A program made the position numbers and the translations under genes. Below, piece after piece: positions 1 to 64,000 of a stretch of 64,000 nt of DNA. The stretch covers positions 65,844,001 to 65,908,000 of the forward strand of contig OX597815.1 in NCBI GenBank assembly GCA_951406725.2, given 5' to 3'. Position 1 is the first letter of the stretch. Each line of letters starts with the position of its first letter. The notes below the pieces were generated by a model, which was not told where the DNA came from, ran no database searches, and saw only the letters and a program-made list of their open reading frames with translations. Source of the DNA: Octopus vulgaris (taxonomy: Eukaryota).

Positions 1-3000
1 GCACGCGTATTTATCGTTATGGTAAAATCTGGCGTGTGATTGAGTGGATTTCATCCAGATAGTCTTGGCTGACGAGCTACAAATGGATTTTTTGTAGGTA
101 AAATTACATTTAATTCATTAATAGCGAAACAATTGTCCCAAAATAATCTGTATTTTTGTTATTTTTTATTTGCCCTGTCCGTGTGAGCTAACAATCGTAC
201 TGACTTTCATGGGAAGCATGTATTTTCGTGGTTGAAACCTTTTGGATTAACTGGTGCTAGAGTGAGCAATATAGTGACCACTCTCTTATATTTATTTTGT
301 AAAAATATTATAATATGTTATAAAATATTATAATAATCCAGGTTTCTCAGAGCACTAGGCCACTTGGTGTTGAATAAATATACTATTAAATTAGTATCTA
401 ATTCTCTCACCCTTATTAATTAATTATAATTATGCTGCATTTATTTCTAAATGCTGTATTTGTTTTCCGTGAAAGTTTGGCGCGCTGTTGGTTGGGGCAT
501 TTGAATTATAACGTCGGATGTAATCAATTGAACCGCACGCGTATTTATCGTTATGGTAAAATCTGGCGTGTGATTGAGTGGATTTCATCCAGATAGTCTT
601 GGCTGACGAGCTACAAATGGATTTTTTGTAGGTAAAATTACATTTAATTCATTAATAGCGAAACAATTGTCCCAAAATAATCTGTATTTTTGTTATTTTT
701 TATTTGCCCTGTCCGTGTGAGCTAACAATCGTACTGACTTTCATGGGAAGCATGTATTTTCGTGGTTGAAACCTTTTGGATTAACTGGTGCTAGAGTGAG
801 CAATATAGTGACCACTCTCTTATATTTATTTTGTAAAAATATTATAATATGTTATAAAATATTATAATAATCCAGGTTTCTCAGAGCACTAGGCCACTTG
901 GTGTTGAATAAATATACTATTAAATTAGTATCTAATTCTCTCACCCTTATTAATTAATTATAATTATGCTGCATTTATTTCTAAATGCTGTATTTGTTTT
1001 CCGTGAAAGTTTGGCGCGCTGTTGGTTGGGGCATTTGAATTATAACGTCGGATGTAATCAATTGAACCGCACGCGTATTTATCGTTATGGTAAAATCTGG
1101 CGTGTGATTGAGTGGATTTCATCCAGATAGTCTTGGCTGACGAGCTACAAATGGATTTTTTGTAGGTAAAATTACATTTAATTCATTAATAGCGAAACAA
1201 TTGTCCCAAAATAATCTGTATTTTTGTTATTTTTTATTTGCCCTGTCCGTGTGAGCTAACAATCGTACTGACTTTCATGGGAAGCATGTATTTTCGTGGT
1301 TGAAACCTTTTGGATTAACTGGTGCTAGAGTGAGCAATATAGTGACCACTCTCTTATATTTATTTTGTAAAAATATTATAATATGTTATAAAATATTATA
1401 ATAATCCAGGTTTCTCAGAGCACTAGGCCACTTGGTGTTGAATAAATATACTATTAAATTAGTATCTAATTCTCTCACCCTTATTAATTAATTATAATTA
1501 TGCTGCATTTATTTCTAAATGCTGTATTTGTTTTCCGTGAAAGTTTGGCGCGCTGTTGGTTGGGGCATTTGAATTATAACGTCGGATGTAATCAATTGAA
1601 CCGCACGCGTATTTATCGTTATGGTAAAATCTGGCGTGTGATTGAGTGGATTTCATCCAGATAGTCTTGGCTGACGAGCTACAAATGGATTTTTTGTAGG
1701 TAAAATTACATTTAATTCATTAATAGCGAAACAATTGTCCCAAAATAATCTGTATTTTTGTTATTTTTTATTTGCCCTGTCCGTGTGAGCTAACAATCGT
1801 ACTGACTTTCATGGGAAGCATGTATTTTCGTGGTTGAAACCTTTTGGATTAACTGGTGCTAGAGTGAGCAATATAGTGACCACTCTCTTATATTTATTTT
1901 GTAAAAATATTATAATATGTTATAAAATATTATAATAATCCAGGTTTCTCAGAGCACTAGGCCACTTGGTGTTGAATAAATATACTATTAAATTAGTATC
2001 TAATTCTCTCACCCTTATTAATTAATTATAATTATGCTGCATTTATTTCTAAATGCTGTATTTGTTTTCCGTGAAAGTTTGGCGCGCTGTTGGTTGGGGC
2101 ATTTGAATTATAACGTCGGATGTAATCAATTGAACCGCACGCGTATTTATCGTTATGGTAAAATCTGGCGTGTGATTGAGTGGATTTCATCCAGATAGTC
2201 TTGGCTGACGAGCTACAAATGGATTTTTTGTAGGTAAAATTACATTTAATTCATTAATAGCGAAACAATTGTCCCAAAATAATCTGTATTTTTGTTATTT
2301 TTTATTTGCCCTGTCCGTGTGAGCTAACAATCGTACTGACTTTCATGGGAAGCATGTATTTTCGTGGTTGAAACCTTTTGGATTAACTGGTGCTAGAGTG
2401 AGCAATATAGTGACCACTCTCTTATATTTATTTTGTAAAAATATTATAATATGTTATAAAATATTATAATAATCCAGGTTTCTCAGAGCACTAGGCCACT
2501 TGGTGTTGAATAAATATACTATTAAATTAGTATCTAATTCTCTCACCCTTATTAATTAATTATAATTATGCTGCATTTATTTCTAAATGCTGTATTTGTT
2601 TTCCGTGAAAGTTTGGCGCGCTGTTGGTTGGGGCATTTGAATTATAACGTCGGATGTAATCAATTGAACCGCACGCGTATTTATCGTTATGGTAAAATCT
2701 GGCGTGTGATTGAGTGGATTTCATCCAGATAGTCTTGGCTGACGAGCTACAAATGGATTTTTTGTAGGTAAAATTACATTTAATTCATTAATAGCGAAAC
2801 AATTGTCCCAAAATAATCTGTATTTTTGTTATTTTTTATTTGCCCTGTCCGTGTGAGCTAACAATCGTACTGACTTTCATGGGAAGCATGTATTTTCGTG
2901 GTTGAAACCTTTTGGATTAACTGGTGCTAGAGTGAGCAATATAGTGACCACTCTCTTATATTTATTTTGTAAAAATATTATAATATGTTATAAAATATTA

Positions 3001-4700
3001 TAATAATCCAGGTTTCTCAGAGCACTAGGCCACTTGGTGTTGAATAAATATACTATTAAATTAGTATCTAATTCTCTCACCCTTATTAATTAATTATAAT
3101 TATGCTGCATTTATTTCTAAATGCTGTATTTGTTTTCCGTGAAAGTTTGGCGCGCTGTTGGTTGGGGCATTTGAATTATAACGTCGGATGTAATCAATTG
3201 AACCGCACGCGTATTTATCGTTATGGTAAAATCTGGCGTGTGATTGAGTGGATTTCATCCAGATAGTCTTGGCTGACGAGCTACAAATGGATTTTTTGTA
3301 GGTAAAATTACATTTAATTCATTAATAGCGAAACAATTGTCCCAAAATAATCTGTATTTTTGTTATTTTTTATTTGCCCTGTCCGTGTGAGCTAACAATC
3401 GTACTGACTTTCATGGGAAGCATGTATTTTCGTGGTTGAAACCTTTTGGATTAACTGGTGCTAGAGTGAGCAATATAGTGACCACTCTCTTATATTTATT
3501 TTGTAAAAATATTATAATATGTTATAAAATATTATAATAATCCAGGTTTCTCAGAGCACTAGGCCACTTGGTGTTGAATAAATATACTATTAAATTAGTA
3601 TCTAATTCTCTCACCCTTATTAATTAATTATAATTATGCTGCATTTATTTCTAAATGCTGTATTTGTTTTCCGTGAAAGTTTGGCGCGCTGTTGGTTGGG
3701 GCATTTGAATTATAACGTCGGATGTAATCAATTGAACCGCACGCGTATTTATCGTTATGGTAAAATCTGGCGTGTGATTGAGTGGATTTCATCCAGATAG
3801 TCTTGGCTGACGAGCTACAAATGGATTTTTTGTAGGTAAAATTACATTTAATTCATTAATAGCGAAACAATTGTCCCAAAATAATCTGTATTTTTGTTAT
3901 TTTTTATTTGCCCTGTCCGTGTGAGCTAACAATCGTACTGACTTTCATGGGAAGCATGTATTTTCGTGGTTGAAACCTTTTGGATTAACTGGTGCTAGAG
4001 TGAGCAATATAGTGACCACTCTCTTATATTTATTTTGTAAAAATATTATAATATGTTATAAAATATTATAATAATCCAGGTTTCTCAGAGCACTAGGCCA
4101 CTTGGTGTTGAATAAATATACTATTAAATTAGTATCTAATTCTCTCACCCTTATTAATTAATTATAATTATGCTGCATTTATTTCTAAATGCTGTATTTG
4201 TTTTCCGTGAAAGTTTGGCGCGCTGTTGGTTGGGGCATTTGAATTATAACGTCGGATGTAATCAATTGAACCGCACGCGTATTTATCGTTATGGTAAAAT
4301 CTGGCGTGTGATTGAGTGGATTTCATCCAGATAGTCTTGGCTGACGAGCTACAAATGGATTTTTTGTAGGTAAAATTACATTTAATTCATTAATAGCGAA
4401 ACAATTGTCCCAAAATAATCTGTATTTTTGTTATTTTTTATTTGCCCTGTCCGTGTGAGCTAACAATCGTACTGACTTTCATGGGAAGCATGTATTTTCG
4501 TGGTTGAAACCTTTTGGATTAACTGGTGCTAGAGTGAGCAATATAGTGACCACTCTCTTATATTTATTTTGTAAAAATATTATAATATGTTATAAAATAT
4601 TATAATAATCCAGGTTTCTCAGAGCACTAGGCCACTTGGTGTTGAATAAATATACTATTAAATTAGTATCTAATTCTCTCACCCTTATTAATTAATTATA
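1..4700 (+). repeat. 534-bp tandem array (about 8.8 copies, continues left of the window), one hammerhead ribozyme per unit; retrozyme/Penelope pLTR-like
   Basis: GCACGCGTATTTATCG recurs at 1, 535, 1069, 1603, 2137, 2671, 3205, 3739 and 4273. Units look identical by eye. The array ends at ...ATTAATTATA and runs into (TA)n at about 4700. No ORF of 60 aa or more. Confidence 0.98.
56..150 (+). ncRNA. Type I hammerhead ribozyme (first of 9 copies; others start at 590, 1124, 1658, 2192, 2726, 3260, 3794, 4328)
   Basis: Stem I TTGG(65-68)/CCAA(138-141), extended by CAGAT(56-60)/ATCTG(146-150). Core CTGACGA(69-75). Stem II GCTA(76-79)/TAGC(122-125). GAAA(126-129). Palindromic stem III ACAATTGT(129-136). 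GUC triplet, cleavage predicted after C137. Confidence 0.85.
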
Positions 4701-4810
4701 TATATATATATATATATATATTATTTATATTATATATATATGTATGTGTATGTGCGTATTTGTTTATATACGTATGTATATATGCTTATATATATATTAT
4801 TTATATATAC

Positions 4811-5005
4811 CTGGGCAAATTTCTACAAGGAATACCAGATGCTCCACCTGTACCTGGATACAACTCAGTCAACAACAACTCCCTATTTGAATGAGTTATG
4901 ATACCACAAAACCTGACTTTAAAATTATTTAACAGATCCTATCAGGTGGTGCTATTAATTTAGATATGGCCTGAGCCCATCTTTGGCCGAAGCATAACTA
5001 AGTTT
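4811..5005 (+). mobile_element. 3' end fragment of CR1-type LINE
   Basis: Similar to the 3' end of 7390-8125 (GGATACAACTCA..AACAA.AACTC, CCTATCAGGTGGTG.TATTAA, ATGGCCTG). Confidence 0.7.
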
Positions 5006-5063
5006 GATACACAACGGGCTTCCGTCAACCAAATTTCTTCACAAGGCGTTGATTGGACCGGAA

Positions 5064-5370
5064 AATGGCTGTTTTTACTCACAGTTGAAAACTGTTCCAA
5101 AAATTTGAAGGGTAATATTTGAAAAGAAATGTTTTGCTTGAATTACAACAGTGCAACTGCAAATTACTGATTATATGTATGTATGTGTGTATGTATGTAT
5201 GTATGTATGTATGTATGTATGTATGTATGTATGTATGCTGATATATGTATATGAATATATGTATGCGTATTTGTACGTACGTAGAGATCCATCTGGTTTC
5301 GTTGAAAGCTTTCTAACCCAGGATATGTTGTATCCAGAGACAATCCTTGCGGTGAAAACACTCCTCCTTA
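5064..5370 (+). mobile_element. Internally deleted mariner fragment with (TATG)n
   Basis: Paralogue of 5985-6340; encodes DPSGFVESFLTQD (first catalytic Asp region). Confidence 0.65.
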
Positions 5371-5984
5371 CACTTACCCAAAGTGCCGAGCAGTGGGACT
5401 GAACCCGAAATCCACGTGATTACAAAGCGAACTCCTTAACCATGCAGCTATGTCTTTGCCTATATAAAATCATTGTGTTGTATGTGTGTGTGCGTGTGTG
5501 TGTGCGCGCTTGAACGTGTGTGTGTGTGAGTGTGTGTGTATGCGCGTGTGTGTGTATGTTCTTCGTTTTATCTGTGTATATGCTTACACCTACTCCTATG
5601 CGTCCGATATATTATTGTTTTCAACATGAACAACTTGCTTATGTCAACAAATTTTACCAAAAACTTATTTGTATAAATTAAAATATACGTTTATATTTTT
5701 TATTCAATTTAATTTTATTTTTCAGTTTGACTTTTATCGTTACCGAGTATATTTTCATAGTTTTAGTTCCGCCGATGACGTCATTGTCATCATTATTGTT
5801 GCTGCTGCTGATATTTTTTAATATGTTTTTATTAGTTGTTGCTGCTGCTGTTGGCCTCATTAATATTTTTATTTTCGTTTATGTACTCAGATTTTGCTGG
5901 AAGCTTTCCTTTTTTTTATTTTGTAGTTCATTTTATTTGTGTTATATTTAATGTTTTATTTCCTAACGAAGTCAGCTAAAACAA

Positions 5985-6088
5985 AATGGCTACTTTTATT
6001 CACAGCTGAAAATTGCTCCAAAAATTTGAATGATGATTTTTAAAAAGAAATATTTTGCTTGAATTACAACAGTGCAGCTGCAAATTAC

Positions 6089-6120
<32 letters not shown>

Positions 6121-6891
6121 TGTATGTATGTATGTATGTATGTATGTATGTATGTATGTGTGTATGTATGTATGTATGTATGTATGTATGTATGTATGTA
6201 TGTATGTATGTATGTATGTTTAAATATGTGTATATATGTTTATGGGCGCGTACAGATCCATCTGATTTCCTTGAAAGTTTCCTAACCCAGGATGTTTTTC
6301 TATCCAGAGACAATCCATGCAGTGGAAACACTCCTCTTCACCTGCTCCAAAGAAAGCCAATTTTGTTTCATCTGCGGGGAAAGCGATGACCTTAGTTTTT
6401 GGGGGATGCAAAAAGGTATTGTGTTTGTTGGCTATTTTCAAAAAGGCTATACCATCAATGGAGGGTACTATACCAACTTGCTGAGGTTGTTACGAAAGGC
6501 TATCAAGAACAAACGACCACGAAAATTTACAAAAGAGGTTTGATTCATCATGGTAATGCTCCAGCATACAAGTCCTAGCTTTCAATGGCTGCTGCATGTG
6601 ACTGTGGTTTTGTACTGGTTGATCATCCTCACTACTCTCCTAATTTGGCCTCATCTGTCTATGTTCTGTTCCCCAACGGGAAAAAGGCACTTGGCTAGGA
6701 GCCAGTATCGCAATGATGATGACGTCGTATCTGTTGTTGATGACTTTTTTGATCACCAATTGGATCCAAGCACTTCAGCACCAATGGAAAAAATGTATGG
6801 AATGCAAGGGGGACTATATTGAAAAATAAACCTCATTTGGTCACATTCTATGAGAGTATCTTACTCTCCCTTTGGACAGCCGATCCTCGTA
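5985..6891 (+). mobile_element. Decayed Tc1/mariner transposon (transposase C-terminal pseudogene plus 3' end)
   Basis: Frameshifted remnants FLTQD, KGIVFVGYFQKGYTINGGYYTNLL..LRKAIKNKRP, HPHYSPNLASS-like, RSQYRNDDDVVSVVDDFF, GDYIEK*. Ends in ...CCTCGTA. Confidence 0.88.
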
Positions 6892-7389
6892 AAGAGTTTT
6901 TATAAGAATTTTGTACGTTCATTTCATACTTTAAGTTCACGCCTTTTAAAACTTCTTGCATGTCAGAAGTTTCAATAATTTTTATAAACAACTTCAGCAA
7001 TAATCTAACGCAAGTTTAAAGCTGTGTGACATCTTGACAGTTGTGTAATAATTATAACACAAGAAATGTTTGCTGCAGTTATATTTTGATTGCAAAACTT
7101 GGCTAGTAATAGATTTGTATCTTTTTTCCTCAGGACGTTCTAGTATGCTGTGATATATGAGACACTGGTAATGTCTGTCGGTACATATTTCCCCGAATTT
7201 TTTGATTATTTTTCTTTCTTCTATTTAAAAAGGGGAATCTTTCCCGAAATATCATAGGATCATTAAACATCTTCTGTTAGGTGATACAATATCATGTACA
7301 AAATTCTTATAAAAACTCTTTACGAGGATCGGCTGTAAAGTCCAAAGGGCGAGTAAGATACTCTCATAGAATGTGACCAATAAGGACGA

Positions 7390-8125
7390 TATAGCTCGTA
7401 GGATGAGCTCCTGGATCTTAAGAACCTTCCGGTCCAGAGAACAAGTTGCCATCATTCCACTTTTCTCCTCCATTGTACGGCCACACCTCGAATACTGCTG
7501 CGCCTTGTGGTCTCCTCATACAGAACAAAACATCTCGGGGATTGATTAACCCTAGAGGGCACTCACTAAACGAATTGAAGGCATGACATGACTCGATTAT
7601 TGGAACTGTCTTAGATCCTTGAAACTCTACTCTCTCCAGCGCGGCTGCGAACCGTACATCATTTGTACGATGTGGAGAATATACCTATTTCTTTACTACC
7701 CACAAGGGGCGCCAGCATTGCCTAAACGACTTGAACATTAGTTTCAAAGTCCATCCAAGGCTGGGACCACGGGCTATATATCCCCTGCCCAATTCAGGAT
7801 CACAACATATAGGTACACTGCGACACAATTTCTTTTCCTCAACAGGCCCTGACCTGTTTAACATTGTCCCGAAAGAAATCAAAGAGGAACAGGATCCCAT
7901 CACCTTTAAACGGAGTCTTGACAGATTTCTTCAAGGAAAACCGGATAAGCTACCCATACTTGGATACAACTCACTCAACAAGAACTCACTCCTTGAATGG
8001 ACCATAAACAAAACTTGACTTAAGCAGGATTTAGATTATCCTATCAGGTGGTGTTATTAAGTTAGACATGGCCTGGACCAGTCTTTGGTTGAAACATATC
8101 TAAGTTTTTATCTAAGTTTTATCAC
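7390..8125 (+). mobile_element. CR1-type LINE 3' fragment (RT C-terminus, 3' UTR, short-repeat tail)
   Basis: Reads WILRTFRSRE...IVRPHLEYCCALWSPH, LKLYSLQR, GPDLFNIVPKEIK...FKRSLDRFL. Tail of ATCTAAGTTTT repeats. Confidence 0.85.
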
Positions 8126-8261
8126 CTTACACATTTTCGTCTGACTTCTCATCCCCGTTACACAAATGTTTTTCAAACATTTCTATCATGTGCATGTGTG
8201 GGCGTGTGTGCGAGTGAGTGTGTGTATGTATGTATGTATGTATGTATGTATGTATGTATAT

Positions 8262-8534
8262 ATGCAAGATGTTAAAGAGAGCAGGGCCAGTTGAGGCAAA
8301 GTATTTTTGTCTTAGTGTTGTGATGTGACGAGAGGTTGATATTTGTAGAGGACGTATGCCACGAGGTTCAAGTTTTGGGTGAATTTTAAAGTTGATGTCA
8401 AACATCATTTGGGCAATAATGTTGGAATATTTCTTACACCATACAAATGATATAGTGCTCACAGCGTCATTAGGAGGAATAAAGTTTAAGCATCTCGAGC
8501 TGATCCGAATAATCACGACCTGTCATGTCGCCTA

Positions 8535-8579
<45 letters not shown>

Positions 8580-9960
8580 GCGAGTTTGTGCGCGCGCGAG
8601 CGTTTGATCTCTGGGGTTCTTCAATTTTTATATTTTGTTTCGTGTGGGGAGCCCACACAGGACAACAGTATTCAAGGGGAGGGCGGATGAAGGTGGAGAA
8701 GAGAAGGATAATTGTAGAAGCATCTCTAGACCGGAGAGTCATGAGGGTCCAGGAGGACACCCTGTGAACCATGGCGACCGTGCTACTTATGTGGACACTC
8801 TAGCTTAATTTCTCGACAGTTACTCAGAGGTCCCTAACGGTGTTTTGATGCCAGGAGTTTTCGCCCGAGGAAAGTGTGTCTGGTGGCTTAAGTGCAACGT
8901 CTTTACCGAAGTGGATCAATTTAGATTCATTCTCGTTTAGTTACATTTTGTATTTTTCCACTCCTCGGATGACAGAGTAAATCCGATTGAAGATTAGTCC
9001 GGTCTGCTCCCTTGTCGACGACCTTCAGGAGCTTTGAGTCATCTACAGAAATTCTAATGCTGTTGCGTTTGATGATATCAATGATGACATTGATTTAAAT
9101 AACGAAAAGAAGTGGGCCCGTACAGTGCATTGTGGGACTCCACCGATGTCTCTTGTTGAGCTTGATCGAAAACCATCGATCACCATATGCTGGGTTCTGT
9201 TCACTAGAAAACATTCAACCTACTTTAATAGTTCCCCTCGGACTCCAGTGCTGGATAATTTCTTTAATAGGATACTGTGGTTAACCTCGTCGAAGGTTTC
9301 GTTTAAGTCAGGATTGATGACATCTGCATTGGAGCCCTCTTACAGAGCTTTTAGGGTATCATCAAAGTGATGCAGGAGCTTTGTTAAGCAATGCATGTCA
9401 TTGCGGAAAACACGCCGGTTGGAAATAAGTAGGCTGTTACTTTCCAGGAAATTAGTTACTCGAAATCTGACCACTCTCTCAATAATTTGATGATATGAGA
9501 GGTAAGTGAGATCGGTCAGTAATTGCCCTTTTTGAAAATTGGAACAATCGACTGAGACAGGGAATTATTGGAAAAATACCCAACGCCTAGTTATTTTATC
9601 CAGGAAATAGCTAAAGGAAATGTCATTTGATGTCGGCAAACCTGTCGGGACCTGCAGTTCAGTTGTTTGTAATTTTGAGCACCAATTATATATCGGATAG
9701 GAATGGGGGTTTGCTTCACCAATACTGTCAGGATTACTCATATTGGGAGTGCTGACAATGCAGCAGTATTGCTTCTGCAGAATCTCAACCATATCTTCAG
9801 TATCACTATGCAACGCGCCATCGTTATCAATCAGATGTCCAACAGATGAGATAGCGACCATATACTTTTTGGCAAATGAGAAGACTTTGAGAGTGACGTT
9901 TATTTTCCCAATAGCCCACTTCTCTTCTGCTGTTCATTTACTATTGATGATAGTCTTCAT
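8262..9960 (-). mobile_element. CR1-type LINE reverse transcriptase pseudogene
   Basis: Minus-strand remnants PISLTSH, GVPQCTV, LFSTFIRPPLEYCCPVWAPH, GPALFNIL. Many stops and frameshifts; (TG)n inserted at about 8537-8577. Confidence 0.85.
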
Positions 9961-9994
9961 ACAGATTTGAAAATAACGTTTCTTTGATTCCAAT

Positions 9995-10180
9995 AAAGTT
10001 TTAACTGTCGGATGCGAGTGTTTCAGCTGGCAATATTTTAGTCGGTTACGTTCTGAGTTCAAATTCTGCTGAGCTCGACTTTGCCTCCCATCCTTTCGGT
10101 GTAGATAAAATAAGTACCAGTTGAGCACTGAGGTCAATGTAATTGACTCACCCTCTCCCCAGAAATTCCCGAAATCAATA
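9995..10180 (+). mobile_element. SINE with Meta-domain-like core
   Basis: GAGTTCAAATTC B-box-like motif followed by TTTGCC..CATCCTTTCGG.GT.GATAAAATAAGTACCAG. Confidence 0.7.
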
Positions 10181-10284
10181 TTTTAGCTGGTTGACTTTTC
10201 GATTAATCATGTATATTTTTCTTATAAGTGCTCTCAGCTATGGTCGCCTTAAACTACAAAGACGATAGCAGAGCTTGAAGCAGT

Positions 10285-10795
10285 ACAACGACATTACACA
10301 AAGAAAGGTGCATCAATGGAACGATTGAGTTACTGGGACAGGTTGAAAGAGCTGCGACTCTATTCTCTAGAAGGAAGGCGGGAGAGGTATTCAGTGATAC
10401 ATATATGGAAGATACTGGAAGGACTGGTACCAAACTTTGGAATAAAGAGCTATACCAGACCACGAACAGGACGTCACTGTGCTGTCCCCATTGTGCCGAC
10501 TGCTTCATCTCGGGCAAGGACGATGTACTGCAATAGCTTGGGTTTCAAGGGTCCACAGCTGTTTAACTGTCTGCCGAAGCATCTGAGAAGCCTCCATGGA
10601 GTAGATGTAGACGTTTTCAAACGTGAACTTGACATCTGGCTCGCTGAGATCCCGGATGAGCAAGAAACTCAAAGCAAGAAATCTAATCAAGAAACTCAAG
10701 AAGCCGCTCCGACAAAGGTGGGAAGTGAAAAGTGGAAAGATGATTACAATGGCGGTGCTCCAGCATGGCCACAGTCATTGGACTGAAACATATAA
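10285..10795 (+). mobile_element. CR1-type LINE 3' fragment (second family)
   Basis: ORF 10316-10786: LSYWDRLKELRLYSLEGRRERY...KGPQLFNCLP...FKRELDIWL..IPDE. The end joins a GGCGGTGCTCCAGCATGGCC tail shared with SINEs. Confidence 0.85.
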
Positions 10796-10798
10796 TAG

Positions 10799-10836
<38 letters not shown>

Positions 10837-11566
10837 ACATACATACACGCACACAGACATATCTGTATGCTTTGGCAATGAACAACGTATATTTCTTACC
10901 CAAACAGGAAGAAAGGGATTGTATAACAGGCATCAATTTCCCAAAATCATAGAAACATCAGAAAATAGTTATAATCACGAACTGTAATGGACAATTGACA
11001 CATAACTTTCCCCCTGAAGTATTAAGGGTTGTAAACACAGATAAGTCAGTGTAATCACTTCTGGCAGAGTCACAAGGCAATGAATTTTTATGAGGGGGAG
11101 GGGTAAACTTTTTACCATTTTCATTATGTTTCAGCCTCTTAAGTTATTTATTGATCCTCGGGGAATAAAACGAAGGACGAGTTCGGTGTGATTTTAAAGT
11201 CAAAACACAGAAGACCGAAACTAAATATTACTTTCTAAATATTATTTTCTGTCACTGCCACTCCACTACGCTGGCTATTCCACTACTAGCCCTTGCCATT
11301 CCAATGCCTTCGTTACTTCACCGCCGTTGGTATTCTGATATTCTATCTGCATGAAATATTGGTTTCGCAAAATCACATCCAATTTTAAGAAAGTGAAATG
11401 TGGTGGATATAAACAAGGAATTGAAAAACAGTTTGAGGATTTAACTTTCTCGAAATAAAACACACTCACGCTCACAAACGTTCCTATAAACACACACAAA
11501 CTCTCATACACACGCGCGCGCACACGCACGCACGCACACGCACGCACGCACACACACACACACATA

Positions 11567-11633
<67 letters not shown>

Positions 11634-11807
11634 GTATTTGTGTATTCACTGCACAGCAATTTAGTGTTTCACTCGAGGCGATTAGTTACTTTATATCAAT
11701 AACATGACTCATCATCTCACGTCTGGAGTAACTTTTCACAGAAAGCAACTTTTGTCTCTGTATGTGTCTGTCTGTGTCCATGTATATATATATATATATA
11801 TATATAT

Positions 11808-12440
11808 AACTGAAAAAATGCATTGTAAATAAACAACGTCAGAAAAAAACCTATACATATATTGAGGGTACAACTGGACAGGAGACAGACACAGAAGGTC
11901 CTTAATTTTTCATCAGTTATTACTCCCCAAATGGTAATACTCAGTTTCGCATGTCAGGCAAAAAGCAAACAAAACAACACAAAGTGTCACACGAAAGTAA
12001 AAAAAATGTAATTCAAGACGATGGACAAAGACGAAATAAATAGGAGACAAGCAAAATACGGCCTAGAGTCAAAAAGACAAGAGTGGTAAGTAACGCTTAG
12101 AAGAAATCCTAAAGGATACGGAAATAGGAAGACAATGTCGTTGTTTGCTTGTCTCCTAGTTAGTTCATCTTTTGTCCATCATCTTCAATTACATTTATAA
12201 TTTCGTATGTCAACTCTGTATTGTTTTGTTTGCTTGAGGCCCGACATTCTCTGTGACTTTCGCAAGCACCACCAATGTGTGAAGTCCTTAGTCTTATCAT
12301 TAATGGTGTGAAACTAAGTATTTTAGTTGATAACTGATGAAGAATTAGGGACCATCTGTGTCTGTCTCTTGTCCGGTTGTACCCTCAATATTCGTAAACG
12401 TTTTTTGCTTGTCGTTGTTTATTTACAATGCATTTTTTCA
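11808..12440. mobile_element. About 630-bp foldback element between (TA)n tracts (Penelope pLTR-like)
   Basis: 11810-11950 is the inverted counterpart of 12308-12440, and 11963-12058 of 12141-12236. A related sequence lies at about 34330-34530. Confidence 0.65.
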
Positions 12441-12602
12441 TAGTAAATTTATATATATATATACATATACATATATATATACTCCTTCTGTATATATATA
12501 TACCCTTCTTTCCTTCCTTTCCTGAGCGTCCAATAACACTATACTTGTTCCACATCCTCGCGTTGTTGTGTTTTCTCTTAGTGTTTTCATGTTTGGATTA
12601 AC

Positions 12603-12636
<34 letters not shown>

Positions 12637-12819
12637 TGTATGTATGTATGTATGTATGTATGTATGTATGTATACACGTAGGAATATGTATATACGATTA
12701 TTTTGTTTTGTTTTGTTTTGTATTTGCTTGGCAAGACTCAATGTGAAATCGTGTGTTGGAAAAGATGTTGTTAGGACACGTACTATTTTAGTTATTTTAA
12801 TTATTAGTACTATTGTTAA

Positions 12820-13025
12820 GGCTGCGAGCTGAGAATATCGTTAACGCGTCAGACGAAAATATTTTGCGGTATTTGTTCCAACACTTTACATTCTAAGTTC
12901 AAATACTGCTGAAGTCAACCCTTCCTTTTACCCTCTCAAAATAGATAAAAATAAAGTACCAGTCGACTGGGATCGATGTAATTCTCACCACTTGTCAAAA
13001 TTTTTAGCCTTAAGCTAAAATTTGA
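12820..13025 (+). mobile_element. Meta-domain-like SINE, diverged
   Basis: GCGAGCTG..AATATCGTTA...AGTTCAAAT...ATAAAGTACCAG; same family as 47162-47370. Confidence 0.6.
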
Positions 13026-15629
13026 TAGAATTCTGAAGGAAGGGAATGGATTGGCGAATTAATGTGAAAAGTGGTTCCAACAGAAAATCGAAGTTGACTC
13101 GTGTATTCATATAAATCAGTTGATCTCAACATGTTCCAGCTCAGTACCACCTACACTGAATAGCATTTTACAAACTCTCCTCTTCTCACTTTTTGCAATT
13201 TCCACCATCACCGCCAAAAATAGTACCTCCATAACAACAGATCATTTTCATCCAACAGAAGTTAATTTTGCACAATAGTTTATTACCAATAACATATATC
13301 ATCACGTGCAGTATGTTTCACTTTTTGAATATTTGCATCTTAGTGCCTGCCCCTTATGTTAAATTTTTGTGGAAATTACAAAATAATGTGACGGAAGATA
13401 CAGAAAAACGTTGCCAGAAAAACAACAGATCTGCGTTTAGTATAAAAGTCCTGGGGCCGATTTCGACTGTCTGATATGTTTGCACAAGGATGGCGTTTGG
13501 AAGTTTAAGTCAAAGAATTGATAAAAGTTATAACTGACCAAGCCTACAGAGTGTACAACACAACACGATATAACTGATGAGTGTTTCGATAGCCTACAGA
13601 GCGTGGAGAGTGAGGGAGCGAGAAGAGGAGAGGGGGAGAGAAAGAAAAAGAGAGACGGAGACAGAGAGAGACAGACAGAGACAGACAGACAGACAGAAAG
13701 ACAGGAGGGAGAGAGAAAGAGAGTGCGAAGAGAAAAGGGCGTAGCCAAACTGACTTATCTTCCTCTAGATATTCTTTCTGAAGAAGAGTTTATTGAGAAC
13801 CCAATGAGTTATAAGAAACTTTTTTTAACAGATATAGCTTTCCACCGAGCTATAACTTTGATCAGCCAGTGTTATCCAACATATGGCAGCAGCTGCTTAA
13901 TAATTATGTTAGTCAGTATAATTAACAGTTACGTAGTCGGCATAATTAATAATTTTGTAATCAATATAATAAACAGTTTTACAATCGATGTAATTAATTC
14001 TGTAGATAATTAATTAATAATTGTATAGTTGATGTAATTAATAACTATGTAGTTGACATAATAAAAAGTTAGTATATTTGACCTTTTGCAGAGGAGATGG
14101 CTAAAAGCAATGACATATTTGGCAGTTGCCCGGTAGCCTCACGGATCTAGGAACCCAATTCTGATCAATAAATTCAGTAGTTTGTTGTCAATAAATGCAT
14201 ATTATAAAGCCCAGAGCATTGATTTGTCCGGGAGCCAATAACGGCCCTGAATAACTCGTTGACTAAACAAATGTAAAGGACAATATTTCTGAAGGGGTTG
14301 CGAGGATTGTCATGTTTAATAAAATTTAGATAATTTAGATATTTTTAAATTTGTCCAACACCAACGCGGAGAAAGAAGATAATAGAGGCAAACTCGATTT
14401 TGTTTTACAAAGAGGAGTAAAAAAATTGTCCAATATTTAGGCAGGGTAGGGTTGATTTTTATAAGGTTAAAAACAGGTGGTCTAAGAATATATTCCAGCA
14501 CACAAAGTTTCTTACAACTCTTCGAAAATAAAGATGCAAACCGGGAATTGGAATTTGGAGCCGAACTGTGAGTTCGTGCCACTTGGGCGATTTCCCCTTC
14601 TATTTGTGACCATCTGGGGTGGGGAGTCAGAAAAAAAATCAGAAGAATAATATTTTTCGTTGTTAGTATCCAACAGCAAAGTTGTAGAATGAAGTGTGAC
14701 TGACAGAATGTTTTTTTGTTTTTTGCTTTTTGGTTTCTTTTTATTTTTAGACTAAATGGTTCCAAGGTTGAGCCATTTCTCTTCAGCATTGTGTCTCCGG
14801 TAATTGAATCAAAGTCCATAATCCTTGTTTAGAACACAACTCAAAATTCAGTCAATCTCAATCGAGAACGACCTCAGAACTATCGGAAAAAAGAAAAACA
14901 CAGAATGAAGACGCTATTACGTGGTCGATTGTGTTGCGGGAAATAACAGCCAAATCTTTTTCAAATTACACCTTACTTTCTTCAAAAAGGACACTTAGGA
15001 AAATGTAGATAATCTGACAGATACAAAAAAGACGGAATGGTTGTGTACGGAATGTTTTTGGTACCAACTCGCCTGAAACCGCCTTTGGTTTTATGATACA
15101 AACTTCCTGTTTTGAAGTAATCTAGATTAAAAACTTGCATTAAAATTCCATTCTAATTTATTCCCAAATACCAGTTCAATAATGACTTAATTACTCTACT
15201 AAATTCTTCATTATTCTCAGAATTAATTTAAACAAAAGTCGAGAATTTTAATGGAAATATAGTAACAAACGGATTGAAGTAATCTAACTTAAAACCTTTT
15301 AAAATTTCATATTAATTTACATACCTAACACCAACTTAATGCTAACAAATTCTTCGTTAGTTTCAAAATCAATTGAAGCAAACAGTGTCTTTCGACGGAA
15401 ACATAATGACGGATGTCAAGCGTCGGAACAAATACCGCAAAACATTTTGTCCGACGCGCTAATGGTTCTGCCAGTTCACAGCCTTAATAATAACAATAAT
15501 GATTAAAGTAAATAGAAGACTATACGCCAAATAATAACATCAATACAAACGTCACGTGTTGATTTTTTTCTAATTTTACAGCCAAGTCAGATCATCATTG
15601 TCGTCGTCATCACTATCACCATCATCATT

Positions 15630-15698
<69 letters not shown>

Positions 15699-16187
15699 GC
15701 AATAACAACATCAAGAACATCGACAAAAATAAAAATATATAACAAAACAAGAGTAATCCCTTTCGTTTGTTGATACACTTCTACAGAGTTGTGGTGGATT
15801 GAAGCATGTTCATCCGAACTCTGCCCTTAACTCCTCTGGTATCTGTCTTATAGATTCCAGAAGGACGTTAGACAAAGTCAAAAAATAGTAGGACAAAACT
15901 AGACATTGCCTGATATTTTATTCTCACACTCTACTGCTGCTGCTGCTGTTGTTGTTGCTGCTACCGCTACTGCAGATGCTGATAATGCTAGTCCAAGAAG
16001 TAAGTGATGACTATGAGAACCACAAGAACAAACAACCCCCATGAAACATAAGAATTGTAAAAATTGGATCAGTTATGTCAACACTTTTTTCACCAACAAT
16101 CAAGTCTTAGTTCGTTGTTATCAAAGATGTCATTTGATAGTAAAACTATTTTACCCCCCAACTACTACTACCACCACCACCACCACC

Positions 16188-16254
<67 letters not shown>

Positions 16255-16579
16255 TCACCACGGTTGGTATCACGAACATCAAATTGTGAGCCAGCTTCTC
16301 TCAAGGCGCTAAGTATAGCAACTAAAGAACTCAAATTATAATTTACCGTCTAGAAAAATGAGATAATATATTGAATAACGCAATCTTAGATATACAATGC
16401 CAAAGATAAAGACAGGATTTTCACGGCTGGAAATCCTCTCGCTGGTTTGCTCCGTTATATAATGATCGCCGGCTTTATCACCGCCGCCGCCACCACTAGT
16501 AACGCACCCTCTCCGTCGACACCATCAACTTTTTACTACCACCAACCACCAGCTGTTGTTTGCGAAGCTCTAAGCTGGA

Positions 16580-16632
<53 letters not shown>

Positions 16633-17213
16633 TTCCCTGCCTCGGCTCTCGTCAGCCAACTGGAGAAATAAAGTACAAATTATGGTTCAAGGACGGCTTC
16701 TTTTTCTTCCTCACCCTCCACCCTGTGACCTCATTATTCCCACCATCACCACCATCACCACCGACACCACCACAACAGGCCTCCTGCCTTCCCTTCTTCT
16801 CCTCCTCCCTTTCTATACTTACGCTTCTATTCTCTAAGTGTTTACTGTTTCCCTTTCCTTCTAACTACAATCATATCCGCCTGCTCCCTTTGTCACTTCC
16901 TCTCTCTCTCACTCTCACTCTTTCTGTTTCTCTCCATCTCTCGCATACAGTTTATTCTCTTTTTCTTCTTGCTTGTTGGTGGTTCTGTTGTCAACATTTC
17001 TGTACATAGCTGGGATTGGCTCACGCCAATATACACGTGTGGGTATATCACATATGAGTGAGTGCGTGTGTGTGTATATATACACACACATACAATAAAC
17101 ATATATATATATACAATAAACATATATATATATACAATAAATATATATATAAATATATATATATATGCATATGATATGCGCATGTGTATATATGTGTGTG
17201 TTATTACATATGT

Positions 17214-17272
<59 letters not shown>

Positions 17273-17741
17273 TACATCTTTATGCGTTTGTACATCTGTG
17301 TGTGGGGGGAGTGTGTGCTCACGCGTTTAAAAGATGCGCTTGCTTTCTTGTTTTTGCACGTGTTTCAAACCAGACGACGTATCGTCGCCTGTTTAGCAAG
17401 TTAGATACTGCTTTTTTTCTGGAATTCACATTTGGGTAGTTGATATGAAACAAAGCTTTAAAGGTCATCTTACCTCTGACGTTTAGACTATCTTACACTA
17501 ATTACAATGATTTATTCAAAAATTATACGCAAGAAAAATAATTAGAAGACGGTAATTGAAAAAAAGGCTCTAACCAATTCGTAAGCATCATCTTAATACG
17601 AACCACATAGTGGTACGTACGGTATATATAAGGCGACGCCCAGAAATTCAGTTTAAAATGTATATCTTGGTCTAGATTCGTTGTACTTACTCAACAGTAA
17701 TTTTCACTAGACTATTTTGAGGATTCTGTTTGTTCCGAGCA

Positions 17742-18045
17742 CGTCTGTGTGGTTAAGAAGCTCCCTTTGCAACCACATGGCCTGGGGATCAGTTCCACTG
17801 CGTGGCATATTGAGCACATGACTGTTACTATAGCATCGGTTCGACCAATGCCTGGGAATAAATTTATTAGACGGAAACTGTGGATGCTAGTCCTGTATGT
17901 GTATGAGTGAGTGTGCGCGCGCACCTGAGAGAGAGGTTGAGTGTTTGCGTTTGTGCCTACCTCCTATCGCTTGACAAGCTGCGTTTGTTTGTTTACGTCC
18001 CTGTAATGTAGTGGTTCGGCAAAAAAGACCGATAGAATATTGCGT
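17742..18045 (+). mobile_element. tRNA-derived SINE (family of 46503-46880)
   Basis: TGTGTGGTTAAGAAGCT...CAACCACATGG...CCACTGCGTGGCA...AGACGGAAACTG...GGTTCGGCAAAA. Confidence 0.75.
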
Positions 18046-18099
18046 CGAGTCGAAAGTTTTTAAATATTCTCGTAATTTTCTTTACTTTATTCGTCAAGT

Positions 18100-18345
18100 A
18101 GCCATCCATGGTCCACTCCTTGCGCTCGTGACGCTTCACCAACGAAGATGAGGTGGAAGCTGCTGTGAAGGAGTTCTTCGCATTGAAGGTCAAGAACTGG
18201 TATCAGCGTGGGATCAAAGAACTAACTGAAAGGTGGCTTCAGACGGTGCAACACGATGGCCTTCGCTTTGAATGGTAGGCTGCTTTAATTGTAATTTGAC
18301 GAATGAAGCAAAACATTTACCAAAATATTGCAAAACTTTTAACTC
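18100..18345 (+). mobile_element. mariner transposase 3' end fragment
   Basis: Translates RFTNEDEVEAAVKEFFA.K.KNWYQRGIKELTERWLQTVQHDG.RFE, a typical mariner C-terminus. Confidence 0.8.
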
Positions 18346-18479
18346 ACCAAAATAACTAACAGACTTAAAATTAAACCCGGTAGTCATTCTAGGCTTAAAA
18401 CGAGATATATCTTAGAATCTGCAGGAATTATTATGAGGTTTATTTCTGTATTGTTCATGGCTAGACTGAGATTTAGTGG

Positions 18480-19350
18480 TAAGGCTTTCTTTTCTTGAGA
18501 TTTGCAGTGTCCGCATTTCGGGAGTGGACTGCCATATTCACATTAGTTGCCGTGTTTGAGGTATGATTCTTATGCGTACATGAGGTCTTTATGGAGAAGG
18601 TAGGGAGAAAATGTTAAAATGATGCTGTTTGCATCAGAACATATGTTAAGAGTCAGAGAATTTTTTTTTTTAATGTTGAGAAGGAAATGTTGATTTCTGT
18701 ATTCCAGAAAACCCAAAGACAGGGCTTATGAGGTGTCTAACCAGCACACCGGCCCGGGGCCCGGGCAGCTAATGGGGGACCCTTAGATAAATCAGAAACC
18801 CTCCTCGTATCCTCAGAGACCTGAATGCAGTTCCTGCTTTACTGGGGCTCTACTTAAAGACCACCTTAAAACTGATGAATATTCTAAGAACGTGGTACAT
18901 TGGTCAGTTTGTCGCATTTCCCAACCCATAATACATTAGGCGGTCTGAATCCAAGAAATTGGCTGATATAACCTTAAAATATGCATCAATCTATCCTGAA
19001 ATTTTATGCTCTTTAGAGTGAAAAGACAGACGCAAATGTAGCATTGACTCTTCCTGCAGGAATCTTAAAGAGCTGTCAAGATTCCGAAGTCCTGAATAGA
19101 AAAATAATATTAAAATCTGGTTAGTGTCCTCTTAAACGAGAAATACAGTTGAAACTTCGCAGGTTTTTTTGGTGCACGAAAACATCTACCTCTTGGATAC
19201 TTGGCTGCTTGTTTTGCTTACGTTGCTTTTGAAAACCAATCCCTTCCAGTTTGTGAGTTTTGGTGATTGACTACAGATGTTGTAAACTGTGTCCTTGGCA
19301 GCAGCATGACTTCTTGTAATCTGTTAAACCATCTAGATTAGCTTAATGGG
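18480..19350 (-). pseudogene. Possible highly decayed LINE (L1/Tx1-like) ORF2 C-terminal remnant
   Basis: Minus strand reads ...LPKCGHCKSQEKESL (C-x2-C zinc-knuckle-like) near 18480-18530; the rest is degenerate. Confidence 0.25.
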
Positions 19351-19568
19351 GTATTTATATATTTAGATCGTTTACATACATACATAATACATGAATGCAT
19401 GCATAAATACACACATGCATGCGCGTATACATACATAAATTCATAAATAAATGAATACATGCATGAACATTCCTATATATACATACATGCATATATATAT
19501 GCGTGTGTGTATACGTACATATGAATATGAATATGTGTGTGCATATATATATATATACATATATACAT

Positions 19569-19657
<89 letters not shown>

Positions 19658-20024
19658 TACTTGGAGGAGACGAAATGAAACGACGCGAGGGCGCTTATTC
19701 ATACGATAGTGTAATAAATAAAATATATGCATACATACATACATACATATATGTACGTACCTACATCTACATGTATATATACATGCATATATAAATATAT
19801 ATACGTGAGTACAGGACACCACAAATAGACATAGAACTCAACGAGAAACGAAAACGTAAAAAAAAACATGGAAACGGACCTTTTTTAACAACGAAAAAAC
19901 AGAGTACAAGACAAACTACACAAGGAAAATTCCCCTTCATCAGCTGTCCATAGTTCAACTCCAGCGTGTTTCGAAGGTGAGGACAGAACACGACTCGTCG
20001 AATGTATGTATGTATGTATGTATG

Positions 20025-20095
<71 letters not shown>

Positions 20096-20924
20096 GCACA
20101 CGTTTATGAATTTGTTTTGCAAGATTCCTGTGAAGTCGTATGTTGAAACAGATATTGTTGTTTTTCGGGACGGTCATTTCTTTCTTGCCAAATAAACACA
20201 CGCACTATATATATATACGTTCTTCACTCGTTTATTACTGTTCTTATTGTAACTCATGTCCATTATCCGAAATCCTATATCACACATCTGTAAATAAGAA
20301 CAGTAATAAACGAGAGAAGAACAAATATATAGTGCTTGTATCTATTTGGCCCAAAAAGATGACCATCCCGAAATACAATATATATATATATATATATATA
20401 CACGCACACACACAGAATGCACGAATGGATACATACATAATATATAGATACAAAGAAACATACATGCGGGCACGATTCACACACAAATACACTTACATAC
20501 GCACATATATACACATAAACACACATACACACTCACATACACATACACATACACATACACATACATACATACATACATACATACATGCATGCATACATAC
20601 ACACACACACACGTACATACATGCATGCATACATACATACATACATACATACATACATGCATGCATACATACATACATACATACATACATACATACATAC
20701 ATACATACATACATACACACATACATACATACATACATACATACATACATACATACATACATACATACATACATACATGTATACATACAACCACACACCA
20801 CGTCAAAGGACTATGAGCATTAAATAGAATAGTAACAGTATTTGACCATAGTTAAAGCGGAACATTCAACTACAAATTAATCAGCGTCAAACAGAAAAAA
20901 AATAATGAAAGAAAAATTAGTCGC

Positions 20925-21057
20925 AAGCGTGATTGTGTGGTGAAGAAGATGCTTGACCTCCACTGCGCAGCACCTTGGGCAAGCGTCTCCTTCTAAACTC
21001 CCGACAGACAAAAGCTTTGTGAGTAGATTGATTTGCTAGATAGAAACTGAAAGAAGC

Positions 21058-21142
<85 letters not shown>

Positions 21143-21320
21143 TGTGTGTGTGTGTGTGGGGGGGGGTGTTCGTGACGGGTTTCAATAATAGTTTCCGTCT
21201 ACGAAATTCACTTACAGAACATTGATCTGTTCGCAGCTATCGTAGAGGGCACTTGTTCAAGATGCCACTGAACCCGTAAGCACGTGGCTGGAGAGTGAGC
21301 TTCTTAACCACATAGCCATG
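20925..21320. mobile_element. Two SINE 5' halves in opposite orientation around (TG)n
   Basis: 20925-21060 (+) CACTGCGCAGCACCTTGGGCAAG...GAAACTGAAAGAAGCCCG. 21175-21320 (-) GTTTCCGTCTAC...CTTCTTAACCACATAGCCATGC. Confidence 0.7.
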
Positions 21321-22034
21321 CCCTGGTCCTGTTTCTACATAGCACGAAAAACTTGGCATGAGGGAAAGAAGTTTAATCAGGATGCAGTGTGGTGAAAAGA
21401 AACCATGTAAGTTTTATAGCTTTGTAAAAAAAAATGGAGTAGTCTATTTATGGCGATAATTCTTTCTAACTAAATTACATTGGATGGAAGTAATTAGTAT
21501 AATTTACCAAATAAATCTAAATAAAATACCGTAGTCCTAATATTCATTTCAAATTTTGGTACAAGGCCAGCAATTTCGAGTGAGGGGGTTAAGTTGACTA
21601 CATCGACCCCAAGACTCAACTGGTACTTATTTTTCGACCTCGAAAGACGAAAACAATGAAGTGTACTAACCAAAAGGTGAAACTTAATCCAGCAGAAGGA
21701 AAAGAGAGAGACAAAGAGACAGAGAGAGATATATTACAATTTATTAATTGAACACGATTAACATGAACACTTTCCCTTGCCTCATACACATAAAGAGAAA
21801 ACATAAACAGTGATAGAGAGAGGGAGGGGGAAGAAGAAGAAGAAGAAGAAGAAGAAGAAGAAGAAGAAGAAGAAGAAGAAGAAGAAGAAGAAAGGCAGGG
21901 AATCCATGGTCAAATAAGTCAACGTCGAATCTGTGATGCCACATAGATGTCACCAAAATAGCTGCCAAAACGTCTCATGTTTGAGACATGTCGATGTTCA
22001 TGTATGTATACATACATATATATATATATATATA

Positions 22035-22810
22035 TAGTGAGAATTTACAAAAACCCAAAAGACGAAGACCGGTGTGTAAACAACAAACAGATGTATTAGT
22101 TTGACACTCGAGAAGTGAGAAAGTCTTTTACGTTTCGAGCCTACGCTCGTCGATAGAAGGAAACACAGAAGTAAATAGGGAGAGAAAATAGAAAAAGGTG
22201 TACTGGCTAACGATCTATTATGGCGAATGCCGGACAGAGGGGTCATACAGGGAACTAGGAAGAAGGGAAGATAAAGTAGTGGTGATCCCAAAACGAAGGT
22301 GCACGTACGTGTGTATGTGAGAGCGTGTATGTGCATGTGCGTGCGAGTGGAAGGGGGCTGGTAACATTGACATGTGCATATGTGCATGTGTATGTGTGTG
22401 GTGTTGCGTGGTGGTGTGTGGTGTGGTGGTGTTGGGGTGTGGGGTAAGTGAGAGTGGAGTAAGCAAGGGTGAGTCTAAGGGATGGAATGGAATGGGATGT
22501 ATAGGGATGGTAGGGTTGGAATGGGTATGGGTGGGGTAACGAGGGAAGGGTGACGATGAAGGGAGAGGGTGGTAGGAGAGGAGAAAGGGAAGACGGTATC
22601 GAGGGGGAGAGGGGTAGGGAAGGACTTAGGGTAGTTGCATCGGGTGTGATGGAATAGAGAAGTGGGTGGAGTTTACGTTGTTTGGTGGGAGCGAGAAACT
22701 GATGAAAGAGATGATTTAAATCAATTATATAACGTAAAGTAATTTTAGTATGGGAGGGCGGGCGACTGAGAGGAGAAGATGGGAAAAGCCAGAGGGAGAA
22801 GGCGATCGAT
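22035..22810 (-). mobile_element. Penelope-like 3' remnant (pLTR with decayed minimal hammerhead at 22125-22160, C/T-rich UTR)
   Basis: Bounded by (TA)n. Homologous to 60305-60600 and 30455-30625. Minus strand CCTT CTATCGA C GAGC GTAG GCTC GAAAC GTA AAAG. Confidence 0.55.
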
Positions 22811-22853
22811 GATGTATGTATGTATGCCATCGCAAGGGGCTTTTCTTGCCATC

Positions 22854-22934
<81 letters not shown>

Positions 22935-23005
22935 TTCAGGTAACTGCCTGGAATCGAACTCGGAATCTTGGGGTTAGTAGCCCGTGCTCTTAACCACTAC
23001 GCCAA
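22935..23005 (-). mobile_element. Short tRNA-derived SINE/pseudogene with (TAC)n/(TAA)n tail
   Basis: Minus strand TGGCGTAGTGGTTAAGAGCACGGGCTACTAACCCCAAGATTCCGAGTTCGATTCCAGGCAG has A and B boxes but no proper acceptor stem. Confidence 0.65.
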
Positions 23006-24207
23006 AAGCCCATGGGCTAATATAGAACTGTATGTATGTATGTATGTATGTATGTATGTATGTATGTATGTATGTATGTATGTATGTATGGATGGATGGA
23101 TGGATGGATGGATGGATTGTGTGTGTGCTCGTGTGTATGTGTGTGTGTACGCGCGTGTGCGTGTGTGTGTGTTACGATAGTCGTGTATGATTTGAGGAAA
23201 ATTTGGCTGCTATTTCTAACTAATTAAACGGTCATATAGAGGCTGCATCACTGACTCTGTAACTTGCCAGTGATTTAGTAAAAGTGTATATGTATCGCCA
23301 ACAATGAATCAAAACTAGATTATAAACTTGTCTAGACAGATGACAAAACTAACAATGTAATGAAGGGCCTCTGTCGCTCATCAGCGACCTACCAGCTGTA
23401 TATCTACTGAAATACTAAATAAGGTCTTTTTTGAACGACTTATAGTCTCTCCTTTCTGCGCCTGTCATATTTATTCAAAGGAAAACTGCCAACTTTAGCC
23501 AATACAGCTTGGAACTAGTGATCTCACAGGAATTGCTGCCAGAATAAGAAGAACCAGAAAGGATATTGTAAGGAATTGTAAGGAATTTCTCCCAAAACTC
23601 TGACAGCTCCGCTGCCAATTCATCATTAAGATTAGGTCTTTTTTTCTTATCGACCCTGAAAATATAGAAGGCAAAGTTGGCCTCATGGGATTTGAACTAT
23701 GAATCTAACCAAACAACGCAATGGCTTCTATCCAGCCACTCTACCAAATCACAGTTTTCAGTATGTATAAGGAATATTTCAGTAAATTAAGCTAATCTTC
23801 GCGACAATAACGTGTTGTTAACAAATTATTTCACACACACATACATACAAAGTGGGTTGCTTATAAGTCAAATAAATTCCTGTTATTACCTCTTCACTGG
23901 TTTGTATTACTAACCAGTAGATTCGAGTGAATTCAGGTAACTGAGTTAAGATTGATAAAATGTTATGACGTAAACAACTCCAGAGTAGCATACATCCTGT
24001 TGGAGTGCATCTGCTAAAACGTTTAACATTTGCAGCAGCAGATTCTGTGGTTTACCTCGTTTTTGTTTATGTCCCTGGCACCGCTTCAATACACCGTTGG
24101 TGACATATTGTTTGTAGAGTGCAGAATACTAACGTAATTTGTGAAATGTGAGACTAATTTTCATTTTGTTGCTTCTTAGCTCTTACACGGAATGCTGATA
24201 TGAGATG

Positions 24208-24293
<86 letters not shown>

Positions 24294-25289
24294 CGTGTGT
24301 ATATATGTATATATAGTGCATAAGAGGAGGGAGAGAGAGAGACGACAATGGAACAATTTAAGCAAAAGCGGATGCTAAGTGTAGAGTTAACGTCATTATT
24401 GGAGACTGTTGTCTTCGCTGTCAACATTGCTCATCGCTGCTGCCGAATAATAAAAAATATTTCTTCACCGAAGCTTTAAAACATATGTTAGGTAAGCTGA
24501 AGTTATGCATTTCTATGCATGTGGGCTTCACGAATGCACTGGAGTTTACTATGTGAATCACCGATGTTCATATTGCAAATAGACTAACGAAGTGGTTTTT
24601 GAGTGTGATAATGTACCGATGCTTAAGTCATTATTGCGACTACGTTAATCTGTGCCGTTATCATCTGTTTCAGCCTAGCTTATTCACACCTTGCTGCATT
24701 TTTATCAACTTGGAGCAACAACATCTCAAGTACCTTCTCTAAACAACTGTAATTTCATTTACCTTCTGAAGTTGAATGATTTACGATGTGTCCTTCCTTC
24801 TGTAGTTCCTGTATCAGAGGACAAATATTTCAACAGCTCTGTCATTGTTATTCTTTACTTGTTCCTCCGTACATTATATTAAGAAACATGTTTGTTTCAT
24901 AAAAGCACTCATTGACACGTCCATTCCTCTTAAATACATTTCTGTTGTTTTGATATTTGCAACATTTTTAGTTACTTCACTAGAAACTATTTACATCCAT
25001 CCATCCATCCATCCACTCCTGGGAGGTACACCTCCATAGAGCCCTAGCAGAAGCGACTGTCATTACACTTTTGTGGAAACTACTTACATCTTAGCTATAC
25101 TGTAGCTGTTCACTGCACATCTGTTTAAATGTCGGCAAGTGGCCTGTACCACTGAGAAAGTCGGAGCAAGATCTTGGGTAACATTGATCTTCAAACATTT
25201 TGAATATACAATGGTTTTAAGGATAGGAGATAGATTTTTTTTCAAAGTTCTTGATAAACAAACCTGGCTCCTTAGCTAACATTAAAAAT

Positions 25290-25900
25290 GGCAATATCTG
25301 CGAGTGAGAAACCATAGGGCGTTTGGTGAAGAGAGGGACTCTGTTGGTCAAGGTTGCAACTCATCTGTACATCTATGTGCAGACCTTAACAGGGTACTAA
25401 AGACTGATAAACTATTCGCGCTGGTAGGCCGCGTCAGTTCCCGGGCTGTTACGCCTAGAGTACAGACGTTTAGTACGCGATTGTCGGATCTTCGTTTTCA
25501 GGCAATATGACGAAACGCATCGAGCAAAGATATTGTATCAAGTTCTGCCAAAAGATTAGTGATGATACTCAAGCTCAAACCATCTGGAAAATCCAGCCGG
25601 ACTTTGGCGATGACGTCACGGGCAAAACCCAGATCAAGGAGTGGTGCAGCCACTTCAGACATGGTCGCACCTCAGTAGAGAGCGAGGCATACTCAGGTAG
25701 GCCATCCACAAGCCGAAAGGAGGAACCGATTAAGAATGTTCGGAAAATAGTTATGGAAGACCGTTCACGAAGTGGGAATAAGCACAGGGCCAGTACATTC
25801 CATTTTAACGGAGAATTTGTACATGTGGAGAGTGCTGTCCCCGGCGCCTTGGGGAGGAAATTCATCCACAAGGTGCTAGCGGAGCAGCATAAGCAACTTA
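25290..25900 (+). mobile_element. mariner transposon 5' fragment (HTH region pseudogene)
   Basis: ORF 25507: MTKRIEQRYCIKFCQK...QIKEW..HFRHGRTSVESE..SGRPSTS...VRKIVMEDR, then frameshift. Confidence 0.88.
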
Positions 25901-28900
25901 TTTTACTGTGTAACATATTTGCCAGATAAAAGTTAACCGAGATTTTGGGCCGATTAGTTAAGAAAATAGTGGTATTAACAGATGCGATGCCTTTATAGAA
26001 CAAGATATTGCAAATAAAAAAAAATGTATAAGCTTCCGATATAAATTATTAGATTCCTCAACAGTAATATGCTAGAGCATGACATACTAGTTCTGTGGGT
26101 TGCATTAACAGTAACGGTTTAAGCTCGCTTGAAGTACTGTCGCTTGAGAGAGCAACTTTAGGAAACTAAAGCTCCCAAAGACATATTAACAGTCGTTCAT
26201 GACACAAGAGAGATTAAATTCTTTGGCAATTTTGCCAATAGAAAATAATATTGTGGAAAGATAGATATAGAAAGCGTTATGAAAACATTTACAGATTAAA
26301 GTTGAGAAAAAATGTCTTAGAATAATGTGTGTTTTCGGTATCTGTTCTGTTGTTTTATCTTTAATTCATTAGGAGAAACTACAGGGGATTAACGGTAGCC
26401 TTTCGAATTTCTCCACGCAATCATTTTCCTGTCTGTCACTGTAATAAAATATGTCGAGGCCTTTATCATCATTAATACACGCTCTCTCTCTCTCTCTCCC
26501 TCTCTCTCCCTCTCTCTCTCCCTCTCTCTCTCCCTCTCTCTCTCCCTCTCTCTCTCCCTCTCTCTCTCCCTCCCTCTCTCTCTTTCTTTCTTTTTCTCTT
26601 GTTATATTAAGGAAAGGGTTTCAAACTTTGACGTGGTTTCTTTCAAGCTTCTACACTCTACTAAAGATATCATACCTTCATTTACAGTTTTTCCTTCTTG
26701 CAAAAATTTTAAAATCATACTTGTAACGATGCTCAGATTCAACATGTTCATACTGCTAGCCAGTGGCGGCTCGTAGATAAAATTAGTGGAGATGCTGCTT
26801 CAGAAAATTTTGGGCCGTAGTTTTAATATTGTGCAAAAGGAAACAAACATATAAAAAGAATAATTATACATAAACTTGATCGGTTCGCGTTTTAGCCACT
26901 GCCGGGTAGTGTGTTTAATTTGTTCACTGAACATCGCCACGAATTCTTCCTTGTTTTTCAAAAATCCCCCCTAAATCATAAAATGAGGGAAAATCTGCCC
27001 TATTTTTCAAATCCTGGCAGCAATACTTTACTACATTCAAGAATATAAACACGTTTTTAAGCACAATACACGTGGAGTCAAAAAAAAACACGACCTTCCA
27101 TCAGCACACCAGGGTTGGCACTGCGTGAACCACAGTGTTCTCTTTCCCTAGCGTAGAGCTTCCAATCTCAGACATGTGGGCATGCGCACTACAGCCAAAC
27201 ACCGCGTCGCTGGAACTGTGAAGCGCACAGTTCTATACAAGGATTTTTGTGTGTTTTTTTCATAAACTAGGGGATGGCTACTGACATTAAGTTTAAGGAT
27301 TATATAATGTACGAGCATTTTGTCCGACTCGCTTACGATTCTACCACTCCGCCGCCTTCAAAAACTAACAACGAAAGCCGTATGTCATTAATTTCTACCG
27401 TTGATGAAACCCCGCTACAAGTTGTAATGTGGAAGGTGTATCCACCTTGAGCACTGGTTTTCTGAGACATTATGACAATTTAAGGAATCGCAAATGTTTC
27501 TTCCCCGACGATTAGACGAATACCTAATTGTTGTGAAGTCATCCGTTAGTCTCGCGAGATCATGGGTTTGAACCTGAGAAGTGTTGTTTTAGGCTTGTTA
27601 GCAGAATATCTGTTGTGACTGGAAAAACCCACATATGAGTGACTTACGAGTTTTGTTTTCTTCCACTCATGGGGAAACATCTACGAAAAATAGTGACATA
27701 ATTCACTGCAAAACTGTTTCTTTCTTTCTTTGTTAGATTGCGCAGATTGGGGTGAAGATTAGTAATGTCCTATATATTTGAGAAATTATATCACTTTGAT
27801 TTGTAAGAGACCATCTTACTGGACAAAATTTATCAAGGATTAAAAGCACAGTATCATGAAATCACTAAATGCTACAAGGTATTTATTCATAGCCATTAAT
27901 ACAATGTTTATTTTTATCAATCCCATAGGGCTGGAAGTCAAAATTATATTATGAAAAGGGAAAAAATATTCGGTAAGACTTCCGCCCCCCCCCCCCGCCC
28001 CGAAAAAAACCACCCTTGAACGGCCTGAACTCTTTACATGAACACCACCCTGTACTTAACTCCATGTCCCCCTACATGGCCTTGCTATTTGCTTTTGAGC
28101 CAAATTAACTAACTAACTAACTAACTAACAATTTTTTTTTTCGACACAACCCCCCACCTTTTTCGGCTACGGGAAAATTTGAATCTGCAAAAACGTGGCC
28201 TTTTATCCATGTAAACTTGGCCGCTGTGCAATGACTGAAGCCAGCAAAAGATTAAAGATAAATTCCAAAAATAAACTCTATGTCCACTATTCTGCCGAAA
28301 TTTTCACTAGACGATCTTGAATATTCCACTGATGATACTTTGCACCTGGAAATGAAAATGCCAAGAAAATAAAAATGTCATCCACTTGATTTCTTACTTT
28401 GTACTGGGTTGTCGGTATCAAATTTATGATCTGTGCATTGTGAAAACGTCCATAGGTTAAGCATTATCTCTGAGTGATGTGTTTAACTGGAAACAAGCAG
28501 AGTTTGAGATGATAATTCTCAAGTGACACTTGACAGAAAGTAAATAATAGCTTTTTTTAAAAATCGTTGGCAAGTTTGGTTGATAAAAGGTTAGCCTCAG
28601 GTGAAAACAAAAGCAACAAAATAAATAAATGAATAACCTACAGCAGTGGCCGACATTCTAGAAATACAGGATTCAGCAGAAAAACCTTCCGTATTTTACG
28701 TGGTCATTGCTGTGGTGCAAGTGAAGGTGGGTAGGTGGTAATGGTATCTTCATGTAGTTATTATCATACCGTTTTCATTTTTGTTGTTTTCTTTTTGCAG
28801 TTATTCTCATGGCTTGGGTTGGCGCGCACAGTACGATTCCAGTTAATAAGTTTATCAAGAATGGCGAATCTGTCGGGAAGCTATTATTATCCTTTGATAA

Positions 28901-29454
28901 TACACTGTGCGGATTATATTAGATTAGATTAGGTTGAAGATTAATAATGTCATATATTTGAGAAATTATATCACTTTGATATGTAAGAGGCCTTCTAACT
29001 AGACAAAATTTATCAGGGACTTCATTAAAAGCACAATAACATGAACTCTCTAGGTGCTACAAAGTATTCATAGCTATTAATGCTATGTTTATTTCATGAA
29101 TCCCGTAGAAATGAAAGTCATCAAAACAAAAAGGAAAAACAAATTTCCTTTCTGATATATGTCCTAGATATTTCGTTTTTTGTATTACAGGTATGTATAC
29201 GTAGGTATCTGTGTAAATGTATGTTATTCTCGGTCTATCTCTCTCCCTCTCCCTCATCATAAATGTATATGTGTTTGTGTGTGTGTATGCGTGTGTGTGC
29301 GTGCGCGCATGCGTTAGTGTGTACGTGTCAGTATGTGTGTGTATGCGTGAGTATTCCATTAACGGTCTAAATGTGTGTCTATGTGTATGTAAGTGTGTGT
29401 GTAAGCGTGTGTGTGTGTGTGTGTGCGTGCGTCTGTGTGTATTTGTGTGTGTGC

Positions 29455-29498
<44 letters not shown>

Positions 29499-30268
29499 GT
29501 CTGTGTGTGTTTGTGTGTGTCATAAATGTTTTCAAACTCTTTATATTGTGTGTAAATAGCTTTTAGTCGTTTAACTATAACAGATCAAGAACGATGACAC
29601 CAACGGCTTCACCTTTTGACAAAACTGTTTTAATTCTTTCTCACATTCATTACTACCCACCCATCCACCGACGCACGCACACACGCACACACACACCACA
29701 TTACCACCACCACCTCTTCAACCAGTGCTGCCATTGCAACTGCCACAACTACGACCATAACTAACACCGCTACCATCACCGCCACCAATAACCACCGCCA
29801 CTACCACCACCACCAACAACAACAACACCATCATCATTGACGTCATCATTAAAGATGCATCACAAAAATGTCGTAACAACATCACACCGACATCATCAAC
29901 AACAAGAGCAACAACAACAATCCAAGCCATTTAAATGGTGGTTCAACTTAACTAGAAGTAATAGTTAAATTGCCACAGAAAGGCGGAGTGATCTCGGCTA
30001 AAATGCCTTTGATCAGGGCTGGAGTTAAACAACAGCGACAACAACCGTAGCACGCTCCAACATCGAAAACAAGAATATCCTGAACCATTAATATTATAAA
30101 CGACTGTCATCCACCGTAACAGCACAAAAATAATTAGACTTTATCAACCACTCCTCCACCACCACTTTTTCCATTTTCCCGTCACCACCTAATGTCCCCA
30201 TCCACACGCCGCCTCCTCATTACCTTTTACAGTTTCTTGCCGCGCGCACACAAACACAAACACACACG

Positions 30269-30335
<67 letters not shown>

Positions 30336-30620
30336 TTATATATATCTTACTTGATTCAGACATTAGATTGCAGCCATGCTGGAATACCATGTTGAAGAAG
30401 TTTTAGTTGAACGAATCGACTGACCTCGTGGCCGATTGGCCGATTTTTTTTCCTCTGTCTTCCCTTCTCTGGAACTTTCCTTCTCCTATGTTTCCGACGA
30501 AGAGCTCCGCTCGAAACGTGAAACCCTCCTTCATTCCTTCTTTCCTGAGCGTCCAATAATACTATATTTGTTCCACGTCCTCGAGTTGTTGTGTTTCTTT
30601 GTGCTTTCTTGTTTGGATTA

Positions 30621-30702
<82 letters not shown>

Positions 30703-30718
30703 GCTTTCTTGTTTGGAT

Positions 30719-30764
<46 letters not shown>

Positions 30765-30769
30765 TGTGT

Positions 30770-31505
<736 letters not shown>

Positions 31506-31688
31506 TCCCTCCCCCACCTTAATTCTTTTGTTCCTCTTTTTCTCTCTCTTCTCTTCTCATGTGGCAGAGAGGCTAGACTGTGTTCGTGAAAGTTTTGTAT
31601 CCCTGTCGTAAGGCTTCATTTCCACACACGCCAGCTGAATTCAATTCGTCCTCATTCGAAAGACACCTGTTGTCATGTCCTGTTGTTG

Positions 31689-31761
<73 letters not shown>

Positions 31762-32365
31762 CATTATTATTATATTCGTGTAACATCATCTGTTTTTCCG
31801 TCCTTGTTTTCGTATATATTCGATGCTTTTCTTCCAAGGAATCTAATGCTCTTATCTTAGTTTTTCCTTGGGGCTGGCCAGATTGGAGAAATCTCAAGAT
31901 TAATCAGCCGAAATTGCGAGGATGACCCGTCCTTGTTTTTTTGTATCGTCTATCTGGATGTTTTGTAGTCCCTTTTTGTATCACTTAGTTGTCCGGATGT
32001 TTTGCAGTATTGTCACATTTTGTATTGACAACCGATATTGGTGTGTTTACGTCTTTTCAAAAGAGACCGATATGATAAGTAATAGGCTTATATAGAATAA
32101 GTCCTGGGGTCGATTTGTTTAACTAAAGGCTGTGCTCCAGCATTGCCGCAGTTAAATTACTGCAACCAATAAAAGAATATATATATATATATACGACGAA
32201 CGTCTTTCAGTATCCTTCTACCAAATCAACTGACAAGGCTTTGGTCATCTCGGAGCTAGAAGACACCTGCCCAAGGTGTCTCGCCGTAGGATTAAACTCT
32301 AAACCATGTAGCTGAGAAGTAAACTTCTTACTCTCTATATAATATTATATATTATATATATATAT

Positions 32366-33762
32366 GGAGTTAAACGCAGGTGTTATTCAAATTCTTTTAC
32401 TTCCGACACATGTTTCCAAGATATCAATGGTATTATTCCAAAGGAATAATATGGTGTAAAACAATGTAATCTTCTCTTCGGGGAAGTGAAGAAATGAAAC
32501 TCGTCAATAAGACATTTTAGCAGAAACTGATGGATATGTATAGTGATTAACTGAACGCTATTAAGATTGTTTAAAAAAAAACGTTATTGGATATAACGTC
32601 AGAGGTAGCCTATAGAAAGAGGAGGGACAAAGGGAAGAAAAACTAAATAAATGAGAAGTATATGACTATATGTATATTAAATAAAACCATACAGACTTGG
32701 AAAATATATATATCTAGTGAATGTGAAATGTAAGAAGAAAATTAATGTTTAGATTATATATAATGATAGATATCACTTATATGAACGAAAGGTGTGTTTC
32801 TGCCAATGTCTACATCGGTATGCACGCTCTATAACCGTGTTTACAAGGGGATTTTTGAAGAAAGAATAAAAAATAGTTCAGAATTACAGAGAATCAACCA
32901 ATCTAAATTAAATTGTTTATTGTGGATTTTTAGATCCCAAAATTAATTTACTAAGCTCTGTACTGTTACGTTTATTCCTATCCCTAGATGTAGAGTGATG
33001 ATAAGAAATTCTTTTAGATAACTGAGAAGATGTGCTTCCTATATAAAAATATACTTCATTGCCAATAGTAATTTTACAGTGGTATTTAGAATTTTTAATT
33101 TTAGTGTTACTTGACATAAACTTGATTCTGTTGTAATTGACTTCAGATACAATAACCTTGTTATTAATATTTCCAGGGGAATGGATGGTATTAGCATAAT
33201 TAATGTTAGTATTAGTAAATGTATCAATATTTAACAGGTTGATATTATGTGAAGAGATAATTTGTAAGAGATTTTTTGTGTTGGAAAAAGCAAGAGTAAT
33301 ACCTAGAATTCTTTGGAAAATTCCCAATTATAGCTTCAGGAAACTGCAAAGGAAGATTAGATTTAATTTGTCTCCCGTATGGAATAATTAACCAAATTGT
33401 TGTACTATTAGTTATCTTATTTTTAGTGTAATTATTTTTGAAAGACATAGATTTACCTTTAGAATGAAAATAGGAGATTATATAGTCATATACTTCTCAT
33501 TTATTTAGTTTTTCTTCCCTTTGTCCCTCCTCTTTCTATAGGCTACCTCTGACGTTATATCCGATAACGTGTTTTTGAAACAATCTTAATAGCGTTCAAT
33601 TAATCACTATACATATCCATCAGTTTCTGTTAAAATGTCTTATTGACGAGTTTCATTTCTTCACTTCCCTGAAGAGAAGATCACTTAGTTTTACATCATT
33701 TTACTCCTTCGAAACATGCGTCAGAAGTAAGAATTTGAATAACACCCGCGTTTAACTCCATC
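32366..33762 (-). mobile_element. 5'-truncated Penelope-like retroelement: GIY-YIG endonuclease remnant, 3' pseudo-LTR (32366-32672), inverted pLTR at the 5' end (33480-33762)
   Basis: ORF 32917-33327: KYHCKITIGNEVYFYIGSTSSQLSKRISYHHSTSRDRNKRNSTELSK (GIY-YIG). About 290-bp inverted repeat. A hammerhead in each pLTR. Flanked by AT microsatellite. Confidence 0.85.
33663..33728 (+). ncRNA. Type I hammerhead in Penelope pLTR (decayed partner at 32399-32487, minus strand)
   Basis: ACTTC(C) CTGAAGA GAAG...CTTC GAAA CATGCG TC (A)GAAGT; GUC at 33720-33722. Confidence 0.7.
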
Positions 33763-33902
33763 TATTTATTTATTTATAGGAGAGACCGATAGAATAAGTA
33801 CTAGGCTTACAAAGAATAAGTCCTGGGGCCGACTAAAGGCGGTGCTCCAGCATGGCCACAGTTAAATGACTGAAACAAGTAAAAGAGTAAAAGAGTAAAG
33901 AG

Positions 33903-33957
<55 letters not shown>

Positions 33958-34005
33958 ATACATTTCCCCTTTTTCTTTCTCTCACCCTATTCTAGCCCTT
34001 CTACT

Positions 34006-34049
<44 letters not shown>

Positions 34050-34538
34050 TCTCTCTCTTGCTGCCTCTCCGCTGCCTGCTGCTGTCATATAGCCCATGAC
34101 CAATTCTCAATTTCCTTCCTTTCGTACACTGGTCTTCTCCATCCTTCAAGACATTTTCTAAGCGTTACTCACTGTTCTCGTCTCCTTGGACACAAGGCCG
34201 TAGTTTGTTCGACTGTTCGTCCCAGTCCACCGTTCTAAATCACACTCTGTATCGTTTTGCTTGTTTTGTTTTGTTTTGTTTTGTTTGCTCTCGTCCCTAA
34301 TACTCCGCAAGAAAACTTTTTTGTGGGCACCGCCAATTGGGAAGTGCTCAGTCTTATCGTTAAGGGTACGAAATTGAATATTACCAATTGGTCAATAACG
34401 GATGAAGAATTACGGACCTTCTGTTTGTCTCCCGTTCGTTTTTACATTCATATACGTTATGTCGTTTGTTTAATTACCATATATTTTTCATTTATCAAGT
34501 AATGGCACGCAACACACACCGAATTTGTATTAACAAGT

Positions 34539-34589
<51 letters not shown>

Positions 34590-34592
<3 letters not shown>

Positions 34593-35012
34593 GGAGTAAA
34601 CACATAAATGTGAAACAAGGTGGAAAAAAGAGTACTCAAATACCAGTGGTAGAGTAATATGCTTTATTTTAAGCAGCAGAAAATTCAACTAGCAAAAACT
34701 GTCTGATGAACGGCAACGAGAAACTCAGAGTGGCGGATTTTGTTGAGTTTTCTGCTGCTTAAAATAAAGCATATTACTCTACCACTGGTATTTGAGTACT
34801 CTTTTTCCACCTTGTTTCACATTTATGTGTTTACTCCGGTATATATATATATATATACTTTATTTAAAGCAGCAGAAAATTGAACAAAATCTGTTACTCT
34901 GAGTTTCTCGTTGCCGTTCATCAGTTTTTGCTAGCAAAAACTGTCTGATGAACGGCAGCGAGAAACTCAGAGTAACAGATTTTGTTGAATTTTCTGCTGC
35001 TTAAAATAAAGT

Positions 35013-35013
<1 letters not shown>
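34590..35013. mobile_element. Two foldback pLTR-like elements in (TA)n (34590-34840 and 34856-35013) with three hammerhead copies
   Basis: Arms 34590-34689 and 34742-34840 are near-perfect inverted repeats. The second palindrome is centred on GCTAGC at about 34930-34935. Confidence 0.8.
34941..34978 (+). ncRNA. Minimal type I hammerhead
   Basis: CTGT CTGATGA A CG GCAG CG A GAAA CTC A GAG TA ACAG; GUA site ending at 34974; stem II weak. Confidence 0.65.
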
Positions 35014-35043
<30 letters not shown>

Positions 35044-35188
35044 CAAAGCAATTAAGATTCAAGTCAATTCCAATGAATTTACTTGAATGTGGTACTTAAC
35101 TTAGATGCACCAGAAAACTATATGGTGTTAACCATACAGTAATGTGGGGTGATTATAAACGAGAAAGAAGCAACAAGAATGGATTAGT

Positions 35189-35279
35189 TTTTAGTACAAT
35201 TGTTTCATACAAAGACAGGCTTTATTACAAGTTGCAAAAATTGCAGCAGATAAAAGTGTCCCGTACTCATCAGCTAAAA
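35189..35279 (-). ncRNA. Type I hammerhead with long loop II and palindromic stem III
   Basis: Minus strand TTTTAG CTGATGA GTAC...(52 nt)...GTAT GAAA CAATTG TA CTAAAA. A core-less inverted partial copy lies at about 35641-35741. Confidence 0.75.
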
Positions 35280-35392
35280 TACATATGAGTTCTCCAAACA
35301 TCTTAGTGGGTGAGGCTATACTCATGAAGTATTGAAGATAATTTCATTAAAGGCAGATTTAGGTTGCAAACAGATTTCCAAAGTTCCTTAAT

Positions 35393-35597
35393 GATGATGC
35401 ACAGTCTTATCACAGGTTCTTAAAAGCTTATTAGCTTCACAGAGAAGGTGAATTAATCCGTGGTGTAGATTTAAATTTCCAGAGATATGAGGAGGATGAT
35501 GCACAGACTTATTACAGGTTTTTAAAAGCTTATTAGCTTCACAGAAAAGGTGAATTAATCCGTAGTGTAGATTTAAATTTCCAGAGATATGAGGAGG
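35393..35597. repeat. 102-bp tandem duplication inside the 35140-35750 element
   Basis: GATGATGCACAG..TTAT.ACAGG...CCAGAGATATGAGGAGG at 35393 and 35495. Confidence 0.85.
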
Positions 35598-35777
35598 AAT
35601 TTCATACGCACAGACGATGAATTTATCCATGGTTCATCCGGGACACTTTTATCTGCTGCAATTTTTGCAACTTGTAATAAAGCCTGTCTTTGTATGAAAC
35701 AATTGTACTAAAAACTAATCCATTCTTGTTGCTTCTTTCTCGAACTCACAACCTTATATATATATATATATATATAT

Positions 35778-35995
35778 ACTGTTGTGTCTGGGAAGTCATT
35801 TTCTTTTTGTGTCTTATAATTTAACACACCGGTAAATTTTCCACTTATTCCATATTTTTCAAGACTATTGAAAAGGTTGCAAGACGCAACGAAAATTTTA
35901 GGAAAATAAAAATAAGGAATAAGTGGAAATTTTACCGTTGAGTGTGTTACATTATAAGGCACAAAAAGAAAATGACTCTCCCCAGACACAACAGA
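35778..35995. repeat. Inverted repeat element between (TA)n tracts
   Basis: CTGTTGTGTCTGGGA...TTCCACTTATTCC (35778-35851) is inverted at 35917-35994. Confidence 0.75.
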
Positions 35996-36051
35996 ATATG
36001 CTTCAACACACGAACTCACTTAAAGAATCTTGCAAACCAAATCCCAAAACG

Positions 36052-36103
<52 letters not shown>

Positions 36104-36104
<1 letters not shown>

Positions 36105-36436
36105 TGATCGTAAGGCTCATGATCGTAAGGCTCATGATCGTAAGGCTCATGATCGTAAGGTTGTGAGTTCGATTCCCGGCGAGACGTTGTGTCCTTCAGC
36201 AAGACACTTTATTTCACGTTGCTCCAGTTCACTCAGCTGGCAAAAATGACTTGTACCCGTATTTCAAAAAGGGCCAGCCTTGACACACTCTGTATCACGC
36301 TGAATCTCCTTGCGAACTACGTTAAGGGTACACGTGTCTGTGGAATGTTCAGCCACTTGCATGTTAATTTCACTAGCAAGCTGTTCCGTTGATTGTATCA
36401 GCTGGGATCCTCGTCGTCGTAACCGACGGAGTGCTC
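36104..36436 (+). mobile_element. tRNA-derived SINE with a 15-bp tandemised 5' end; the same family lies on the minus strand at 42598-42800
   Basis: (ATGATCGTAAGGCTC) about x4, then GAGTTCGATTCCC (B box), GTGTCCTT.AGCAAGACACTT, ...CGTCGTAACCGACGGAGTGC. Confidence 0.75.
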
Positions 36437-36459
36437 CTATATATACATATATACATACA

Positions 36460-36516
<57 letters not shown>

Positions 36517-36526
36517 GCATATATAA

Positions 36527-36558
<32 letters not shown>

Positions 36559-37315
36559 TATATGGGTATTTTAAAATACTTCACAGAGTGACGACCGTGC
36601 TCTGTATCGTTACAGACTGCCCTTTGGAAATGCATAGCACCCGTTCAGCCACCCTGTCAGGGATATGGCGAAGTCATGGGACTTCAGTATTACGAATTGT
36701 GAAGAGGTAGCGGAAGAGTTCAACTGAACCAAGGAGATTCTTGCATTGATGCTGAGCGGAGGAATCCTAGAAGATCAAAGATCAGAAACACCAAGCTCTA
36801 ATAAGAAAGTAACTGCAGTGCATCAATAGGAGTGGCGTCCATGATTCTTTAATCAGCTAATGAAAGATACACTATGTGATCTGAACACAGAACATAGAGT
36901 GAGACGAAATTAAAGTAGTCAGATACTTAGATCGACATACCACTGCGATGTCCCATTCCACCGCCTCTCACCTTTGGTACCCAGAAAAAACAAGCAACAT
37001 ACCATTATCAGTGAGAACTGTAAAGGCAATTCAAGGTCGTCAATTAGGATAGTCGTTGCAGAAATAACATTTACAATAATTATATTGACGTCAATTACAA
37101 ACAGACAAATTGTATATTATAGAGAATATTGCGCACGACAATAATAATATAATCAGCGGTATTAACAACGACGACGACAACAAGAGCAATAACAACAGCC
37201 GAAGCAATAACAACGGCAGCAACAACAACAATAAAACTAAATTCCATACAAATGCCACAACAAACACTAACTAGAAATAAAGGAATAAAAATTGCAGCCG
37301 CATTAAAACAAACGA

Positions 37316-37490
37316 CTCTGGTGTGTCCCAGAGTTCGGTCTTATCCCTCACTCTTTTGGTTTCTTTTGACCATCAACTAAACTGCTGTCAGCTCCAACGA
37401 GGTTCACCCCTATATATACGAGATTCTCATGAGCCTTATAAGTGTTTATTGAGGTCTCTATTTCAGAAGGTCAGAGAAGAAATAAACTTG
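37316..37490 (+). pseudogene. Short LINE RT remnant
   Basis: GGTGTGTCCCAGAGTTCGGTCTTATCCCTCACTCTT translates as GVSQSSVLSLTL (GVPQGSVLSP motif). Confidence 0.4.
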
Positions 37491-37544
37491 GTGCGATATA
37501 TATATATATATATATATATCGTACCAACTTTGTTTCTTCCCTGA

Positions 37545-38990
37545 CCTTCCGAAGGCAAGGTGTGCTACGATGGTCATGAGACGCGGAAAGCTTGTCAGGA
37601 TAGGAGGCATATGTATGCCAAGTGATGAAATGATGAAGGTAATTAACCTCAATTCAGTTGTAAATACCTGAGAATACTTGAGGCAGATGGAATTAAATAC
37701 AACGATATGAAAGAAATGACAAAGGAAGAGTACCTGGGGCGAGTGGGAAAGATATTGGCTTCAAAGCTGAATGCCAGAAACATAATTTCGGCAATAAACT
37801 CGTGCGCAGTCGCAGTTGTTCGGTATGGCGCTGGAACCTTGAAGTGGACAGAGGAGGAGCTAAAGGAGTTGAACACGAAGACAAGAAAGCTCCTAACGAT
37901 GCATGGAGCCCACCGACCACGTGCGGACACTGATCACCTATACAGGAAGAGAGCAAATTGAGGAAGAGGAAAATGTGTGGAAGACTTCGTAAGTATCGAA
38001 CTCGAGAGCTTAATGAGAAACCTAGCTCAAAGTAAGGAAACCTTGGTAGCGTCGGTTAGGAATGAGGAAGTATTGAAAGTAGAGAAAAATGGAAAAACAA
38101 AGGAAGAAGTACAAAAAGGACATGAAGAAGCATTACGAAACAAGGGGCTACACAATCAATTTCATGTACGCACAACAGATATTGCTGGAAAACAGGTGGG
38201 ATTGGCTGAAGAAAGGAACACTAAAAAAAGAAACTGAGAGCACTATACTGGCAGTGTAAGACCAAGCTTTGGTCACGAACTGGAGGGTCAACCTTAAGGA
38301 TGAGCAAGTATCTCCACTGTGCCGCATCCGTAATAGAGTGGACGAAACCATTTCCCATATCACGAACGAATGCCCTAAATTTACCCAAAACCATTACAAG
38401 TTGTAGCGACAAGATAAGGTAGCGAAAGTGCTACATTGGAAACTACGAAAAGTGGGGGCTAGAGAGAGACAAGACGTGGTATGGGCACAAATCTCAGAGA
38501 GTGGCGGAGTCGGAGACTTGCAAAAGCCTCTGGCATTTCCTAAACCAAACAGATCAGGTGCTAGAGCATAACAGACCAGACCTTGTGGTGGTCGACAAGA
38601 TGCACCATATGTGATATAGAGTTGATTTTGCGTGCCCCTTTGACCTACAGATAGTCAAGAAGGATGGCGAAAAAATAGATATATGCAATCGTCTTAAGTA
38701 TGAAATAGCCCGGCTAAGGAAAGTGAAGAAGGTGAATGTAGTGCCACTTATTGTTGGGTCTTTGGGCACAGTATCAGAAGGTATCAAGAGGAATATAAAG
38801 GAAATCGGAATAGTGTGCCCGGTAGAACTGTTACAAAAGGTTTGCCTCCTTACCACGGCCAGAATAATCAGGAAAGTATTAGATAGTTGAAAAGAACAGA
38901 TAGCATGGTACCGTAGGCTGCAGGTAGCAAGCCCGCTACGCATGCAAGACTTCAAGAGTTCGAATAAAACTTGAGATAAAAAGAAATGAT
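37545..38990 (+). mobile_element. R4/Dong-clade non-LTR retrotransposon, 5'-truncated (RT end, CCHC, restriction-like endonuclease)
   Basis: KYL.ILEADGI...LASKLNARNIISAINSCAVAVVRYGAG.LKW...KTRKLLTMHGA; CRI...DETISHITNECP; NRPDLVVVDK; VPLIVGSLG. Ends in long (TAA)n, the known Dong target. Confidence 0.88.
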
Positions 38991-38991
38991 G

Positions 38992-39089
<98 letters not shown>

Positions 39090-39117
39090 AATAATGATGA
39101 TAATAATAATAATAATG

Positions 39118-39196
<79 letters not shown>

Positions 39197-39207
39197 TAAT
39201 AATATTC

Positions 39208-40460
39208 AAGGACACATATGGCTGTAAAGATCAACTAATAAAGCCATAACTGAAGACAGCCGCAGAAAGAAGAAAGTCCTCTGTATGGCCTGGATCGACT
39301 ACCGAAAGGCTTTTGATAGTATTCTCCACGCGTGGATCCTCGAAACACTAACCTTTAACAAGGTGGTACCAATAATTATAAAATACATAAGACACTCTAT
39401 GAATAAATGGTAGACAGTGCTACAGCTCCAAACAAAAGAGGGACTCATGAAAACCAAAGACATCCCCATTAGAAGAGGAATATTCCAGGGAGACACGCTA
39501 TCTCCACTCCTTTTCTGTTTGGCACTGACATCTCTATCTGATATGCTAAATAGAACTAGATGCGGATACAAATGTTACGGCAAAACAATCAGCCACCTTT
39601 TATATATGGATGACCTAAAACTATACGCTACAAATGATAAACAGCTGGAAATACTACTACATACGGTACACGGATTTACCAAAGAAATAGATATGAAATT
39701 TGGATTAGAAAAATGCGCCAAAGCAACCCTGAAAAGAGGAAAACTAGTTAAGAGTAACAACATTACACCAGATAAAGTAAATGAAATAAGAGGATTAGAC
39801 CAAAGCCAGACTTGTAAATACTTAGGAAACAATAAATCATATAATTTTTGGCTGCCCAGTCCTGGCTAAGAAGGAATATATTCACAGACACGACAGAGTT
39901 GGGACCTATATACTGGAAGTTATGCCAACACTATAGAATAATAACAGAAAAAAAGATGGTATAGGCACACCCCAGAAAAGGCCACATAAAATGAGAAAGC
40001 AACAATACTCTGGGATATGTTAATACACACAGATAGAGAAATCAAGGATAATAAGCCGGATATAGTTGTCAGAGATCACCAAGAAAAATTGTTTTCTAAT
40101 CGATGTATCAATGCCAAAAGATGACATCGTTTCTCAAAAAGAAACGGAAAAACTTTCAAAATACAAAGTTCTGGAAGCAGAGGTAACCCGAATGTGAAGC
40201 CTAAAAACAGAAACACTTCCTAATGTTGTAGGCGCATGAGGTACAATAAAAAAAACCGTTCAGGCAAATACATAACAAAAACAACAGGACTTACAAGTAT
40301 ATACAACACACAAAAATAGCACTACGTGGCACCGCACACATCCTACACAGAGCACTTTCAATATAGTGAAAATAGGAGCACCACAACAAACCACAGCACA
40401 TATCCAAGGCACACAAAGCTACGCTCGGTAGTGCAGTGAAAGATAAGACTACTGAATAAA
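39208..40460 (+). mobile_element. Second R4/Dong-clade element, internally deleted, flanked by (TAA)n on both sides
   Basis: AWIDYRKAFDSILHAW, RRGIFQGDTLSPLLFCLAL, SHLLYMDDLKLYA, MKFGLEKCA, KYLG, then HDRVG-like, NKPDIVVRD, EK.SKY. Confidence 0.9.
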
Positions 40461-40567
<107 letters not shown>

Positions 40568-40581
40568 TGATGATGATGATA

Positions 40582-41135
40582 AATGCCCTGATGCAGTACC
40601 AGGCAGTGGCCCTCATGGCTTCTGATCTTAACTGATTGGAAGTGTTACGTACATTGTTTTGTCTTGGTAGAAAAGATGAACTACAGCAAATATTCTGCTC
40701 AATACCACAAATTTGCTTGTCAGTTGTTTGACCATAACCAGTTGAGCATGTTTTTGGTGGTTGACGATATGTGCATCTCTGATCACGAGCAGAAGTAGTG
40801 GGGGAGCATCATAGCCATGTGTTGAGAAGGATTCTTTGGGAGTTTGAATAGTTCACCTCTGGAAGCATGGGTGTTTCATTCAACATCCTTAAACAACCCT
40901 TATTCAGAGACCTTTTGAGCAGGATGGGTTACTCGACAAGAAGTAAATTCTAACTGGGCCCCACCTGCAAGGTCATGTGCTGTTTATCTTGATTTGAGGT
41001 CACCATGTTGCGCACATATGGTTATGATGCATGTGCCTAGTGTACCCTTATCCGACGGGTAGTCATGATAGGTATACTAGACTTCGTATATTTTACCCCA
41101 GTGCCACTTTGATGGCATGCACTGCTCTCTCACTC

Positions 41136-41222
<87 letters not shown>

Positions 41223-41232
41223 TATGATGATG

Positions 41233-41313
<81 letters not shown>

Positions 41314-41867
41314 GCCCTGATGCAGTACCAGGCAGTGGCTCTCATGGCTTCTGATCTTAACTGATTGGAAGTGTTATCATGTACATTGTTTTGTCTTGGT
41401 ATAAAAGATGGGCTACAGCAAATATTCTGCTCAATACCACAGATTTGCTTGTCAGTTGTTTGACCTTAACCAGTTGAGCATGTCCCTTAGTGGCTGACGA
41501 TATGTGCATCTCTGATCACGAGCAGAAGTAGTAGGGGAGCATCATAGCCATGTGTTGAGAGGGATTCTTTGGGGTTTGAATAGTTCGCCTCTGGAAACAT
41601 GGGTGGTTCTTTCATCATCCTTAAACAACCCTTATTCAGAGACCGTTTGAGCGGGATGGGCTACTCAACCTGAAGAAAATTCTAACTGGGCCCCACCTGC
41701 AAGGTCATGTGCTGTTTATCTTGATATGAGATCACCATGTTGCGCACATATGGTTGTGATGCATGTGCCTGGTGTACCTTTATCAGACGGGTAGTCATGA
41801 TGGGTATATTGGGCTTCGTATATTTTACCCCAGTGTCACCTTGATGGCATGAACTGCTCTCTCACTC
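40582..41867 (+). mobile_element. Two copies (40582-41135, 41311-41867) of a non-coding ~555-bp (TAA)n-associated element
   Basis: Both start AATGCCCTGATGCAGTACCAGGCAGTGGC, end CTGCTCTCTCACTC and are bounded by (AAT)n. Truncated copies at 50218-50340 and 52717-52941. Confidence 0.85.
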
Positions 41868-41920
<53 letters not shown>

Positions 41921-42452
41921 TGATGATGATAATTCTGTCTACTACAGTCACAAGGCTAGAAATTTAGAGGGGACTAGTAGATTACTCTTTCCTAGTGCTC
42001 AATTTGTATTTATTTTATCGATCCCGAGAGGAAGAAAGGCAAAACCGATCTGGGCGGAATTTGAACTCAGAAAGTAATGAGCCAGAATAAATACCATCAA
42101 ACATCTTTTCCGCAGCTCTAAATTTTCTATCAGCTTGCTGCCTAAACGATTTGAAATATTCGCTCATCAAAATACTGGAAGAAATGCCGAAAAGCATTGT
42201 GCTCGACGTGCTAATGATTCTGCCTGATGGGTATCTGATACTGATGAGAGTATAAAAGACCTCAAAAGCCGTATGTTAGTCCGTAGAAGATGCGCTGGAA
42301 TGACTATGGAGCTTTACGCTTAATTCTTGCTTAAAGCGAGAATTTTCTCCCCCGCAATCATAGTGATGAAGGGCCATTTTACAGGTCAAATATTTCCGAA
42401 ACATTTGAACTGACTTAAATGTTTATTTCTTAACATCGCTTCGAGTGAAACC

Positions 42453-42526
<74 letters not shown>

Positions 42527-43039
42527 ACAAACACACACACACATGCACACACATACATACATACATACATACATACATACATACATACATACAAGGGAGC
42601 ACTCCATCGGTTACGACGACGATGGTCCCAGCTGATACGATCAACGGAACAGCCTGCTCATGAAATTAACGTGCAAGTGACTGAGCAATCCACAGACACG
42701 CGTACCCCTAACGTAGTTCTCAGGGAGATTCAGCGTGACACGAAATGTGACATGGCCGGCCCTCTGAAATACAGGTACAACTCATTTTTGCCAGCTGAGT
42801 GGACTTACATACATACATGCATTCATGCCCGCATCCCACAAGCATACTGGCACGAGGGATAAAAGTGATTACGAGTCGAATTATCGATTTCATCCGAACT
42901 TTGAGCTCAATAAATTTCGAAATTCTATCAGCTCTGATTTAGTCTCTCACTATTTTTATATGCTGCTGTGTTTTCGTTTCTATTAAAAGGACAAAATATA
43001 TTTCGAGGCAAACGATAGAGTTAAAGTATTATATATTTT

Positions 43040-44440
43040 AATATACGAGGTAGCATTGTCAAAAGTTCAAATCATTGAACAAAAATGTAATGTGTTCATT
43101 AGAAAGCGGCTAGGCCTAACTCGGATGTTGAACAGTTCAGCACTCTTTCGTAAAAGAGGCTCGTTGCAGTTGCCACTAGCGTCAATGGGGAAGGTACGAA
43201 CAGTGATGATGCTGAGAGAGTCGAAGGACATGGAAATTAGGTGTAATCCACCAGAGATGAAAACAGCCAGGAAGTGGAAAGCAGAAGCAGAGAGTGATGA
43301 CATCTTGTCTTCTCTTACACTCCGAGATATCGTGGGTGCAACGCAAAATCATCGGAATGGACTTGGTTTTGCTGTAGATCAGTTCAGACCGTTTGCAAGT
43401 ATGATGCAGAGCGAACGCAGATCTGTTGTTAGCAACAGCATCAAAGCGAGGGAAGCAGAGAGAAGAGAGCTTCATTTGATCCAATGTATTCAACAAGGAC
43501 AGATGACGAGATAGGAAAAACATGTTGTTGGGGGAAAATAAGTTGAGATAAGATGTGGAGGTTGACCACATCTCGGTTAAGTTTTCTGATTCGTTCATCC
43601 TATGATGTTTTGCCATCACCTGCAAATCTAGTAAGATGGAACATCTATGTGAGTGATATATGCAAATGCAGAAAGGTCGGAACACTGAAACATATTCTTT
43701 ACCATTGTTCACTAGCATTGAACGGGTATACATGGAGACACAACCTGGTCCTTAAGGTTATCTGCAATACTATAAAGAACCAAATTGATTTAAACAACAG
43801 TGAAAAAAAAACTGTTGAAAGTACCAACTAGAGATTTCATTACCTTCGTGCGCTCAGGACAGCGGATCCGTTTCAAGAAGAACAACAAACTTCCTGTGAG
43901 CGATGAAAAGGGGAACGACTATTGGGAGGTGCTGGCTGATTTACCAGGGTGTCAAGGACTCTTTCCCATCCCAGTTACGAAAAACTCCAACATTTTAATG
44001 TGGTGTGAAACAAAGAAATTTGTGAATCTTGGGCTCGAAAGATTGACCGTTATGTAAACCTCCTCGAGGAATGTGAAGATGCAGGCTGGAAAGCGGAGCA
44101 TTTTCCAATCGAAGTCGGATGTAGAGGGTTTGTTGGACACAGTGTGAGACGACTGTTGTTATCGTTAGGCCTAACTCATCGTAAAGTAAATACCACCATG
44201 ACTGATATCCAAACTACAGTGGAAAACGCTAGCCACTGGATTTGGTTAAAAGGAGACGATGAGCGATGGCTAGAAGAATATTGAGCCTTATTTGATAACC
44301 AGTTGATCTAGCAAGCGGGGCCGGATATCAGTAAGGTGGGGGCGGTGCACAGTGATGCCGTCGAGAGGTAGGCCCCGAAACGGCGCACATTCTCTCCTAA
44401 TTATCCCATACACTAGCTGGATTCCGGTATGCGGAGTTCC
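43040..44440 (+). mobile_element. HERO-type non-LTR retrotransposon fragment (restriction-like endonuclease end)
   Basis: LQLPL..GKVR.VMML..SKD, DIVGATQ..R.GLG, QQGQ.TRW, SFLIRSSYDVLPSPANLVRW, CKC...GTLKHIL.HC, YTWRHN.VL, AGWKAEHFPIEVGCRGF, ASHWIWLK. Confidence 0.8.
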
Positions 44441-44568
44441 AGACTGGTAGCACTTGCATGTGCAAGTTGTTTGCAAAACATCTATATATGAATATGTATG
44501 CATACACATACACGCGCGCACAACACACACATATAAACATATATACATACACACACACACACACACAT

Positions 44569-44630
<62 letters not shown>

Positions 44631-44744
44631 ATGTGTATATGTGTGTCTATGTATATGTGTGTGTATATGTATGTATGTATATATATATATATATATATAT
44701 ATTATGGGCTTCCCCCTCATTATTGAGTATGGCCATTGCACGAA

Positions 44745-45218
44745 GCTTAACTGTTACTGGTGCTGTGATCGAATGTGTCTTTTTAGCCCAGCTAAAGATC
44801 TACAATGTCTTGTACAGAATTGGCAACTAAAACCTTTACGGGTAATAGCCGGCTGTAGTTGTAACTGGGCTTCATGTACCTTTGCATGTTGTTTAAGTCC
44901 TCCTGCCGAATTACACTCTCTTCCACATGCCCAATAGATATGATTAGTATGGTGTGTTACACCACCACCAGTGGCCAGGTTGTCACTCATCTGTCTCGCT
45001 TTATGACTACGAAGATGACTCTTGGGTCCAGCTTTACTGAGGTAGGGTCTTGCACAGACACTGCATGTCAGCATCATAAGAAGACCCTTCCCATCTGGAA
45101 GTGTAACAGCGATGCCCTTCCTGACATCCCGCCTTACTTTCTCATGTGCAACTCGAAATTTCTCAAAAGTGGCTGTCCCCTCGTGCATAATCCTTCTCCA
45201 CCTGCTACGATCAATAGC

Positions 45219-45220
<2 letters not shown>
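44745..45220 (-). mobile_element. RTE-like LINE C-terminal fragment with three C2H2 zinc fingers
   Basis: LAIDRSRWRRIMHEG..TFE..R..R..RK, then CSVC...SHLRSH, ACGREC...QHAKVH, CQFC...RHIRSQH, stop. Confidence 0.7.
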
Positions 45221-45283
<63 letters not shown>

Positions 45284-46502
45284 CCATCATGGTATTTATT
45301 TTTTAACAGGTGTGACTGGCGAGGAAGGGTTATTTTTATTGACTAGGTTGAATTCCTGATTGTTTTATACCATGTAATAAATCACCATCGGGCTTTTTAT
45401 TACTGGACATGAGTCACTGTATTTCAGTTGAAATGTGGTATCTTAAGTGTAATTGTGTAACGGACGGGCGAGGGAGAGATGCGATAGGAAGATGGTTTCC
45501 GTGTTTCGAGAGAAATATTTTCACCTTCCAAAGAATGTTTGATTCGCGTTTACATCTCTTTCCCCCCTCTCTCTCACTCTCCACTCTCTCTCCCCCTCTC
45601 TCTCATGTTCGCTAACATGTCAGCAGTTATCGATTATGTAATATATATTCATACACATGTGTATACATATACACATATACATGTGTCGAGTTCGTGTTTC
45701 GCAGAGATGGATACAAAGCAAGCAACAAACCCGGAAGCTTTTTTTCTGCGGGACTATTGCTTGTTGAATCTTTTGGATTATAGGTGTCAGGTAGGAGGGG
45801 TCTACGAGCTTAGTAGAGATCTTTCTGGTAAGAAAGCACAAGGACTTGTGTACCATTAAATATGCACTCCCTCGCATAGTGTACTCCCCATTCATTATAA
45901 TATATCTAATTTGCACTCCTCCAACCATTGTTATACGCACAATTAAACTCCCTATGCACTATTCTTCCACCCACAGTTACTAAACGTTTTATATACACTC
46001 CTCTCTTTAAATGTAATTTTGATCCAAATTATTGTTGTAAAGGTTGTATGTAGGAGTAGCCGTTATTCATTTCTGATTTATTTAAGACATGAAGCATACC
46101 GTAATTTTATTGATAAAAATATTTTGCTGTAAAAATAAACTGAAATTATACAATATGTCATAAAAGAATTTTGTTCAGCCACAGCATATGACAATGTTTA
46201 TTGTTATTGTTATACAATAATTGATAGTTGCTTTGTGCAACTAGGCTGCCTTCCTCAACTACACTGAAGTGGTTTCACAAAACTGCAACACAGTTCCCTT
46301 TCAGTGAAGTGTGCTTGTGCGTGCGCGCGTTTAACAACTAATGAAGGAAAAATATGTGCGTGGACATGGTTTTGCAAGATGAAATTAGTTTTTGTTTTAA
46401 ATTGGAGATGGTAATTCGCATAGAGGCACACATACTTGGCAAAGAAAGGCAAAATTTGCACACACGCAAATTTCCGTGCACACTCACAACAAAAAATTAA
46501 TG

Positions 46503-46880
46503 TAGCTTGCTTACCAACCACATGGTTCCGGGTTCAGTCCCACTGCGTGGCACCTTGGGCAAGTGTCTTCTACTATAGCCTCGGGCCAACCAAAGCCTTG
46601 TGAGTGGATTTGGTAGACGGAAACTGAAAGAAGCCCGTCGTATATATGTATATATATATGTGTGTGTGTGCATATGTTTGTGTGTCTGTGTTTGCACCCC
46701 AACATCGCTTGACAACCGATGCTGGTGTGTTTCCGCCCCCGTAACTTAGCGGTTCGGCAAAAGAAACCGATAGAATAAGTGATAGGCTTACAAAGAATAA
46801 GTCCTGAGGTCGATTTGCTCGACTAAAGGCGGTGCTCCAGCATGGCTGCAGTTAAACGACTGAAACAAGTAAAAGAGTAA
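46503..46880 (+). mobile_element. Near full-length tRNA-derived SINE with internal microsatellite (octopus-type)
   Basis: GGTTCCGGGTTCAGTCCC B-box-like, CACCTTGGGCAAGTGTCTT core, (TA/TG)n, 3' ...GGCGGTGCTCCAGCATGGC...GAAACAAGTAAAAGAG. Other pieces at about 5375-5450, 32030-32330, 33780-33900, 52120-52600, 58770-58905. Confidence 0.85.
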
Positions 46881-47161
46881 GATTGGACGACAACAACACT
46901 TTATCTCAAAATCTCCTGTGGTTATGATTCTTAAATGCTTACTCTAGTACTCTATTAATTTAAAGTACTCCTGAATGTTCACTCTAGTATTTACTTAACT
47001 CCTGAATATTCTGCATAGTCTGGACTACTCTCACTTTGTGATTGTCATCAACCTGACATGTCACTAGTTCGTTCTGTTTTCCATGCTAAAGCATCCACAA
47101 CCATTAACAGCTGTTTGGGGAGCAATTAACTTCCCATTAAGACTGAAAACCCTTCATGTTA

Positions 47162-47370
47162 AGACGGCGAGCTGGTAGAATCGTTAATACGCCGGGAAAA
47201 ATGCCTAGCGGCATTTCGCCCGTCTGGGTTCAAATTCCGCCTAGGTCGACTCTGCCTTTCATCCTTTCTAAGTCAATAAAATAAGCACCAGTTGAACACT
47301 GGGGTCGATTCAATCGATTTAGCCCCTCCTCCAAATCTGCCGACCTTGCGCTAAAATTTGAAACCAATAT
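47162..47370 (+). mobile_element. Meta-domain-like tRNA-derived SINE
   Basis: GGCGAGCTGGTAGAATCGTTA...GGGTTCAAATTCCGCC..GGTCGACT.TGCCTTTCATCCTTTC...CCAGTTGA.CACTGGGGTCGAT. Other copies at about 21555-21650, 41935-42225, 55670-55810. Confidence 0.8.
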
Positions 47371-48921
47371 TTCAAATTTGTTTTTTTTGCTATTCGATTT
47401 CATTGTTTCAAATATTCATTTGCGCCAGAATGGTCGGTGTTGGTCATGTTTTTGTTTCGTTTCAATATGTTCAAACAAAGTGTCGAACACCTGTTTAACA
47501 AATCACCGGTCCTGATAAGTTATTCCGATAACAAAACATAATTGTTTTGTGAAAACATAAACATTTTATTAAAACATAAACGTTTTGTTATAAGATAATA
47601 CAAAAACTTCAGCTACAGCAGAAGCACCTTTTCAGTTTCATTGATTACATTTCTGAACATTTCGAAAAACAATTGTTGTACTTGAAGCCCTGATTTGATA
47701 GCAATGAGAATAAGTTTATAACAATCTCTTTCACGACAATATTTGCAACAGAAGAGCATTGAGTGCGGTTTTAGTGCTTCATTGAGTGCAACTCAATGTT
47801 AGAACACTCGCAGAACAGCTATTCATATTTGTGGAATTTTTAGTATGGAAGAATGAATGTCTGGGGGTTAACTTTTTTATCACAAAACAGCTAGCATAAA
47901 GAAACCATCAACAATCGCCAATAAAACCATTTTCTAATGAATGTGACTACAACACAGGTATGTGGAGATCTGTTGTGAGATTTAGAATTTTGGGCTTTGG
48001 CTGTGCGTGGAATGGAAAACGATGTGAGTAAGAACGTTTTCGAATACCCGTTTAGGTGTCTCGAACGATTTGAGATTAACCATATCTACATAATACGTCT
48101 ACATAGCTCTGTGTATTGCATAGATACAGGTCTAAGTATGATGAACACACAAGGTCTATGTAACACGCAGACACAATTCTATGCATCACTCAAGTTTTTC
48201 TAGTAAAAGAAAAAAATTAAAAAGCTGACTTTGATACGTTATTTTCCTTACTCTTCCTACTCCCGATAAAATAAACAATCAGATATTTGTATATTTATTT
48301 TTGCCTTGTTGCTGTAGTTGTCTTTGTTTGTTTTTTTCTTTTTGTTATTAATGTTACGATTCATCTGTTGTACAGTTTAGTTACATAACACTATTCGCTT
48401 CTTTCCTACTGTTTATCAATGTCTGCACCTAACTGCAAGGGAGATAGTTTTTCATTGTTTTTTTTTTATCTTCTTATTGTTACGTTCGCGTTCATACACG
48501 AAAATATCATTTGATATTCTGAAGGAGTATAAAATATGAGAAAAGATTAATGACAAATTTCTAGATAATATAAATCAGAACAATATATTGCTAATATAGT
48601 ATATATGAATTAATGTGTGCGCGCACGCATGTGTGTGTGTGTGTGATATGATAATATTTGAATACATACATATAATAAATACATGGAGAAGCATTGTAAA
48701 TTCTTTCCTTAGCGTCAAAGACTTGGTAAATATGTAGCTTTAACATCCAAGGAATTGATAAATAGATGCACAAATTTACATATCTCAGAGATTGTGATAA
48801 GACAAGTGGGTTTAGAATTGCAAATGGTTAATGCAGTTCCATATTTAAGAGATGAGGAATTATGTCCATTATTTACATTATTTACATTTGACGGATATTT
48901 GTCCTCATCTTGTTTGTTGTT

Positions 48922-48967
48922 GACACAACGTTTCGGCTGATATGCCCTCCAGCCTTCAACAGGTGTC
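48922..48967 (-). ncRNA. Minimal hammerhead with A6U core variant, in a short element next to (TTA)n
   Basis: Minus strand GACAC CTGTTGA A GGCTGG AGGGCATA TCAGCC GAAAC GTT GTGTC. Confidence 0.6.
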
Positions 48968-49040
48968 TTGGGGAAATTTCAAACCTGGGTTCTCATTCCT
49001 AAGGTATTTTTCGATGTTATTATTAGTATTGTTATTATTA

Positions 49041-49155
<115 letters not shown>

Positions 49156-49714
49156 CATTATTATTATTATCCATCAAATGTAAATAATGCAAATAATGTG
49201 CAAATGGCTAATCTTCACCTTATTTCAAAAGACCGCAATATCTTTTACTATTTTAAAGAGATCGGTTCCAGTGCTAGTTGTAGCAACTTGTGTTTCATTC
49301 GACATAAAGACGTTCAAAAAATATCGGAAAATGTTTGCTTAATAAAAAAAAAGTAGAGAGGTTTGTATCATCATCATTAACGTGATTATCATGGTCATGA
49401 TGATGATGATGATGATGATGATCATCATCATCATCATCATCATTCTCATCATCAACGTCGTCGTTGTCGTTGTCGTTCTCCTTCTCACCATCATCATCAT
49501 CATTTTGTCGATATCGTGATTGTCATCTCGTTGGCATCATCGTTGTCATCATCATTATTATCATCATAGTCAACATTATCATCGTCGTCGTCATCATCAT
49601 CAGCATCATCGTTATCCTCATTATCGCCTATACCACCACCACCACCACTTAGACCATCATCATCATCCACAGCAACAACAACAACAGCAATAACAACAGC
49701 AGCAACAACAGCAG

Positions 49715-50078
49715 TGGAGGCACAATGGCCCAGTGGTTAGGGCAGCGGACTCGCGGTCGGAGGATCGCGGTTTCGATTCCCAGACCGGGCGCTGTGCGTG
49801 TTTATTGAGCGAAAACACCTAAAGCTCCACGAGGCTCGGCAGGGAGGGGGGCACCCATGTTTTACTCTTTCGCCCCAACTTTCTCCCACTCTTTCTTCCT
49901 GTTTCTTGTCCCCGACTTCCTACGCAACCGCTGAGCCTGGATGCGCATTCAGCCATCCGTCGATGCTCTCGGTGTCGGGGGTTGACCTGCATCCTCTTCT
50001 GCGGGACTTACAAATAGCAAAGGACCACGTTTCGGACTACTCCCATCTTGCGAGCTCTGGGGCGAAGACCGTTCGCTC
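49715..50078 (+). mobile_element. tRNA-derived SINE inserted in (CAA/CAG)n
   Basis: GGAGGCACAATGGCCCAGTGGTTAGGGCAGCGGACTCGCGGTCGGAGGATCGCGGTTTCGATTCCC (A and B boxes). Related head at about 54735-54850. Confidence 0.8.
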
Positions 50079-50379
50079 AACAGCAACAGCAACAGCAGCA
50101 ACAACAACATCTCTACGCTTACTTTCTATGTTGATACGGGTTGGACGGTTCGACCGGATCCAAAAGGTCATAAGACCACGTCTCGCTCCAACGTCTTGGC
50201 TTTGGCATAGTTTCTCTTGCGCACATATGATTGTGATGTATGTGCCAAGTGTACCCTTATCAGACGGTAGTCATGATGGGTATACTGGGCTTCGTATATT
50301 TTACCCCAGTGTCACTTTGAAGGTATGCACTGCCCTCTCAAAAATAATAATAATAACGATGATGATGATGATGATAATG

Positions 50380-50461
<82 letters not shown>

Positions 50462-50849
50462 TAGCAATTATGTTTTCTTTATTAACCACCAAGGGTGCGC
50501 AAAAACACTGGGGATGCTACAGGATAATAGAATGTAGGGTTACATAAAAGGCGTGTAGAAAGTATAAAACAATAATAAACTAAAATTGTAATAATGAATA
50601 ATTCTCCAAGAGAGGGAGACTTCCTAGGGTTGCTCGTGATGACCCCACAAAACCACAGTCACCCTGACCACTAGGGTAAGTGCCCTCTCCACATCATCCG
50701 CCTTCAACCTACAGGCTCATGTTTAGAGCCAGTTCATTCACTCGGGCCATTCTTGCAATCCACCTTTTAACTAAATTGCTGAGAGGCAGCACTTCCCCCT
50801 CTACCGTCACTTTCCTTTTTCAAGGAATAATAATAATAATAATAATAAT

Positions 50850-51285
50850 CCTTTCTACTATAGGCACAAGGTCTGAAATATGGGAGAGGGGACTAGTTGA
50901 TTACACGACCCCAGTGTGTTTCACTGATACTTAATTTATCGACTCCGAAAGGATGAAAGGCAAATTCGACGTCGGCGGAATTTGAACTCGGAACGTAGCG
51001 ACGGACGAAATACTGCAAAGCATTTTGACCAGCGTGCTAACGATTCTGCTCGCCGCCTTAATAATAATGATAATAATAATTTTAGCACAAGTCCAACAAC
51101 TTCGGGGGTTGTGGTAAGTCGATTATATCGACCTCAGTGTTCCACTGGTACTTATTTTATTGACCCCAAAAGGATGAAAGGCAAAGTCGGCCTCGGCGGA
51201 ATTAGAATTCCGAACGTAAAGCCAGAAGAAATGCCGTTAAGTATTTTGCCCGGCGTGCTAATGATTTTGCCTTTTCGCCAACCAT
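50850..51285 (-). mobile_element. Two tandem Meta-domain-like SINEs
   Basis: GAAAGGATGAAAGGCAAA.TCG at about 50948 and 51168, each followed by GGCGGAATT.GAA. Confidence 0.75.
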
Positions 51286-52193
51286 AATCTCATTATTATT
51301 AAAAATAAACTGTTAATGAAATGTTTTGCTAACATTCATAGCACCGAATTTTGTCTGCTCTCTCTCACACTTTTATGGTGGTGGTGGTGGGGGGTGGCAA
51401 TAGCGGCGGTGATGGCAGTAGTAGCGGCAGCGGCGGCGACGTGTCGGTGGTGATGGTGGTGGTGGTGTTGGTGCGGGGGGGGGGAGTTTGGTGGTGGTGA
51501 ACAAGCATTCATCACCATCATCACTATGTAACCATTACCATTGTCACGACCACCATCATCACCAGGAGACCATAACGGTGGTGGTGGATGCTGGTGGAGG
51601 ATGACGCGGGAAATGTGTCATCTGCCAGCAGCTGGCAATCAATAACAGGCAAGTAAAAATGATGAGCTCATGTATTTGGGGGCAGGTCAACGTCCTCTTT
51701 ATATGGCAGACGCCTGACTGATAACGAGACGTTGTTAGGTAACCCGTGGCTTGCACACAAAGCATTCGACCTGCATCTGTACGCACACTTACACGCGCGC
51801 GCGCACAGATATAGAGACAGAGAGATATATGTATAATCATATATATTTATATATACCATACACACTCTTACAATTATACATGTGCCTAAAACTCATAGAC
51901 TCAGGCACAATTCTGCATTCATACACTTATATATATGTAAACATCTGTGAACATTCACCCATGCACATATCGACATATGTGTGTATGTGCGATAGAGGGA
52001 GAGAAAGAGAGAGAGAGATTTGTGTTTGTGAGCGTGTGTGTGTATGTATGCGTGTGTGCGTGTTTATATATATATTTATGTATGTTTGTATGTAAGTAAG
52101 TATAGGCAGATACACGCACAATGTCGACCAATGCCTTGTGAATGGATTTGGAAGACGAAAACTGGGAGGAGCCCGTCGTAGATAGTTGGATAT

Positions 52194-52240
<47 letters not shown>

Positions 52241-52274
52241 CATACATACATACATACATACATACATACATACA

Positions 52275-52305
<31 letters not shown>

Positions 52306-52604
52306 GTACGTACGTACATACTTTAATACATACATATACGTATGCACATACGCACACATATATGTATGTAACAACGTATGGATTGATGGGTTGGGTTGAT
52401 GGACGGATGGATAGATTATTGCATATGCATCTGTGTGTGTGTGCGCGCGCGCGTGTGTGTGTGTGTTTGTTCCCATCATCACTTGACAACCGATAGTTGG
52501 TTTGCTTACGCCCCATAGCTTAGTGCCAGACTTATAACTAATAAGTGCTGGGGTCGATTTCAACTAAATACTTCAATGTAGTGTATCAATATGGTTGCAG
52601 TTTC

Positions 52605-52717
<113 letters not shown>

Positions 52718-52941
52718 CTTTTGAGCGGGATGGGCTACTCAACCTGAAGAAATTTCTAACTGGGCCCCACCTGCAAGGTCATGTGCTGTTTATCTTGATA
52801 TGAGATCACCATGTCGCGCACATATGGTTGTGATGCATGTACCTGGTGTACCCTTATCAGACGGGTGGTCATGATGGGTATATTGAGCTTCGTATATTTT
52901 ACCCCAGTGTCACTTTGATGGCATGAACTGCTCTCGCACTC

Positions 52942-53004
<63 letters not shown>

Positions 53005-53005
<1 letters not shown>

Positions 53006-53386
53006 GGGAGTATAACTCCAAACTTACAGGGAAAAATTCAATTTAATTTTAAATAAAATTTCACAATATAAATATATAAAATATAAAACATAAATTAGAG
53101 ATAAAACCACTATTCTGCAACTCAAACAGTGATAGACATAAACCAAAACATAAATAACAAATAATATATATTTTTATAAAACTTATAACTAGATCTTAAA
53201 AAGTATAAAAATGAATGATCAGCATATAATATAATGTGTTTTTTATTTATTATATATTGATCATTCATTTTTATACTTTTTGAGATCTAGTTATATGTTT
53301 TATAAAAATATATATTATTTGTTATTTATGTTTTGGTTTATGTCTATTACTGTTTGAGTTGCATAATAGTGGTTTTATCTCTATTT

Positions 53387-53390
<4 letters not shown>
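53005..53390. repeat. AT-rich foldback element, arms about 135 bp
   Basis: 53096-53230 is inverted at about 53249-53383; lies between (TAA)n and (TA)n. Confidence 0.8.
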
Positions 53391-53425
<35 letters not shown>

Positions 53426-53444
53426 TATAGATATATAGATAGAG

Positions 53445-53524
<80 letters not shown>

Positions 53525-54245
53525 TTATACATCTAGATAGATATAGATATATATATAAACTTATGCACAATCATATACATTCTTGGCTATACATGCTGAT
53601 ACACAGCAGTACATATGTTTTTTACGAACGCAGGTGCATACACATGTATACATACACTTATGTACACCATCTCAAGCACACGCTCGCAAACACATACTTA
53701 CACAACACGTACCCAAGCACGCACACACACACACACACAAACACTCAAATCTGTGCATTCATACATCCACGCTCACGTCTCTAGACACTCACGACACACT
53801 TTATATAAACAAACCAGTTGACCGTGTCTCGTTCAAGAATCTTCTTTTGAAGCTGCCTGCCAAAAGTCTCCGTCTATTTGTCATCTCTTGTAGAGGAAAC
53901 TTCCTCTCTGACCCCTCTCTAGTTGTAGGAACTAATGCAGCTCTCTATTTGATACATAACTCGTTACACCGTACCATTTATGCCACCGTTATTCATATAT
54001 GTTGATATCAATCTCCTTCAATCACAGAAGGAACTTCTTGCTGTCATCTCTGATAATACTCACCAAACTACAGATTATTCGTCTTATACTCCTTTATAGA
54101 TAACCCACGTTAGACCAGTCCAGCTTCTGTAGGTAAAGCAGTGACCTTAGTGTGTTGGATGAAATATCTCGTGGTATTTATTTTGGATCTTTGTTCTCTG
54201 AGTTCTAATCATGTTGAGATCAACTTTGCTTTTCTTTCTCTAAGG

Positions 54246-54430
54246 CAGTGGTTCCGAACCGTTTTTATGCCGCACACCCCTAAAAATTTTTAATATGTTC
54301 TCGCACTCTTTAAAGTAATAAAGAATAAAGGTGCCCGGAGCAATTTCCCTCTTTGACCCCCCTATAAATCCCGCCCTTCTTACATCCCCTGGAATGCTAT
54401 CTTGCACCCACAAAGGGTTGGGAAATCCTG
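54246..54430. mobile_element. hAT-type MITE (185 bp)
   Basis: Termini CAGTGGTTCCGAACC / GGTTGGGAAATCCTG. 8-bp TSD CTCTAAGG (54238-54245) / CTCTAAGA (54431-54438). Confidence 0.75.
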
Positions 54431-57400
54431 CTCTAAGAAGTCGATCAAGAAGTACAATCAAGGTTTATGAGGTCGTAGTCATCTTGTCTTTTTCAGTAAC
54501 ACAAAGATACGGTCCCTTTAGATATTATGGAAATAACACTAAACCTGGCTTTCCCTAGGATTAACCAGAATGTACGAAGAACTTCCGACGTCGCTACAAA
54601 TACCCGGTCTATTAATCGACAAAAATCTCACTTGTTGCTCCTATAATCATATCGTGCCAAAAACAGCATCTTAACGACCAACCATTCTCTTTAGGACCGG
54701 AAAACATTTCAACAGTGCACAATTGCCAATTCGTATGGCCTAGTGGTTAGAATGTCGTAGGTTCGAATCTCGCTCCAGGCGGCGCTCTGTGTCCTTGAGC
54801 AAGTCACTTCATTTGACATTGTTCCAATACATTCAGCTTAAAATGAGTACCAGTGGTATCTGGGGATTAAGCCAACGGTGAATTGATCTCCTGTTCAGTA
54901 GAAAGAGGAGGTAGTCTTATACTTTTAGCGTCGTAAGTTTGAAGACGTTCCGGTTTCGTTAGTTTATGGACTCGAGGCAAATTGTAACCGACTTCTTATA
55001 CAACGCAAAAGGAGTCTCACAATGGAGTCTTACTCTCACATCTTTGACGGTACTTCTGTTACTGTTTCCCACACAAACATTGTAAACTGCAAATGAATTT
55101 TTAAAAAAGGTGCCTGGTTTATTGACAGACTTTAATGGTCAACATACTCAGCATCTGGTTCCACATACGTATTCCATTACTACTAGTATCTTCTCTGCTT
55201 CTTGGCACCAAGTCATGTGCACTCTCCAGCAAACTCTAACCGATAAACCTGACATTTTCTCACGTCAGACGCACTGTTTCTTGCCACCAAATACCGCACC
55301 AACTACTTGGCCCAATCCTTAGAATGTCAGAGACAAACGTATATTCAAATATATCGGTACCTTCACTCGTACAAACGACATTTGTCCATACATAGACACA
55401 ATAGCAGTAACAACAACGATGACAACAACAATCACAACGTTAACATGAACCCAAAACATTAAAAATTTACTTCAAGGGCAACATGACTAACTCTACGTAC
55501 TCACTGGACCTGCCAAAAAAGTTTAAAAAAATAAAAACAATCGCCCTTAGAATAGACCCTACTGTCATTAAAAAAGGTAGGGATATTTACATAATGCAGT
55601 CACAGTGGTCACGGCTAGAATACTTTTAGTCACAGCTAGAAAGACTTTAATTATAAGTTTGGCATTAAAGTGGCGAGTTGGCGCTGAGGTCGACTTTACC
55701 TTTCATCTTTTCGCGGTCGATAAAATAAGTACCAGTTGAGCACTGGGGTCGTTGTAATCGACTTACGCCTTCCCCTGAAAATGCTGGCCTTGTGCCAGAA
55801 CTTGAAATCAGTTATAGATTTGCCACTAACAGTTATGTAAATAATGATCTTCCTTTTTAAACAATAGGCAGTGTTGTATGTGTGTGCGCGTGCGTGCATA
55901 TGTATGCATATATATATATATATATACTGAACTACCTATATTCAGACATACATGCAAGAGTACATGCAGCCACACGTTCATATCCAAGTACTTAGTACTT
56001 ACTAATTTTCATATACAAACATATGTACTTTCATAGTATATACATTTTCTCACCCGGTTCTAAATGTTTGGATATCAGTTCTTGTGTACAAGACCATGTG
56101 TTGGTGTACACATATACAATCCATAAATATATATATACATACATTCTCACGGATATTTATGTACAATATGCATCAAGTCTATACACGTGTTCCAAGTTCA
56201 CACACGCATTCAGACAGTCGTATATACACGAACGTATCTAGACATATGTACATGTTGTCGCTTAGGCACGTGTATGTAACGTACAGTATCTTATAAGTAT
56301 GTGCCATGCATACTTTTAAGCTCACAGTAATATAAAAAAAAACATAAAAAAGAAGATATACGCAAAAACACATATGCAAAACGTTTAGAGACATGGATCG
56401 TAAACAAGAAATTCTCCAAGACGACGCTGCTTTCCTCTTAGGTATCAAAAAATAATGGGGTGGTATGGGACGTTCGATGGAAGTAGTGATGGGAGGCAAG
56501 GGGCAAAGAGCATAAATAAATAGTTGCTTGTTAAGATGTCAGCAATGATAATCGCAGAAACTGAGTGATCTTATTTTATGAATGCTATATAAATTACATA
56601 TATCTATAATGAAAATAAATGGCATCAGAACAAGAATTACATAATTATATTCATTAGCTTACAACTGTTTCACCTTAGAGAACAAGACTACATTTAGTAT
56701 TGAGTGCCGCTGCTTATTCTTGTTGCGTCGACAAGGCTAATAAAATTCTGTGGCCGTTTATGTGGAATCTCAAAGGGGAATAACTGTGAGATTGCTCTGC
56801 CCTATAACCGGTGTTTGTATATATCAGTGTTTGCAAGTAAATTGCGTTTTAATGACTAGTTTATTGAGGCAGGATTCTAAAATTTATAAAACTTATAATA
56901 TATTTTATGGATAATAACTACTACAGAACCAATGAAGAAATACAGACAGCAGAGTGTCGAATATTTAAGATGTAACGTTAATATGTTAAAACCCAGAGTT
57001 GGTCGTAAGTCTGTTAATCCGTTAACATTTTCGTAAACGATTTAATTTTTAAGTTAACTTTGAAAATCATTATTGGACTAATTAATTTCTGTTACATTTA
57101 GCTTCCGTTAACTTAAGTCCGTTAACCCTAAAATTTCATAAAAACCGGTAAACGTTTAAAAGTTTCTATTGTTTTCAGATTGTCTTAGCATTTTTAATTT
57201 TGTGCGTGTCATTCCTTCAACCCTGATATTACGCCACGTTTTATTATAAATAACTTGTAGGACCTCGTTTGGCCCTGCCTGGATTTGAAACTAAATCCGT
57301 CTGCTTGTTGCTTGCAAAGACAGCGGAAATTTTTTGTCCTGTCAAGATGGAACAGTGATTGATGTGTTTCCACTTGATCCATGACCTCGCTGAGGTGAAT

Positions 57401-59605
57401 GTCAACAGAGAAAATATTGACTTCCATAAAGTGGAAAGAATAAATGGAAGGAAAAACAAGCTGGTAAATATTTCGGTATGAATGCAAATAGCTGTTACGT
57501 AGTAGCAGGGCATGCTAGAAATAGCAGCCAAATCGTTCCTTTTCTGGAAAAAGGAGCCGTTTACGCGTGATTTCGATGTCACATTCGTTGAAAGCATGCA
57601 AAATAACATAGAAGATTAAAAAAGATTCGCGAAACAAAACTCCTTTGGTAGGAAAATTCAAGGTTCCCACCATCCCTCCCACATTTCTTTTCCGACAAAA
57701 AGTGGCTTGCGGCGGGTTCGGATGTAGGAAACGTTGAATGCAACCGAAAAAAAAAATGTGGTAAAAATTATTCCACACAGAGGTACGAAATATTTACCGA
57801 AAGAATAAAATCTTGTACCAATTATACCTGCATTTTAATTAATTCAAATTAATGTACATCATCTTGAAAAGTGGCAAAATTTTTGTCGGTTGCTATCTGG
57901 GATAATTTTAGTAACAAATCAAGCAGGTAACATGCATTGAGAATTTCAATTTTAGTGCTTATCCATAATGTAATTGCTTTTACACTTGTTAATTAAATTT
58001 ACCTGCACATAAAAGTCAAATTTACTCAGCAAGATCAGCTAAAATTACATAACTATAAACCAGTGGTATATAAAGCACCCACTGACAAAATTTCAAATCT
58101 GTATGTAAACATTTACAAAGTTACAAGCAAATATTGTGAACATCCCTCTTGAACCTGAATAATTCAAAATAACATGAACAAATAAGTATTACATTTGACA
58201 GATTAATATGAACACTAAATATGTGTTTAGGTATTTTTTTCTTACAGACACACATAACACGGCCTCGCTCGGTTGGGACTACACGTGTGTTACTTTGACA
58301 TCATCATTCCATAAAATTCGTTTATAGGGAGAAAATATTGAAAAATATCAATAGATATACATTATTTACATTATTTACAATTGGTGTCGATATAATTACA
58401 GGAAGAGGTTGACAAGTTCATGAACCGCGTAGATCGATTATAGAAAAGCACACAATCTGGTCCTCCTCGTCAATCAGTCGGTGCCCAGAACAGTTCATGA
58501 TCTTGAAGAAGATTAGATTTGAAGAAGTAACAGATGATTAAGACTAGTTGTGAACATGTCACTTTAGGTTATACTTTGTTCCTTTATTTTACTTACTTCA
58601 ATCTTTTGGTCGCTGGGGCACCGCCTTCAAGATTTCAGTTAAATCGTCCCCAATACTTATTTTAAGTTTTGGTAATTATCTTTGTTGCTCCGCGATGTCA
58701 GACCGGTGTTTACAAACACGAAGAGACGTACACACACATATAGTAGGCGATCATATATACACAAACACACACACGTTTTCGTCTATCACATTTATCAGAA
58801 AGGATTAGTCGGCCAGGACCAAGACACTTGTCTAAGATGCTGCGCAGTAAAACTGAACGCGAAAGCACGTGGTTAAGAAGCGAACTTCTTAACTACAAAG
58901 CCATGCGTACCCCTAGAGCAGAAATTATTGCTGAATGGAGAAATTGCAGCACGTAGGTGGAAACAAAAATAAAAGACAAAAAAAATAAACGGCATTTCTA
59001 GAACTTTTCTCCTCTTTTCTAACTTCTTTCTTGGGGGAAGTTTGTAAAGCAGTTGTTGATCTTAGAAGGTCATAATTACAATAGAAAATGAAATAATAAA
59101 ATAAAATAAAATAAAATAAAGATCTAAAAAAAGATGGTGGCGGTTCGTGAGAGAGATTGTTATTTGGGACAATATAAACAGCTTGTTTCTAGAAAAGAAG
59201 TAAACCAGCAGCAATTGAAGAGAAACTAGATATGTGTTTTAAAGGCAATTTACTCAAGAGACTCTCAGAAAATAGTAAACAGTTTATAACAAACATTCAA
59301 GTTATAACTGTTTTTCGACCTCTCCACAACAGCGACAGCAGATGATGATAATGATAACGATAATGATAATGATAATGGTGCTGGTGACGGCGGCGGAGGT
59401 GGTGATGATGGTGGTGGTGATGGTGGTGGTAGTGGTGGTGGTGGTGGTGGTGGTGGTGGTGGTGGTGGTGGTGGTGGTGCTGATGATAATGATGATTACT
59501 GAAGCTGCCGCCTCAATGATCCACCATCATCAGCATCCCCACATTTCTCTCTCGCCCTCCCTCCCACTCTCTTTCTCTCTCCCTCTCCCTACCTTCTCTC
59601 TCTCC

Positions 59606-59644
<39 letters not shown>

Positions 59645-59732
59645 CCATAAATATATATTTCATTTTCAATACGGTTTCCAAATTTATTTTAGCTGTGGCT
59701 CCTCTTTACTTTAGGTTAACAACTATGTAGAC

Positions 59733-60090
59733 ATGGCTGAGTGGTAAGAAGCTTGCTTCCCAGCCACGTGGTTCCACGTTCAGTCCCACTGCATGAAACT
59801 TCGGGCAAGTAAGTGTCTTCTACTATAGACTCAAGCCGACCAAAGCCTTGTGTGTGGATTTGGTAGACGGAAACTGAAAGAAACCTATCCGATAAATATG
59901 TATATCTATCTGTGTATCTCTTTGTTTTCCCCCTCCCCTGTATTTATCTCCCAACCCCATCGCTTGATAACTGGTGTTGATGTGTTTACGTCACCGAAAC
60001 TTAGCGGTTCGGCAAAAGGGGCAACAGAATAATTACTAAGCTTGAAAAAGAAAAAGTACTGGGGTCGATTCATTTGATTAAAATCACAAT
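59733..60090 (+). mobile_element. tRNA-derived SINE (family of 46503-46880)
   Basis: ATGGCTGAGTGGTAAGAAGCTTGCTTCCC...GGTAGACGGAAACTGAAAG...CTTAGCGGTTCGGCAAAA...GGGGTCGATT. Confidence 0.8.
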
Positions 60091-60142
60091 CAGGTAATGG
60101 ATAAAACATAAAAAATACATACAAATATAAGATAAAATATGC

Positions 60143-60253
<111 letters not shown>

Positions 60254-60806
60254 TAGATATATACAAACACATACGTACATACAAACACACACAGACACAC
60301 ATACACGCACCTTCATTTTGGGATCACTACTACTTTATTACCCCCCATCTCCTGTGTGACCACTCTGTACGGCATTCGCCATGATAGATCGCTAGCTACT
60401 ACACATTCTTTATTTTCTCTCCTTGTTTCTTTCTGTGTTCCTTTCTGTGGAAGAGCGTAGGCTCGAAACGCTAAAGACTTTTTCCCTTCCTGAGCGTTAA
60501 ACTAATATATCTCTTTGTTGTCTACACCTCCTGTCTTCGTCTTTTGTGTGTGTATATGTGTGTGTATGTGTGTGCGTGTGTGTGAATTCTCCCTATATAT
60601 AGGATGCATTTAACATAGGATGAGACGAAATGTAAGATTTCTTTAGGGAAGAGATCTTACATTGAGATCTTAAAGCAAATAAGTTCAAAGATGGAATGAT
60701 TGAATGTGGGGAGCTAATTATATTAGAGGGGCCATCTCCAAGTATAACAATATCTGTTTCAACACACGATTTCATATCAACAATCTTGCAAAACAAATAT
60801 ATAAAC

Positions 60807-60844
<38 letters not shown>

Positions 60845-61063
60845 CGAAGAACAAACACAAAAACAACAACGCGAGGGCGTGGTATATGTAAAGTATTAGC
60901 AGACGCTCGGGGAAGGAAAGAAAGGTAGTTTAAAGTTTCGAGCAAAACTCTTCAGAGGAAAGTCCAATAGAAAAGGAAGACGGAGGGAAAAAATCGCCAA
61001 CGATTCACATGTGGTTACATTACACTTAATAGATAGATATATACATATATATATATAAATATA

Positions 61064-61243
<180 letters not shown>

Positions 61244-61262
61244 TGTATATATATATATATAC

Positions 61263-61434
61263 CTTATAAAATAAGGGCAAAACAAAAATTCTAATGCCAA
61301 ATATGCCGAAAAAAAGACAAAATTGTCAATAACCATTATAATTTATGCGTCTCGATAATAATGGTTTTTGACAATTTTGTCATTTTTTCGGCATATTTGG
61401 CATTAGAATTTTTCTTTTGCCCTTATTTTATAAG
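61263..61434. repeat. Hairpin (about 78-bp arms, 15-nt spacer) in (TA)n
   Basis: CTTATAAAATAAGGGCAAAA...CCATTAT is inverted as ATAATGG...TTTTGCCCTTATTTTATAAG. Confidence 0.85.
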
Positions 61435-62300
61435 TTATTTATAAATTTAACCTTTAAAGGTATTTTTTGATATGCTGGCCACTGATAAAAATTTTTTCTG
61501 AAAAAAATTTTATCCTACATTAGTTGTATATATATATATAGTCAGTTACATATTTATTTATATATGTCTTTCGTAGATAGTTTTAGGTGCTTATGTAGTG
61601 GCGAGCAAATATAGAGCGACCTTCGGTTTCCGCAACCTTGACCCAACGAGATATCTGTGATGTGACAGCTGGGAGGAGAGGAATACACATGCACGTGCTT
61701 AGTACTCATTTTCAGCTGAGTACTTTAGAACAGCATGAAATGAAAAGTCTTACTTAAAATAAATAAAACAATGCGTTACCTGTTCGAGGAAGTGAACCCA
61801 CGACCTTATGGTCATAGGTCGAACAGCTTAACCACTATTGCACCATTTTGGATGACACAGAATTGTACCAATAATACAACTGCTATGTTATAAGAGAAAC
61901 AGTTATAAGTTTTATTTTTCACAGGTCACAGTTTCTACTATGTTGTTACGTAACTAATTTCGTATGTAACAGTAGAGGCTAACACCTAAATACACACATA
62001 GATACAAACACGCTCACTCACACACATTCGGGTGTACACACGTACTCTTACTCTCTCATTCCCGCCCCGCTACTCCCTACACAGTTTCTTCGTCTTGGCA
62101 TGTTTACATGTTTATGTGTTATGCATATTACACTCTCCAGTTACCACAAAAACAACCTCCCCCCGTTAGAATCTCCCCAGGACGGTATTGAGTAAAGTTA
62201 TGAGCAAATAAACAATTCTAATATATACATGTGTATATGTATATGTATGTATGTCTGTATGTATGTGTATATATATATGTGTGTGTGTGTTGTGTATGTA

Positions 62301-62332
<32 letters not shown>

Positions 62333-62486
62333 CTCATATGCTTGTTTTCTTGTGATTTGCTTTGGATTTATTGCGCATTGTTCCGACTTAACCACAAATT
62401 TTATATTATATTACATTATATATATATATGTATGTATGCATGTATGTATGTGTGTATGTATGTATGTATGTATGTATGTATGTATG

Positions 62487-62541
<55 letters not shown>

Positions 62542-62572
62542 ATATATATATGTATATATGTGTGTATGTATT

Positions 62573-62605
<33 letters not shown>

Positions 62606-62726
62606 TTTATATATTTTATTGCTGGCGAACGACTGCGGCTGCGCAGTAGATTTTGAAAACGTTTGGATGTATAAATAAGGGGCAGTTAGTTTGATCGTGC
62701 CGTGTGTATACGTTTAACCCTAGGTG

Positions 62727-62802
62727 TTCCTGCTGAAGACGATTGCACCTGGCGGGTTCATTTACTCGTTAAACTAAAATCAGAAACCAATTGGTCCAGG
62801 AA
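62727..62802 (+). ncRNA. Type I hammerhead in a ~320-bp element between (TA)n tracts (62620-62945)
   Basis: TTCCTG CTGAAGA (C)GATT...AATC(A) GAAA CCAATTGG TC CAGGAA. Palindromic stem III ACCAATTGGT; GUC at 62794-62796. Confidence 0.72.
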
Positions 62803-62945
62803 ACTAGATGGTAAAATGATTTTATTTTTCCTTTCGTTCCTGTCGAATTTTATCCCTAATTTTTGTGGTTATAGAACCTAGCTGTTCTTTCTAGCGTGTT
62901 GAATCCTATGACTGAATTCGTCATGTGTTTAAATATACAGTGTAT

Positions 62946-62992
<47 letters not shown>

Positions 62993-62994
62993 GA

Positions 62995-63430
62995 AAGAAT
63001 GGAGTCGAACGAAGATGTTAACAAAATTCCTTTACTCTCGACATATGTTTCGAAGGCAACATGGTTTCATTCCAAAGGAATAAAGGGTGCATTATGCAAT
63101 CTTCTCATCATATTCTCTTCTCTAAAGTTCCCCTTGTAAACACACTCATAGAAAAATCATACAAATGTAAACACTGGCAGAAACATACTTTCTACTCATA
63201 TAAATGATAACGATAGTCACTGTGGTTTGAACAATTAGCTTAACGTGCACTCCACTTCAATAGCGAAATTCTTTCCTAAGCCTTCGAACATTCTTTCAAT
63301 CAACGTACCCTTCCCTCTCCACTTGTTCCCTACCTATTATTCCTTTAACCCTACTCTTCCTACTATCTATCTTTGACGTCAATTCTTCTAACTGTTTTTT
63401 TAAAAACACTCATTGTCGATTTGTTTACCA
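62995..63430. mobile_element. Penelope remnant of the 32366-33762 family (inverted pLTR piece with truncated hammerhead 63035-63110, plus sense endonuclease end)
   Basis: Minus strand TGATGA GAAG...CTTC GAAA CATATG TC. Plus strand CCCCTTGTAAACAC...TGTAAACACTGGCAGAAACA matches 32790-32855 (minus). Confidence 0.65.
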
Positions 63431-63447
63431 TACATATATATATATAT

Positions 63448-63510
<63 letters not shown>

Positions 63511-63548
63511 TATACATATATATATATATATGAATATATGTATGTGTG

Positions 63549-63625
<77 letters not shown>

Positions 63626-63888
63626 ATATGTATGTATATATTATTTCATTTAATTGAAAGAAACAAATGCTTCTTGGTCTTGATGTATTTAATCAAGGTA
63701 ATATTTCCTTTCATTATTGATAACATAATCTCATCAATTTGGCAAACTGTTGATCCCTTGAGTGTAAATTTCTTCAGATTTCAAAGCAAAGAAATGCTCA
63801 ATATCCTTTTTAATCTCGTTGCAATTAAACTACTTCCCCTCAAAATGTTGCAATGATTCGAAATTATGATAGTCAGATGGAACAAGCT

Positions 63889-63960
<72 letters not shown>

Positions 63961-64000
63961 CAGTAGTAGTAGTAGTACGAGGAGGAGGAGGAGGAGGAGG

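Follow-up and report, generated by a model that had tools for sequence, protein, structure and literature searches.

A 534-bp tandem array with a hammerhead motif in every unit: the probable arm of a non-LTR retrozyme inserted in the manner of Penelope-like elements

What is a perfectly repeated unit with a ribozyme motif in each copy, and how did such an array come to lie against a (TA)n tract? This question is raised by the first 4,700 nt of a 64,000-nt window, the whole stretch of DNA analysed here. Self-comparison resolved positions 1-4700 into 8.80 copies of a 534-bp unit, position i being identical to i+534 with zero mismatches, which bears out the homogeneous tandem array described in an earlier note on this DNA. 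The unit has a GC content of 32.8% and is non-coding, with a longest stop-free stretch of 72 codons in six frames. Its features are collected in Table 1.

Table 1. Features of the array, in window coordinates
Feature	Position	Strand	Basis
Array, last 8.80 units of the element's long arm	1..4700	+	self-comparison, locus parsing
Type I hammerhead, unit 1 (period 534 bp, last core 4341-4409)	56..150	+	pattern match, covariation
Stem I, unit 1	62-68 with 138-144; distal 56-60 with 146-150	+	pattern match
Hammerhead core CTGACGA, unit 1	69-75	+	pattern match
Stem II, unit 1 (GCTA with TAGC, closing a 42-nt insert)	76-79 with 122-125	+	pattern match
GAA, unit 1	126-128	+	pattern match
Stem III, unit 1 (two pairs around an AATT loop)	129-130 with 135-136	+	pattern match
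Predicted cleavage position, unit 1	after C137	+	hammerhead anatomy
Monomer of 534 nt predicted from two successive cuts (one of eight in the window)	138..671	+	cut positions and folding
Site B (hairpin 259-264/279-284, then CTTAT; arm ends at ~298)	259..298	+	end mapping
Site A (GGTG 366-369 pairs with CACC 408-411 to close a hairpin, then CTTAT; arm ends at 428)	366..428	+	end mapping
Terminal site A copy, element 3' end (unit position 428)	4638..4700	+	unit alignment
(TA)n target microsatellite, right end of the element	4697..4809	.	sequence

A pattern search gave nine type I hammerhead matches in the window (69-137, 603-671 and so on to 4341-4409) and no match in 100 shuffles. The complete hammerhead that the earlier note saw in every unit is therefore present in 9/9, and the cut positions that it listed agree with the predicted cuts after 137+534k. 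At the stem III/AATT loop, ACAATTGT forms a palindrome. Over 80 loci, 245 of the 252 hammerhead cores are intact. A 503-nt sister family, identical to the 534-nt unit at 403/499 aligned columns, retains the core, stem II and stem III, and two of its stem I pairs are altered on both sides. In this comparison 95.8% of cells are paired, against 27-39% when the pairing is slid; the covariation rests on essentially two lineages. The hammerhead model search that the earlier note had proposed turned out differently: Rfam returned no hammerhead at its gathering score and none at E values up to 10, the likely reason being the long stem II insert. An origin from U4 snRNA, raised by an Rfam match with E=5.1 at 171-316, was rejected after comparison with the genome's own U4 genes, as 99 and 144 out of 300 shuffles reached its score of 22. 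The predicted monomer has a folding energy of -150.1 kcal/mol (z -6.0 versus shuffles). Since the folding of the minus strand likewise surpasses that of its shuffles (z -4.9), we discarded folding energy as a sign of polarity, which we take from the hammerhead only.

The window array proved to be part of a larger structure. It is the long (+) arm of a head-to-head element, 8,082 bp or 15.1 units long (a count read from the assembly), one unit of which has a 1-nt deletion. The start of this arm lies ~3.4 kb upstream of the window, at the junction with an inverted arm of 722 bp that ends at site B; both ends of the element sit in (TA)n. The extent of at least 8.8 units given by the earlier note holds within the window, but the array starts upstream of the window, and the inverted arm and the two fixed end sites had escaped the note. 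The (TA)n target that it proposed is supported, with (TA)5 found within 40 nt of 143/152 family ends, 40 of which had been picked using TA in the search pattern. An inverted 5'-truncated copy, with the minus arm ahead of the plus arm, recurs at 51/80 loci.

The 2.8-Gb, octopus-like genome contains 2,025 exact copies of a hammerhead 20-mer, 855 exact A-end/TA junctions and, on the + strand, 357 B-end junctions, with 0 in the controls. As the earlier note had expected, arrays of varying copy number are dispersed over at least 20 contigs. They range from dimers to multimers, are devoid of an LTR-flanked body, stop at fixed sites, lie between (TA)n flanks and have haplotypes of their own. The young non-autonomous retrozyme inferred in the earlier note is supported, and no ORF of a Penelope-like element (PLE) was found in the 4.8 kb upstream of the window element.

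Arms were found to end at either of two positions in the unit, A (428) and B (about 298), which are separated by 130 nt; the long arm in the window reads through site B, whose last copy lies at 4531-4570. All 50 resolved two-armed elements (50/50) combine an A end with a B end, and a 130-nt tail is present at one end only. These elements comprise 26 chosen on full units and 24 chosen on the A end, and the rule holds in each set (26/26; 24/24 resolved). Lists for one contig, which overlap the A-end-chosen set, gave 20 A/B pairs with no A/A and no B/B (64 A ends, 52 B ends). The rule was also found in the sister family (7/7), a 353-bp retrozyme family (7/7), a 594-bp family (3/3) and an autonomous Hydra-clade PLE (9/9). 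As the latter is a 3.6-kb autonomous element, the end rule says nothing about circularity. A clustering of 5' ends just past the ribozyme cut was rejected: in a first set 7/14 one-armed arrays ended at 128-190, but the clustering was absent from the second set, and over all 124 ends 7 fell at 126-146 versus 5.0 expected.

The two arms of an element are one haplotype: they differ at 18/12,618 sites (0.14%, 34 elements), compared with a divergence of 2.36% between elements (1,109 pairs). Two molecules of one dominant master could also give equal haplotypes. Arms pass over the predicted cut site 262 times without extra stops. Variants fixed across whole arrays number 68, and 21 are private. Sporadic variants are seldom common to matched units of the two arms (2 shared, 42 unshared). 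Some sporadic variants recur within arrays: C148T is present in both arms of L042, T370C in both arms of L049, and others return three units apart (L036, L048, L068 and L122). A perfect monomer circle would give none of these, so the reading has to admit subsequent unit exchange or copying from a multimer.

We consider it probable (about 65%) that the array is an arm of a non-LTR retrozyme with predicted self-cleavage, inserted by a PLE reverse transcriptase/endonuclease that started twice on one, probably circular, RNA, and we favour rolling-circle copying of such a circle. Inverted arms, the one-end tail and the (TA)n target all support the Penelope-type mobilisation suggested by the earlier note. 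In the proposed scheme, + strand transcripts would cleave after C137, and a host ligase would close the 534-nt monomer. A PLE protein dimer would bind hairpins B and A and cut both strands of the (TA)n tract, after which one target 3' end would prime at A and the other at B. Each enzyme would continue with strand displacement over a random distance, for up to 15 rounds, and the two cDNA ends would be joined through 0-5 nt of microhomology or short filler to yield a head-to-head element; failure of one cDNA would leave a one-armed array. In LINE-1 twin priming, two target ends prime on one RNA and produce a head-to-head inversion with a microhomology joint. The present elements would share this double priming, the inversion and the joint, but differ in their fixed internal starts, sequence-overlapping arms and the many units that each arm can span.

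Two-site PLE priming might instead have occurred on a long, uncleaved linear multimer, with a slow or protein-dependent hammerhead and with unequal exchange lengthening and homogenising the arrays. This is unlikely, though several observations point to it: variants recur two or three units apart, one is common to the matching unit of both arms, stem III has only two pairs, the A/B rule extends to the 3.6-kb autonomous element, and the anole PLE used mainly unprocessed RNA in vitro (PMC11167929). However, up to 15 hammerheads would have to stay uncut in one 8-kb RNA although stem I covaries, the few sporadic variants shared at matched units (2/44) speak against a common multimer, and the 68 array-wide variants, often found in both arms, call for a one-unit bottleneck. 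The inverted arm could have arisen differently, an antisense template or the first cDNA priming itself or folding back and endonuclease resolution setting the ends, as has been proposed for PLEs (PMC3846280; PMC8557442). The folding of the minus strand agrees with this, as does an excess of junctions with inner ends within 20 nt (7/44 versus 3.1 by shuffling, p about 0.04). Nevertheless we judge it improbable, since 37/44 arm junctions are not palindromic, the arms of the window element meet at unit positions 111 and 356, and of 36 variants compared by position from the junction only one is common to both arms. Moreover, 8/44 arm pairs are not nested, where random pairing would give 9.4, and these cannot be fold-back copies of each other.

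The unit might also be the pseudo-LTR (pLTR) of an autonomous PLE family of this genome, the arrays being ORF-less by-products and the hammerhead a passenger. In Xenopus, 24/57 retrozyme families match known repeats, nearly all of them PLE pLTRs (bioRxiv 10.64898/2026.07.22.740005). In contrast, tblastn with two own-genome PLE proteins gave no hit in the 4.8 kb upstream of the window element, which speaks against a pLTR multimer beside an ORF. Nor does a PLE ORF belong to any parsed element (80), sister locus (22) or locus with the A hairpin (12), tblastn matches at these being fragments of neighbours. The fixed variants also define a subfamily tree particular to this family. Although the partner search took in only some PLE families, we thus find this origin very improbable. 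Still less credible is an ordinary satellite, or an artefact of assembly, in which a hammerhead-like motif arose by chance. The 8.8 units of the window are indeed identical, and their number comes from an assembly rather than from long reads. For the family, nevertheless, this reading is refuted by the dispersed arrays with their fixed ends, private haplotypes and (TA)n flanks, by the absence of the motif from shuffles, by stem I covariation and by near-identical sequence in 20 public runs from eight studies (contigs whose RNA origin is only guessed, none being listed as RNA).

Returning to the retrozyme reading, the mobilising partner would most likely be a Hydra-clade family. The unit shows no DNA similarity to the two active PLE families compared (a 781-codon Neptune and an 899-codon Hydra family) or to 25 GIY-YIG loci, and no autonomous element with unit similarity emerged from those loci and families, hammerhead patterns or the A-hairpin pattern. 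One 9-mer is common to the unit and a Hydra-like end region, which is within chance. A chimaera of a Hydra RT fragment and a sister retrozyme at L216 was rejected as proof of partnership: its paralogue L229 shares its 5' flank and has an unbroken Hydra ORF, and the retrozyme of L216 therefore landed in an older Hydra copy.

The array resembles the metazoan non-LTR retrozymes of coral, mussel, axolotl and newt (satellite 2) in its low-GC non-coding tandem units, single type I hammerhead per unit, short stem III with a palindromic loop and co-occurrence with PLEs (PMC7229834; bioRxiv 10.64898/2026.07.22.740005). Its 534-nt unit compares with 170-400 nt in the former source and 51-972 in the latter. 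The 42-nt stem II insert, the cephalopod-like host and the two-armed inverted (TA)n insertions with fixed ends set it apart, and inverted arms are undescribed in the main text of both sources. pLTR homology is known for part of the retrozyme families; for this unit none was found with the Neptune and Hydra families examined. In Xenopus, 8/9 retrozyme dimers showed no cleavage (bioRxiv 10.64898/2026.07.22.740005). The earlier note recognised no described family; the class is in fact already known, but we found no published description of the strict A/B end rule.

With Hydra and Neptune clade PLEs (PMC8557442; PMC3846280) the elements share partial tandems, an inverted 5'-truncated copy, a one-end tail, a (TA)n target and a hammerhead. 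In contrast to those PLEs, the unit has no ORF, its tail measures 130 nt instead of the published 30-40 nt, and the one-end tail, which is found 'often' in published PLEs, is strict. Purified protein of the anole PLE Poseidon PAc, a predicted dimer, cuts and extends both DNA strands and starts at two internal RNA sites bounding the tail; in vitro, no difference in start site was seen between the DNA strands, and RNA with a dead ribozyme went in no less well than wild type (PMC11167929). The present elements match this in an AT-rich target and, on the reading proposed above, in two internal starts at the limits of the tail, extension of both DNA strands and a dimer. Here each element has different sites at its ends and one haplotype, whereas that study did not relate the ends of one insertion.

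How PLEs insert and whether animal retrozymes are moved by them are questions that the literature states as open (PMC8557442; PMC11167929; PMC7229834; bioRxiv 10.64898/2026.07.22.740005). Here, some thousand young copies of a protein-free 534-nt unit bear the complete signature of PLE insertion, and their strict A/B pairing of ends predicts one RNA, two cDNAs and two different start sites. With two mapped hairpins, this small unit is a ready test substrate for purified PLE protein, and it also suits tests of rolling-circle reverse transcription on a natural circular RNA. There is perhaps an even chance that these genomes record Penelope transposition, a dimer on two hairpins of one RNA making one cDNA per cut DNA end, with the retrozyme as the minimal circle that keeps this handle. 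If so, the dimer/two-hairpin step would explain the inverted arm, one-sided tail and tandem copies of all EN+ PLEs, and a 534-nt ribozyme-made circle would be rolled to either side of the insertion site, through as many as 15 turns.

Tail length varies between PLE families of this genome, from about 34 nt in the Neptune family to 155 nt in the Hydra family. Within the hammerhead, position N7 is C, A or G in 210, 32 and 14 cases, respectively.

As the earlier note had claimed, the first 4700 nt of the window are a tandem array of a 534-bp unit (8.80 perfect copies, right end at 4700) with a hammerhead in every unit: nine type I motif matches were found in the window and none in 100 shuffled sequences. 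An Rfam search detected no hammerhead in the unit, which is non-coding and has a GC content of 32.8%. The window begins within the array, whose right boundary abuts (TA)n. The upstream DNA reveals a head-to-head element to which the array contributes the long arm, with 15.1 units in 8,082 bp. The second arm, 722 bp on the minus strand, lies upstream of the long arm; the junction between the two falls at unit positions 111/356, where they overlap by 2 nt, and the minus-strand arm stops in (TA)n at unit position ~298. The note had proposed looking for a Penelope ORF beside the array; none was found, two Penelope-like element (PLE) proteins of the same genome (Neptune-type, 781 codons; Hydra-type, 899 codons) having no match at this locus. 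Immediately to the right of the array (4810-5340 and 5950-6340), two related repeat copies occur around (TATG)n tracts.

The dispersed arrays that the note had expected are present. An exact pattern retrieved 2,025 hammerhead copies of the family from the assembly (2.8 Gb, 227 contigs). Arms end at site A, unit position 428, or at site B, near position 298, separated by a 'tail' of 130 nt. Exact patterns gave 855 site A junctions (position 428 joined to TA) and 357 plus-strand site B junctions, the minus-strand counts of the latter pattern being inflated by multiple counting. We estimate the number of insertions at about a thousand. The 80 loci parsed comprise the 40 top-scoring of 1,086 candidates and 40 A-end loci from contig C1; the latter are the first 42 listed A ends less two already sampled. 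Arrays are internally uniform: the 133,177 bases compared in the parsed loci carry 140 sporadic substitutions. Between arrays there are 68 fixed variants, 21 of which are confined to one array. The family is real and young and is likely a non-LTR retrozyme of a known class, which supports the inference in the note. Searches of the openly accessible literature found no cephalopod retrozyme; the supplements of bioRxiv 10.64898/2026.07.22.740005 may list further families.

In 51 of the 80 loci a minus arm precedes a plus arm; the other 29 lack this arrangement, among them a compound locus (L116) whose further A/B pair was not counted. Both outer ends were observed in 47 loci; the A end of the window element was taken from the window, L122 and L135 were completed with B ends from the site B junction listing, and L141 was left out of the 50 resolved elements. 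All 50 have site A (class limits 415-432) at one end and site B (class limits 280-335) at the other. This pairing holds for 26/26 elements chosen on full units (p ~1.5e-8 under free choice at one half) and for 24/24 chosen on the A end, a set in which B/B pairs are impossible by design. End coordinates from C1 give 20 A/B, no A/A and no B/B pairs. The same rule was found in a sister family (503-nt unit, 81% identical; seven A/B pairs in 26 loci and no A/A or B/B, with patterns that miss some ends), in an unrelated 353-bp retrozyme (7/7, 14 loci examined; two further inverted loci that had each lost one end were excluded), in a 594-bp family (3/3, nine loci examined) and in an active 3.6-kb Hydra-type element (899 codons, Hydra DKT motif; 9/9, 12 loci, tail of 155 nt). 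For each of two Neptune families, one inverted copy likewise shows a one-sided tail. Site A is located ~17 nt past a hairpin closed by GGTG/CACC in the 534, sister and 594 families (1,277 plus-strand matches to the A-hairpin pattern vs 20 in the control), and site B 14 nt past a similar hairpin. A one-sided tail is already known for PLEs, described as occurring 'often' or 'optionally' at one end; searches of the openly accessible literature found no claim that the two ends of a PLE insertion start at different sites of a single RNA. Judged from sequence, the insertion anatomy ties the 534 retrozyme to Penelope-like machinery, and the strict end rule opens the PLE mechanism to test.

Arms within one element differ at 18 of 12,618 sites (34 elements), and arms from different elements diverge by 2.36%. 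Among the 44 simple pairs (seven of the 51 two-armed elements being excluded as rearranged or cut off), eight cannot be nested, in line with the 9.4 predicted for random pairing, and 37 have a non-palindromic junction; the two arms are therefore separate cDNAs. The A arm extends past the distal end of its B partner in 26/44, which requires strand displacement if one RNA serves both. Of 49 junctions, 28 overlap by 0-5 nt, whereas at the other 21 the arms are separated by 1-62 nt. The simplest model has one RNA, two target ends and two different starts.

There are 262 passages of arms across the ribozyme cut site, predicted after unit position 137, and stops are not enriched there; the template was thus continuous at this site. 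Passage via a single unit is needed, since variants are fixed through arrays, and sporadic variants at matched units of both arms are common to both in only 2/44. These observations favour a ligated monomer as the probable template. However, several variants recur inside arrays, and uncleaved RNA, as would be supplied by a linear multimer, is the main PLE substrate in vitro according to PMC11167929. We judge a circle about three times as likely as a linear multimer. In L036, L048, L068 and L122, sporadic variants repeat exactly three units apart.

The ribozyme core pattern is intact in 245/252 full copies. Position N7, the free core position under the established hammerhead numbering, is C, A or G. 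In L132, a core change at unit position 70 is fixed in 5/5 units and both arms; this ribozyme is likely impaired, and was nevertheless copied as a multi-unit array. The sister family has unchanged core, stem II and stem III, with two stem I pairs swapped on both sides, and the C-A mismatch in stem I of the window is repaired in two subfamilies, each by a different change. This covariation, in two lineages, supports a maintained fold rather than proving activity. With its palindromic loop III, the ribozyme could in principle cleave as a dimer, in the way reported for axolotl retrozymes (PMC7229834).

At least half of the unit's words are present in twenty public runs from eight studies, none of them recorded as RNA. 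A>G and T>C dominate the changes in four runs (52/57, 15/23, 19/27 and 8/18 places). Of the clustered positions checked first, 12/13 are invariant in 229-307 genomic units (375-399, 111-122, 505-511, and also 168, 222 and 236; 237 shows two G). Compared with the assembly's genomic units, the pattern resembles A-to-I hyper-editing acting on the two strands, a process that inverted arms would favour. In one run (X10), contigs matching window 146-851 tile the whole unit as one haplotype of the N7=A subfamily at a depth of ~1,000, and A>G-rich contigs have depths of 3-12. These could be abundant unedited monomer and rare edited read-through, contig depth being a poor measure and the RNA status of the run a guess.

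The autonomous partner was not found among the PLE families sampled, which are part of the total. The active Neptune family (781 codons) has RVT_1 and GIY-YIG domains; both it and the Hydra-type family are located in (TA)n and have their own hammerhead motifs, and the unit DNA resembles neither. Long tails would point to a Hydra-type partner. The Hydra-type RT is similar by eye to Hydra-1_Obim from the PMC8557442 supplement. Copies of the Neptune family (L102-L107) have a second long frame upstream of the 781-codon frame, and their pLTR has a hammerhead-like motif with a core beginning with T rather than C. Full 3,624-bp Hydra-type units occur in tandem (>2.5 copies) at L251 (G000:C1:119513500-119523400), where a long Asn/Ser-rich linker separates RT and endonuclease in the ORF; most single insertions of this family exceed one unit.

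PLE-related features elsewhere in the window
Feature	Position	Strand	Basis
Hydra-type PLE remnant	32776-33397	-	pieces 38-70% identical to the 899-codon protein
Separate type I hammerhead motif beside the Hydra-type remnant	33669-33722	+	motif match
Short C-terminal fragment of a Hydra-type ORF	63109-63204	+	

Outside the 534 family, hammerheads number 701 matches with a short stem II (vs 15 in the control) and 3,062 with a stem II region of 58-88 nt (vs 5), most with a palindromic loop III. Among them are the tandem retrozymes of 353 and 594 bp, together with an AT-rich element that is abundant and has a hammerhead of 104 nt (L197, L213, L214). Contig C1 has duplicated, nearly identical segments around 7.5 Mb and 205-206 Mb (L227, L228, L229, L230), of which some contain the sister retrozyme insertion and others lack it. 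U4 snRNA genes form a cluster of five (G000:C4:66160391-66179427); C18 has one more, and a further 36 matches are weaker and dispersed.
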